DNA of 62,536 nucleotides, counting the filler, from Circinaria calcarea (taxonomy: Eukaryota): the NCBI GenBank assembly GCA_051942165.1. It is 8 parts of 8 records of this genome, joined end to end, with 100 filler letters (N's around TTAATTAATTAA, not from the genome) between each part and the next. Parts side by side here need not be neighbours in the genome. Positions count along the whole stretch, not along the records: positions 15,694 to 23,430 come from JAVECS010001259.1; 7 more parts are not named here. One strand, 5' to 3'. The notes below the pieces were generated by a model, which worked only from the letters and a program-made list of their open reading frames with translations, did no database searches and was not told where the DNA came from. This document shows positions 1-62,536 of this stretch, piece after piece. How positions within the stretch are numbered: position 1 is the stretch's first letter; each line of letters opens with the position of its first letter. The position numbers were made by a program, and so were the translations under genes.

Positions 1-400
1 ATTATATATAATTATTATATAATTAATAAAAATTATATTTTAAGAGCGCGGGGATTTTATAATAAATTATATATAAATTTTTAATAAATTTCGCGATGAT
101 TTATATATTTCTTAAATGAAACTCTCAGACTTTTTTCAAAAAAGGGTTATATAATATCAGATTAGAATAACCTTTTTTACGCGGAGCTAGTACGAAAGAA
201 GTCTGAGGCCTCCGGAGTTTACGGAGGTGGCACTGAGGCAAGTAGAGGGGGCGACGGGCAAGGTTTATCAAACCATTCGGAGGGGAGCGCTAGTATGCTG
301 GCGGGTAAAAGCTGCCGAAATGGCCGAAAAGAGCTTAATGTCGTGATTGGAGCGCATGGAGAAGGAGGCGGGAAAAACACGTTAGTATTTCATAGCATTT
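1..400. mobile_element. AT-rich, probably RIP-degenerated repeat/transposon relic
   Basis: 1-180 is extremely AT/TpA-rich with surviving CGCG islands. 181-360 on the minus strand reads like a stop-riddled ORF. Family not recognisable. Confidence 0.35.
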
Positions 401-1291
401 ATCAATACACATATTCCGGCTCAGCCGTGCATTCCAATTAACGACGTAGTACTCTGCCTGTAATGCTCCTCCTTTCTCCATTTAGCGATTTTTAAATACG
501 TTCGTCACTCGTGAAACTTGGATGTGCCTGCTCTAAGGCCATGGCGATAGATGTCAAATCAAGTGGACGGATAGTGAAGATCCGGCTCACGTATGCATAA
601 AAGGATATAATAATCTACAAGCAGTTACCAATCTCGTCCAATTGTGGCCCCGGGTTGATTGGCTGCCATGTTTATCACAGCGTTACCTTTTCGCAGCTGG
701 GTCCACAGTTTCGTACCATATTTGAACAATCTTGCGCTAATGCACATCAACATACATGCATGTATGTGTATCTTGCGACTGAAACAGGCAGCCAAGGGGT
801 TGCACCCATCAGCGCTCCAAGCAGCCCGAAGGCACCAGTAGCCAGCTAATGGTTCATCACTTTCCAGGGTAGCATAGCACAAGGAAGTTGATCTGCATAT
901 GTAGGTTATCTACGCGTCACGGACACCCTACTCTACCCCATCTATCTATTCCAATACTTCTTACCCAACGTAGGTGTTATGGGTCTTGTATCGGGTGGAC
1001 CATGTCCTGATTGGTTGTTAGGTTTTCATGCAGCTCTTTTTTGGCCCTCAGACCTTCCAACTTCGTTTCTTAAGCAATGTAACATAAACAGGTCGATCCC
1101 GTGGTTTACACCTTTCTTGTCTCCGTGCCGCCGAAGAGCATGATGCAGGTTATCTAACAGCATTCTCCAGGGGGGCAGTCTACATTATGCCTACAATGTG
1201 TCTGTCTCCGGTTCTGGTGTCTGTCACTAGATCTATCCCTTTACCTGGGCGGGTCTCGTTTCTGTTTCCTTGATTCTACAACTCAGCATCT

Positions 1292-2398
1292 ATGGCAGAC
1301 ATTTGCGACGACCACCAGAGAATAGACCTCCAGGCTCTGATTTGGACTCTGCTCTCCATTGCTATTATTGTTGTTGCTCTCCGCTTTTTGGTGAGGATAC
1401 GTTACGACCATGGTCTTGGCTGGGATGATTACACAGCTGTAGCGGCCCTAGTAAGTCAAGTCGTATAATCCGTCACATTCTCAGAGAGGTCTGACACTAC
1501 TTAGCCTATTGCGATAGCCGGCGCTGTTCTCATAAACAAAATGTACCAAGCCGGCTTGGGTAGACATTCTGTCTGCCTCACAAACACTAATGTTCTGGAG
1601 GTTATTCAGTGGGGCGTCCTCGGATAGATCATCGAAGTTGTACCTATTGCACTGAGTAAGGCCTCGGTGTGTCTCTTTACGCTGCGAATCATTGGGAATA
1701 CCCACACCAAGCTCCGCAAAACCTTCTGGGCCCTCATAATCTTCGTCGTGGCTTGGCACTCGGCACGCTTGCTTTTACACCTTCTTCAGTGCAGACCTGT
1801 GGCAAAGTCTTGGGATACTAGTTTGAAAGGCACGTGCCTCCCAATAGAGGCGACATACAAAACTGTATACGTAGCCATCGGTAAGATCAAATTGAAAATG
1901 TGGTTAATATATACTGATAGAAGTCTTAGCTTTCGACGTCTCTGTAGATATTGCGTGTGCTGCCATACCGACTTTTGTGATTTATAGGCTGCAGATGAAC
2001 AAAACGACGAAAGTTGCTATCTGTTGCCTTTGAGGTCTGGGAATCTGGTAATGGCTCTCTATGAACCATTAAACTTTTGACTTGCTAATCGTACTGTAGT
2101 ACTGCTGGCTGCGGTGTAATGGAAGCATTTACATTGTCATATGTTTTCAAGGGAGACTATACCTGTTAGTAAAGATAAACTGTTCAGTCTCCAGGAAGGT
2201 CCGCTGACCAACTCACTAGGGTACATGATATTTCCAGTGACGTGGGGGTCAGTCGGAGTTGGACTGAGCACAATCCTTCCATCAATCCCAGCACTTAGAT
2301 CTCTATACAAGCATGTGCTGGGGGCCAAGCCAAATAGGCTCGTCGTATTCAGACACCGATCGAATGAGAGGAAAAGCTCAACCCTGGCAATTGTGTAA
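1292..2398 (+). pseudogene. PTH11-like (fungal rhodopsin-domain) integral membrane protein pseudogene
   Basis: Hand-spliced 5-exon translation: MADICDD..IVVALRFLVRIR..GLGWDDY, GLGRH, LSKASVCLFTLRI, LQCRPVAKSWD..GTC, DIACAAIP..RLQM..K, SIPALRSL. In-frame stops: TAG 1625-1627 and TGA 2031-2033. Confidence 0.8.
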
Positions 2399-3302
2399 CT
2401 ATACACTATTCAACCATCTATGTAGGTTCAAAGGTCAGGTCAAAACAGTCTCTGTCAGATCGCGATCTTGTGTGAGGGCCGAGCAATAATGGTACACGTT
2501 AACCAACTTGATACGACGATTGTGTCTCGACACTAAGTCAAGGCTGCTACGGCTCTAGGGGCAGTGGCTTCATATATTTCACCAATAATGAATAAGATTC
2601 TGAGGTGGGGGAAAGGAGTACTTGAAGATGTAGGGTGGGAGGAGGCTTTTTGCGGAATCCGCTACAATAAATTTTCTACGAAGAATAGGCTTCCTTCTCT
2701 CGCAAGAACCTGCAGACCCGGTATCTCCAGCGTCTTCTCATGCCCTTCACTCTAAGCCCTCGTTATAAACATCATGATTTAACCTTCCCGCAGCAAGCTT
2801 CATCGATATTTTGTAGGATAGCATAAAGGCGAAAAACGGTATTAAATAAATAAATACTTGAAATACCTATGTGCAAGGATCCTCTACGAATAGTATGATG
2901 ATCTTACGAATAAGGGTCGGTAAATTGTGTGATAATGAGCTCAATTGGTTCGCATAGCGTATGAATTATTGCTAAAGAATTCTGGTATGACACTTCGCGA
3001 GGAAAACCTTTCTCGTTAAGCTAACACCTCGTGACCTCGGTGTAAGTTCACCCGTAGGGTTCGTAGGGGTTCTCGGGTAGAGCCCTTACAATTTTGTAGC
3101 CATTTCAACGTGTATATTCTATATTATAAAATCAACAAAATATTTTAAAAATAACTCGCTCTGACAAGTTCTAGATTGTATTAAGCTGCTTAATATGCAC
3201 TTTTCAGAATTCTAATATACGGTGCTGTTGTTGATCAATTCTCAAAAAACGTCTTCTCATACAAAAATTTCGCTCTCCTCACCAAAAAGGCTGGATAATT
3301 CC

Positions 3303-3399
3303 CTCAGACTGCGCTTCGCACGCACGCTATTTTAAGTATCTACTAATTATATACAGCCATTCCGAAAAATACGCGGCAGCGAAGCAAAAGCAGTCTGAG
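3303..3399. repeat. Imperfect inverted repeat (hairpin/MITE-like) upstream of the NLR gene
   Basis: CTCAGACTGC (3303-3312) pairs with GCAGTCTGAG (3390-3399). GCTTCGC (3313-3319) pairs with GCGAAGC (3379-3385). Inner TATTTT/AAAATA also pair. Confidence 0.55.
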
Positions 3400-3627
3400 T
3401 TTCTGAGACAAACAATTTTCGCATACGATGTAGGTTTTTAGTCCACCCCGCGAGGCTGAGACTGCCAGTATGCAGCCACCACTTTCGTCCGGCTCATCTC
3501 ATTGGCCGCAGAGGGGCGGAGAATCAGGTATGGCAAAGCCACCGCTGACATCTGTCGCGATTTTCTTCCAACGTCAAGGCATTACTTGAGCAGACTGATT
3601 ATCTCGCCATCTGGGTCCTAAAACGAA

Positions 3628-6600
3628 ATGCCGTTTAGATCCAGGATACGTCAGGCTCTGGGCATCCGGCCCAAGTCAAATGGAACTCAATCATCCAGTG
3701 GCCCAGTATCCAGTGGCCCAGTATCTAGTGGCCCAGCATCCAGTACCCAAGCCTTAATACTTCCTCAGAGCCCTTTTCTAATACCTTCAGCAACAGTTCC
3801 CAGGTAGGTCGAGTCTGCTGGTACCCTCTATTTCCTAGAGAAGATTTGAACACTTGAGTCATGCCTAAGCTTACCTTTTTCAATACCAGCTCTACAGATA
3901 ATGTCGCTTTTGATGACGCCCTACAGCAGCACCTGCAGAAGCTCAACCAGAGCGAGAAGGATGCGTTCAACGCCGCCTATCAGAATATCGACCCGGAAGG
4001 CCTGTTCTCAAGAGTGGAAGACTTCGATCGCATCTACAACGCGAAAGCCTCCTCTCGACGGTGTGCGGAACCGGTGACAAGATTTATAGGGATTCTTGAA
4101 CAATTTATGGCGGGTATGGCTATCGGGATACAGAGCAGTCCCGAAATCTCCTGTTTAGTGGTTGGAGCAGTTAGGATTGTCATTGATGTAAGTGGTTCAA
4201 TGGATGAAGTTTCTTTCAATCAACTCCTCCTACACCCATTTCCAAGAAGTACCTTTGTACGGAAACACAACTAGAGACTTCGTACACGTACGCGGTTACA
4301 CAGAGCGAGTAGCTGCAAGTGTTTGAACTAATCGAGTTTGTAGCTTGCAGTCAAATTCATCACATTCTTCAGTCGACTAACTGAAATGGTAAGTTGCCTT
4401 GCGGACCATTTAGGGAATCTGAAGGAGTATGCAAAGGCTGCACAAGGGTCGAAGCTTCTTCAAACCACCTTGGCTAGCGTCTACGGAGACCTGCTGGCTT
4501 TTTGTAGTCAAGCACGATCTGTCTTCGTGGATGAGCTTGGAGCGGAACGGAAATGGCTGTCGATTAAAATATTTATCCCTGTCCAATGGGAGCCATTCGA
4601 AGCTAAGTTTGGGGCTATAAGTTCATCCGTCCGGCATCATCTGGAAGTGCTATTACATTCAGTTCAAGCATTACAGATCAATGCTATCGAACGAGGTAAC
4701 AGAGAGGCGGAATCAGAGCGACAACGAGTCCGCGAAATAGAAAAAGGTGAGTTGTGCCTTTAGCAATGTCAATTCTCTATAACCCGCATTTACGATCTCT
4801 ATATCTATATAGTCAAGGAAAGGAAGGACTTCTTAGCTTGGATCTCCAACCGTGATTTCGAAAAGGACCACGATAATGTGTTTTCTAAAAGGCACCCTGA
4901 CACTGGAACCTGGTTACTCCGAGAACCGAAAGTTGAACAATGGTTTAACATGCACTCATCAACCCTGTTATGGTGCTATGGGAAGCGTAAGTAGTATTAA
5001 CTAACCAGAACCTCTGGAACGATGCTTACTATTGAACTAGCGGGAGCCGGGAAATCTGTTCTGTCGTAAGTATCTCAACCCCAAAAAGTGTATTCGGTTA
5101 TTGAATGTCCGCAAGTTCAATTATGCTGGAAGATATCGTCAGTCGCTACCGTTTAGACGATCGAGTCGGTATCGCTTTCGCCTATATCAAGTACGATTCT
5201 CCGGATTCACAGCAACCTCTTGAGATCATCTCTGCAATGATCAAGCAACTATGTTGGAGCAAAGACACTATACCACGTGATCTTCTTGACTCTTTCCACG
5301 AGTATGACAGAAATGCAAGGCCTCGCAATTTAGACACAACCCTCTCCTGTTTTATTAATGTTCTAAGATCTTATGATCAAGTTTTCTTGATATTCGATGC
5401 GCTAGATGAGTGCGAGCAAAACCTTCGACAGCGGATGTTAGAAATTATCAAGGACATGATTACACAGATACCTGCGGCTAAAATCTTCGTTACAAGTCGA
5501 AGGGAAACCGATATAGTGGACGCCTTTACACTCCTAAAAACACCAAGAATCGAGATAGCCGCACATAACGTTGAAGCAGATATTACTCGTTTTGTCGTGG
5601 ATCGCGTGAGGCACCTAATCGAGACTAGGAAGTTGAAAATTCAAGATCCTTTATTAGAAGGGAGAATCATAAAGAATCTTACCGCTCAGGCCGACGGCAT
5701 GTGAGTTACCCCTGCAGAACTCTGCATCACTTGATATCGCTTATTCTGCTTAGGTTCCTATGGGTCAACCTACAGTTAGAAAACCTCTGTCGGCAGAGAA
5801 GCGATCGAGATATAGAAGAGGAGCTATTTCAACTGCCGCAGGGCTTGGAAGCAACTTACCAAAGACTGCTCGGGCGGATTAGTCGTCAGCCAAAGGCGCT
5901 TAAATCTCTTGCGCGAAAGGCCCTGATGTGCGTGCTGTATGCTATTCGCCCCCTTGAACCTGAAGAGCTCGTTGAGGCAGTTGCGTTTGAAAAGAGTTCT
6001 TCGTCGGGAGATAGTCTCAAGGAATATTCTATTGAAGTGATTCTTGAATCGTGTTCGAACCTCCTGATCGACGAGAATGGGTGGATAAAGCCAATACATT
6101 TTTCAGTTAAGGAGTTCCTAACACATTTTCTTCCAGCTGGGGATGATACTCCTAAACCCACATATTTGTGGGACTTCCACGATGGACATACCGAGATGGC
6201 GAAAGGTTGCATGGCGTATATGATGCTCAAATTAACTGCAAAAGGTCCGTGTATAGATACTTATGAGCTAAGCGAACGTACCCTGGAACATCCGTTACTT
6301 ATATACTCTTCCCACTTTTTCGACGAACACATCCACCGAGTAACTTCAATCACGCCAGATCTTGAAGAACAGCTCAATATTTTGCTTTGTAGTCAAAGCC
6401 GTGTGCTAGCAACTATCTTACAATTACGTCGATGTAGAAGCGAATATTCCAGGCACGACGAAGACGATAATGTCACAACTTATTCCCAAGTTGTAAATGC
6501 GATAACACTGGTCTACTCGACAAAGTTATTCAATCTCCCACACCTTCGATTAGGTAATACTGGGTGGAAAAGCCTCGAAGTCCCTAAGTATACTCTCCAC

Positions 6601-7749
6601 GAAGCTTCCTCCAATGGGACGATTGATGCTATAAGTCAATTAGTTGTTGAGCTCAATTGTGATATCAACGAAAGGGATGAACATGGCAATACTCCTTTAT
6701 ACCATGCCGTCAAGAGGGGTCAAACCAACGCGGTTATGTTGCTGCTTAAACTGGGAGCTCATATCAACGTGCCCGGTAATAATGTATTATGCTTGGCATC
6801 AGAGAACGGCTTCCTTGACGTTGTTCAAATACTACTTAAGGCAGGAGCTGAGGTCAATGCCCAAGGTGGAGAGTTTTTTACTGCGTTACATGCTGCTGCA
6901 TATAGGGGATCACTCGAAATTATTCAGCTGCTGCTGGGTAGGGGAGCCGAGGTTAATACTCAAGGCGGAAAGTATTTTACTGCATTACAAGCTGCTGCTG
7001 CTGTATTTCAGGGATCAATTGAAGTTGTTCAGCTACTGCTGAATAGGGGAGCCGAAGTTAATGCTGAAGGCGGAGAGTATTTTACTGCATTACAAGCTGC
7101 TGCTGCATATCAGGGATCAATCGAAGTTGTTCAGCTACTGCTGGATAGGGGAGCCGAGGTTAATGCTGAAGGTGGAAAGTATTTTACTGCGTTACAAGCT
7201 GCTGCTGCTGCATCGCGGGGATCAATTGAAGTTATGCAGCTACTGCTGGATAGGGGAGCCGAGGTTAATGCTCAAGGCGGAGAGTATTTTACTGCGTTAC
7301 ATGCTGCTGCACGTCGAGGATCAATTGAAGTTATTCAGCTACTGCTGGATAGGGGAGCCGAGGTTAATGCTGAAGGTGGAAAGTATTTTACTGCATTACA
7401 AGCTGCTGCTGCATATTGGGGATCAATTGAAGTTGTTCAGCTACTGCTGGATAGGGGAGCCGAGGTTAATGCTCAAGGCGGAGAGTATTTTACTGCGTTA
7501 CATGCTGCTGCACGTCGAGGATCAGTTGAAATTATTCAGCTACTGCTGGATAGAGGAGCCGAGGTTAATACTCAAGGCGGAGAATATTTTACTGCGTTAC
7601 AAGCTGCTGTATTTCGGGGATCAATTGAAGTTATTCAGCTACTACTGGATAGGGGAGCCGAGGTTAATACTAAAGGTGGAAAATATTTTACTGCGTTACA
7701 AGTTACTGCATATTGGGGATCAATTGAAGTTATTCAGCTACTGCTAAAT
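3628..7749 (+). CDS. Fungal NLR-like STAND protein: helical N-terminal domain (Goodbye/DUF7708-like) + NACHT + ankyrin repeats; 3' end cut by spacer
   Basis: Multi-exon gene from ATG 3628. RHPDTGTWLL, Walker A GKPGAGKS (split by intron 4987-5040, with 25-nt exon 5041-5065), Walker B VFLIFDALDEC, KIFVTSR, ADGMFLWVNLQL, IHFSVKEFL, then at least 11 ankyrin repeats. Confidence 0.93.
6844..7749 (+). repeat. Array of 9 near-identical 99-105 bp ankyrin-coding repeats
   Basis: Units begin GAEVN at about 6844, 6943, 7048, 7150, 7255, 7354, 7456, 7555, 7654. Unit lengths are 33, 35, 34, 35, 33, 34, 33, 33 aa plus a partial unit. Confidence 0.95.
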
Positions 7750-7849
7750 NNNNNNNNNNNNNNNNNNNNNNNNNNNNNNNNNNNNNNNNNNNNTTAATTA
7801 ATTAANNNNNNNNNNNNNNNNNNNNNNNNNNNNNNNNNNNNNNNNNNNN
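7750..7849. other. Artificial contig spacer
   Basis: N44-TTAATTAATTAA-N44, with stops in all six frames. Confidence 0.98.
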
Positions 7850-9066
7850 CTTCCCTTCCACACCACCACCTCCGCCGCCCTTCATCGCCGCCGTCCCAAT
7901 CGTACTGCTCTTTTTCGTTGTAGGCTCCCCCGGCGCGCCAAACGAATCCCAGAAGTCTTTCTTTTCGGGTTCGATTGTTCTTGATGAGGAGGAGAAGGTG
8001 GTACCGCCTTCGCCTTCGACGAAGCGGTTAAATTGCTCGGCCGCGCCTTTGGTGGCTTTTTGGGCGTTTTGCGCCATTTGGGTAGCGGTGTGGCGGGCAG
8101 TGGTTGTGAGGTCTGCGACGGCGATCTAGAGAGGTGGGAGGGGTTAGTATAATATAGCGACTTATGGGGTAAGGCGAAGGGGAAGGTGTAGAGGGGAGAC
8201 GGACCTTTTGAGCGGTTGGTTGGATCCATCCCTCGTTCACGCTCTTTGCACTCTTCCCCACTGTAGATGTTAACCAGCCAAATCCCTTGGTCAGTGCTGC
8301 CACGGGATCCTGAGTTAACTCGTCCACGCCTGGGATTCCTTTTGTCTCATTTCTTGAGGGAGGTGGGGGCTCGCTGCCGAATCCAGCGTACTTCCCTCCT
8401 TGGCTGGGATGTAGATCTGCTGGCCGGGATGCATTCTCGTTTCCGAGTTTTGCAAAGTAGGACTCATTCTGCTGTTTTCGTGAAAGAACTGAAGGAGAGT
8501 CTGCCCGAGTGGTGGAAAGGGGTGTCGAGGTTCGCGTTACAGGTTTCTTTTGTTCCGGTTTCTTTGCAACAGGAACATATTCCCTCCCCTCCACCTTGGC
8601 ACTCAATCTCTCCTTCCACTCCTCCCCTATCTGTCCCGAATATCTATCCTCCACACTAGCATTCTCCCACGCTCTTTCGCCCCCGCTATTGGTCTTTATC
8701 CAAAACTCCTTCCAAGCCGTGTTTCCCCCTAGCTCCATGCGCCGTACTTCTCCCACTTTGAAGCTATCCATTTGTACGCTGCGGACGAACGAAATGTGTA
8801 CCCCCAGGCCGCGGTGTATGCCGGCGCACTCGAGACAGATGAAAGTACCGAATTTGGGAGAGGCCCATTGTGGGGAGGAGGTAGTGCAGTCGGCGCATGT
8901 GGAATTACCGGGAAGTTTCTGGAGAGCGACGAGCTGTGGAAAATGGAGAGATTATCAGCCATGTCTTAGGTCGGACACCCAGGGTATTGAAGACGGCCAA
9001 TTGGCAGCAGTAGAGAATAGATAGACTAGATACCTTGCTCTTTGTTTCGGGATCTACCTCCCACAT
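7850..9066 (-). CDS. GCS1: ADP-ribosylation factor GTPase-activating protein; extreme 3' end cut
   Basis: MWEVDPETKSK, intron, then LVALQK..CADC..PQWASPKFGTFICLECAGIHRGLGVHISFVRS (ArfGAP zinc finger); GGKYAGFG; DPVAALTKGFGW; KKDFWDSFG. Confidence 0.92.
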
Positions 9067-10001
9067 TGCGTGAATTGGCTCATTCAAGAAGGCAAGATTG
9101 TAGATTTACAGATTCTCTATATGGTCTGGCCTCTATTGCAAGAATATGAAATGCAGAGCTTGAATTACTAGAATTTCCTAGTTATAATTCTAAGGAAGTA
9201 ATTGGAATTGACCAATCATCCGAACCCTTCAGCATTAAACTATGAGATCCTACTCGTGTCGTCTCACTCTTCAAAACCCACTTATGCAAGCTCGACGTCT
9301 TCCAACTCCCACCACACCACATTCAACGCCCCATAAGCCTGATACATTCCCGCCACACTTTTCAGAGCGTGGACCGCGGCGGGATGAGGGGAATGACTGA
9401 TGTCCCAATCAAGGGTTCTCGGACACCTTGCGTGCCTTGTACTAATATGTTTTCTCGCCAGCCGGAGTCACACAGAAGAGAATGCCCCGAACACCGAGTG
9501 GAACGTTATTGTGGAGCAAGGCTTCCATCTGCACCAACGGGCAGATACCTTACTTTGGGTAATCGCCGGTGAGGCATCAGAGAGGTGTGCAAGTGGCGAG
9601 AGCCCTGCAAATCTGTTCCCACAGCATTCTCCTATTTCATTGGCTCGAAGTATCATATCTATCCAGCTGTCTAGTTTCACGCCATGCTGTTGCATCGGTG
9701 TCGTACTCCATCAATGCAGTTTCTGTGCAGATCACATTTTGATCGCAGCCTTGAGGCCTGATATGGTTGCCCAGCTGTGCATCTAAGGAAGACTGCGCCA
9801 TCTTTGCTTTACGTGTCTGACATCGGAGTGCCCCCTTTTCTTGAAGATAATCTATTAACACTGTACGCATTTAATCACCCTACAAAATTTTCAGCTATCT
9901 GGGTTCTCAGTCAGATGAGAATAAGTGATAGTTCGTTCAATTTCTTATTGGAAGGGGCACAGCTCGTCCTGATTGGCTTTGACCCGTATCCTGCTTTCTG
10001 A

Positions 10002-12509
10002 ATGGCTGATCCATTGTCCCTCGCAGCTAGTATCATTACTGTCGTCGGTGCTGCCGATACCATTGGCAAGACTCTTTCAAATATTAAGATTCTTCACCAT
10101 GCCCCTGAAGAGCTTCTGGCCTTGAACAATGAGGTCTCGGACCTTAAAGTCGTTCTGAGTAGCATCGAGAGCTGTATAACGGCAGAGCACTTGGATGCGT
10201 CAGCAACGTCCCAAGACCTCCTCCAACATATGTCTACGCTACTTGAAAGAGCAAAGGATAGATTACTCCAATTAGATCAACTGATTCATTACCGATTCCT
10301 CAAATCTGGATCCTTGGACGGCGACTACAAGGTATTTCGGCTTGAGTGGGTCAAAGCAAAGAATACTGTTGAGAACCATCGACAAGCGCTTCGGGAAACC
10401 CGACAGAATCTTGTAACGCAGCTGACCCTCATCAACTCGTAAGTTTAATGTTTCCCAGGCAGTAGCTTAAAGAAGAGGGCTTACTTTGGACAGTACCCAG
10501 CAGTCCCAGATCCGTCTTAAGGTCGAGGAAGTATTTCTGGTTTCGAATCAAGTGCAGGCAAGCCAGCTTCGACTTCGTCATCATGTCGATGAACAATACA
10601 ATAGCAGTTCCAGACGTCTTATTGACATAATGGACTGCCAATCCAATTTTGGTCCGGTTTTTGAGGATATCCGAAGGTCACTTAGTATACGCGAGCAACT
10701 CCCTAGGCAATGCGGCGCTCCTGAGAATCACTCTCCATACCCTGTCATCGGGATTCGAACGTCCACTCCTCCACTTCGGCAACCATGTTTTCCGTCTTGC
10801 AGGTGTAGGTGTCATCAGCCTCATTATATGAAATCGCCTCGCTTTCTGAACAACTTCCTGGGCGCTCTATTTCTGGGCTACTCCGGGTGTCCTTCTGGTG
10901 GCCTTCAGAATTGTACGGACAATGCCTGCCTCGCACGGTCGGAGTTTAGGGCATATGTCAATTACTTCTTCCCGTCCTGGTTACTCTCTAAGGCGATGAT
11001 CTTGACCATCATGCTCGGCACGGCTAATGGACCGTGCATGACTCTGACAGTCCGCAGAATTGTGAAAAATGAGGCAGAGATATTCCGGCTTGCCTTCTCT
11101 GATGATGCTATTGGAATACAACGTCTGCTTTCTAGACGTCTAGCATCACCAAATGACTTGATGGCGTTTAGTGGGGCGAATGCACTTATAGTACGTCTGT
11201 TCAAATTTCAAAATAAAAGCACTTTATTCATGGAATCGTTCTAAATGATCGATACTTTTCGGGGTGGTCTGCAGTATGACGTTGATGCAAGACCCTGATC
11301 AGTAAATGAAACCCTAGTAATAGATTTACTCTTTAGTCTTGTTTGACCTTGGCTACAGCGCCGACGTTAAATGCCTGTAAAGTCTTGCTTGATGCTGGTG
11401 CAGATCCTTACTATGACCCAGCTACCGGCACCGGGTAACAATATTCCTGGTGATTCATGGCTAATGGTTACGCTAACGTGGAATATAGATCGGCCTATAG
11501 CCGCGCATGGCTTAAAATATTCCAAGCAGCCGAAAGTCCATCTAACCTAGATACACTACGTCGCTTATTCCCGAACTATGATCACGAGCAAAATCAGTTC
11601 TCCAGGCTTCATACAGCTGTTCTTGGTATCACTTCACTTAGCTTGGAGGTAGAGCTTTGTGAAAGCCATATCGATGTTAATGCCCGTGATTCGGAAGGAA
11701 TGACAGCACTAGCATGGGCTGTCCTTAGAGGGGATGAAGTAAAAACAAGAGCTCTTCTCAAAGCTGGAGCTCATTTGGACGTTTGTGACCATGGTGGGCA
11801 CTCCCCGTTCATGCACGCTATAATCGGAAGGAGTTATACCTGCGCAGACCTTTTGATGGAAGCTGGTGCGGATATTACTCCTAAGTCTGGAGGTGGGGTT
11901 GGTGCGCTCCATTTTGCAGCTGCTCATCAAGATGGCGCCAAGATTATTGAGCGACTCATAGCTGTAGGAGCAGACATAGATGATCGAACTCCTTGGGGTA
12001 CTACACCGCTAGTATATGCCGTTAGTTGGGATAATGTTCGTGTTGTAAACTTCTTACTAGGCCATGGGTCAGACATCGACAATCTAGACGACGATGAAGA
12101 CTCTGTGTTGAATGAGGCTATCCTTAGGTGCAGCCATGATGTGTTGCCATTATTGCTACAACGTGGAGCTTCTTATATTACAATCAACAAGTACGGCAAT
12201 ACCATCCTCCATGACACAGCTCTCTTTGCCGACCTCAAAATTATCGAGATTTTCATCGCTGCGAATCTCTACGGCATCGACACTTACGCGAGAAACAACG
12301 CCGGCAAGACAGCTATGCAAATAGCTTATGAGCGGGAGACCCGTCCGGAGGGGTTTATCGAAGCTTTTCAGGCTCTCCTCTTCGAAATCAGAAATCGGAA
12401 TGATAGTATGAGCGGAGGTCACCAGTCAGGCCGTGTGGTTGAGGTTGAGGATGATTCTGAAGCAGAAGATGCCTTTGCTGATGCGGTGGAAGAGCAGGTG
12501 GAGGACTAA
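10002..12509 (+). CDS. HeLo-like N-terminal domain + CxxxCxCxCH region + ankyrin repeat protein (no NACHT); splicing at 11191-11490 unresolved
   Basis: MADPLSLAASIITVVGAA..APEELLALNNEVSDLKVVL (fungal HeLo-like/STAND N-terminus); intron 10439-10493; CFPSCRCRCH; YFFPSWL; ankyrin units GMTALAWA, GHSPFMHA, GTTPLVYA, GNTILHDTA; acidic tail. Confidence 0.8.
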
Positions 12510-14955
12510 CGATATCAGGGGAGCAATCCAGAAATCAGCAACGGGAACTTTCATTGAGGATCTCGGTGCTTACGGTACTTTCTCTTGAACTAAACATTCC
12601 TTCTTTCCGAAAGATCTAGCAGACTTGATTGAGAAGAATAAGATTGCGGATTGTTCTCGGAGTTTCATTATTGGTACCGTTCCTTAATGCGTTTTTAGTA
12701 CTTCAATGTTGGTCCTTTTGAGTTATCCGAATGATGTTGCAAGCTTCTTTTTCGATATGTACTGAAGGAGGAGATGTGGTTTTACGTTGTGCATGTTGAC
12801 GGCTCTGTACCTTTCCTTTTCACGACCGATTAGACCATGTCTTTCAAAGAATTCAAATATCTACTTGGACAATCCTACACGAGTAAATCCACTCGTTTTC
12901 AGCGTAAGCCCATAAACCCTGTCTATCAAGCGTAATGGATCTAAACCCAACTCTCCACTCTCGAGCCATCTCTCACCCATTTCCCCCACATTCCCACTCT
13001 CACTCCTCCTCCCTTCGATCTCTTCCTTACTTCCGTCCCTCCTTTGTACCCTTACGAGACTTCTAACACCACATAACGCCTCCCCCTGCCATTTTCTCCC
13101 CCTTTTTCTTTCATCCACCACATTATTAGCAACCCAATCATCCCTCAACGTCATGCACGTCCATTGCACCGCCCAACCTCTCCCTTGCACCATCGTCAAT
13201 CAGAGAGATGGAGTAGAAAGAAGGAGCTCAGCACCCAATGGTAGGAGCGTGGTGACGGGGAAGGGGAGGGAAGAGGGTAGATCGAAAGCTAGGATAAGAT
13301 GTTCTTATCACCCAGTCCCAATAATCATATCCCTTAACTCTCGCCAGCACCCCAGAACTCTCTCCCACTACATCATGTACTGAATATTACCTCCTACCAT
13401 GGAGACACTGAGAAACAATCCCGAATTTCACCTCCCCGTCTCTGCGTTCTCACACTTTCCATAACGTCTTACTTCTCTCCCACCGTCTCGGCTTCCTCCC
13501 CAACCTCTCCCCCTTACTCGTGCATAGTCCTTCTATCGCCCTACCTAGTCTTACCCTACCCTACCCTACTCTCCCAAGACCATCAACCCATCCTATTCCA
13601 CTCTAGCTTAGGTTATGCCAGATCAAGAAGACGAACATAGTCTTATTTCTATTATGTACCATGCCCATTATTCTAACTCATCCTCATCCCCAAGCCATCG
13701 CCATCCCGTACTATCCCTTCTCTCTCACCTCTACTACAAGAATACTGTGCTCTCATTCCTCAACGAGCCCCAGAGCTTGACTACATATATTCAACAATGA
13801 ATGCAAATGTCACCGTCTCCTCGTCTCCTCAATCTCTCAACTCTACCTCCTCTCCTCTCTCCCCCAACTCTTCCAACAAGGTCTCAAAGACCAGCATTAA
13901 ATTTCCCAATCAAACGCACATAAAATGAAGGCAAAGTACAGTAGCCAACTTCAGATATTCTACGGTAGGACATCAACGGGGGATGCGGGTCGAGTGGGCG
14001 CGAAGGTAGGGGCACGAAGACGGAGAACATCGAGGATAAGGGGAATGACTAGCTCCCAAGTGGGGATTTTCAGCAATTTCAGGGGTTTAGAGCTGGAGAT
14101 GAATGATCGAGATCGAAGCAAAGAGGGGGAATGCTTGGAAGTCAGGTAGAGTTTGAAAGATACAACTGGCATCTAGCATCTTCCATCCGACTACCTTGAA
14201 CCATAATCTTTTCTAAGTCTTCAAATTTCCTACCTCATCCTCCTACTCCTACTCCTTTCCCGCCTATCCTCTCTCCTTTCCCCTTCTCATAAGCGCGACA
14301 ACGGGAAAAAGGGACCGGGAACCAGATAGACTAAATTCCGCCCAGGCACGAAAACACTTGGCACAATTATCATCATCATCACAATCGTATTCATCATCGG
14401 ATATTATCCAACTATTTTCCAAATTCGATTTCAAGCACAAGCAAGTGGCATGAGCAAGAGCAACTTTTTTTCCCATTTCCCCCTGTCGCACCCTCTCAAA
14501 CCAGAGGACCACAAGGAGCACAGGGCAGTCTAAAATACAAACATCGAGTTGCCTCCCTTATCGGGTAAGCCCCTTAGCAGCTAAAAGGACATGGCAAGAC
14601 TCGAAGATAAAAAAACAACAGAGGCCGTTAATAAAAGTTGATTTGGTGATGGTACAAAGCAAAAAAAAAGGTAATTAATGCTCAGGCCCTGCCTGGCAGA
14701 TAGTGCGTGCTCTAGTCAACATTCCGGCAAAACAGAAGTAAAACGAGAAACGCTCTAAATGCCATGCGTGAACATCATCAATCCCAACTGCCCCGCCCCC
14801 GCCTCCTTTCCTCCAGACACAGCAAAAGGCCCCGAAATCGCACGCACATACCACTTAAGGTCTAAGATAGAACGACTAGATATGCAGAAACCACTGGACG
14901 GTGGTTTAAAAATATCAGACATTCGTAATCTTTGGACCGTACGATGGTTACGTTC

Positions 14956-15587
14956 TTAAGCGGCAGCAGTAGCAGGGGGGTCGTTAGCTTGTACGACACC
15001 GTTCTCCGTGAGTGGCTCGGTGCCAGCAGCCTCACCATCGATATCTTCTTTGCCTGGGCTATCGATGGCAATCTTGACAGCGATTTCACGACCCTCAATC
15101 TCTTTTCCGTTCATTTCTTCCACAGCCTTATTTTGCATCTCCTCCGATTCAAGTGTGACGAATCCAAACCCACGACCTTTACGCGGCTCATTGCGGGCTC
15201 GAAGCTTCTTGACCATGAAAGGCGGGATGGGTCGAAGCGCAATTTTTGCGGCGGAAGGATTATATGGGGCAAACAATTCCTTAAGCTGTTGCTCCAGTCA
15301 GTACCGGTGAAGGAGAAGCAAGGGTAATGTAAAATTCGTACCTTTTCCTCACTTAGATCATAAGGAAGATTAGCGACCATAACCTTGTTCTTTGATGGAA
15401 TGCCGTCTTCGGGAGGTCCACGCTGCTTGGGTTGACGAGGAGCACGTGGCTTGGCTTCCTTTCCAGCATCCGTGGCTGGGGCGGCGGCTTCGTCAACCTT
15501 CACCTCGTTAGTGGTGTCCGTAAGCGGCAAGACGTGCTCTGGCAAGTTGGTCGGAACATTAGTTGGAGCATCGCCGTTGGTTTGGCG
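14956..15587 (-). CDS. RRM RNA-binding protein (Sbp1/Rnp24-like), 3' part only
   Basis: RNP2 VMVANL and RNP1 RGFGFV; one intron near 15342-15287; the 5' part lies beyond the spacer. Confidence 0.85.
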
Positions 15588-15593
15588 CTATAG

Positions 15594-15693
15594 NNNNNNN
15601 NNNNNNNNNNNNNNNNNNNNNNNNNNNNNNNNNNNNNTTAATTAATTAANNNNNNNNNNNNNNNNNNNNNNNNNNNNNNNNNNNNNNNNNNNN
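15594..15693. other. Artificial contig spacer
   Basis: N44-TTAATTAATTAA-N44. Confidence 0.98.
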
Positions 15694-15980
15694 TCCTCCT
15701 CCAAGGTCGGCACTAAAGTGATATTAAAATTTGCCCCGACATCATCACCCAGCCCAAGGAGGACCTGCACCGCTACCCGATCGTGTTGCATGTTCAGTTG
15801 GATCGGTCCTCCGCTAAGGGGCCACGGGGTTCGATCATCGCTGGGGTTGTCTTGCCCGCCGCAAGGGAAGTTAGCCAGCTTGTCTTCATCAAAACCGCGC
15901 GCCTCTGGGTATTGGAGGAGAAAATGGGCCGACACGGAGGGCAAAAGACCCAGGAGGATCTGAAGAAGGAGAAAGTTCAT
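15694..15980 (-). CDS. BIM1-like / X325 LPMO-like copper-binding secreted protein, 5' part
   Basis: An 18-aa signal peptide ending VSA places His at mature position 1: HFLLQYPEARGFDED...PCGG...RTPWPLSGGPIQL.MQH.. This is the BIM1-like/X325 His-brace pattern. Confidence 0.85.
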
Positions 15981-16158
15981 GATGCACGTGATTTGCAGGA
16001 TATGGAGAGATGGAAAGATTTAGGCGTGGTATGAAGGTAAGCTGTCGTCTTCAAGGAGATTCGGAGAGACGAGAGGAACGACCAGAACGTGGAATGGCGT
16101 AAACACTGCCATCATGGACAGCGTACCCAGTCACGATTGATATGGCCCGGAGATATTG

Positions 16159-16225
16159 GAGCAAATGTGCTCAAGCTAACGGGCCAGAACATGGATGAAT
16201 CAACAGATCTGGGGAAAAGAGCAAA
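16159..16225. promoter_or_regulatory. Putative Mac1-type copper-response elements upstream of the BIM1-like gene
   Basis: GAGCAAA (reverse complement TTTGCTC) at 16159-16165 directly abuts TGTGCTCA at 16166-16173. A second GAGCAAA lies at 16219-16225. Confidence 0.6.
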
Positions 16226-16699
16226 ATGGAGCATCATTGCCGGGGAAAGCACCATCATCCTGCACAGCAAAGTATTCTACGAGTGGCTGGAAACATTTCC
16301 TCGACGAATGCGTTAAAGCTGCATTCGGCGGACCCATGCTGTTGAGTGCTTGAAGCTACTGTACTGTAGAATGCCCTAAATGGTTGACGATCATTCTACT
16401 CTACTCTAGCGAGTACGCTAGGGGTCTTGTTTCCGTAGCTTCCGTACTATGCATTTTGAGGGCTTAGCTTGGATGAGGCCTCATGTAGCAGCTGGATCTT
16501 CGAGATCTTTCAATTAGGTGATAGAGACAAAACTCATGTTGATTCAAGCAACAGGCAAGTTGGTGGGTGTTGCTTTCCAAGAAAGCGATCCGCGCCAACT
16601 GCACATAGGCCGTTCATACAGTGAAGTCGATTTCGCAAGTCGCTAGTGCAATGCCCGATAAAAAAGGACCTCCTCCCTCCATCTGGAACCGACCAGTCC

Positions 16700-17325
16700 C
16701 TAATGCTCCTCCATTGTAGCGAATCGACCCACAGCTAGTTCGCCCAAGAAGGTGCCCCCAAGGATTGATAGAAAATAGCCAACGTTCATTGTCATAACAC
16801 CCAGCATCCTGGAAGCCGTTAGTCTTCGGCACGCACGTTGCCCCTAGATAGATGTAGAGATGCAGCTCACAGGAGATATCCCACCGCGGCCGTTATAGTC
16901 ATGAATGCTGCGCGGGGCAGATCCACGCTGAATCTCCAGGGAGTTACCGGCCGGACGTGCCTCCGAACGACCTTGACATGCTCCTCGACGCCCCGCTCCG
17001 TGATCAAGGTTCCGCTCTTGGCTTCCGTATTCTCGGCGATTCTTTCTGCTTCGCGCGCCCGGCCTTCTACGACGACATACCTCCGATCCAGTTCACGATC
17101 CAACCATCTTCGTTCGAGGAGCAGTTTGATGGCGAAGAGGCTGCGGAAGACGGTAGCGAGGATGATGAGGAAGACGCACGTCCCGGCGTAGGAGCCAGCG
17201 CTCTTGGGGGCCCAAGTCCTGGAGTAGAGCGGAGTGGAGGTGGAGGTGAAGAAGATCATCTCCATCATCGACGCCGTCGTCGTCGAGGTAGCACTAGACG
17301 GAGAATGTACATGCCCGGAAGACAT
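16700..17325 (-). CDS. Ctr-family high-affinity copper transporter
   Basis: His/Met N-terminus (MSSGHVH..MMEMIFF), TPLYS..W, GYLL, intron 16870-16809, MLGVMTMNVGYFLSILGGTFLGE (MxxxM and GxxxG motifs); stop TAG at 16702-16700. Confidence 0.93.
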
Positions 17326-17574
17326 TTTACAGCCAGCGGTTCATGGGAATAGAAAGCAGCAGCCGCAATGTGCCTAAGCCGAAGTCTGGTGCGATTCCTG
17401 AGATAAAGAGGAGAAATGGGGGCAGAAGTACGGGTCAAGTGTAGCCCTTTGCTATAGACATTGGATTCTTCAAGAAGGGACACGGAGGAGATCACAGGCA
17501 GGTGCAATTCACCGCACGTAATCTTACCGTCTACTCCGGACATGAGGCGATTGTCAAGCCCGGTCGACTAGTCG

Positions 17575-17722
17575 GAGCAAAAGCGGAGTTTGAGCCAGTT
17601 GTGGTGAAGGCGCTCTTCTTTCACCAGTCACTCACTGTCTTGTCCCGGAATTCTTTGTGTCGATGAGGTGATCAGGGCAAGGAACGCGGCTAAGCGAGAA
17701 GGATCCCTGCACAACTTGCTCA
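17575..17722. promoter_or_regulatory. Putative copper-response elements in the divergent CTR/FRE promoter
   Basis: GAGCAAA at 17575-17581 and TTGCTCA at 17716-17722. Confidence 0.45.
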
Positions 17723-18178
17723 AACCACCTTAATCGCTACTTCCACTCGGTAGTCAGTCGCAGTTTTGATCGGGTGCAGTGGCGGTGGTCTCGGCCATAC
17801 TGATAGTCGTGTAATTAAATTCTGGTTGGGTTTCCGTATCCCACACACGTGCAACTTGCATTTGGACTAGAGGAAGAAACAGACTTCGACTTCGACTCGT
17901 ACAAGAGTGGGCCAGTGCCTTTCGTACACACCTTTCCTTCTCACGTTCCTTGCCTTACTACTGTCTTTTTCTCTAATCCCAGAAAGACAACCCCCCAAGC
18001 TGAGAGTCGTGTGCTATCTACTACTCCAGGGAACCCAACAGGCATTACCTCGAGTATCATTCGCGCGGCCAATGTGTAGCTCATCCGCTGTTTAGTTCTC
18101 CGTCGCCTCACTGTGTCCATAACTGAACCGCGGTCACGGGGAAACGTTGTCAATAAGATTTCCAGCTGAGGCGCCGCG

Positions 18179-20298
18179 ATGGACATGGGAAGTATGGGGG
18201 TGTCGATGGGGAATGGTGTACCTACGTTGGCTTATATGCAGAAGATGTACTGGGCTGCAGCTGGAGCAGTGGTTGCTTTTGCCACCATTGTCAATGTCCT
18301 AAGTAAGGCTATATTCAGGCAAAGGTAAGCCGCCGTCCGTTGTCTTCGCATAATCTTTTTTTTAAACAGCTTGTCAGAATGATGGCAGTTGCTCGTGGAG
18401 AGCCCGAGCCTGCCAAACCAAGAAGAATTCTGAGTACAGCAATTGCGACTATGACGGCAATCACGCGCGAGATGGTGGACGTGGGGCCAGACACAACTTT
18501 GCTACGAAAATATCGACTACCGTTACCAACTGCAGGGCGGACCGGACTCATGGTGGCAGAAACAGTCACCGTCCTTGTTCTCTGCTTCTACAAGCTTAAT
18601 CCCCAGGATCAGTGGCAATGGGAAGATATCGGGTATCGAATCGGCGTCATTGCTACAGCCCAGCTTCCTTTCCTGTATGCCCTAGCAGGCAAGCATAATA
18701 TTATCGGGGTGCTCACCGGATACAGCTACGAGAAACTGAATTGGCTCCATCGATGGACGGCAAGGATTTTGTTGCTAACAGTCACCATCCATATGGCTTT
18801 TTGGTTTCGGAGTTGGGCAAGATATAACTTCATTAAGGTAAAAATTACCACGGATGCTATCACTCAGAGGGGCTTTGCCGCATGGTGCATTCTGCTTTGG
18901 ATCGTCTTTAGTTCAATGGCCCCAATCCGAAGATGGAATTACGAGTTTTTCGTGATTCAGCACATTGTAACGTTCATCGGGTTTACTGCCGCGGTCTACC
19001 TTCATGTCCCAGCTGAAGTCAAACCATGGGTTTGGATCTCCATTGCACTTTTTATTTTAGATCGTGTATTGCGGGCATGTGCCTTGCTCTACATTAATAT
19101 CTCATGGCTCCATCCAAACCAGAATAGGAAAGGTTTCTGGGGTTTGGGCGCTACGATGGACTCCTTGCCTGGCAGAGCCACTCGAATTACTATACGAAAT
19201 CCACCGATCGACTGGAAGGCCGGGCAGCACGTGTTCCTCTCATGCCATTCCATCGTACCGTTACAATCCCATCCGTTTACGATATATTCCTTGCCCCAGG
19301 ACGGTAAGATGGAGTTTCTTATCAAATCAGAAGCCGGCTGCACGAGGAAAATCTACGAATCTGCCGAGAAGCACCAGACTCTACCAGGGCCAACAGAGAA
19401 ACGGCAAGTAAATTGCACAATTGAGGGACCGTATGGACGAATGCGACCACTTAATCAGTTTGACAGTGTCTTTCTCATTGCCGGGAGCACCGGGAGTACA
19501 TTTATCCTTCCCCTGATGAGAGACCTTGTGCGAAAATGGGATGATTGTACAATCACGGCTACGAAACACATTCGCTTCATATGGGCAGTAAAATCTCACA
19601 GCCAGTCTGCTTGGTTTGCTCCACAGTTCGCCACCGCTGCCGAAACTGTTGCCCGACTCAGGTCGGAGGGCCGGAATATCGAGTTGCACATCAGCATCTA
19701 CGTGACTTGTGACGAGACATTTGACACCGCCGATGACCCTTGCGGAGGAGGATCCATCCGGCCGGGAAATGACTTGAAAACACCAATTACCCACATATGG
19801 GATGAGAATGAAAAGGTGAGTGTGACAGGTAAGCTGTCACAGCTAGACCATAAGCTCGAGGATGAAGTCAGCAAGGCGTGTGGTCCAGACGGTGCATGTT
19901 GCTGCACAGCTACTATTGTGGACGAGAATGGAGGAAATGATGACGCTGCGAAATTTGAGTGCCGATGCGGTGACGATGTAATACAGATTGTCGAGGAAGA
20001 GAAAAGTTCTCCGCAAGATTCATCAAGCATTGATACAGGATACTCTATCTCTTTGCATAAAGACCCAATGGCCTTACATCCTTCAATCACGGTGTTATCC
20101 GGACGGCCACACCCACGAAGCTTACTTCGAAAGACATTGGAGCAAGCGTTAGGGGAGAGTGCGGTCGTTGCATGTGGGCCACTGGGGTTACTTGACGATG
20201 TTCGATCAAGTGTGGTGACATTAAGCGATGAAAGAGCCATCCACAAGGGTACTGGAGCACAAGGCATCTACCTCCACACAGAATCTTACGGGTATTGA
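18179..20298 (+). CDS. Ferric/cupric reductase transmembrane component (FRE family)
   Basis: ATG 18179 (MDMGSMGVSMG), intron 18325-18377; heme histidines in LHRW/TIHM and IQHI/YLHV; FAD motif HPFTI; EGPYG; NADPH motif LIAGSTG; ACGP; terminal HTESYGY. Confidence 0.94.
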
Positions 20299-22608
20299 CT
20301 TCTAATACTCAAAGATGCTATGGCCTCAACAAGCCCCTATTATGAATAACATATTCCTTGGAAGACCAGGTCTGATAGGTTTGCGTTTTAAGGTACACCA
20401 TCCAGGGTAGCTGGTAAAATACTTGTCGAGATCACAAAATATAGCTAAGCTCATGGGGCCTGGTATCCCATGGTAGAACCACGCCTGCTTAAGGCTTGCC
20501 AGATCCCTAGCCTCAGGTTCCGCAGAGCAACGACTTTGGCCGCGAGAATTACGACATATAGGACTTCCGAGTAAATCGAAGGTCCCAAAAGGTCATTTAT
20601 CGTCAGGTGTTCAGTGGCGTCCTTTGGTGGCATTGTTGGAGGCACGAGAAGTGTCATCCTTGTCGGCCAACCGCTTGACCACAGAGAACCAGCTATGGAG
20701 ACATAAACTAATGCGTGTGACCATGAAGTGCTCTCTACGCCTGGGACAATGAACGTTTGCACGGTAGCAACATGAACGCGAAGTGCTTCTAGAGGCTTAC
20801 CTGATGATAATATGAACTTGCACATGTCATACTTGACATAAGGCCAGGATAAAGCGCAATATTATAATCATATTGCAATTGCGACGATTTCATGGAGGAT
20901 CAAAGAAGGGCGAAGATACAGTATGGCATGGTCTGCCCTTAAGAGGATACCAAGATCGCCAAGTCCCAATGGCTGTTGGTATATAGGTAGTGGCTGATAA
21001 GGCAGTCTAACGGACTACTATGGTCGTGCTGCCAAGTCCTTTTCATATCAAAAACTACCACCTACGTGCAAGCTTGCAATCCTGTGCATGGCAACTTACT
21101 TTATCTAGGCATCCAACTGGCTAATAGTAGCTCTAAGCCCTCAGTTATTCTCCCTTGGTCGTCGCCACTCGTAGTCGGTCCTGTGTCCTTTCCACCAGAC
21201 ACTACAGCCAAAAGGCCGAACAAGCGTACTTGACCACCAGAATCAGGGCCTTCTTCGTTTATGTAGCTCCATTCGGACTGTATCTGGATGTGAGAATATA
21301 GCGGTGATACTCGGATTTTGGCCATTCGGAGTGAACTATGCCTACGAGGTTTAGCCATCTATCACGTGCTCATGTTGTCTGAGCATCGACTATCGAATGA
21401 TTGAAGGGTGCCTTGTCATGAAGGCGCAGGCCTTGGACCATCTGAGCTGATCTTATCGCCGCTCGGACATCCTATCCCGACTCCTTGTCGGCAGGAATGA
21501 AGGTTGGGAGCAAGTGCTCAATCCACAGCACATCGTCTATGAAATTGCTGAATTGGTTTCATTGGGTGAAAAGTCTTCAGGAGTGGCTTCGAGATCGGCA
21601 TTGTTCATTGAGGCGCCGAGAGCGGGAGTTGAACTCACGACGGATTGGTTCCTGGAATTGAAGTTGGAGAGGTCGAGCTGAAGATAGGTGCTGCAGGGGA
21701 ATAGGACATGCTTCTCAATATCTGCGTCGGCAGCCTCACAGGTAGATGAGGTTACGTGGGGCGAGATGAATATGTACAGAGTATGTATGCACTGGCTAGT
21801 TTAGAATAAGGATTTTCCTCCATCAAACCAGTCTTACCTGAAAGACCTAGCCAACGGCTGGCCCATGTTCCTCGAGGAAGTAAACGTTATTCACCGAGGT
21901 CCCTTTGAGACGATTGAACTCGTGATTTTTCATTTCTGGTCGAATACACAGAATAAACCGGGGTAAAACAACCGCCCTCGGGAGGATTCGACAAAACACT
22001 GCATTTCCCAAAGTTTCCTTCACCGCATGTCGCAGTCAAGGGAGGCACGGAGGACATAGTAAGCGCAATCGATGCCTGAACTAGCTTAGCTGACGACCAT
22101 GCTAGTTCATCTCCTGCAAAGCTCGGATCCCCTGCACTCATTGTGGGGGACGATCGGGCGCCGGGCCAGTGAGATAACGAGATCTGACGCTAGCGGAACC
22201 AAGATCGCAATGCACCAATCGAAGCTGTCGGAGTGCCGCAGTCTCGTCCGGTTTAGGCTATGGAAGCTTGGGTGCAAACCTTGCAGGCGTCATTCCAGGC
22301 TTGTTCGAGGACTGTGATTGAGCGAGGGCCGGATGATTGCACCTTACAAGCTTGATCTTGTCTCGGGCAGGTCTTGTCCTTACGCCCCGGGGAGTTGGTA
22401 ATCCTGACCATGACTTCTTTGCCGTGTATCTCTGGGGGATCCGTTGATCTCTCTCAACCCCATGTTTCCTTGCGCACATTTTCCTTTATAAGCTTCGGGA
22501 CTAGGTACCTGGTGTATCCGCCTCTCGGAAATACATGCATCGAGTCGATCCTTCTGGCTCCCTTTACCCGTATATTCCCATTGAGTCCTCGTGCCTCAGT
22601 CCTAGATC

Positions 22609-23430
22609 ATGTCAAGTCCGCGCGTACTGATCTACTTACTCCGACGTGACCTCCGCATAAAGGACAACCCGGTATTGCAGGAAATAGCTAAGGCGTACCA
22701 GCGACCGCATCAACCATACACCCACCTACTTCCCGTCTACGTCTTTCCAGCTCAGCAGCTGGAGGTATCAGGATTTGTGTCCGCTGACTCGGAGCGCTCC
22801 CCTTTCCCAGAGGCAAGATCGCCATCAGGGGGATTCTGGAGATGTGGGCACCACCGCGCAAAGTTTGTAGCGGAGAGTGTGTGGGATTTGAAAAAGTCCC
22901 TGGAAGGCGTGGGAAATGGATTACAGATCCGCGTAGGAATGGTCGGGCAAGTAGTGAAAGAAATTCTGGATGCCTACAAGGAGGGCGACACTCCAGGGGA
23001 GATCGTGAGTGTATGGATGACGAGCGAGGAGGGCGTCGAAGAAGAGAGGGAGGAGCGAGACGTTCGGAGGGCCGTTGAAGGTGCTGGGAAAGACTTCCAG
23101 ATCTGGGTAGATGAAAAGTATTATATTGACGAGTACGGACATTCTTTATCTAATATTGAGACGTTGAAACGCTAAACCTCTTGCAGTCGTGACCTCCCTT
23201 TTCGCAATCCATGCAACCTTCCCGACGTTTTCACGGCCTATAGAAAACAAGTCGAACCTCTACGAGATGCTCCTAGGCGGACCCTTCCGGTACCTGGAAA
23301 TTTACCCCCGTTACCAGCGGTCATACCTCCTCAATCAGCGCCTTTTGCCATTCCAGATAACCTCGACGACATCATTGGCTGTCTCGTTAAACCGCTTGAG
23401 CCTAGTCTTGGTCTTGCTCATCCCCCCAAC
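22609..23430 (+). CDS. Cryptochrome DASH (photolyase family), 5' part
   Basis: LIYLLRRDLRIKDNP, THLLPVYVFP, GFWRCGHHRAKFVAESVWDLK; intron near 23133-23187; DLPF..LPDVFTAYRK. Confidence 0.88.
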
Positions 23431-23530
23431 NNNNNNNNNNNNNNNNNNNNNNNNNNNNNNNNNNNNNNNNNNNNTTAATTAATTAANNNNNNNNNNNNNN
23501 NNNNNNNNNNNNNNNNNNNNNNNNNNNNNN
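23431..23530. other. Artificial contig spacer
   Basis: N44-TTAATTAATTAA-N44. Confidence 0.98.
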
Positions 23531-24308
23531 CGGGTTTGTAGAAGACCTTCTTTCCAAGGTTCCCAATCGTTTTACCCGCCTTCTCTTCAGTACCCGAGAG
23601 CAACGGCACACGACGGACGATGCCTATGTCCATTTATACAGCAAGGAGCGGATCGGGACCTTTGTGAGGCTAGTAATATGCTGCCTCGCTGTAGTGACTT
23701 TGATGGCCCCAGTTGTGGTTTTATTGCTGGTCAATTCAACGTCTTCTATCAAGATTATGGTCATCGTGCTCTCTACAATGCTCTTCGCTGTCATATTAAG
23801 TGTGTTTACAAAAGCTCGGAGGCATGAGGTCTTCGCGGCTACCGCTGCGTGAGTAATTATTCTTTTTTCACTTCTTAGGGTGGCCTCTGGAAGGCACAAC
23901 TTTGTGCAGCATATCGTGGTTTAGTTTTTGCATTTATAGCGAAGCTGAGCAGCCACCGCTGGCATTCTTATATATTAATTTCCATCCTTATACTTCAATC
24001 GTTGTTGTAATTGGCTTCTTATTCAATTCTTACAACATACACTCTCACTGTGTTTTATAAAACTCAGCTCTTTGTCAATTCTATCTAGACTCCATGCAAG
24101 ATACATATGTATAAACCCGTCAAGATTTAAGAACACATTTGATTATCTCATTTTCGCGCAATCTCTGTAAACTACCTGTCTCCACACCGTGATTAAGAAA
24201 GCTACGATGACCGCTAGGGATCAAGAGGCTGACCGACCTTCTCGCCGACATAGGTATTGTGCGGTCCTAACGGTATTCCTGGGGAATATCATTCCCAACG
24301 ATCCTTGA
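23531..24308 (+). CDS. DUF6594-like membrane protein, 3' part
   Basis: Three C-terminal hydrophobic segments ending KARRHEVFAATAA, intron 23849-24253, YCAVLTVFLGN. This is the characteristic end of the family. Confidence 0.75.
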
Positions 24309-25805
24309 TCAAAAATCCGTATCAGCAAGGTAGCCATGATCCTGATGGGTTCTTCTCAGACGCCGCGCCAACTCCGTAATCGGGGGGCAATAGATATAGT
24401 GCCGCTTTTTGGGGCTATTAAACATGAAGGACCACCTTAGGCCGTATGGCCCCTTTAACGCCCCTGGTTATCTCCCACATAACTAGAAGTTGGAGGATGT
24501 GGGTATCAACTCTTATCAAGTACATGCACTGAGCTATGGTGTTACAAGATGGGGTCTATAGTCATCCCGAGGAGTCTTTGCACAGCCGCAAATTCCCAAG
24601 AAAACGTAAAAAGACCTTAATCCACCCACTTCGCAGCAGGCCAGCGCTATTCCAAGGGCATCGTACCCGTTGTCTAGTCTATGTTTCGATCTGCTCCCAT
24701 ACCGCCTTCATACGCCGCTGTCGGTCAAACCTTTCCATACCAATACATTTTTAAGCAGTATTCCACCAACCTTCCTATTTATGTCCTCACTCCTCTTTCA
24801 TGTCTCGTATAACATCCACTATATCCTGAATGAAACCGACGGCATGCAGGTGGCACCGGTGCTGAATGCATATTACTCGAGATTAAATTCCGGTTGAAAA
24901 GGGTTACCTTCCTGACTTTGATATTTTGTTTTTAGGAATTCCACTTGACCTCCTTCTGCAGCGTGGTATCGAGTTCGCCTTTGAATACCAGAGTCAGAAA
25001 ATCCTAGGGCTGGAGTTGGTTATATAACCTGCTTTCGGAGCATTGTATGCAAACCGAACTCTTAACCCATACTCGATTGCACAATGCATTAGCGTGAAAC
25101 CGATTAGTCAAATCCTCCTCTCCTCCGGAGTCTTTATGAGAAAGTTATTCCATTGACATGGACTCCTCTTTGGAAAAGAGAGCGCAGGGAGTCGTGCTCT
25201 CACAGGCTGTTTGGTTCCGTCATTCTTCGGCGGGGGCTGGATCTCGAACTTCGCCTCGGAAGGCAAGGCTGTCAACTGGTACAGCCGGTACGGTATGCAC
25301 TGCCTAACTGTACTATCGGTGCAGTACACTGCAGTGGTGGTGCATTACAGCCAGTGCAGCCCTACATACGTATAGCCTCGAAGACCTGCCAGCTATTTCC
25401 CCGCCCCGATTTGGAACCCAGGTGACCGAGGCTATTTATCCCTGTTGAGCGTGATTAGCTGCACTAGCTGTACCTATAGGATTCCTTGCCCCTGTGAGGC
25501 TAGCCCGGTGCGACGTATAGAGAGGCTGAGCATATTGCATGGCATTTGATCGAGGACCGGAGCTGCATTACACTTCCAAAGCTCTCTTTCTAGAATTTCC
25601 TATCTACCATGTATAGCCATCAGCAATTCCTGGTCTCTCTTCTTAAATTCGCCCTCGGGATCGTGTATCTAATTATTCCGATCTTTGAAAGTGGTCATTC
25701 TTTTTGTGGACTTTGCTTCGATCTAATGACTGTTCTACTAGTGAAGCCGTATCACTTAAACTAACCATACAGTAAGGTCTAACTACCTAGTGCAGACCCA
25801 CCGTC

Positions 25806-28800
25806 ATGTGTCTACAGGTCACTGAACGCTATACTGTGTGTCATTGCGTGTACTACCAACATAGTGTCGACCCATGTAGCGCATACGGTAAGCAGGGACA
25901 TTGCGTTACACAGAGAGAGGTTCTAGTAGGTTATTCTTGTTCGCAGCACCTCGTCCGAGCGGAGCCTTCCGTATCAGCGGTATCCAGTACTCCAGCCGAT
26001 GAAGTTACTTATACCAAGGTGACGGGTGGTATCAGTAAGTCAAAGAAAGGAAAGCAGGCTTATATTTGCGAGTATTTTGGGTGTGGGAAGGTTTGTGCCT
26101 AATTTCTAAATCAAAAGTACTCGAACATAATTCAATCCTAGGTCTTCACCCGTCTAGAGAACCGCAGGTAAGATGTTTATTTTATTTTTATCGTATTTTA
26201 TTTAACTTATTGCAGACATCATCACGAATGGAGCCACCAGAACGAGCATCTCCTTAAATGTGATATTGAAGGATGCCGCATGCTTTTCAGACGTGCGGAT
26301 CTACTTGCAAGGCATCGAGAGTGGCAGTAGGAATTTCTTTCATCCCTTTTATTAACTTTGGCTGACATGAATAGGCATGGCATGCACATGTCACCGGATG
26401 CTCCGGCTCAAGCGCCTTTGAAAGATTGCTATGAGACTGGGGATCTGGTACCAAGTATTCATGAAGATTTGGCAGACGATAGTTCAACAGCAGGTTCTCT
26501 CACAACGGCCAACAGTCTATCTTCTCAGGACGAGCCATCATTGTCGTCACAGTCATCAGCTCAGGTGATTCCTCGAGTTGTATCTGATCGGCTGTTCGCG
26601 ATCTTTTCACTGGACGATGTACTGAGATCGGCACACAAAGAAGCACCATCCAGAATGAGTAGAGAAAGATTTGAGCGTAAGTTCATAAGCTTATTGAACC
26701 AGTACAGCTATGATCTGCGACTTAAAGCACGATATCATCGTCCTTGGCAGCCTTCAGGATACCAAATTCAAATAAAAGGAGTAATCCGATTTCTCCGGCG
26801 GCACGCGAGGTTATTCGCCCAAAGAATTAGTAAAGAGTTCTACTCTGTCGATGATGATACTAAGAGACAACAGATGGAAGATATAGCTCACCAAAAGCCA
26901 GAGAAGGAAACCCAACTAGAGCTCTACTTGTCCCACTACAATCCCGAGGCAGTGTCTTCGTCCAGTGAGGTTTATTACGAAATCAGTAGCTTTCTCGAGG
27001 ATGAGAGCGAGGCAGAGAGTGAGCCAGAAGACGGATACCTACGGATCTCGAACGTTACTCGCCTCAAGCACTTTCTGGTGGAGAGTTCATCCTTTGAACT
27101 CGACGATTCCATTTTCGAGCAGCTAAGAGCACGGTGGTTGGAGATTTTGTATGCTGATCCTACAAGGACTACCATAGAAGGGGAATTAATTCGAATGGGG
27201 AATAATCTTACTGGCTTGACAAACAACCGTATTAAGGCTGAGATCAGAACCGTTATGGCAATGTCCACGGTTGAAATTGAGGGAACGCACCTAACGCTGC
27301 TAGATCCTAGTATAGATTCAAAAGGTGGTGATCTGAACCTAAATCACTATTTGGTCGACGACTTGGCACAAGCAATCAACGCGTGGAGTCGATCAATGCC
27401 TAGGGAGTCTGCCTACCAGAATCGGGTGTATGTTCCCATCCATTGTTTTTGGACAGTACCTGAGTTGGGTAAGACTTTATGCTACAAGATATTGGACGCT
27501 GGTAATTTCACGCTTGGCTGGGAGATTACCCGCAGTCCGGGGTTTTCAACCTCAGAGCTACGGCGTCTTCGGAAATTACTGCGGTTCCTTCGCCTACCGA
27601 TTAACTCCTCTTTCTTACCATATGATGTCGCTAATTATACTAGCTGCGGTCAAAAAGACGTTTCTTTCCCAGCGAGCGTGCCTTTGCCACACATCATAAT
27701 ATTGGCCATTCAGTATCTACGCCTCGTGACGCATATTAGAGCTCGAGAAGCAGCTGGTGGAGGGCTACATCAACCACGAAAGAAGGTATTGATGGGTATG
27801 TCCACAAAAGCAGCTGGGTTATTGGACACGTCGGAACCATCGATAGGCAAAAGTGGCAGTGTTAAACTCAAGATATCTAGAATAAGTGCCGTTCCAGAAG
27901 AAGTTCATTCACAGATTATAGCTCCGGATTCAGGTGAATGTGATGATCGTTTACTGAACGTTTTGCACCATCGCACCATCCCGTTGAAGTATTACGAGAA
28001 GGTTTTTAAGCCTTTTCTCGGAATGATCCGAGGCTGGAACTCCTATTTCCGGCCACCACCGAAGGCTGGGTATCGACGAGTCGAGTGGATCTGCGTTTGT
28101 CACCCACCCATCACCATTGCGACGTGGAGATTCACTCAAGTATTTTACTGACTGTGCTCAGGACTGTGGGGAAAGCCTACACGGAGATTTCGATAATAGC
28201 TATCGGGAGAGCGTCGATGTACTTGAGTCCACGTTGCAACAGACAAGTCCTGCTATAAACACTAGAGGCTCTTGTGGAGGTTCAGGTGCCCCATCAACCT
28301 CCACCGCCTCAACAGCGTCGCCGGCGACTTCCGCAAGCCCCAGCTCAGCTAGCAATTATTGTCCAGCCAATACAACAAACCAACACACTCCAGAGTCTGT
28401 CCCTCATAAGCCCCTAGCCACAGCATGGACGCCCTGCCTCTCCACAGTCAAACAAGCGCACAAATTCTTAGAACTCTGTGTCAATACGGGTGAATTCACT
28501 AAATCATTGGGAGAGATTGAAATATCGCAGGTACGGTCTGACGGAAATTTATTCCGGGAGATCAAAAGCCAGTATCTTCGTCTCCGCGGCTACCGAGCGA
28601 AGCACTTTCTCCTAAAGCCGGTCGCCGTGCAATTCGTACAGGTAAGCACCGTCTTATTACAACAAAGCTTTCTCCGTTCTTCTAATGATTGGCAGTTCTC
28701 CCTCGAAGAGAGGCATCAAGTCGGCATCCTCGACTTCCCACTCGCCCTTCCCCCGGAGACCGAAGTCATAGCCAAACGATACGAATACGATCCATGTCCG

Positions 28801-29151
28801 CTCAGACCGCCGCCGCCTATCCCTTCCCACATTTTCCTCCACTACTTGAATTCTTCGCGCGAACACCCTCGGAGCCTTTGGCTCGATCGTCTTCCGAAGA
28901 AACTCACCGAAAGTATCAAGCAAAGTACGGATCCTTTGCCGATTGGCTGGGGGATACACATTATAGAAGGGCCTAACCGACGAGCCATGTTCTGGATTAC
29001 GGTTCTGATAGTACTGCTGAGCATTATTGTAAGCACGACGTGGACGGCTGTAAAAGGGGATATACAGGGGGGATTCGGTCTGGGTGCTTGGATCGTTTCC
29101 GTTCCCGGTGTGCTAATGATGGCGTTCTTCTTCAAGTGGAGTGAGGATTGA
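25806..29151 (+). CDS. Composite protein: Cys/His N-terminal module + two C2H2 zinc fingers + long linker + C-terminal two-TM fungal domain
   Basis: Five GT-AG introns (about 26091-26141, 26168-26215, 26327-26374, 28095-28161, 28642-28695) join the ORFs in frame: CEYFGCGKVFTRLENRRHH..H, CDIEGCRMLFRRADLLARHREWQH, WICDCG, LELCVN, LPKK..GWGIHIIEGP, TM-GDIQGGFG-TM. Confidence 0.75.
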
Positions 29152-29680
29152 CCCTGTGGGAGACTTGTGGGGAAAAAAGAATTGAGGTATTGTTATGGTA
29201 GACATTTCAGGGCGTTTCCCTGAATTGATAATCTGGAAGAGATTTATCAATGTTTGAAAGTCCAAGCTCATTCGGTGGTAAGCTTTTGCGCGTTTTAATT
29301 CGATGGTGACTTTGGAGTGGCCTGAGAAAGGAGGTGCATTGCAGGGAGGGCACTACATTTTTAGTTGATATATGCACGATCTACTCAGATAATATATATG
29401 GATAAATGCTATGCAAATACTATGAAAATCCCGTAAGAATACTACGTATGTGTAATTTAGAATGGATGTGGAATCTGTATGAGAGAATGCTCGGAGGATA
29501 GCTGAAATATGGAGCCCCTGATTAGCGCTGTTTCCCCGCTTCCTTCTCCCGCACGCTTTTGATTAGTTATACTACAATTGATTTTCAATACACAACTCGA
29601 CTCTTACTTGGATATAATATCTGCGCAATAGAAAAAGCACCCTGCACCGGCTGTACCTGTGCCAGTTTAGCTTGCTTATC

Positions 29681-31263
29681 ATGGGAGATAGTCCACCACG
29701 TTTGCCTCCCTGTAAATCCTGTTCACCGTCTAATACAGGTTCAGAAGATGAAGAGCAAGCGCAAGCATGCTGTGATAGTATGGTTACTGCTAGCTTTTGT
29801 GCGATCGGGGCCAAAACTGATCTGTTTGCTATAGGTACCTGCTTGGAAATTGCAGCGCAACAGGAATGTGACGCGCAATGTGACGCGCAATGTGGCGGGC
29901 ACTGCAGCGATAGGAAGCCAATGGATAACGACTTGAAAGGTTGAAGAGTTCCGCCACAGTATACTTGGGTTCTTCACTTACAGCAGATGGATGTGTCAGA
30001 CTCCATGGAGATCGACAAACAACCATGCGACAAGCACCTTAGGGCCGCGCATGAACGATACTCTACAACTTTAGAAGCAGTTGGCTGTATCTGCAAAGCT
30101 CTCATCGCACGTAACCTCGAGAGCTGCTGCTCCTCCATTCGAAATCGAAAGAAACGGCTTTCTGAACATACCGCTCTCAGAGCCAAGGCTCCTGGCAGCA
30201 GCAGCCTTCACGATGTCAAAGCAACCGGTGGCTCAAACAAGGCCCGCGCTAGTGGCAATGGGTGGGGAAAAAGAACTGGTTCTGATGATAACAAGCCTGA
30301 TGGCTACGGGGAAAGATATAGTACCTATAGGGTAAAGACGGATGTTCATGGAAAGGAAACTAATGATTGCGTGGTAAAAAGTGGTTGTTGTGGAGAAAAG
30401 ACCAATCATTGTGGGGACAAAATTGATTGTTGTCCGCAAAAGACTGATACTTGTCAGGAGAAGATTGATTGTTGTGGAGGAGCGACTGATACCGCCGGGA
30501 AAGCTCCCACACGTAATTCTTTTTCTCCAACACTATTAGCCTGCAATCATAACACTCGCTGCAGCAAAGCTAGCAACACCTGCTCAAAAACTGCTTCTTG
30601 TGCCACACCTGGGAGCTGCTCGCCAGATGGCTGCTGCGGCAAACTCAAACGTCAAAATAAGGATGTTAGGCCAATTGACACGTCTTTTTCAGGTCTTCAT
30701 GATATTGAAAAGGGTACGGCGACGACCGAGCACGTTACTCTCAACGTAGAAGGCCTCACTTGTGTCGGCTGCGAGAACAAGCTTTTCAGGTCTCTTAACG
30801 CAATTCCTGGAATACACAGTCTCCAGACGAGTCTTGTGATGTCACAGGCGGAATTTGACCTTGACACAGATGCTGGTTCTGTTAGTGAAGTCATCCGCAA
30901 AGTTGCAAAGGCAACCGGTTTTGCATGTCAGAGAGTTCGTACTCAAGGGCAAAGCTTAGATGTGCTCGTTCCTGGCGATGCTAGAAACTTTATTAACCAG
31001 GAAAGACCTTACGGAGTAGAAGAGATGGTTGCACTCGACAAACAGACAGTACGCATTACATATGACGCTAGGCTCATCGGCGCCAGAGATTTGCTTCAGA
31101 ATACGTTTGATGCTCCGATAATACTTGCTCCTCCTCGTCCTTACGCAGAGCTTGAGTCTGGTGGCAAGCATGTCCGCAAGACAGCATACATGACAGCCTT
31201 CTCCGCTGTGCTGACTACACCTGTACTCATATTGGCTTGGGCACCGCTGCCCCAGCATGAGAT
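29681..31263 (+). CDS. Heavy-metal P1B-type ATPase (Pca1/PcaA-like), Cys-rich N-terminus + HMA domain, 5' part
   Basis: ACCD..CLEIAAQQEC, PCDKHLRAAHERY..LEAVGCICKALIARNLESCC, many CC pairs, HMA motif VEGLTCVGCE, first TM LTTPVLILAWAP. Confidence 0.85.
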
Positions 31264-31363
31264 NNNNNNNNNNNNNNNNNNNNNNNNNNNNNNNNNNNNN
31301 NNNNNNNTTAATTAATTAANNNNNNNNNNNNNNNNNNNNNNNNNNNNNNNNNNNNNNNNNNNN
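31264..31363. other. Artificial contig spacer
   Basis: N44-TTAATTAATTAA-N44. Confidence 0.98.
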
Positions 31364-32383
31364 ACCAGACCCCAACGTATGGTATTGAAGATTCCCCACG
31401 CAGTAGCATAGTCTTCGCCCATCAAGACTATCCTGCTTACAAGCCAAAGGTAGAGTGAATTGCGAATGGCGGACTCGGCGAAAGTATAGGTGCTTGGTCT
31501 CGCCAGAATCTTTAATGCTCTAATACCTGGTTTGGCCTGGTGCTCTGATCCTCCCACAGCACGCTGCATCTTGGTAGCAATGTAGACGAAGTACCCAAGT
31601 CCACAGAGAGCAGAACCCATATCACAAGCCAATCGAATGACGGCTTGACTATTAACTGTTGGCGTAGATGACCCCACGTGAAATCTCGAGATTATAAGCA
31701 AATCCAGGATGATATTGACGATGAACTTGGTCGAACTGATTACAACGGGTACATCGGGATGATCTAGAGCTCGAGTACACGACGATACAGCAACCTCCAT
31801 GGCAGACGACAACGCCGAAACCGAAGAGATTCGTACATATGTCAGTGAGCTCTTGCGAACCTGGACTGGGACAAAGGCTCCCGCAAGTTGCTCAGAAGCG
31901 GCAACGAAGATGATCGTCATTATTGCTCCGAGAATAACCTGTGTCAGGATGAGGGTATAGGATAAACCCAGCCGAGAAGCAATTGTCCGTGTCGTCCTGT
32001 CACCAATAACTAGCCAAGCTGCTCTTGGAAGGCTCTCGTTCAGCACTTCCACGATGACACCGATATAGGTATATACGTCAGTTGTCACCACTTGACTTGA
32101 GTCTATTCTTGCCACCCATAGTTTGCTGAGGGTACTATAGAGTGCTGGAAGGATAAAGGCAACGAGGTTGAATAGCAACGAGCCCTGATATCTGTAGACG
32201 ACCCCTCAAAAACGGCTTTCGTTAAACAAGAGGCAACAACCATCTATGCGCAGGAAATAGACAAACCTACGTTTGTCGACTCAACCATCCAGGTTTAGCT
32301 TCCCCTGGTTCTCTGTCTCCAGATCTTTCCTCTGGAACCTCTGCCTGCGTTTCATCAGCTGGACTCTTTTCATGCTCGAACAT
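31364..32383 (-). CDS. Polytopic membrane protein, MATE-like transporter, 5' part
   Basis: ATG 32383, one intron (about 32270-32192), then multiple TM segments: [53 protein letters not shown]. Confidence 0.65.
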
Positions 32384-33166
32384 CTTATCACTGTCTTCAG
32401 TGAGAGTAGTACAGTACGTTAAGTAGTGGCTGAAAGAAAGTATCCATGGCTGGTCACTTAATCTCATCGAGATACATAGATGGCTTTCCCCGCTTTGTGT
32501 AACCCTGATAAGTTGTGCTGGGATAACACGAGGTCATCTTTCTCGAAAGACATGATTGCTCAGATAGTGTAAGGGTGGTGGAAGATCTGCACACTACCGT
32601 AGGATCAGACTGGGCACGACAAGTGTCCGAGGTGTCAGAATTGGGTATTCACGTGATGTGTGATCGATCGTAGGGTTCCCCGGATCAAAGACTAGCGTGA
32701 TCCTCAAAAGCAATCCCCTTTCCTCGGCGTCGGTAATAGTTCAAACTGTTACAGATGGCCCCATGCGAGACTTGATATATAAAGAGTGTCAAAACCGAAG
32801 TAGCACTCGAGGGCGGGGGGCCGGCACTCTCGCGGAGGACTTGTGGCTAAGTATGACCCTTTATCGTGGTTATCGTTCCTCCTCTCTCTCTCTCGACGCA
32901 GGGCAGGTTGAAAACATGAGGAACAATACGCCTTGAGTAAGTGCGAGTATGTCGTATTGCAGCTGAGTATTCATAGCATGCCTGACAGCATGGCAGTATC
33001 TCATCAATCTATTCTACCGCAGCAGCTCAGTACCAAAGCGTAGTCTAATAGTTCTGAAATCCATCTAATATCCCCAAAACTGGTCATAACTTCGTTATTG
33101 GTTCATCAATCTATCCTTTCAGTCGTCTTCCACCCCGTTACACATCGCAAGTCCTCCTCGACAGTA

Positions 33167-34478
33167 TTACCCTTCTCCCTGATACTGATATTTCGACCTC
33201 ATACCTCCATAGTCCGAGAACTTCACGTCTTCATAGGCCCTAGGATGATCCTTATCTACCCGCGATGGTAAACAGTGTATCATTGTGTCGCCGTCTGGAG
33301 CGACAAAGTAAGGAATCGAGTAGCGCGCCCGCGTAAGACGCTTGATATTAGAGCCGTTATCTTGGCTAACCTGCACGGGAGGAAGAGTCACCCGGTGCGT
33401 GGCGGACGGGAAAGTATCTGAGGAGGGTCAAGTTTAGTCCATTGTAGGGAAATGACACGAGCACAACATTCTTTAATGTTGTCGTATACTTATGGAAGAA
33501 AAGGGATTGTTACCGTTGGTGATTCGTTCGAACATATCACCTATATTCACCACACATGCCCCTGGGACGGGCTTTGCGGATAGAAATTCGCCGGGATTCT
33601 TGGGGTTCTCAAGCTCTAAACCTTCACAGTCGTCCTGGAAGAGCATTGTGAACGAGCTGTGAAGTAGTTAGTTTTTGGTTCACTTGATTAAAATATCCTT
33701 AATGCTGCTGACGAACATAATAGGGGGGCTCGTCCATACCTCCAGTCAGAATGAGCAGGCATCCTAGCGAGGACACGGCTGACTACCTGCTCCGCGGGGA
33801 CTGGAGGGTAGTGCAGGAGGCGAAGCTGGTTATTGTGTCCTGTATGAGCTTTAAAGAGGTAGTCGGTTTCATCACCCGTAAGATCGAGGCCAAGGCAAAT
33901 TGCCTCGAGAAAATTGCGGGCTGTCTTGTTTAATTCCCAGTAAAACGTCGTCATGAACGCCTGGAACCCAGGTAACGTCTTCTCCGGGAGCCAGATGTTG
34001 GGTTGAGCGGGATTATGCTCGCTACCAATCTCATAGCTTTCCTAGAGCTCCACCCCGTCATTACTCATTCTCCACCAAAGAGGCGTTCGAGCGATGATGC
34101 CACGCTTGGACATACCTTGAAATCCATGACTTCTCTTAGGGAGCTGCCTTGACTCTTATTTACTACATCACTACTCGCCTCTTGCTTAGAGTACACCTTT
34201 TCCAGTCCGGGGTGGGAGTAGCCACGATGCGGAGTTGGGCCTGGGGGATGAGGGGCCTTCATTTTGTCCTCGTGGGATAGATCAAATAGCTTTCGGGACC
34301 ACTGAAAGGCATCATCGAGAAGCTCCGGTGAGACGCCATGGCCGGTTATGTAAACGAAACCGAGATTATGACACGCCTCAGTAAGATCTTGTGCAATCTT
34401 TTGACGTTGCTTATCATCATTCGACAGAAAAGCGGATAGGTCAACAATCGGGATGGAGTTCTCCTGGCTGTAAAGCAT
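33167..34478 (-). CDS. 2-oxoglutarate/Fe(II)-dependent dioxygenase (IPNS/DIOX_N family)
   Basis: IPIVDLS, GFVYITGHGV, PHRGYS..G.EK, LRLLHYPP, HSDW (HxD), NIGDMF, HRV, RYSIPYF (RxS); four introns. Exact start uncertain. Confidence 0.92.
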
Positions 34479-34622
34479 ATCCACCCCTATAGCTTGTGGA
34501 GTGTCAGACGTTCCAGATGTACCTTATAGATTATTATGTGCCTTGGGCTCAGGGTTCCTAATTGCTGTGTCTATCAACATAAGCAGTACTAGTTAGCCTG
34601 GTGCGGGGTAAGTCCACATTTT

Positions 34623-34640
34623 CCGGTCCGGACTGACCGG
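34623..34640. promoter_or_regulatory. CCG/CGG palindrome in a short divergent promoter (possible Zn2Cys6 factor site)
   Basis: CCGGTC-cggact-GACCGG lies midway between the dioxygenase ATG (34478) and the MFS ATG (34805). Confidence 0.35.
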
Positions 34641-34804
34641 GACCCTCGACAAGCTAAATTCCCTTAGGGCAGATCGATCGATCTCGCTTATCGTCAGGAG
34701 CTAAATAGTCATGCGTCAAGGAAAGTATTGCCACCAGAAAGGTATCTTCGAGACAGTCAGAGACTTTTTCCGCTCCTATGGAATGATTGATTTCTTGTAC
34801 GAAG

Positions 34805-36408
34805 ATGACACAAGATAGTAATGAGCAATCGCCATTACTCTCCCGGCGTAACGAAGAAGACTCTCGATCCGTATGTGATCGAAGAAATCTCTCCTCGGCC
34901 TTGCTGACAGGAGCCATGCCTAGTTGATAGAATTCAGCGAAGATGATCCAGACAATCCCAAAAACTGGAGTAGAGTGCGGAAACTTCTGAATGTGGGCGT
35001 TATTGCTCTCATGGCAGGTAGACGGGTTCTATTCTAAGTGGCCGAGCATTACGTATCTAACAGCTGGATCAGTTCTAAGTCCGCTGGCAAGCTCCATGTT
35101 CACTCCCGGCATCAATCAAATAGCAGAAGACCTAAGCACTCCAAAAACCACGGTGGTTGGTGCTACGACGGGTTTCGTGGTCTTGCTTGGCATAGGTCCT
35201 ATGATCCTAGCGCCACTCTCGGAAACGTTTGGACGGCGAAGATTATATCTCATCTGCTTCTCGATATTTACCCTTTTGCACATTCCTACTGCTCTCAGTC
35301 CGAACGTGGCTACGCTCATCACTCTACGGACTTTCTCTGGATTCTTCGGGAGTATGAACCCCTGGTTTTCGTATCTGGGGGACTACACTAACAACATATC
35401 CTAGGTGTTGGCATAGGTAATGGGGGCGGGAGCATTAGCGATATGTTTGATCCCCATGAACGAGCAGGGATTTTCGGGTGGTATCTCCTTGGCCCGCTGC
35501 TTGGTCCCACCCTCGGTCCCCTCTTTGGCAGCTTCATCGTGCAAGACCTCGGCTGGCGGTGGGTTTTCTGGGTCCTGACTATCATTTCGGCTTTTAATAC
35601 CATCATGGGCTTCTTTTTTCTCAAGGAAACATACGCTCCCGTAATTCTAGAAGCGCGCAGAGAGAAATACGAAAAAAGGAAAGGTGGGAGGTTCCGCTTT
35701 GCTGGTGAAGACGATCGACCTTTCCGTACAAAAATGGCCATCTCCTTGCTACGGCCAATCAAAATTCTATTCACGCAGCCCATTGTCTTCATCATGGCTA
35801 CTTATCAAGCCATCATCTTCGGCACCATCTACAGCCTCTACACCAACTTTGAAGATATCTGGGGAGGAGGCTATGGCTTTGATACCAATCACGTGGGGTT
35901 AATGTACCTAGGTCCGGGCATCGGGTTCCTCATCGCTGTCTGGTTTCTCGTCCCGAGGATAGATACGGTATATAACAGACTCACTGAAAGCAACAACGGG
36001 GAAGAGAAGCCGGAATTTCGCCTACCGCTTGCCAACATCGGCGCGGTACTCGTCCCTATATCCCTTTTCTGGTTTGCATGGACCATCGAATACCATGTTC
36101 ACTGGTTTCCTACCATCCTCAGCACAGTATTCTTTGGCCTTGGGCAAGTTTTGATCTTCAACACGGTGCAAAACTACTATATTGATTCCTTTTCCAAGTA
36201 CGCCGCTTCGGCCATTGCCGCCGGCGCGGTTTTCCGATCTCTGATCGGAGGGATAATACCGCTTTTTGCACCGGGCCTGTTTAAACAGGTCGGTTATGGG
36301 TGGGGATTTTCCGTTTTCGGGTTTCTCAGTCTCGCATTGGCCCCTACTCCCGTGCTGTTTTACTATTTCGGGGAAAGGTTAAGGACGCGGTTCGCTATCG
36401 ATCTCTAA
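34805..36408 (+). CDS. MFS transporter, DHA1 drug:H+ antiporter family
   Basis: MTQDSNEQSPLL, DDPDNPKNW, APLSETFGRR, GGGSISDMF..ERA, LGPTLGP, WRWVFW, ETYAP, PEFRL, YYIDSF..YAASAIA; three introns. Confidence 0.93.
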
Positions 36409-38109
36409 GTTTAACTGGTCTATATCTGGAAGATCTCCCGTCATCTACTCAAATTGCATTGTCGAAAGCGTGGCGCTGGGAAAAGGTTGTCGGTTGAGGC
36501 ACACTCAGGCGGCAAATGGAGTCAGACCAAGGGAAGGGAGAAGATAATATGCATTGTACTTTTATCGGGAAAGAGGTATACGTCTGCACAAATAGAAATA
36601 ATAATAAGAAGGTTGTATCCAGGCATTCGACTTCAATTCCCCATATCCCCACTCTCCCTTCACCACCCCGCCACCTCTATTCCTTTCCTAGCTTCGCCTA
36701 AATCTTTCACGAAGGTACTCAGTGGTGGCTCCTTAGGAAGTAGTCGCTCCGCCCTTGCCTATTTTCCCTCCCTCTCCACATTTTCCCGTCTTCACCATCT
36801 TCTCCTCCTGTGTTCTTTACCTTTCAAGTACTTTCCTCCCCTCGGCAGATGGTTTCCCCCCCCCGTGACAGATCAGAAAATAGCTGATGAGGGGGAGGAC
36901 TACAAATCATCCTTGTATTCCTTTCGGCCATGAAACGTACAACGAGAAGCCAGGACGCTGCTCTTCTTCTACGTGTCATCCCCGAGCTGTTGTTCCCGAC
37001 ATGGACGAACATGTAAAACGAAAGGCCCCCCCCCTATCGGGATCAGAGACCGAACGGGTAGAGAAAATTACCAATCAGGAAGGGAACTTTGTGGCCGGAA
37101 ACAAATGGATCAGGGTGATATAGGGGCTGAACTGGCCACTTACTCCGTCGGTACTCTCCAATTGGCATGACCATGTCACCACCCCTCAGTGGGGGGCTTT
37201 TCAACCTACGGGCTCCCCCTCCAATTAATCATCTGATCTTACGGTCCGGTCCTTTCGAACATGGCGTTATCCTTTGTTTTGAAAACTTCCCAGTGGAGAT
37301 AGCTAAGGAGGAAGGGAAAAGCGGGGGTACAGTACAGTTGCAGTTCTCGGTCTCTCCCCCCTCTCTGGGAAATAAAGAAAAAGACGGGGCTCGGTTGGTT
37401 TACCTACCTAACAGCGAGAGAGAAGGGGGGAAAAACGGGCATTGGAAAGCGTGCAGCGCCGGCAGGGGGGAGACAGGTTTCCCCTCGACGTTTTTGACTC
37501 GAAACGCCCATTTCCGGCCGGCGTTTTCGTTCCCGTCTGCTTCTGGGGTGTGAGAAGGGGGGGAATACTGTCCCATGTTCAAAATCTAGTGGGGCGGAAG
37601 TCGGGAGATGGAAGTGCAGTTCCAAGGACAGCAACAGCACCTTGGGGGCTCAAAGGTGGTGGTGTCGACAAAAGGAGATAAGCGGGAAGGAGAGAGAGGG
37701 AGGGGAAACTGGGTGATGAGACCGGTAATCAACCAGGATTACCTTTTCCTTTGGTGATTCAAAGGTCTCGTGGATGGGAAGGAGCTCTTCTGAAACCCAC
37801 GGTTCCTTCGTGCGGCGAAAACATAGCAAGGCTAATAAATAGTCTCGCAGGTTTCCGTAGGCTCCGCAGATTACTGTTTTCGGGCTGCGACTTGCAAGTT
37901 AGGCTTGCGATTGAGTGCATTTAAAAAGCGGTTATATACGGAGGATAAAGATATATATAGGTAAAATACTTTACAAAATTCATTGGGCCCGGCAACCGAA
38001 GTTGTATTATGCATGTGTGCCATGTTTCCTGCTCAAAGCAAGCTCCACGGAACCAATTTGTTGAGAGTTGAAGGTATAATCCAAACGAGCTTCCCATCGA
38101 GTACCATCA

Positions 38110-39089
38110 CTAGAAATAGTAATCCTCCTCGTAGGGATCATCAGCCTTCTCATCGGCAACAGCGTTCTTGTCCTCGCTCTCCTCTTCAAACCCCTCCCGG
38201 TCACCAACTCTATCATCGATGAACGCATGCTCTTGAAGAACCCCAGTCGCACCCGCCTTCCCTTTCGAGCGCTTCCAGATCCCCATCCCGCCTCCTCCAC
38301 CTTCGGCCTCGCTCCCTCTCCCTCTCTTCTTCCTCTCCCCTTCCTGCTTCTGCGACTTCTGCTCCAGAGACCTAGCGTATGCCAGCTTCTCGTGGTCCCT
38401 GTATCGCTGTTTCTCCCTGCTATTAACCCGTCCGCCAGCCTTTCTACCCCGCCTCCGTTCGTTGAGATCGAGTTGCGTGGCACGAATGTCTGGTAACAAG
38501 TCTGTGGTGGCGGGATTTCTGCCTCGAGGGTGAGCGTATGCGGCATAGGGGCCTTCGTAGGAGGGGCCTTGCCCAGCACCGTAAATGGGGTGCATTGTAA
38601 GCTTCTTGGAGGCGATAAGTGCTCGCGATTGGCTGATACCGCTTGGATCCTCATCAGTGGCGGTAGGTTTCTCGAATGGAACATATCTAATTGTCCCGCA
38701 AGATCCTTTGCCGTTGGTGTGAGGGTCGTCATCGCTGTCGGAATCTGTCATCGGAAAGGTCGATAGAATGTGAACAGCGCCTTTGGCCGACCCGACGAGA
38801 AGATTAGTGTAATCGTATGAAAAGGTGCCACACATCACGGCGGAATCAAACTGGGCAACGTCTTGAACAAAGACATCCTCAGTAGACCTATATATGTCCC
38901 ATGTCTTGATAGTGCCGTCCGAAGAGCCGGTGTAAAAGAGCTGGCCCGCTTGGTCCCAGAGACTCAGGCGAACCCCAGTGTCTTGCTCGTCACGGTTAAG
39001 GAGCTCGTTGAGTTCATCAACCATCGGACCATGGCATAATTTGTGGAGAATTCTGTCCGGCATGCGAAAGTCCCACACATATGTATTGC
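38110..39089 (-). CDS. WD40 protein resembling Rik1-associated factor Raf1/Dos1, 3' part
   Basis: YVWDFR...H, DTGVRLSLWD, FYTGSSDGTIKTWDI, GTFSYDYTNLLVG; charged low-complexity tail. Confidence 0.7.
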
Positions 39090-39189
39090 NNNNNNNNNNN
39101 NNNNNNNNNNNNNNNNNNNNNNNNNNNNNNNNNTTAATTAATTAANNNNNNNNNNNNNNNNNNNNNNNNNNNNNNNNNNNNNNNNNNNN
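39090..39189. other. Artificial contig spacer
   Basis: N44-TTAATTAATTAA-N44. Confidence 0.98.
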
Positions 39190-40371
39190 GGGGGAGGAGA
39201 AGAGAATGGCTTACGGGTCATGAAGAGTTGGGAATAGGAGTGAAAGTCAATGTAGAGTTTCAATCCTGTACTCTTTGCGGCAAGGGCGTTGATGAATGCA
39301 GAGTGGGCCTTTGTTTCGGGAGCGTCGCCAGCTGATGTTCCTACATGGAGACAGCTCGGTTAGTACACGACAACCTTTGGCGAGCATGATGAGGCACAAT
39401 TACCTTTATAGTCCTGAGCGCAGGGATTGTTTGAAGCTCCACCAGGAACAGACCACATATACGGCCAATTTCGATTGATATCATGTCCGATACAGGTACT
39501 ACCCGAAGTTGCTTGACGATTCTTACGCCACAATCGATCGTTGGTTTGGCTATAACTAAATCCTGAACACTAATCAGAAACCCAAAACAGCCATGGGCGG
39601 AGAGTACAGGACAGACCGTCGGGCTATCGATGTGCACATGTCAGCATACTTGGGCAGAAGATCGGATTCAGCAGTACATACGTTTACCACGGGGAAGATA
39701 TAAAAGTCATATTTGTCAACAAAGCTTTTGATCGTTCTATCCGTAGCGTAGTTGGACAGTAGATTGAACGCCATATATTCGGTTACCATGGTGGTGATCC
39801 ATTCTCTCGCATGAACGGTTCCATGGAATACAATGGCAGGCCTAGAGCCCTTTCCGCCACTCCCGTAGAAATGGATTCCAGTGATCGGGCGACCTTGACC
39901 GGAGTTTCCTGCCACGACAATCTCCGACCTGGTAGGATACGAAGCCTGAAGATCCCGAAGAAATTGAAGATGATCGGCATAGGTATGATACGAGTTGAAC
40001 CAAGTGGAGTTTGCACTGCCGGCTAACCGAGAAACCCCGTTAGAATTGTATCGATAACTTCGTTCCATAGAGCGTACCAGCATAGACACCGTAATCTGCC
40101 TCGGCGGCAATAGATGCCCCCAAATCCTTATGCATGACTTGAGTTGTCGCTACGTCGAAAGGCTGTACACCCGGAGGGACTACCACATCAACGAATCCGT
40201 CATCTTTGGCCGCTCCGTTCCACGTCGACAACGACATTCCTTGGATCAGCTTCTTGACTTGGGCGACGACTTGACTCGAACGACTTTGTAACCGTCATAT
40301 TTGGCCTGGCCTTCTAGTGCGACTGCAGACACCAAAGTAATAAATAGAGTGGAGATCAAGAGTGACTTCAT
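39190..40371 (-). pseudogene. Secreted M14 zinc carboxypeptidase with two frameshifts; 3' end cut
   Basis: Signal peptide, YDGYKVVR prodomain, HAREWI, VVNPDG, WRKNR, DINRNW, YIDFHSYSQ. The frame breaks near 40275 and in an A4 run at 39258-39261. Confidence 0.8.
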
Positions 40372-41419
40372 GGTGAATTAGTTATAAACATATGATCGCT
40401 GACTATTGAAAAGATATTTCCAGCCGGCGGCCTTGCTTTATATACATCTGGTTCGACAGTAGTCCTGACTAGCTGAAGTATGAAGCCGCCCAACAAAGAG
40501 ATGGCGATAGACCCTATGACTCGTCCTTCGTTACCCTCTTCCTACAGGAAATGCGCTTACCTCAATGAGTGGTCAGCCATCGGTATGATCTGTGTACCTT
40601 CCCTGACCAGTCTAGATGGCCGTTTGAAGATAGATGATGATTGGCCAATGCAGCAAACCGGCGAGACAGACCACAGCTAAACGATGCGGTTCCCCTCCTG
40701 CTCGCCGAGGTGATGTGCATAGAATGAACCCTCGCGGCGACTGTACTGACGGAACGGACCGAGGACCAGGAAACAGCAGCGGAGGTGACTGGAGAGCGAT
40801 AACAGAGTTAGCGATCTCTGGGCCGTGAAGGTAATAAAACATCTTGACCTTCCGGAACCAGACATGGTGCTCCGCTGCACATGTCCTTGGCAGCATCATT
40901 GGGTTGGAAAGTTAACCTACTGTCGAGATTGGAGTCAGAACCTTATTGGCGTCACAGATAGTTCCAACCACTCGGTGTTCTCGAACAGCAGGAGGATTCC
41001 GTAGAGAGAGCGATGGATGGAGGCTGTCCTCCGAAACAAGAAAGAGTTGCGAGCATTGGCGTGACTCGAATATCGTACCATAGTGACTACATCTACACTT
41101 CAAACCTCGCATGCAGTGTGCAACTTGTGTGTCGACGGTAATTATCATGTACATGATGAATGAATTGTCTCGATATCTACATTCTATCGAATAATCTGGT
41201 TGATTGAGCGTACATGGCAACTTGCTTAGCAGTTGCGATCGAAAGCTCCCCACATGTGACAGTCTATTGTCTACCAAACCACCCATCACAGATGCTGCCC
41301 GCTTGTCCAACGACCCGTGAGATAGTAATGTAGGACTACCTATGCCATTAGCCGGCGTGATACTGGAGTAGGATTGCGGCTTACATTATCTCCAAGTTAG
41401 CGATGTTGCCGTGGGAGCT

Positions 41420-43357
41420 TTACGGCTTCAGATGTAGATCACAGAATCGTCGGACTCGCCTCAGTTGATCGATCAGATGCAGTCTCTCCTCCGATTCATG
41501 TTCCTCTCTTGGATACGTGACAAACTCACAGGGTATCCCGTGGTGCAAGCAGCCTCGATGGAAAGCGATTGCCTCGGTCAAAGGTACGCAGACATCATCT
41601 TCCCCATGCAGTATCAGGATAGGAGTCTTGACGTTCTTCACATTCCAGACGTCGCTGGCATGACGGGATCGAGTGTCATCCATGTTTGAGTCCCGTGGTT
41701 CTCCCCCAGCCAATTCAGCTTCATAGAGGGGAGCGTCGCTGCTGGTCTTCGACATCATGTCCCAGTTTGCCACCCCGCCTCCACAAATCGCGGCCCGGAA
41801 GTGGAAGTCTGGGCGGGTAACGGCCAGGGATGAAAGGAACCCGCCATATGACCAGCCTCCAATTGCCACTTTCTGCTCGCCGACTATTCCTTCAGCTATG
41901 CCTTGCTTCACCATTGAGATGATGTCCTCGTAGTCTCTAGTCCTCATCTTGCCTCTTGCCCCTGATGCATCCCACTCACTGCGGGAGCTACCACCACGGT
42001 AATTAGGACACAGTACTGCGTAGCCTGCCGAAGTAAGCCAAGGTCCCCAGTGGTAAGTCGAGGGCAGGTCGAAGCCAACAGAGACGCGGCTGTAAAGGCC
42101 TCCGTGAATCAAAACTACAGTTGGCCATGGCTTCGGGTTGTTGGCTTTAGATGGACTGAGGAGTACTCCATCGCCGCAGATATCATCCTTTATCCTATAG
42201 AAAAATGACTGTGCGTCGGCGATCTGAAGGCTTGCAATCGCTGTTCCATGTTGGGATAACTGACATACAACATCCCCCTCCACGGAGTAAATCTCGGTTA
42301 GAGAACTGCCGGAGCTTTTACCTACAGTTATGATAGATCCCTTGTTTGTTGTGTGTACGTCCCACGTTGATATCTCATGTGGCTCATCGTAGACTATCCT
42401 CCCATCCATAAGGTCTATCTGGTCCGAAAGGCCCGATTGAACTTGTATTGCCATCGATTTGGCCGCTGGACGCAATCCTACCGCACCGGTCGTATAGCCG
42501 AAAACAGACCTAGTCCACACTTTGTCATCCAAAGAGACGCTGTAAACGATACTCGAAGTATTAGATAGACGTAGCATAGCACCAGCCAGAAAGAATAGAC
42601 GTTCATTAAACCAGACAAGCGCACGGATTGGGCCTGGGAAATCACAAATAGCTGTAGTTTCCTTGTTTAAAAGAGATACTCTTTCGAACAGAATTCCGTC
42701 ATCCTCAGGAGAAGTGACATCGGGAGTCTTGTGTACAGCGTAAGCAATTTCGGCCGAGTCCTCGCTCCAGGCGTGTTCGTGAACGTGAGCCTCTTTTGCA
42801 AACAGTACAGATAGCTCAAGTGTCCCAACATGAAGGCACCGCAGTCGGTTATTTTCCCAGTGTCCACCATATATCTTCGCATCGTCTCCCCCCTTCTCTT
42901 TATTCTCCTGCTCCACCGACTTCTCATCTGGGCTTAGAAACGAGATGAAACGTCCGTCAGGGCTCCAGCTGAAGGCGGTAATCTTCTTTTTATTATCGGC
43001 TCTGGTGACGGGATAGGGTTCCCCGCCTCGAATTGGCTCAATTGGGAGAAGGCAGATGGCCGAGGACTCGCCGCGCTTGGCTCTATAGGATATGAAGGCA
43101 ATGTATTTTCCATCTGGTGACCACTGTAGTAGGGTATCGTAGAACAATCCTGACGTGCGTTGACGAGCTGAATACTCCTTGCCAACTGTGGCGATCCACA
43201 AGGAAGAGACAGGATGGGCGTCATATCTTCCAGACGGAGTCAACGAATACACCACCTTGCGTCCAGATGGTGAAATGCAGACATCGGCTGGAGTCTGTAA
43301 GTCCACCAAAGCTTCTGCAGTCAATTGCTGCGTTTGGTCGACGAGGTGGGATGTCAT
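41420..43357 (-). CDS. S9 family serine peptidase (dipeptidyl-peptidase/acylaminoacyl-peptidase-like)
   Basis: Intronless; beta-propeller WSPDG repeats, LIHGG, PNYRG, nucleophile GWSYGG, Asp in HGEDD.CVP, His in YPREEH. Confidence 0.92.
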   Translation of the reverse strand: MTSHLVDQTQQLTAEALVDLQTPADVCISPSGRKVVYSLTPSGRYDAHPVSSLWIATVGKEYSARQRTSGLFYDTLLQWSPDGKYIAFISYRAKRGESSAICLLPIEPIRGGEPYPVTRADNKKKITAFSWSPDGRFISFLSPDEKSVEQENKEKGGDDAKIYGGHWENNRLRCLHVGTLELSVLFAKEAHVHEHAWSEDSAEIAYAVHKTPDVTSPEDDGILFERVSLLNKETTAICDFPGPIRALVWFNERLFFLAGAMLRLSNTSSIVYSVSLDDKVWTRSVFGYTTGAVGLRPAAKSMAIQVQSGLSDQIDLMDGRIVYDEPHEISTWDVHTTNKGSIITVGKSSGSSLTEIYSVEGDVVCQLSQHGTAIASLQIADAQSFFYRIKDDICGDGVLLSPSKANNPKPWPTVVLIHGGLYSRVSVGFDLPSTYHWGPWLTSAGYAVLCPNYRGGSSRSEWDASGARGKMRTRDYEDIISMVKQGIAEGIVGEQKVAIGGWSYGGFLSSLAVTRPDFHFRAAICGGGVANWDMMSKTSSDAPLYEAELAGGEPRDSNMDDTRSRHASDVWNVKNVKTPILILHGEDDVCVPLTEAIAFHRGCLHHGIPCEFVTYPREEHESEERLHLIDQLRRVRRFCDLHLKP

Positions 43358-44675
43358 CTTCACAAGAGCCAGTGGATTAAAGTATTGGATGAAATCAAGT
43401 ATTGCAATCGGTTGTTAAGCAGTATCCACTATGGTGGATGTTACCAGATTTCTAGGTACAATCGATGGTAGTGTGCAAAAGCTGTCACTGATGAGAGATG
43501 ATTAATGTAAGAGAGAAGCCCAGAGCCTCACGGCCTACAAACAGATTTCTAAAGAAAATGTAAACACGCACGACATCACCATTTGACCGAACATTAATAC
43601 ACACATACGCCAAATTTCGAATGAGACATGATTCTTGCATGAGGGGTCCTCCAGGGTCATGTTGTTACTTTGCGGCAATGACATCTGCTCACTCGCCCAG
43701 TTAAGTACACTTTGGTATACGACATTTTCACCACTATAGATTAGTTCTATAGATACTCCGTGTGTACATTGGGGGTATCTGCTATGGTGTTCTGAAACGC
43801 CATCCAAGACTTGTGAACATGCTTCCACAGACAGTTGTGCCGATGATATGTTTAAAGATCGAATACAAATCGCCGTTGGAAGTGCTGTCGTGTAGTGTAG
43901 GAGATATCACTACGAACAACGATATATACTCCTCATGCTAGCGTGCTTTTCCTCGCGATACCGTCTCGCTTATGCCGTCTCGCTTGGACCCAGGACAGAA
44001 CGTTTACTGCTGATACTCTTAGGGTGTAGCATGCCATTGGCTCGTGGTAAGGCTTTCATGCGAGCGCTCTGTCGAAAGAGTGTCACGCAAAAGCCTCGGT
44101 GAAAAGCCTTGGCAAAAGCGTTTCGAATAAGGCAATTGAGTAACAAAAGAAACAGCAAGCGTTACACGACATCATGGCCGCATTCACAAGCAATGCTGTA
44201 AGATTGGCTATCCTTCAAATCATCCACATCTATGGGTGTCTTGGTCCTGCTCAGATATCAGACACAGCCGAATTCGTGGACGTACGGAGTAAGCAATGGG
44301 GTTTGGTTCGGGGCCATGCTTAGCCAAGACGTAAGAGAATTGTGAATCATATATAAGTCATGTCTGATCCAACTAATACCCCTATTCAATTTGCTACTAT
44401 TCTTGGTTCTATAAGCTAAGCCGCGTCCTGGAGTTCGATGCTTCAGTATCAATTTGGCCAAATACAAGAGTATCCGAACTCCGAGATCCGACACCTCCTT
44501 GTGACTCACCACGGAGTCACGTCAATCAGACACATATATCTACCAAGGCCATCCCATTTTTCGTATCCGTTATGCCCATCAGATTCACGTCACTTAGGGA
44601 TTATCTAAAGTAACTTAGAATCTCGAGACCATTCAACCCACTAAAACCAAATTCTTTCACATTCCAGCCATCACC

Positions 44676-44894
44676 ATGTCACCCCTACGCACCTCCAAAG
44701 CCCAAACCATCCCACTGCCTAAAGACTCCGATTCCGCTTCGACTAAAAGTTCCTCAGCTATCTCGACTGCATTGACACTGACCGATTCGACGCCGAAGAA
44801 AGACTGCTTCTCATCCACCAACGCGAGCTCGAATAGGTCGAAGAAAGTCACCAGGGACTGGGAAGTGGCAGCTACTTACCTCATGTTGAGGTGA
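44676..44894 (+). CDS. Small Ser/Thr/Lys-rich hypothetical protein (72 aa)
   Basis: Strong fungal start context TCACCATG; C-terminus WEVAATYLMLR* resembles, from memory, the EAxATYxxxR* end of small ascomycete proteins. Confidence 0.5.
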   Translation: MSPLRTSKAQTIPLPKDSDSASTKSSSAISTALTLTDSTPKKDCFSSTNASSNRSKKVTRDWEVAATYLMLR

Positions 44895-46745
44895 TTGGTG
44901 CTGAGAGTTCCTTGTTGTTTGTACGTGTCTATACGATCCCGAACGCTAGAACCTGTGGCCCTAATGATTCATTCAGCCAAAGCGCTTCCCCCGTCGGGGT
45001 CTATGTTTCGAATTGAACCTGTTGGCATGGATCCTCTAGGGAGGTTGGGCGTTTGCAATCGACAGTCATGTTCCCACAATGACCTTGATCCTATGTGGCC
45101 ATGAGGGCTTTCGCGGATCGTCATCTGGTCTTAGAAAATAAAAATAGCTCGGAAGGCGTTGGAAGTTTCCAGATGTATAGCTTCCCTTCCTTTCAACACA
45201 GAATGTCGATGCAATTACTACAAATTAGCTAGGAGACAAGTGGAAGGCTGCAATACCATAATTTCAGAGATCGCGGGATACCAATACCATCCTCTCCATC
45301 TCTCTCCTTCATGTGTGTAGTTCGGTCAACTCCGCATCAAACCATCCGCGCTCGAGCATAAGCTGGACACAGATATGATAAAAGCTGCCGCTTCGATGAA
45401 AATTGGGGTAGATCGAAATATCAATGCCGTCGCAGGAACGGCAGCGTTGTGACTTGCTAGAGAAAGTGGAAGTGCTGCGGTGATGTTAGTGCTCCTGGAG
45501 TTCTAGTGTGGATTAAGAGCGTTAGATTTCCATGCGTGCAATTTGGTGTTGACCCTCTGGTTGTCGAAAGGGCGAGATGGATTGGCCTGAGCTGTGAGGA
45601 CCTAAGAATTGTTGGGCAGAAGAAATATAGGGAAGGCAGAAGGGATATAGGGAAGGTTGAAGTACACCAACAGGAGGAGATGATGATGAACGAAGCGGTT
45701 TAGGAACAGGAAGCTTGAAAATGATCCAACTCTCTCTCTTGGTTTGATGTAAAATAGCAAAAGCTGACTACTCCTCCTGCTTTGGAACTTCCATTGAGAA
45801 TCCATGTAGATCTTCTCTGACCGGCTACAAAACCACCGTTTCTACTGCTCCTTATCTCCTCCACTAACTTTATGCTTCCCAAACTCCGATCGGCAGTCGC
45901 CCCCCCCCCTTCCCTCCCCCCAGTTGATCAGGACCATTCCAGGACGATGTTGTCCATATATATCCCATGCTCTTACTAGTTGTCTTCCCCTGTGTTCAAA
46001 GTATGCCCGCTGGATTATCTTTTCTACCTTTAGGAAGGCATATCCCAACCGAACCTCGAAATGTCCTTTATGCTATCTATGGCATTGAATACTTAAGAGC
46101 AAGCCCGGAGCAGGGCACGAAGCGCTACTGAAAGGACCCTCTGTCGTAAGAGTACTCGGGCGTTCGGTTAAGGTTGATATGGGTCAATTGGATAAACTTT
46201 GGCGGGCTGAAAGGGTTGAAGAAATAAGAGCGCAATTCAGGAGACTGGAAAGTGGCTAGGTATGGGTGAGTTAGTATGCTGGCAGGTATACATATCTTCT
46301 GCCTCTGTTCTCCCTTGATAGTCGCCGGTGCCTAACATCTTGGAGATCTCGGTGACTGAGTGGAAGTACGCTCGGAGTTCTTTCACTAGCGTGGTGGCTT
46401 AGGTCTTTTCTTCAACTCCGCATACTCCGCAACAACAATTCCTTTTCCTCTCCATCTTACCCATAAGTATCTGTGAACGCCGAAGGAAACGGAAAGAAAC
46501 TACGATGGAGATCTTCCCCCTCCTACTCGGAGTCTCCTGTCTTCGCCTTGATCGTATCGTGTAATGGTACCTTCAATCTTCCACTCCGAAAATCGATGAT
46601 TGGAAATTCTCTGAGCATCCCACAGGCATGATCATGCTCGTTCGGTGCTCGTTCCCACTCTATCTACTTGTTTCCGAAGCTTTTCGTACTAGCATCTAGA
46701 TTTTCCTATCAATAAAGCCCGAAGCCAGGTTTTGTTTCCAGTACT

Positions 46746-46909
46746 ATGATCTCCGTACAGGGGAGGCTCCCGCCTTCCAAAAGACGCAACGGCAAGCAGG
46801 CCTCATGTGAACCATGCCGGAAAGCTAAGCTCGCTTGTGATCATGCTTTACCGGTATGCGGACGGTGCTTGAATCGGAATACGAACGCTCATTGTGTGTA
46901 TCATCCGGC
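46746..46909 (+). CDS. Zn(II)2Cys6 transcription factor, 5' fragment
   Basis: RRNGKQASCEPCRKAKLACDHALPVCGRCLNRNTNAHCVY. Confidence 0.92.
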
Positions 46910-47009
46910 NNNNNNNNNNNNNNNNNNNNNNNNNNNNNNNNNNNNNNNNNNNNTTAATTAATTAANNNNNNNNNNNNNNNNNNNNNNNNNNNNNNNNNNN
47001 NNNNNNNNN
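46910..47009. other. Artificial contig spacer
   Basis: N44-TTAATTAATTAA-N44. Confidence 0.98.
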
Positions 47010-47077
47010 AGGAGCCAAGGGGCCCAGGGGGTCGGGTTCCCCTAAGGATGTGAGAAAAAGTCTACCCCCACCCTATC

Positions 47078-47167
47078 CCATCACATCACATCACATCCCA
47101 TCCCATCGCAGAGAGAGAGGGATTTCACATTTAGGATATATCGGCAGGGCAGGGCAGGGCAGGGCAG
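47078..47167. repeat. Simple repeats (CATCA/CATCC)n, (GA)n and (GGCAG)5
   Basis: Visible directly; (GGCAG)5 at 47143-47167. Confidence 0.85.
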
Positions 47168-47477
47168 GTATAAGGCAGACGGACAAAAATCGTGTATCGA
47201 CATACATTATATTTTCTCGTTTGACATGTGCAGAATTTTCTTTTTTACCCCCCCTTCAGCCTCACGTTCACGAGTAACCCGGTCGAGAGGGCTCCTTTCA
47301 AACAGAAAACAAACATGATGCGTATACTTGAGAAGAGTGAATCGACTACTGTAGTAGAACCATAGCTCCTCCGCTTATTCCAACCGTCTAAACTCCGGCC
47401 ACGCATGCATCTGTACAAAAACCCCGCCAGAGAAAATTAAGAAATGTGGACTGCAGTAATTCTCCATAGTTGGAAAA

Positions 47478-49541
47478 TCATAGGTCTTTCTGGAGCTTCT
47501 GGACTTCTCGGTGCAACGTCTTGACATCTTCTTCCTTTGGCAACTATCGCAGCATGGTTAGCAATTCTAGTCCTTGCAATGATGAATTCAACAGAGAATA
47601 TCTCACCCTCAGCATATATGGAACAACTCTTCCTTCATTAACCACCGAAAACATGATTAATCTCCCAGAGGGTGCTTTCCCACGACCATCACTAAAACTC
47701 ATTTCTTTAAAGATTCGAGTATTCAGTACGACCCGACCGGTCAATTGTTGGTGCATGATGAACCGGGCTTTGGGCTTCTGGTCCTCTCCAGTTCCCTCGG
47801 GGGTTGCTTTCGCTACGTTGAGCTTGAAAAGACCAAGTCCTCGCTCCGACCAGTCATTCCCTGTGTATTCGAATAGCTTACCACGCATCTGAAAAAGGAC
47901 CTTCTCCCCTTCCTCTCCGGTATCTACTGCCAGTTGTTAGAACTCGCATCAATCACGTGAAATGTGCCTTGTCTTCACTTACTATTGTCTTGCTTGTGAA
48001 ACCGAGTTTCAGCTGTATCGGCTTTTTCCATATCTCGCTCCTCTTTATCCACACCACTTTCAGCATCGCTATCCTTATCTTCTTCGTCAGATTCTGTAGC
48101 AGCCCCAAAAGGTTTCGAAGCCACACTTCCAAGCTTAGTGTCTCCAGTGGGCGCAGCAAAACTTGAGAGCTTGTTACCGCCGGCAAACCCACCGCCGAAG
48201 CCCGAGGTAGGAGCAGTACCTCCGAGGGTACCAAAGCCTGACAAACCAGAGGAACCAAATGCCGACGAACCTGTACTTGCAAAGCTCATCGAAGAGGCAC
48301 TGCCATCACTGGGCTTAGCATTTTCGGTTTTGGATTGTGGTAACACAGTAAAGGGAGACTTGGACGACTCATGTGGAGACTTGACAGTGTTGTTGGTTGA
48401 GATGGCCGAAGATGAGGATCCAATAGCACCAAACGGCGACTTTGCTCCTGCCAAAGCTGCGAAACCAGAAGAGGCGAAAGCGCTGCTAGAAGTTTGGGTT
48501 TGCTGATTGATAAAATGTTCTCCAATCGAAGTGGCTTTGCCATTCGGAGATTTTGTTCTAGCGAGGCTACCGAACGGAGACTCTTTGGAGATGTTTGCAA
48601 AGCCGCTAGCATGAGGTATCTGGGATATTGTTAGCATGGTTAAATCTTTAGGGTATCCCGGTGGTTATAGATTCTAGTACCTCTACGATTGGTTTTTCCA
48701 TTGTAGTCTTGCTAGAGGATTGTGTTGGTTGTGTCACAGGTTCACTTTGCGTACTTTCCTCCTCTGGTTTAGTAGATGCATCTCCGGTTTCATCTTGATG
48801 CATCCTTTCTTCTTCCGAAGATCGCCGTCGCCTTGTTTCGTCCGTCGCTGCTATCTTCTGACCTCGGTAAGATTCGGCCTCAGGTTGATCCCCACTCCTC
48901 TCTCTACTTCGTTTTTTCCTTGGGCTAAGTATCGATTCCTGCATCTCTTGATCCACAGCTTCTGCCTCGGGCGGTGGAGCATTAGTACCGTTCGGGCCAC
49001 TGACTGTTGAATCAACAATATTGGTTTCGTGCTCCAATTTTCCGTCATCCATGGCTTCGCTCTCTTCATGCAAGGGAGGTTTAGGTGATTCTTGTTTTCG
49101 AGTCTCTGTTTTAAGTGATTCCCCAGCATGAACGTCTTTAGACCTCTTCCGTACATGCCTACCCGTCATCTCAGTTGATACAATTTCAGAAGGCGCTTCA
49201 TTGGGATCGGTAGCTTCCAAATCATCCAAAGATCGCTTTCTAGCAGGCCTACCTCTAGGCTCTGCTTCAGATTCTCTGTTAATTGACTGTAACTGCTCCT
49301 CGTCATGTTCGGGGAGCATATTGTGGTCCTCCTGAACCTCAATCTCGTCCTTAGCCAGTGTGACATCATGTTTCGGTATTGATGCAATGGAGGTCTTCTT
49401 TAGCTTTTCTCGGACAGGCCGTTCGCTGGTGTCATTGTCACTGGCGGGATCTGTGGTGGTGTGATGGGTGCTGTATACTCCCATGGGTTGTAAGTGTCCG
49501 TTATCTTGCGGCGAGCTCTGCCGCTGTGCCGTCTGTGTCAT
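47478..49541 (-). CDS. RanBD1-domain protein with FG/SPF repeats (Yrb2/Hba1/Nup56-like)
   Basis: ERPVREKLKKTSI, SPRKKRSR, SPFG/FASSGFAALA/GFGGGF repeats, DTGEEGE..LFQMRGKLF..WSERGLG.FKLN..ARFIM..RVVLN; three introns; stop at 47480-47478. Confidence 0.88.
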
Positions 49542-50537
49542 TATGAGGATTCGTGAAATGTGCGTTGATAGTAGGTGAAGTTGCAAGTAGGCCGACGCCG
49601 AGGCTGGACGGGATCGAGGAGTAGTAAAGAAGTGCTTAAGCTAGAATGCAAGCAGCCGAAAGCATGTCATCTGGTAGAGGTTCGGAGCGCTGGTACGATG
49701 AGGCAGGGTATGTCACATTCTCCGCTGCGACAGTGTTTGACAGCTGGAGGGGAATAGGATGGAAGAGAAGTGTCCTGAATAGCAAATAGTGTTCCTATCC
49801 CGACTGGCCCGTGAAACTGATCTTGAGTGACTTGAGATTCCGACTGGGCGATTGCCGATATGACTTGGCGACAGATAGTGTGACGGCACGACTGCTGCAG
49901 TTAGCCACCAATAGTCTCACGATAGAGAATCTTGCGAGGGCAATGGTACGAGCGAGATTGAGGGGATGGGGCTGCGTCGAAGGGCATACGCGCTGGAATG
50001 GGAATGAGGATGGGGAATGGGGATGAAGCAGTGAGGTTGAAAGGGCGCCTGTAGAAATAATTCTCAACCACCGTGTCTCTAGTGCGGGTGGTGGAAGAAA
50101 TGATGCCCCGCTCCATGAACTGTAGTACTTTCACTCGTCATTTCCGATCTGGCCTATTTTTATCTGCACCCGATACATGTCCTGCTTTCGACTGCCAGTC
50201 ATAGAGCTTGCCCTACGAGGTTATGTGGACGGGGAATATTTCACATTCCAATCAATCAATCCTAATGTGTCCATCGATCACCCGTTGGACTCGTCAAGCA
50301 CACTCACTCCCGTCAGCGGCTGGCAGAATACCCGGACCGAGTATCGAATTCTCCACAGGCCTAAAGGAGACCAATGCATGCATGATTAGGTATAGGTCGT
50401 TCAATCAACCCGTTAACCTTACTCCATCGGTGCACAAGCAATCAGATGGTCTCACTAGTCGCAGTAATGTCCAGGATCAGCAGGGCTCGGTGACAATGAA
50501 ATACCACGACGGTTCCAGTGACTGCCCGGTGAGGCTT

Positions 50538-51588
50538 CTAGCTAATGAAACACAAGCAACCTAAACCAATATAGAATACAAACAATGGGTATACAGCGAG
50601 CCCCACTCGGTTTTTCACAACCCCTGAACCCCCTAAGATACTCACACCAGCCGCCAAGGACCATGCGAGTAGAACCAGGTAGACCGGTATTCGTGGAATG
50701 GTCGGCAGACGAACAGCACTGAGCAATGCGGCCACCACAAGTGGGAATAGGGTGTAGCCGATGATGCAGACCGTCTGGAAAAATGCTCTGACTTCATGTC
50801 AGTAAGATCATTCCAAAGTTCCCGGTGGCGTCTACTCACATCTTCCCACCTAATAACCTTATTTGCCATGTGACGACCAACGTGCCGATCCAGACCAAAG
50901 TAAAGACGCCTGTAAAGACAACTTCTTTCTGGTCGTGGGAAGCTGTTATGGAGAGTAAGAAGCTTAGGAGCAATGAGAAGACCAAAGGTCCCCTAATATT
51001 GTCTTGTTAGATTCGTGATAGCCTCACATTGACAAGATTGTAGGCCTACCACAAATCCCAATTCCGAAGCCCATCACTCATATTCCCTTGTAATAAAGCA
51101 TCGGCATCCGGCAGGCGTCCAGCTATGCCACGAAGACCTTCGGCCAAACCACCTCCTTCTCCCCTTTCTAATCCTCCAATCCCTCCTTCACGTTGCAGCA
51201 TACCTCCCAGCAAATATTTCGGCCATAGCACCAGCTTCATCTTTTCCCATGAAGCTTTTAAATCTCTCGATAGCGTATCCCATACGGACTCATCGATAGT
51301 ATTGAGTGGCGCGCGTCGATCTTCCCCGGGTATCGAAGAGTTGAGGTAGGACTGGGGAAGAGGATTGCGTGAGGAAGAAGATTGAATGTTCCCGGTTAGA
51401 GGGGCCCGGTCAGATTCCAGCGGATCATCAAGATCGTTAATGTTAGCTGCATGAAGTTATTAGCTATGAAATCCTGTAGCCAGATTGTTTTGGCTACCGT
51501 CATCTGGATCTATGAGATCTTGCTCTATCGTATCGTTATCGAGGTGGTCGTATGGGTTGCCTGTCGTTGCACTCGCCATCATGGCCAT
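50538..51588 (-). CDS. Yip1-domain Golgi membrane protein (Yip4/YIPF6-like)
   Basis: NTIDESVWDTLSRD, LRNWDLWGPLVFSLLLS, GTLVVTWQIRLLGG, CIIGYTLFPL, LAVYPLFVFY; three introns. Confidence 0.9.
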
Positions 51589-52093
51589 GCCGACGGATTT
51601 ACTCAATTCCACTCATTCAACTTGCAGATAGAATATAGACAGGTTAAGTTTATGTGCACTGATTCCTCGTTGAATATCAGACAAATCCGACGGTATTGCT
51701 GACGGCTGGCTACAGCTTGTCTCAATTGAGAAACGCGCGTTTGAAGCTCCAACTGCGTTAGCGCCGAACAATAGACAGCCCTACGAGAGCTTCACGTGTT
51801 GAGTCAACAGCTACCACCTCCAGGAGTATCTACGTTGATAGGTCATCGGTATACAAGTGCTGAAAGCACATCGTATCAGGAGGGTGAGTACTCAGTACTT
51901 CGGGAATTAGTCTATTGTCAAGATATCTAATCTACTGCATCTCATCCAACGTTCCTGGACTCAACTTGGTATTCTCCGTCAATACTCTCTTCATCAAACC
52001 TCTCGCTCTCTTTTTATTCCGCCACTCTATGCATGAACAAGAAGCTGTTCTTTCCCGCCTTGAGACCCAAAAGGTAAAGCCCTTTCCAAAGAT

Positions 52094-53938
52094 ATGGCAC
52101 TTGGTGCTGGCGTTGCAAACTTTGTCAGAGTGAGAGACGGTGCCCTTACCCCGCCACAAAAAGAACTCATGGCTGGAGAGAATCATGTAACTCACCAGAA
52201 GCGCGAAGAAACTCCGCATCGCAAGGGACATCCAGATGAACATGAAAAGAACCGGCCACGGCAACAAAATCAACTAAACCAACAGACACAAGGCGTACCA
52301 CCTTCAGATCATAGGTATCGTTCTAGTGGGTTCCAAAAGGAGCAGCAGCTCATGGTAGACTCTGGGCGGCAAGCCATAGCAGACAGAGCTCGAGTTAAAC
52401 TTCCAGTAACTAAATTGGGGAGCAATCCTACAACGATCAGGAAAGCTGATATCGGCGGCCATAGCCAAACTATGTCTCCTCCTCAAATTGCTGAGACCGT
52501 GCGGACCACAGAGGGATCTACTTACAAACCTGACGATGGTCGTCCCTTTTATGAAACTGATGCTGAAAACTTTGATAACACAACGAACTTCAGCGATGAA
52601 ACCCGATCCAAGGATGACGAGCGCAAGCCACAGGGCACGGAGTTAAATCCTAATGGATTCTCTTATGACCGTCTGATATCAAATTCAGAGATGGTAATGG
52701 CTGACCCAACAGATGGAAGGCATCTCGAACGTTATCCGGTCAACCAAGAAAACGGCTCGTATGTTGAGGAAGACTCTACTAGCGATGAAGAAGAAGGGGA
52801 AGACACCGAAGACGGGCAGAGCTACGAGGGAAGCTACCACGAGATGGCGGCTGAAATTGCTCAGCATATAGATGGCTCAAGTAGCCAGCTCCCGTTGAGT
52901 GCAATGGACATGGTGAATTTACAGAAGGAGGCAGTGGTTGCAAAAGCCTTTCAGGTGTTACCGACTTCTTCGCGCGTTCCTCTACAGTCCTTGAATGGTA
53001 TTGTGATTCCTATCACGAATCAGCCAACTTATCGCCATGGCTTGACTGGTCCATATTCATCCACGGCTTTGAGCAAAGCTCATGACTATGCCGCAAACCC
53101 TCAGGTCCGAACTAATACTCCGCCTCAGAGCCAACCTATGGTATCTAGACATCACGCCGGTCATCATAGTATGACGAGAAGCAACCAGCCTCCCAAAGAA
53201 CACAGAGCGGATAAGGGCCAGCCGACGCGGAATAAGACAATCGATCAGCAGGATTTGCAGTATTCTAATCAGCAAACCCGGGCAGATCGACCCACCCAGA
53301 TGTCCACCCAAGTCCGGCATGATTCGCCAATGCGGCTTGATCCACCGCAGGAGGAGGAGCAGCTTACTCACCCCATGTTTGACCATGGCGAGATTAGAGA
53401 AGAAGATATAGCGGCAGATTCAATAGATATCCTCGGCCCTCGCTCGCCATCGCCCATCGTTCTCGAGGTTCCTTCAACACCGACCCAAAAGCGTCCACTG
53501 GAGCTAGACTACGACCCAGACCAACTCTCCGAGATGACCTACGCTGACTTGAAAAGCGAATCCTTTGACCACGACCCTCGCGCCCCTACTGACATCCTGC
53601 CCGAAAGCCTCGCATCCGCTCCACTCGCCCATAGACTCGAGTACATTCACGATCAAGCCAAGCACGGCGACGTACCTATCGAGCAGCAACGTGCCTTCTT
53701 CTGCTCCCTCCCCATTGACGAATACGAAGAATGCGGCGATCTCATTGTCGAGCGATTCGCCGCCATTATCGCCAAATTCAAAGACGCGAGGAGGGAAAAG
53801 AGGAAAGTGGCTACGACGTTTGAAGAAGAGATCGCGAGACGGGAGGAGGGGGTTCGGGGAAAAAGGGAGGCGATTGAAAGGGATATGGGGAGGTTGAGGA
53901 AGGCAGGCGAGGATGTGGTTAAGGGGAAGGGAGCTTGA
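52094..53938 (+). CDS. ECM11-domain protein
   Basis: Disordered N-terminus; C-terminal LDYD..LSEMTYADLKSESFDHDP...FFCSLPIDEYEECGD...ARREKR...FEEEIARR coiled coil. Confidence 0.82.
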   Translation: MALGAGVANFVRVRDGALTPPQKELMAGENHVTHQKREETPHRKGHPDEHEKNRPRQQNQLNQQTQGVPPSDHRYRSSGFQKEQQLMVDSGRQAIADRARVKLPVTKLGSNPTTIRKADIGGHSQTMSPPQIAETVRTTEGSTYKPDDGRPFYETDAENFDNTTNFSDETRSKDDERKPQGTELNPNGFSYDRLISNSEMVMADPTDGRHLERYPVNQENGSYVEEDSTSDEEEGEDTEDGQSYEGSYHEMAAEIAQHIDGSSSQLPLSAMDMVNLQKEAVVAKAFQVLPTSSRVPLQSLNGIVIPITNQPTYRHGLTGPYSSTALSKAHDYAANPQVRTNTPPQSQPMVSRHHAGHHSMTRSNQPPKEHRADKGQPTRNKTIDQQDLQYSNQQTRADRPTQMSTQVRHDSPMRLDPPQEEEQLTHPMFDHGEIREEDIAADSIDILGPRSPSPIVLEVPSTPTQKRPLELDYDPDQLSEMTYADLKSESFDHDPRAPTDILPESLASAPLAHRLEYIHDQAKHGDVPIEQQRAFFCSLPIDEYEECGDLIVERFAAIIAKFKDARREKRKVATTFEEEIARREEGVRGKREAIERDMGRLRKAGEDVVKGKGA

Positions 53939-54729
53939 AAGTGGATGAGAGGGGCATCTGGGGGTAAGGCCTTGCATAGCGTCGGTGTTTTGCAGTGGCA
54001 TACCTGCATCTGGCTGATTTGGAATGAGAGTGGGAGCCGGAGGTGCTAGATGGTTTTGGCTTATTATGGCACAGAAATAGATACCCCACATTGCTATGTA
54101 GCTTAGGCACACTTGCAACACTCTTATTGCCTCCACCCAAACCCCTTTCTTCGAGTGGAAACACATGATCGAGTTATTTGGAAGCCCTCTAGTCTGTGAT
54201 GCTCTTAACATGAAAATACATCCCTTTTAATTCCTGATATGAAAAAGAGTTTTCCGAACCCCCCCTCTTCTCCTCGATGCGGAAGAAACCCTCAGTGAGC
54301 GCCGCCGAGCGGCGAGGGAGCTCGTGGGTCAATGTGGTTAACCTTTCTATAGAATCCCGAAGGGAGGAAACCGGGGAAGGGATATTGGGGAAGGGAGGAG
54401 GCCTTGGTACGTAGGAAATCTAATGTTTCGTGAGTGGCCAAAGACCAATTATCATAGAGTGAGAGGGTTAGGAGTTTATAAGGGCGAAACCAAAAAAAGA
54501 AAAACGAAACATAGCTTCCTTTTACCTTCCCTATCACATATTCCCTCTGGGTAGTAAAAGTCCTCTTCTTCCCGCCCCATCCTTTCCTCTTATGATAAAC
54601 CCCCTCTTCTAGTCTACGACTCTAGAGATGGTATAAGTCTGTTCTACCGCATACTATTTGCAACTTGACGTTCTCTACTATCTCTGCGGAACCTGGGATT
54701 TGGGTTGGGGATCTTGGGAAGGGGAGGGG

Positions 54730-54829
54730 NNNNNNNNNNNNNNNNNNNNNNNNNNNNNNNNNNNNNNNNNNNNTTAATTAATTAANNNNNNNNNNNNNNN
54801 NNNNNNNNNNNNNNNNNNNNNNNNNNNNN
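54730..54829. other. Artificial contig spacer
   Basis: N44-TTAATTAATTAA-N44. Confidence 0.98.
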
Positions 54830-55957
54830 ACCTTAGACAACGATCTGGGGTCACAAGCTTGACGTTGCGATGGACTCCGGGTTTGGGACACATATGCCAT
54901 GTGAGAGGTGTAAAGGATGTTCGCACATCGACGAGTACTCTTGCTACAGCACGAAACGCCAGCTCTACTAAATCAACCCGATCACTTTATCTACCCGAAT
55001 GGTCAAGCCTTGGAGGACAGATTGACCAGATGAAAGTGCGCATTCGCGCAGAAGAGCAGTGCGTCTTTCAGGAGCTGCGTGAGCTAGTGGTGGCCAATTT
55101 AGTCAAACTGCGCCGCAATGCTGCAGTACTCGACGAACTCGACGTTGCCTGCTCACTAGCAGCCGTCGCAGTGGAACAAGGCTTTGTTCGGCCCAACTTG
55201 AACATTGGAATAAGTCACAAGGTCATTGGGGGAAGGCATCCGACTGTGAAGCTTGGACTCGATGAACAAGGCAGAACCTTTATTAGCAATGACTGTCTTG
55301 TCGGGGACAAGCAGCGCATTTGGCTCATCACCGGACCGAATATGGCAGGGAAAAGCACCTTTTTAAGGCAAAACGCTCTGATTTCAATCCTGGCGCAAAT
55401 CGGGTCTTTTGTACCGGCAGAGCATGCAGAGATTGGGATTGTGGACCAAATCTTCAGCAGGGTCGGATCGGCGGACAGCCTCTTCGAAGATCAGTCTACC
55501 TTTATGGTGGAAATGCTCGAGACCGCCAGTATCCTCAAAACTGCCACACCTCGATCGTTTGTCATCATGGACGAAGTAGGTAGGGGAACCACTCCGGAAG
55601 ACGGCATTGCGGTCGGGTTTGCCTGTCTCCATCATCTCTACCATACCAATCGCTGTAGAACCTTGTTCGCCACGCATTTCCATGTCCTAGCCGATATGAC
55701 AAGCGAATGGGATGAATTGGGCTGTTACTGTACCGATGTCGGAGATACACTTTCTGGTGCCTTTTCCTACGTTCACCGCCTCAAACCAGGAGTCAATAGA
55801 CAGTCACACGCTCTGAAGGTTGCACGACTCGCAGGTAAGCCCATGGTATTTCCAAGTCATCGTTTCTCGTCGCTTATCCGTTCCTCCAGGTATACCCGAA
55901 TCCGTCATAGACGTCGCTCAGCAGGTTCAGAAGACCCTCGGTCGCTCTTCTAGATAA
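54830..55957 (+). CDS. MSH1: MutS homolog 1 (mitochondrial), 3' part
   Basis: LRWTPGLGH, GRHPTV, GPNMAGKSTFLRQ, QSTFMVEMLET, DEVGRGT, FATHFH, SHALKVARLAG; intron 55835-55889; stop TAA 55955-55957. Confidence 0.9.
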
Positions 55958-56693
55958 GCATGTCCCGGAAGTTACTTTTCCTTGTGCCGTTGTGGCCTCG
56001 GGACAAGCTACCACAAGACAATATCAAACCACCGTCCGAGGCCGAGGCCCCGTAAAGTTGGAAGAAAATTTGCTCCCTTACGCCACAAATCAGGAACTGA
56101 GGTTCTACAGAGGGGTCGGGGGAAGCAACAAAGCACATGTTTTGTATATTCAGTCACGATGGCCAGGCTACAGCTTTGTACGGTAGCAAACCCATGTTAA
56201 CTCTACTACAGGGCATCTATCTGCCAATAAATTTCTGCAATCTGCATCACTCTTTGGGTATATCCTCTCCCTGCCTATTTCCTTCTTCAGTCTACCTTTA
56301 TTTCACCGGCTTGACTTGGCGGAACATGTGTGTGTGGATAGAGATGGTAAAGCATGCTCTCACCATTCAGCCTCATGATATTCGAGGTGTCGTTATGATA
56401 AAAACTGTGAAAAAACGTAGTATAAGAGAACCAACATCCTCAGACTCATCACTGAGTCCAAGCGTAGCCGATTTTTGTTAATTCGGTTTTAGCAGACGAT
56501 TGCATAGGCTTCTTTTTAGAGTTACAGGGACTCGGGAAGTACGTTTGTAAAGGAATGACTGGACCGTGTCGGGGATTTTGGGGTTTGTGGAGGAGATTCT
56601 TCGGTCGTGAAAGCTCTAAACGTCCCGGCATACGAGTAGCAGCAATGGCAGAGAACACAAGACAGCCTATCCACGAAGAACCGCCTCTCCTCA

Positions 56694-58008
56694 TCACAGT
56701 TTCGCCTTCTCTCCAACCCCTTGACCCCGCTGCGTCAACGCCCTGACCAACCCCGCCGCAAATTCCCCAAAAGGCCTCATCTGCTCGCCATACTCTCTCG
56801 CCTTCGCACTGCTCGCCTGCCGGAGCGCATACCTCGCCGCAATCCCCTGCATAATCACACTGTTCTTAAACACCCCAAACGCATCTCCCCACAGACTCTC
56901 GGCGCTGGGGTCCCAACCGGCGGTCTCGGCGTACCAGGCTATGCACTGCGATCGGGATGGGAGACCAGGGGTGTCGGCGGAGGAGAAGGCGGGGTTGATG
57001 CGGTTGTGGATTTGGGAAGTAAGGGATGGGGCGGAGAGGGAGAAGGTGAACGGGGTAAAGAGGTTGGAGAGGTCGGAGAGGGGGTGACCGATTGTGGACA
57101 TTTCCCAGCTGGGCTGGTAAGCTTTTTCCCGGGAGGTAGAGATGGAGATGCGAGAAGAGAGGTGCAATACGTACTCTAATATTCCAATTACCTTCGATTC
57201 GGTTTTGTGGTACACTAAATTGTCGATCTTGTAATCGCCATGTATCAACGTTCCCCTATCCTGCGGCTGTGTCTTGGGGTCCTTGAAGAATGACACCATG
57301 TCATCAAAGTGTGGTATCTTGCCCACAGGTTTTTTGCTCTCGATGTCTACCGCTTGAGCTTGGGATTCTGAGATCATGCCTAGGGTTTTCAACTGTCGGT
57401 TGTAGAAGCCCGAGGGCTTTCCAAAATCCGACAAACCGACTGAGCGAGGGTCTACCCGATGGAGTTTGGCGAGTGTGCGGATGGCATCATGCCACCTGTA
57501 TTTATTTCAATGAGTGACCATATCTCTGGTTTGTACGTGTGCTCGCACCTACATTTCCCTCCTTTCCTGCGGTGAGACCCCTGGGAAAGAAGCATCCTCG
57601 AAGATCCTCCCGTCCAGAAACTCCATAATGTAGAATGGGGTTCCGACCACCCGCACATCTTCGCACAAGGCATACGCTTTGGGAACCGGCACATCGGTCT
57701 TCTCCAAGGCATGGATGATCCGGTATTCTCGCTCTACTTGGTGTGCAGTTTTCGCCAGCAATTTGCCCGGCGGCTTCTTGCGCATCACATATCTGTGTCC
57801 GTTGGCGGCAGTGAGTTGGTAGGTAGGATTCGATTGTCCGAAGCCAAACTGGGACTGAGAGTTAGCTTATACTCGCCCCGGTGTTCGAGGATCTCGAGCG
57901 GGGGTTAACCTGCTTGATACCTATTGGGAGCTGGATCTCAGGGACGTTCTCCCTAATGTATTTTGATAATGAGTCAATATCGATGGGCTGCCTTATAGCG
58001 CCTGCCAT
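56694..58008 (-). CDS. APH-family phosphotransferase (ACAD10/11 N-terminal-like)
   Basis: [67 protein letters not shown]; three introns. Confidence 0.92.
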
Positions 58009-59060
58009 ATTTCTCTTAAAGTCATTAGAGGTTGTAAGAAGCAGAATAACGACCAGCCTCGAGAACTCTCATGAGTTCTTCAACGTTTGAAAGTGTGGGG
58101 AGCCGAGGTTGTCTGATCTTGGGAATAGCCGCTATTCTACTCCGCAACGTGCAGCAGTTGACTTCTCTCCTAACTTTGTTCACAGTACCAACTACTCAAC
58201 TTACCGTTCGAAGCGTCTCTATATCGAGGTACGGACTTGTCTACGAGAGGCTTATGCAACAGGAGGTTTTATTCGATTCCTGCTTCCCCATAGTTACCTA
58301 TATGAGCCATGTAGGAAGCTCTGTCGTCCACGACGGAATATCCTTTATTGCCGAGAGTCTAGATAAGCCATACGTGCCTCGTGAAAAGTCCCCTTTAAAA
58401 AAGCCAATATTTCAGAGGTCGATAGCATTGATTGTCTAGGCAGATCCTAAGACAGGTACTACTGGGAAGGTCAACAATAACAGGCACCTATTTCTCGAGG
58501 ACATAGGAATGCCAGGTACCTTACCGAGCAAGGCGCAAGCGGCGCGAAAACTGCTACGGAGTACGAATCCACCTAATTGAGAGATGTGTTCAAGGACTTT
58601 CGTGCCACCGAACAACCCCTATGTCGTACATATAAAGCGGGTTGCCGTTGTCCTTTGGTCATTTGCTGTGCACAAAGAGCTTGGCATTGAGGCGGGATAC
58701 CCTATTATTGGGGATGGGATGGCTAAATCCGGGGAAGCTAAGCGAGTCTAGACCCTTAGCATTGTGGCTTCGTTTCAGTTACTCGATATACCTGGTTATT
58801 TAATTTCTCTTATAACTTTCTATTTACGTGACTTGTGATATGTGCGCCCGGCCCTCGTATTTTGGTGAGGCTTTCTGCCCGTGTTCTGCCAGCGTACCGT
58901 TTGGATTCAGTTCTGACCGCAACACAGATTTGCCAGTTCTATTTCTGTTTTCCCAGGTCAGGAGAATATAAAAGGTCTTGCTAGAAGCTGCTGACTTGTT
59001 CAAGCTCGCCTCCATTTTCAAACTGCGTTGACGAACCATCTGACTAGAGACACACTCAAA

Positions 59061-60245
59061 ATGCTTGCCCACTTATATCACTCTGTGCTATTCTCTTTGC
59101 TAGTTAGCAGTGTCTATGCTGCCATCGGTGATACTTGCAGAGCCACACAAGGCAGAGGTACCTGCCAGAAGGTGGAAAACTGCTCCAATGGTTCGTCCGT
59201 TTTATTTCAAGTTCTTCTCTTCAGGTCTGACGGCAGTACATCAGGCTTCACTGTAGAGGGGGAATGTCCAAATGACCCTGCCAACGTCCGTTGCTGCATC
59301 AAGCAGGCTTGTGGAGTGGACAACTTTAGTGGTACATGCAGTGACAAATCGAAGAACCGCTGCCCGAACGGTTCCTTCCAGCCAGGTTTCTGTCAGGGTG
59401 ATAAGGATGTCCAGTGTTGTATGCCTAACACTCCCAGAGAGGGATTCATCGCATACGTCCGCAAGATATATGATCTTGCTAAGTCATACGGTCACGGGAA
59501 AGATCCTAACTTGCTGGTGATGGAATGGCTTCGAAAGGAGAACCCTAACTACAACGACATCAAATGGGCAGAGCTCATTGGGAATGTCGACGATGACTGG
59601 ATCTCCTATGCTAAAGGAAAAGGTTTGACGTGGGAGATATCTATATTTCCAGACGCCTAATTTAATGTTCAGGTACACGCCGCCCACCTCGGTGCGTGCA
59701 TGAACGGTGTCTACCTCAAAGGCGATAAGCTAGTCGCTACCGGTCACGAAATCAGTCGAGCCGACGTGGTGGGTTGGGGAGGAGACTGGATAACGTTCTA
59801 CGGTGATTGGCGGGATTCCGACGTCGACTCGGGATACCAGTACTGTCAGGACTCGCTGGCCAAGGCTCTTGACAAGGGTACCTTCAAGCTCCGGGACATG
59901 ATCGAAGACGCCGATTGCTACAATATTGCGATGAATCTGCGGACGATCAAGAAGCCTGGCTGGTCGATTGTTGACGAGATTGCTCTGAACTTGCAGCCCG
60001 GCGGTGTCTACCAGTCCCGGTTTAATCGATTCTACCATAATCGCTTTGGTGGCACGAAGGCGAGCGCGTCAGCAATCGCGAAGGAGATGCTGACTGGTGG
60101 CGAAGCGATCATCAAGGCAGGCCGGACACTGTTGCTGGAGAAGGGTTATGGCCCTTTTATCAAGCTGCCGTCTATGCTGTCCGACAAGGAGTTGGGTGGT
60201 TTTTGTGATGGGTTTGCGGACGTCTTAAGCCAGCTGGCCGGGTAG
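59061..60245 (+). pseudogene. Secreted protein with two Cys-rich repeats and a bacterial-looking C-terminal domain, interrupted by one in-frame TAA
   Basis: Signal peptide; repeats GTC..C..G..CP.DP..VRCC and GTC..CP.G..PG.C.GD.DVQCC. ORFs 59028-59660 and 59700-60245 are in the same frame, separated only by TAA 59658-59660. Confidence 0.7.
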
Positions 60246-61523
60246 ATTCATAGGGAAGTGGCCTGCCATATCAAACATTTCTCACAACGCTTTGTTCTTA
60301 GCTTTGTTCCCGACTTATCAACATCGAGCTAGCCGAATAGGGGTCCTAAAGGCCTAATGTAAAGAAGTAACTGAGATAGTGGCTGCTCTGGAGACGTAAC
60401 AACGAATCTTATTAGATTTTCCATGAATAATGCGATCTACCGTTTCTCAAATTGATTGATTGTTCGCCATAGACATAATTAATTAGCTAGTAGATCTTCA
60501 ACTGTCCATTTCAGCATCAAGGGAAACAATATGAAGAGGTGGTTGAGCTAAGCGAGGGCACTGGCTAAGATGTGTTGCTCAATTGAAAAACGTCAATGAT
60601 ATCTAGACTCGAATTCATGTACCAGTGCTTCAAGGGCATACTTTGTACAAAAAGTCAAAACATACAACAGCTGGTATTCGCTGGTGGTCACCCACCCAAC
60701 TACTAATCAGCCGATCTCAAGCTTATGTATGGCAGAGCGGACGGGATGCCCAGATACTCATATGTCTTGTAAAAAAGAGTCCATTTTTAGAAAAACAAGA
60801 CGCTGCTATAGGCTCCTTGGCGCCGTTTTCGGATGCTTTTGGACACTCATCTTCTGGCTGCTTTAATCATGCGTTGCCCCACAAGCATAATTATCACAGG
60901 GTTATCCTAGTAACGAAAAGCGTAGCTGAAACATGGAGGGCAGTGCATTTACGGCACATAATTTAAAGCGGCCCAATCCTCTTAAATCCATGGTCGTATG
61001 TGACAGAAGAAAGCCACGCTTACCTTTTCGACAAACACCTTCACTCCGATCCTCAGCGTCTAAATCGTGGCTATTTCTTTCTCGTTTTTCTTTTCCTTTT
61101 TCTTTTCCCCCGTATCCGGCGTGCTGGTCCGGGTGTGATCGGGCGACGTATCGCTCGGTATCATATTTATCGCGCAGGAAACAAAGATAAAGATTAGTGT
61201 ATAAGATTTGGAAGATGAAAGATTGCGAAGGAAGTTTAGGTTAATAAATTTGATTTGGTGGATGAGAAGGGAATGAATCTTGGGTAAAGTTTAAATGCGT
61301 GGGAGCTATAAATAATATAATTAAAGTGCGTGCGCTGATGAATTATTTCTCATGCGACCACAGTATGAAAAATGCTTTAGATTTAAAAGTTAAAACAACT
61401 ATTTATTATGGCGCTAGGCCATACTCACACAAGGAGCCGCGCTAGGCTCGGGACCTCGGCCACCGGTCATGGAGCATGAGGAGCATGGGGAGCATGGAGA
61501 TGCTCACGGTACTATATAGGTAG

Positions 61524-61612
61524 GCTGATTCCCTTATGGAATCAGCAGTACTTGTCTGGGTGCCATTTTGGTGGGGTCAGTGCGGGTCAGCAGGCGAAAA
61601 TGGCTGACCCGC
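61524..61612. repeat. Two perfect short hairpins
   Basis: GCTGATTCC (61524-61532)/GGAATCAGC (61538-61546) and GCGGGTCAGC (61582-61591)/GCTGACCCGC (61603-61612). Confidence 0.7.
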
Positions 61613-62143
61613 CGGGACATGTGAATCCCAGCCGAAATTTTCGAAATAAATTATTTTCAATACAAAAACAGCATGTAATTATTAATCCCATGTGTAAAAT
61701 AGTTGAATTAGATAGTCTACTAGAATATACAAATTTGATTGAGCCGATGGCGACCGAAATTGATGTAGTTGTGAATTTTTTCCAGTCGTGCGCGACCGAG
61801 AACCCTACGTTGAGCCTCCTAGTATCAAAGCGACAGCGCCAAATCACATTGAATAGCTCTAAAAATCGTAGATTTAAAGGTTTATATTATGCTTAGGATA
61901 TCTACCAAAGGAGAGCTCTATATCTAAAGGTTTGATCGAGTAATTCACTAAAATTCCCCGACCAGGGAACCCCCTATACCTGTAGGCCTCAGTAATCGTA
62001 ATACCCCCCGCCCAATTCTATACCAGACGCCTGCATCTCGATGTATATAACCCATAAACCCTCCCTTCCAACCCATATGGTCACCGGCGACGTCGTTGTC
62101 GAGTGGTGGCAGCGGAGGCCGAAGCGGCTACCCCTGAATCGAC

Positions 62144-62536
62144 CTAGTTAGCTGTATAGCTCGAATAGTCAGCGCTGTAGAACGTACCGTTCGTCGAGGC
62201 TGCTGCCGAACGTTTCTTGACCTCTTTTAAATGCTTAATAAAGCCATCCAAGCTCTTGATCTGAAGCTGCTGCATCGGCAGGTCCATGTCCCGCAGCACC
62301 ACCCCAGCGTCGCCCAAGTTGCCCACCCGCTCTTTCACCGCGTCCACCAGGAACTTCCTGCGGGAGTACCACTGCTGTTCCGTGCCGGACGGACGCCAGC
62401 GGGAGCCCCAGCGCTCGTCCATGGTCTCCACCGACGGCAGCCCTCCCAACCCCTCATGCCATTCCCGCCACAGATCCGCCACAGTCCTGACTGCGCGGCT
62501 CATGGTGTAGACGGGGGGGGTGAGGGTGGTGGGAGG
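62144..62536 (-). mobile_element. GCR1_C domain ORF, 3' part; probable Crypton-type tyrosine-recombinase transposon
   Basis: PVYTMSRAVRTVADLWREW..GLGGLPSV..MDERWGSRWR....QWYSRRK is the GCR1_C pattern; locally high GC; cut by the window end. Confidence 0.65.

Follow-up and report, generated by a model that had tools for sequence, protein, structure and literature searches.

A BIM1/X325-like His-brace protein gene, a Ctr transporter gene, and an FRE metalloreductase gene lie side by side at 15694..20298, within one whole 7,737-bp contig (15694..23430) from a lichen fungus MAG. The window, that is, the whole stretch of DNA analyzed, spans 62.5 kb and consists of eight short contigs joined by N44-TTAATTAATTAA-N44 spacers; tblastn found no second copy of the BIM1-like, Ctr, or FRE gene within it. 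In our judgment this locus likely serves a lichen-forming ascomycete in copper uptake when copper is limiting, and in it the conserved divergent Ctr-FRE pair is accompanied by a BIM1-like gene. The parts and the Ctr-FRE pair are well known, and the locus is otherwise ordinary copper-homeostasis biology; the sole element that appears to be undescribed is the physical presence of the BIM1-like gene in the cluster.

Gene content and arrangement of the locus

The BIM1-like gene is positioned tail-to-head beside Ctr, with both on the minus strand, while FRE is on the plus strand and divergent from Ctr. Pfam profile matches above the curated cut-offs identified all three families (PF20238 for BIM1-like; PF04145 for Ctr; PF01794, PF08022, and PF08030 for FRE). 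The original prediction had placed three genes of these families at this position, in these orientations, and with about 850 bp between Ctr and FRE, and it proved correct on each count, the Ctr and FRE start codons being 853 bp apart.

The 5′ part of the BIM1-like gene (15694..15980, minus strand) starts with an ATG at 15980 and its reading frame leaves the contig at 15694, with 95 amino acids present. These residues matched positions 1-76 of the 140-position PF20238 profile (E = 4.6e-17; 63.2 bits versus a cut-off of 27), a domain that was present in 12 of 12 BIM1-like homologues found. The orthologues P0012 and P0010 mapped to 15696..15941 only when searched against the window with tblastn. 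A putative signal peptide (15980..15927, minus strand) has the hydrophobic core FLLLQILLGLL and ends at a VSA-H junction. Signal-peptide cleavage follows the -3/-1 rule, and the N-terminus (...LLPSVSA-HF...), whose -3 and -1 residues are Val and Ala, fits it; cleavage after VSA would expose His19 (codon 15926..15924, minus strand).

The claim of a His brace was upheld at the level of alignment. His19 and His66 (codon 15785..15783, minus strand) aligned to His1 and His49 of the LaX325 structure from Laetisaria arvalis (PDB 6ibh, chain 6ibh_A; E = 0.0032 over BIM1-like residues 19-82), and both were invariant in 10 of 10 aligned BIM1-like homologues. LaX325 (PDB 6ibh/6ibi/6ibj) resembles the protein in the mature HF.LQ.P.ARG... 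start and the second His; however, it is a basidiomycete protein that is distant in sequence, and the Asp ligand region falls beyond the contig end. Because the assembly ends at 15694, the BIM1-like protein lacks its C-terminal half in this copy, and it is there that both the Asp ligand region and a GPI signal would lie. The fourth copper ligand of X325 proteins is described as an Asp carboxylate (PMC10952591), and an (N/S)GDP stretch, with hardly any variation at its G, D, or P, occurred in all homologues reaching that region. At the C-terminus of orthologues P0010, P0012, and P0014, a Ser/Ala-rich stretch leads into a hydrophobic tail, and one orthologue carries the source name 'GPI anchored protein'; by appearance, these proteins look GPI-anchored.

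The Ctr gene encodes 187 amino acids on the minus strand and has one intron. Exon 1 (17325..16871) matched PF04145 over profile positions 1-125 of 151 (E = 9e-23, 81.9 bits) and exon 2 (16808..16700, stop codon included) over positions 129-150 (26.1 bits), with a cut-off of 25.3 bits. The 62-nt intron between them (16870..16809, GTGAGC...CAG) was read from the sequence, and the spliced junction, ...GYLL-MLGV..., agrees with the full-length orthologue P0026, residues 154-188 of which mapped to exon 2 (tblastn). The full Ctr signature consists of MxxxM in the second transmembrane segment with GxxxG 12 residues later, and after splicing exon 2 reads MLGVM-TMNVGYFLSILG-GTFLG (MxxxM-x12-GxxxG) in this segment. 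The importance of MxxxM for Ctr transporters has been stated (PMC7705104). The N-terminal Met motif MMEM (...ASMMEMIFF...), before the first hydrophobic segment, is short and without a long Mets domain. There were 840 Ctr homologues, and PF04145 was found in 120 of 120 among the matches listed. The deposited gene model on the 7,737-bp contig is wrong and hides the Ctr gene; automated copper-transporter surveys of such MAGs will therefore give counts that are too low.

The FRE gene, on the plus strand, encodes 688 amino acids and also has one intron. Exon 1 (18179..18324) begins with MDMGSMGVSMGNG... and encodes the first hydrophobic helix; a 53-nt intron (18325..18377, GTAAGC...CAG), read from the sequence, separates it from exon 2 (18378..20298), with the transmembrane, FAD, and NAD(P)H domains. 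These correspond to PF01794 (Ferric_reduct; 2.5e-27, 95.8 bits), PF08022 (FAD_binding_8; 3e-19, 69.6 bits), and PF08030 (NAD_binding_6; 3e-15, 57 bits). Orthologues share the N-terminal MDMGSMGVSMGNG motif, residues 6-56 of P0220 mapped to 18173..18325 (tblastn), and the junction ...FRQ-R-MMAV... is the same as in the deposited model P0137, a 100% identical FRE match. In FRE enzymes two His pairs denote two haems, HPFT the FAD site, and GPYG the NADPH site. The translation contains two H-x13-H pairs (HRWTARILLLTVTIH and HIVTFIGFTAAVYLH), SHPFTI, EGPYG, and CGP; the His pairs, HPFT, and GPYG did not vary among the aligned orthologues (9/9). The NAD(P)H domain also contains a conserved insert rich in Cys (CGPDGACCC...CRC; 19879..19968, plus strand), the six Cys of which were likewise invariant across the alignment (9/9 orthologues), and its CCC core was present in 118 of 120 FRE matches listed. 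This CCC...CxC insert, predicted to be cytosolic, is nearly universal in the FRE of the Ctr-FRE pair.

CuRE-like motifs in the two promoters

Three Mac1-type CuRE-like motifs, all strict matches, were located at 16159..16225, that is, 179-245 bp upstream of the BIM1-like ATG. These are GAGCAAA (16159-16165), TGTGCTCA (16166-16173), which is the exact published A. fumigatus MacA motif (PMC6514546), and GAGCAAAA (16219-16225, with one further A). The 853-bp divergent promoter common to Ctr and FRE (17326..18178, between the start codons) has only one strict match, GAGCAAAA (17575-17581), and one 7-of-8 match, CTTGCTCA (17715-17722). The motifs were taken from published work (PMC11509074, PMC6514546, PMC11563359) and may not be the Mac1 motif of Lecanoromycetes; authors working on Pseudogymnoascus destructans reported no Mac1 consensus in the CTR promoters of that fungus (PMC11509074).

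Over the whole window TKTGCTC was not enriched (21 matches found versus 17.5 expected). Four of the 21 matches fell inside the two promoters (1,572 bp), where 0.44-0.53 were expected (Poisson P ~0.001-0.002, calculated post hoc). Three of them lie within 70 bp in the BIM1-like promoter, an outcome seen in 0.47% of random placements (P ~0.005, likewise post hoc), and they form the densest CuRE-like cluster of the entire window.

Recurrence of the linkage and comparison with known systems

Where locus tags or accessions could be used for both the BIM1-like orthologue and a partner, the two were linked in each of the four genomes (4/4); the comparison was based on locus tags, accessions, and record sizes. 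The BIM1-like gene (Q9222_001081, KAL8953031) and Ctr gene (Q9222_001082, KAL8953032) of Ikaeria have consecutive locus tags. Exactly one gene separates BIM1-like from FRE in Coniosporium apollinis (KAJ9666687 and KAJ9666689), C. apollinis CBS 100218 (W97_05509 and W97_05511), and C. tulheliwenetii (KAJ9635430 and KAJ9635432), and we infer that the gene between them is Ctr in all three. Contigs of identical length also turned up, with BIM1-like P0005 and Ctr P0017 on 8,289 bp and BIM1-like P0006 and FRE P0139 on 14,579 bp, both from the closest relatives, P0260 and P0264 on 10,662 bp, and P0007, P0267, and P0165 all on 2,300,223 bp. Ctr and FRE had consecutive tags in all eight locus-tagged lichen MAG taxa among the matches listed for both.

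BIM1-like adjacency was thereby found in two classes, Lecanoromycetes and Dothideomycetes. The three BLP genes of P. destructans (VC83_02818, VC83_03095, and VC83_07867) are not neighbors of its two CTR genes (VC83_00191 and VC83_04814). For microsynteny, suggested earlier as a check on the cluster, tags and accessions placed the BIM1-like gene beside Ctr in Ikaeria and one gene away from FRE in the three Coniosporium genomes, and the linkage was absent in P. destructans. Because the neighborhood recurs in other genomes, the arrangement is more than chance. The Lecanoromycetes and rock-inhabiting Dothideomycetes with this linkage are fungi of bare mineral surfaces.

The original prediction had described Ctr-FRE pairs as known, and indeed, of 127 fungal species, 110 are reported to keep the position and orientation of the divergent pair (PMC7705104). 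The ctrA-freC pair of Aspergillus nidulans is like our locus in having a divergent Ctr and FRE-type metalloreductase with a common promoter and a Mac1 site; the portion of the account drawn on here leaves a BIM1-like third gene unmentioned, and the likeness rests on families and arrangement (PMC7705104). Fusarium oxysporum Mac1 binds ctr/fre divergent promoters, including that of a Mac1-bound three-gene cluster, ctr3/fre9/FOXG_07771, in which the third gene is, as here, beyond Ctr on the side away from FRE (PMC11563359). FOXG_07771, however, is listed in the part of that source used here as a 'SAM domain-containing protein', not as BIM1-like, and it is by this listed name that we set it apart (PMC11563359). 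A Ctr, a metalloreductase, and a BIM1 homologue are already in print as a functional triad (PMC13208438), and in an ascomycete the withholding of copper leads to strong induction of BLP2 and BLP3 (PMC12113139, PMC13208438). The earlier remark that a three-part arrangement with an X325 protein seemed undescribed agrees with our literature search, which found no paper on the BIM1-like/Ctr/FRE triad as a physical cluster.

The founding Bim1 paper is reportedly that of Garcia-Santamarina (2020), and the Cryptococcus neoformans Bim1 and Ctr1 genes are, from their locus numbers, presumably not neighbors. C. neoformans Bim1/Cbi1, which works with Ctr1 (PMC9258870), is similar to the protein described here in PF20238 ('Copper acquisition factor BIM1-like'), the N-terminal His brace, and a presumed surface role alongside a Ctr importer when copper is limiting. 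It differs in that Bim1 and Ctr1 belong to the Cuf1 regulon and are not regulated by a Mac1-type factor, and in that the BIM1-like protein here is known from its first 95 residues alone. Bacterial CopC and YcnI are likewise His-brace copper binders encoded beside a copper transport protein (PMC10952591), but with unrelated transporter families, operon organization, and no reductase, such that the comparison is an analogy only.

A putative copper uptake module and its alternatives

In the mechanism that we propose, copper scarcity would lead a Mac1-type copper-fist activator to bind the CuRE-like sites of the BIM1-like and Ctr/FRE promoters. The secreted BIM1-like protein would bind Cu(II) at the cell surface via its His brace (His19 and His66). 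The FRE flavocytochrome would then draw electrons from NAD(P)H in the cytosol and carry them through the membrane to reduce Cu(II) to Cu(I), which the Ctr trimer would take in, with copper presumably handed from protein to protein. As to the capture-reduce-import module advanced originally, families, brace alignment, linkage, and CuRE-like motifs all support a clustered set, while the P. destructans genes indicate that the linkage is not universal. A more far-reaching proposal, which we offer tentatively and regard as possible but doubtful, is that the triad is old, has been kept together by selection, and forms a co-regulated copper-scavenging module of Lecanoromycetes and rock-inhabiting Dothideomycetes, in which the FRE CCC...CxC insert could bind Cu(I) and so tune the reductase to copper status.

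The Ctr-FRE pair alone might be the functional unit, with the BIM1-like gene a synteny bystander that has a cell-wall or surface redox job instead of supplying copper to this Ctr. Cbi1/Bim1 does also influence the C. neoformans cell wall (PMC9258870), and a review calls the biochemical role of X325 unknown (PMC10952591); the unlinked BLP and CTR genes of P. destructans and the differently named third gene beside F. oxysporum ctr3 (PMC11563359) point the same way. We nevertheless consider a bystander unlikely given the repeated adjacency in Lecanoromycetes and Dothideomycetes, the dense CuRE-like cluster in the BIM1-like promoter, and the report that BLPs are among the proteins most induced by copper limitation in another ascomycete (PMC13208438). 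It also seems quite improbable that FRE is chiefly an iron reductase, for Fe(II) supply or siderophore iron, and that the locus reflects iron-copper cross-talk. FRE adjoins Ctr in eight of eight taxa checked, such pairs share a Mac1-bound promoter in A. nidulans (PMC7705104) and F. oxysporum (PMC11563359), and neither the BIM1-like nor the Ctr/FRE promoter holds an SreA-type ATCWGATAA site, even with one mismatch allowed. In favor of an iron role, FRE enzymes commonly reduce both metals, as do S. cerevisiae Fre1 and Fre2 (cited in PMC7705104), and a Coniosporium FRE orthologue bears the source name 'ferric-chelate reductase Frp1', but this name is an automatic annotation rather than an assay. 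It is because of the conserved neighborhood with Ctr that we favor a cupric reductase role for FRE.

A short, MAG-derived contig of 7,737 bp with an incorrect deposited gene model could also raise the suspicion of an assembly or binning artefact, such as a chimeric contig. We give this very little credence, as the order or linkage is repeated in independent assemblies, including the Coniosporium isolate genomes, and the closest relatives hold BIM1-like with Ctr (8,289 bp) and BIM1-like with FRE (14,579 bp) on single contigs.

If the linkage of the BIM1-like gene to the Ctr-FRE pair is functional, it would provide independent genomic support for a role of BIM1/X325 proteins in copper import outside Cryptococcus, and would indicate the particular Ctr and reductase with which these proteins work. 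In that case, lichen and rock fungi, to which the recovery of metals from mineral surfaces is important, would lend themselves to testing. Should the module reading be true, these genomes would hold the first comparative-genomic evidence of Ascomycota X325 proteins as dedicated partners of one Ctr/FRE pair.

Gene content of the putative copper locus

The eight pieces that make up the 62,536-base window are each ~7.7 kb long and are joined by N44-TTAATTAATTAA-N44 spacers (7750..7849, 15594..15693, 23431..23530, and four more), across which features are not to be read. The third piece (15694..23430; 7,737 bp) is an entire contig of a metagenome-assembled genome from Circinaria calcarea, a lichen-forming fungus of the Lecanoromycetes (Pertusariales), and sequence before 15694 comes from a different contig. 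The end of that preceding contig encodes an RNA-recognition-motif-like protein on the minus strand (14956..15587; ...GRGFGFVTLESEEMQNKAVEEMNGKEIEGREIAVKIA...) that is unrelated to the three-gene locus.

The original prediction placed a BIM1-like gene, a Ctr transporter gene, and an FRE metalloreductase gene side by side on this piece, and Pfam confirmed all three identities (PF20238; PF04145; PF01794, PF08022, and PF08030), with half of the BIM1-like gene present. The latter begins at an ATG at 15980 (minus strand) and runs off the contig end at 15694, leaving 95 residues. PF20238 ('Copper acquisition factor BIM1-like') matched this fragment with E=4.6e-17 and 63.2 bits against a cut-off of 27, although the match covers profile positions 1-76 of 140 only. 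The N-terminus of the protein reads MNFLLLQILLGLLPSVSA|HFLLQYPEARGFDEDKLANFPCGG. A Protein Data Bank search returned a sole match, the X325 protein of Laetisaria arvalis (LaX325; 6ibh), in whose crystallised mature form His1 and His49 align with His19 and His66, respectively, of the BIM1-like protein; His19 and His66 were both invariant across an alignment of 10 BIM1-like homologues. In full-length orthologues (217-233 aa), the part beyond the window's fragment comprises a conserved (N/S)GDP stretch, then a linker rich in Ser and Ala, and finally a tail of hydrophobic residues; one orthologue carries the source name 'GPI anchored protein', and the corresponding region falls beyond the contig end here. 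When the BIM1-like alignment was compared with bacterial and archaeal genome contigs, 82 pattern matches came down to one locus (L001, 10001..10141) on a contig of a high-GC Acidobacteriota MAG. This match (52 residues, 42% identity) was weak and antisense to an unrelated ORF, and was judged spurious.

The Ctr gene shares the minus-strand orientation of the BIM1-like gene, as had been proposed, with 719 bp separating its stop codon from the BIM1-like ATG. Its two exons (17325..16871 and 16808..16700), both of which contribute to the PF04145 match, flank a 62-nt intron (GTGAGC...CAG, between 16871 and 16808), and splicing yields a protein of 187 aa with an MxxxM-x12-GxxxG signature. The splice junction, ...GYLL|MLGVMTMNVGYF..., agrees with a full-length orthologue returned by the searches (P0026).

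FRE is divergent from Ctr, and the ~850 bp predicted to lie between them measured 853 bp from start codon to start codon. It consists of exon 1 (18179..18324, plus strand), a 53-nt intron, and exon 2 (18378..20298, plus strand), encoding a 688-aa protein with matches to all three reductase domains, two H-x13-H pairs, and HPFT and GPYG motifs, these residues being invariant in 9/9 orthologues. The NAD(P)H domain carries a conserved Cys-rich insert, CGPDGACCC...CRC (19879-19968, plus strand), whose six Cys residues were likewise invariant in all nine aligned orthologues and whose CCC core was found in 118 of the 120 listed matches (best 120 of 822). One might speculate that this insert has a cytosolic metal-binding or regulatory role.

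The deposited FRE model, Q9187_005410, is a 100% identical match to the window's FRE but is 861 aa long, with an erroneous 173-residue N-terminus pieced together from sequence antisense to Ctr exon 1 (16978-17268, plus strand) and from intergenic DNA (17457-17681, plus strand). This N-terminal part was absent from 8/8 orthologues. The model thereby masks Ctr in the public annotation, and the error likewise accounts for the lack of an annotated 100% match for either Ctr or the BIM1-like fragment. Downstream of FRE, a Pfam scan of eight ORFs in 20299-23430 left seven without a match, and none matched within 20299..22600; a photolyase/cryptochrome-family gene (PF00875, E=2.7e-12) extends on the plus strand from ~22606, ~2.3 kb past FRE, to the contig end at 23430.

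Linkage in other genomes

Linkage elsewhere was judged from the protein searches, by means of locus tags, the order of accessions, and contigs of identical size. Among the best 120 of 840 Ctr matches and the best 120 of 822 FRE matches, Ctr and FRE had consecutive locus tags in 8/8 taxa tagged in both lists (Fulgogasparrea, Wetmoreana, cf. Caloplaca sp. 1, Dirinaria, Gallowayella, Psora testacea, Polycauliona sp. 1, and Blastenia). By eye, 17 of the 40 first-listed Ctr matches (P0017-P0056) were on a contig of the same size as that of a listed FRE match.

The BIM1-like search returned 12 proteins. Tags and accessions place BIM1-like Q9222_001081 (KAL8953031) beside Ctr Q9222_001082 (KAL8953032) in Ikaeria aurantiellina, and exactly one gene lies between BIM1-like and FRE in each of three Coniosporium genomes: C. 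apollinis (KAJ9666687 [H2201_003091] and KAJ9666689), C. apollinis CBS 100218 (W97_05509 and W97_05511), and C. tulheliwenetii (KAJ9635430 and KAJ9635432). We infer that the intervening gene is Ctr. Identical contig sizes also joined BIM1-like P0005 (86% identical to the window's) with Ctr P0017 (89%) at 8,289 bp, BIM1-like P0006 with FRE P0139 at 14,579 bp, P0260 with P0264 at 10,662 bp, and P0007 with P0267 and P0165 at 2,300,223 bp. Ikaeria and Circinaria belong to separate subclasses of the Lecanoromycetes and Coniosporium is a dothideomycete, and the BIM1-like linkage therefore spans two classes. The predicted adjacency recurs, but not everywhere. Pseudogymnoascus destructans is an exception: according to the accessible portion of PMC12113139, its three BIM1-like genes (VC83_02818, _03095, and _07867) do not adjoin its two CTR genes (VC83_00191 and _04814).

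Mac1-type motifs in the two promoters

Published sites for copper regulators include the yeast Mac1 consensus TTTGC(T/G)C(A/G), as cited in the available text of PMC11509074, the Aspergillus fumigatus MacA motif TGTGCTCA (PMC6514546), and the Fusarium oxysporum Mac1 consensus DHNTGCTCA, from excerpts of PMC11563359. On both strands of the window TKTGCTC had 21 matches versus 17.5 expected from shuffles, and so was not enriched window-wide. The two promoters, that is, the region upstream of the BIM1-like ATG and the Ctr/FRE intergenic region (1,572 bp together), hold four of the 21 matches, with 0.44-0.53 expected (Poisson P ~0.001-0.002). Three of these four precede the BIM1-like start codon by 179-245 bp, and three matches fell within 70 bp in 0.47% of random placements. 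The BIM1-like promoter contains GAGCAAA (16159) directly adjoining an exact TGTGCTCA (16166), as well as GAGCAAAA (16219), while the Ctr/FRE promoter contains GAGCAAAA at 17575 and CTTGCTCA at 17715. Neither promoter contained an SreA-type iron-regulator site (ATCWGATAA, up to one mismatch). These post hoc motif counts, based on consensuses from other fungi that may differ from those of lichen fungi, are suggestive of Mac1-type control of the locus.

Known copper loci and a putative uptake module

CTR-FRE pairs were already known, as the original prediction had noted. According to the sections of PMC7705104 available, Aspergillus nidulans ctrA-freC is a divergent pair with a shared Mac1 promoter, conserved in position and orientation in 110/127 species, and the divergent Ctr-FRE arrangement is common to it and the window. 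In F. oxysporum, the available part of PMC11563359 describes Mac1-bound ctr3-fre9 and ctr1b-fre12 pairs and a cluster, ctr3/fre9/FOXG_07771, that like the window combines Ctr, FRE, and a third gene; FOXG_07771 is listed there as a 'SAM domain-containing protein', a name that sets it apart from BIM1-like proteins. Ctr, a metalloreductase, and a BIM1/Cbi1 homologue are stated to be a functional triad in the accessible text of PMC13208438. Literature including PMC12113139, PMC13208438, PMC11509074, PMC10952591, PMC7705104, and PMC11563359 yielded, in the portions available, no account of BIM1-like, Ctr, and FRE genes forming a physical cluster, on which Garcia-Santamarina 2020 or Labourel 2020 might still remark. 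The arrangement with a BIM1-like third gene is mildly novel, and the function ordinary.

The proposed capture-reduce-import module is partly supported: it agrees with the gene identities, motifs, arrangement, and recurrence, and less well with a linkage that is not universal. Among other readings, an artefact of assembly joining the three genes on one contig is unlikely, because independent assemblies show the same linkage. The BIM1-like gene may instead be a bystander having a cell-wall role, or FRE may be chiefly an iron reductase, in keeping with the name 'Frp1' given to an orthologue by one source.

We nevertheless regard capture-reduce-import copper uptake under Mac1-type control as the probable role of the locus. 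On the model of systems already characterised, under low copper a Mac1-type factor would be active at the CuRE-like promoter sites; the BIM1-like protein, presumably at the cell surface, would take Cu(II) by its His brace and hand copper on, FRE would reduce Cu(II) to Cu(I), and Ctr would bring Cu(I) into the cell.
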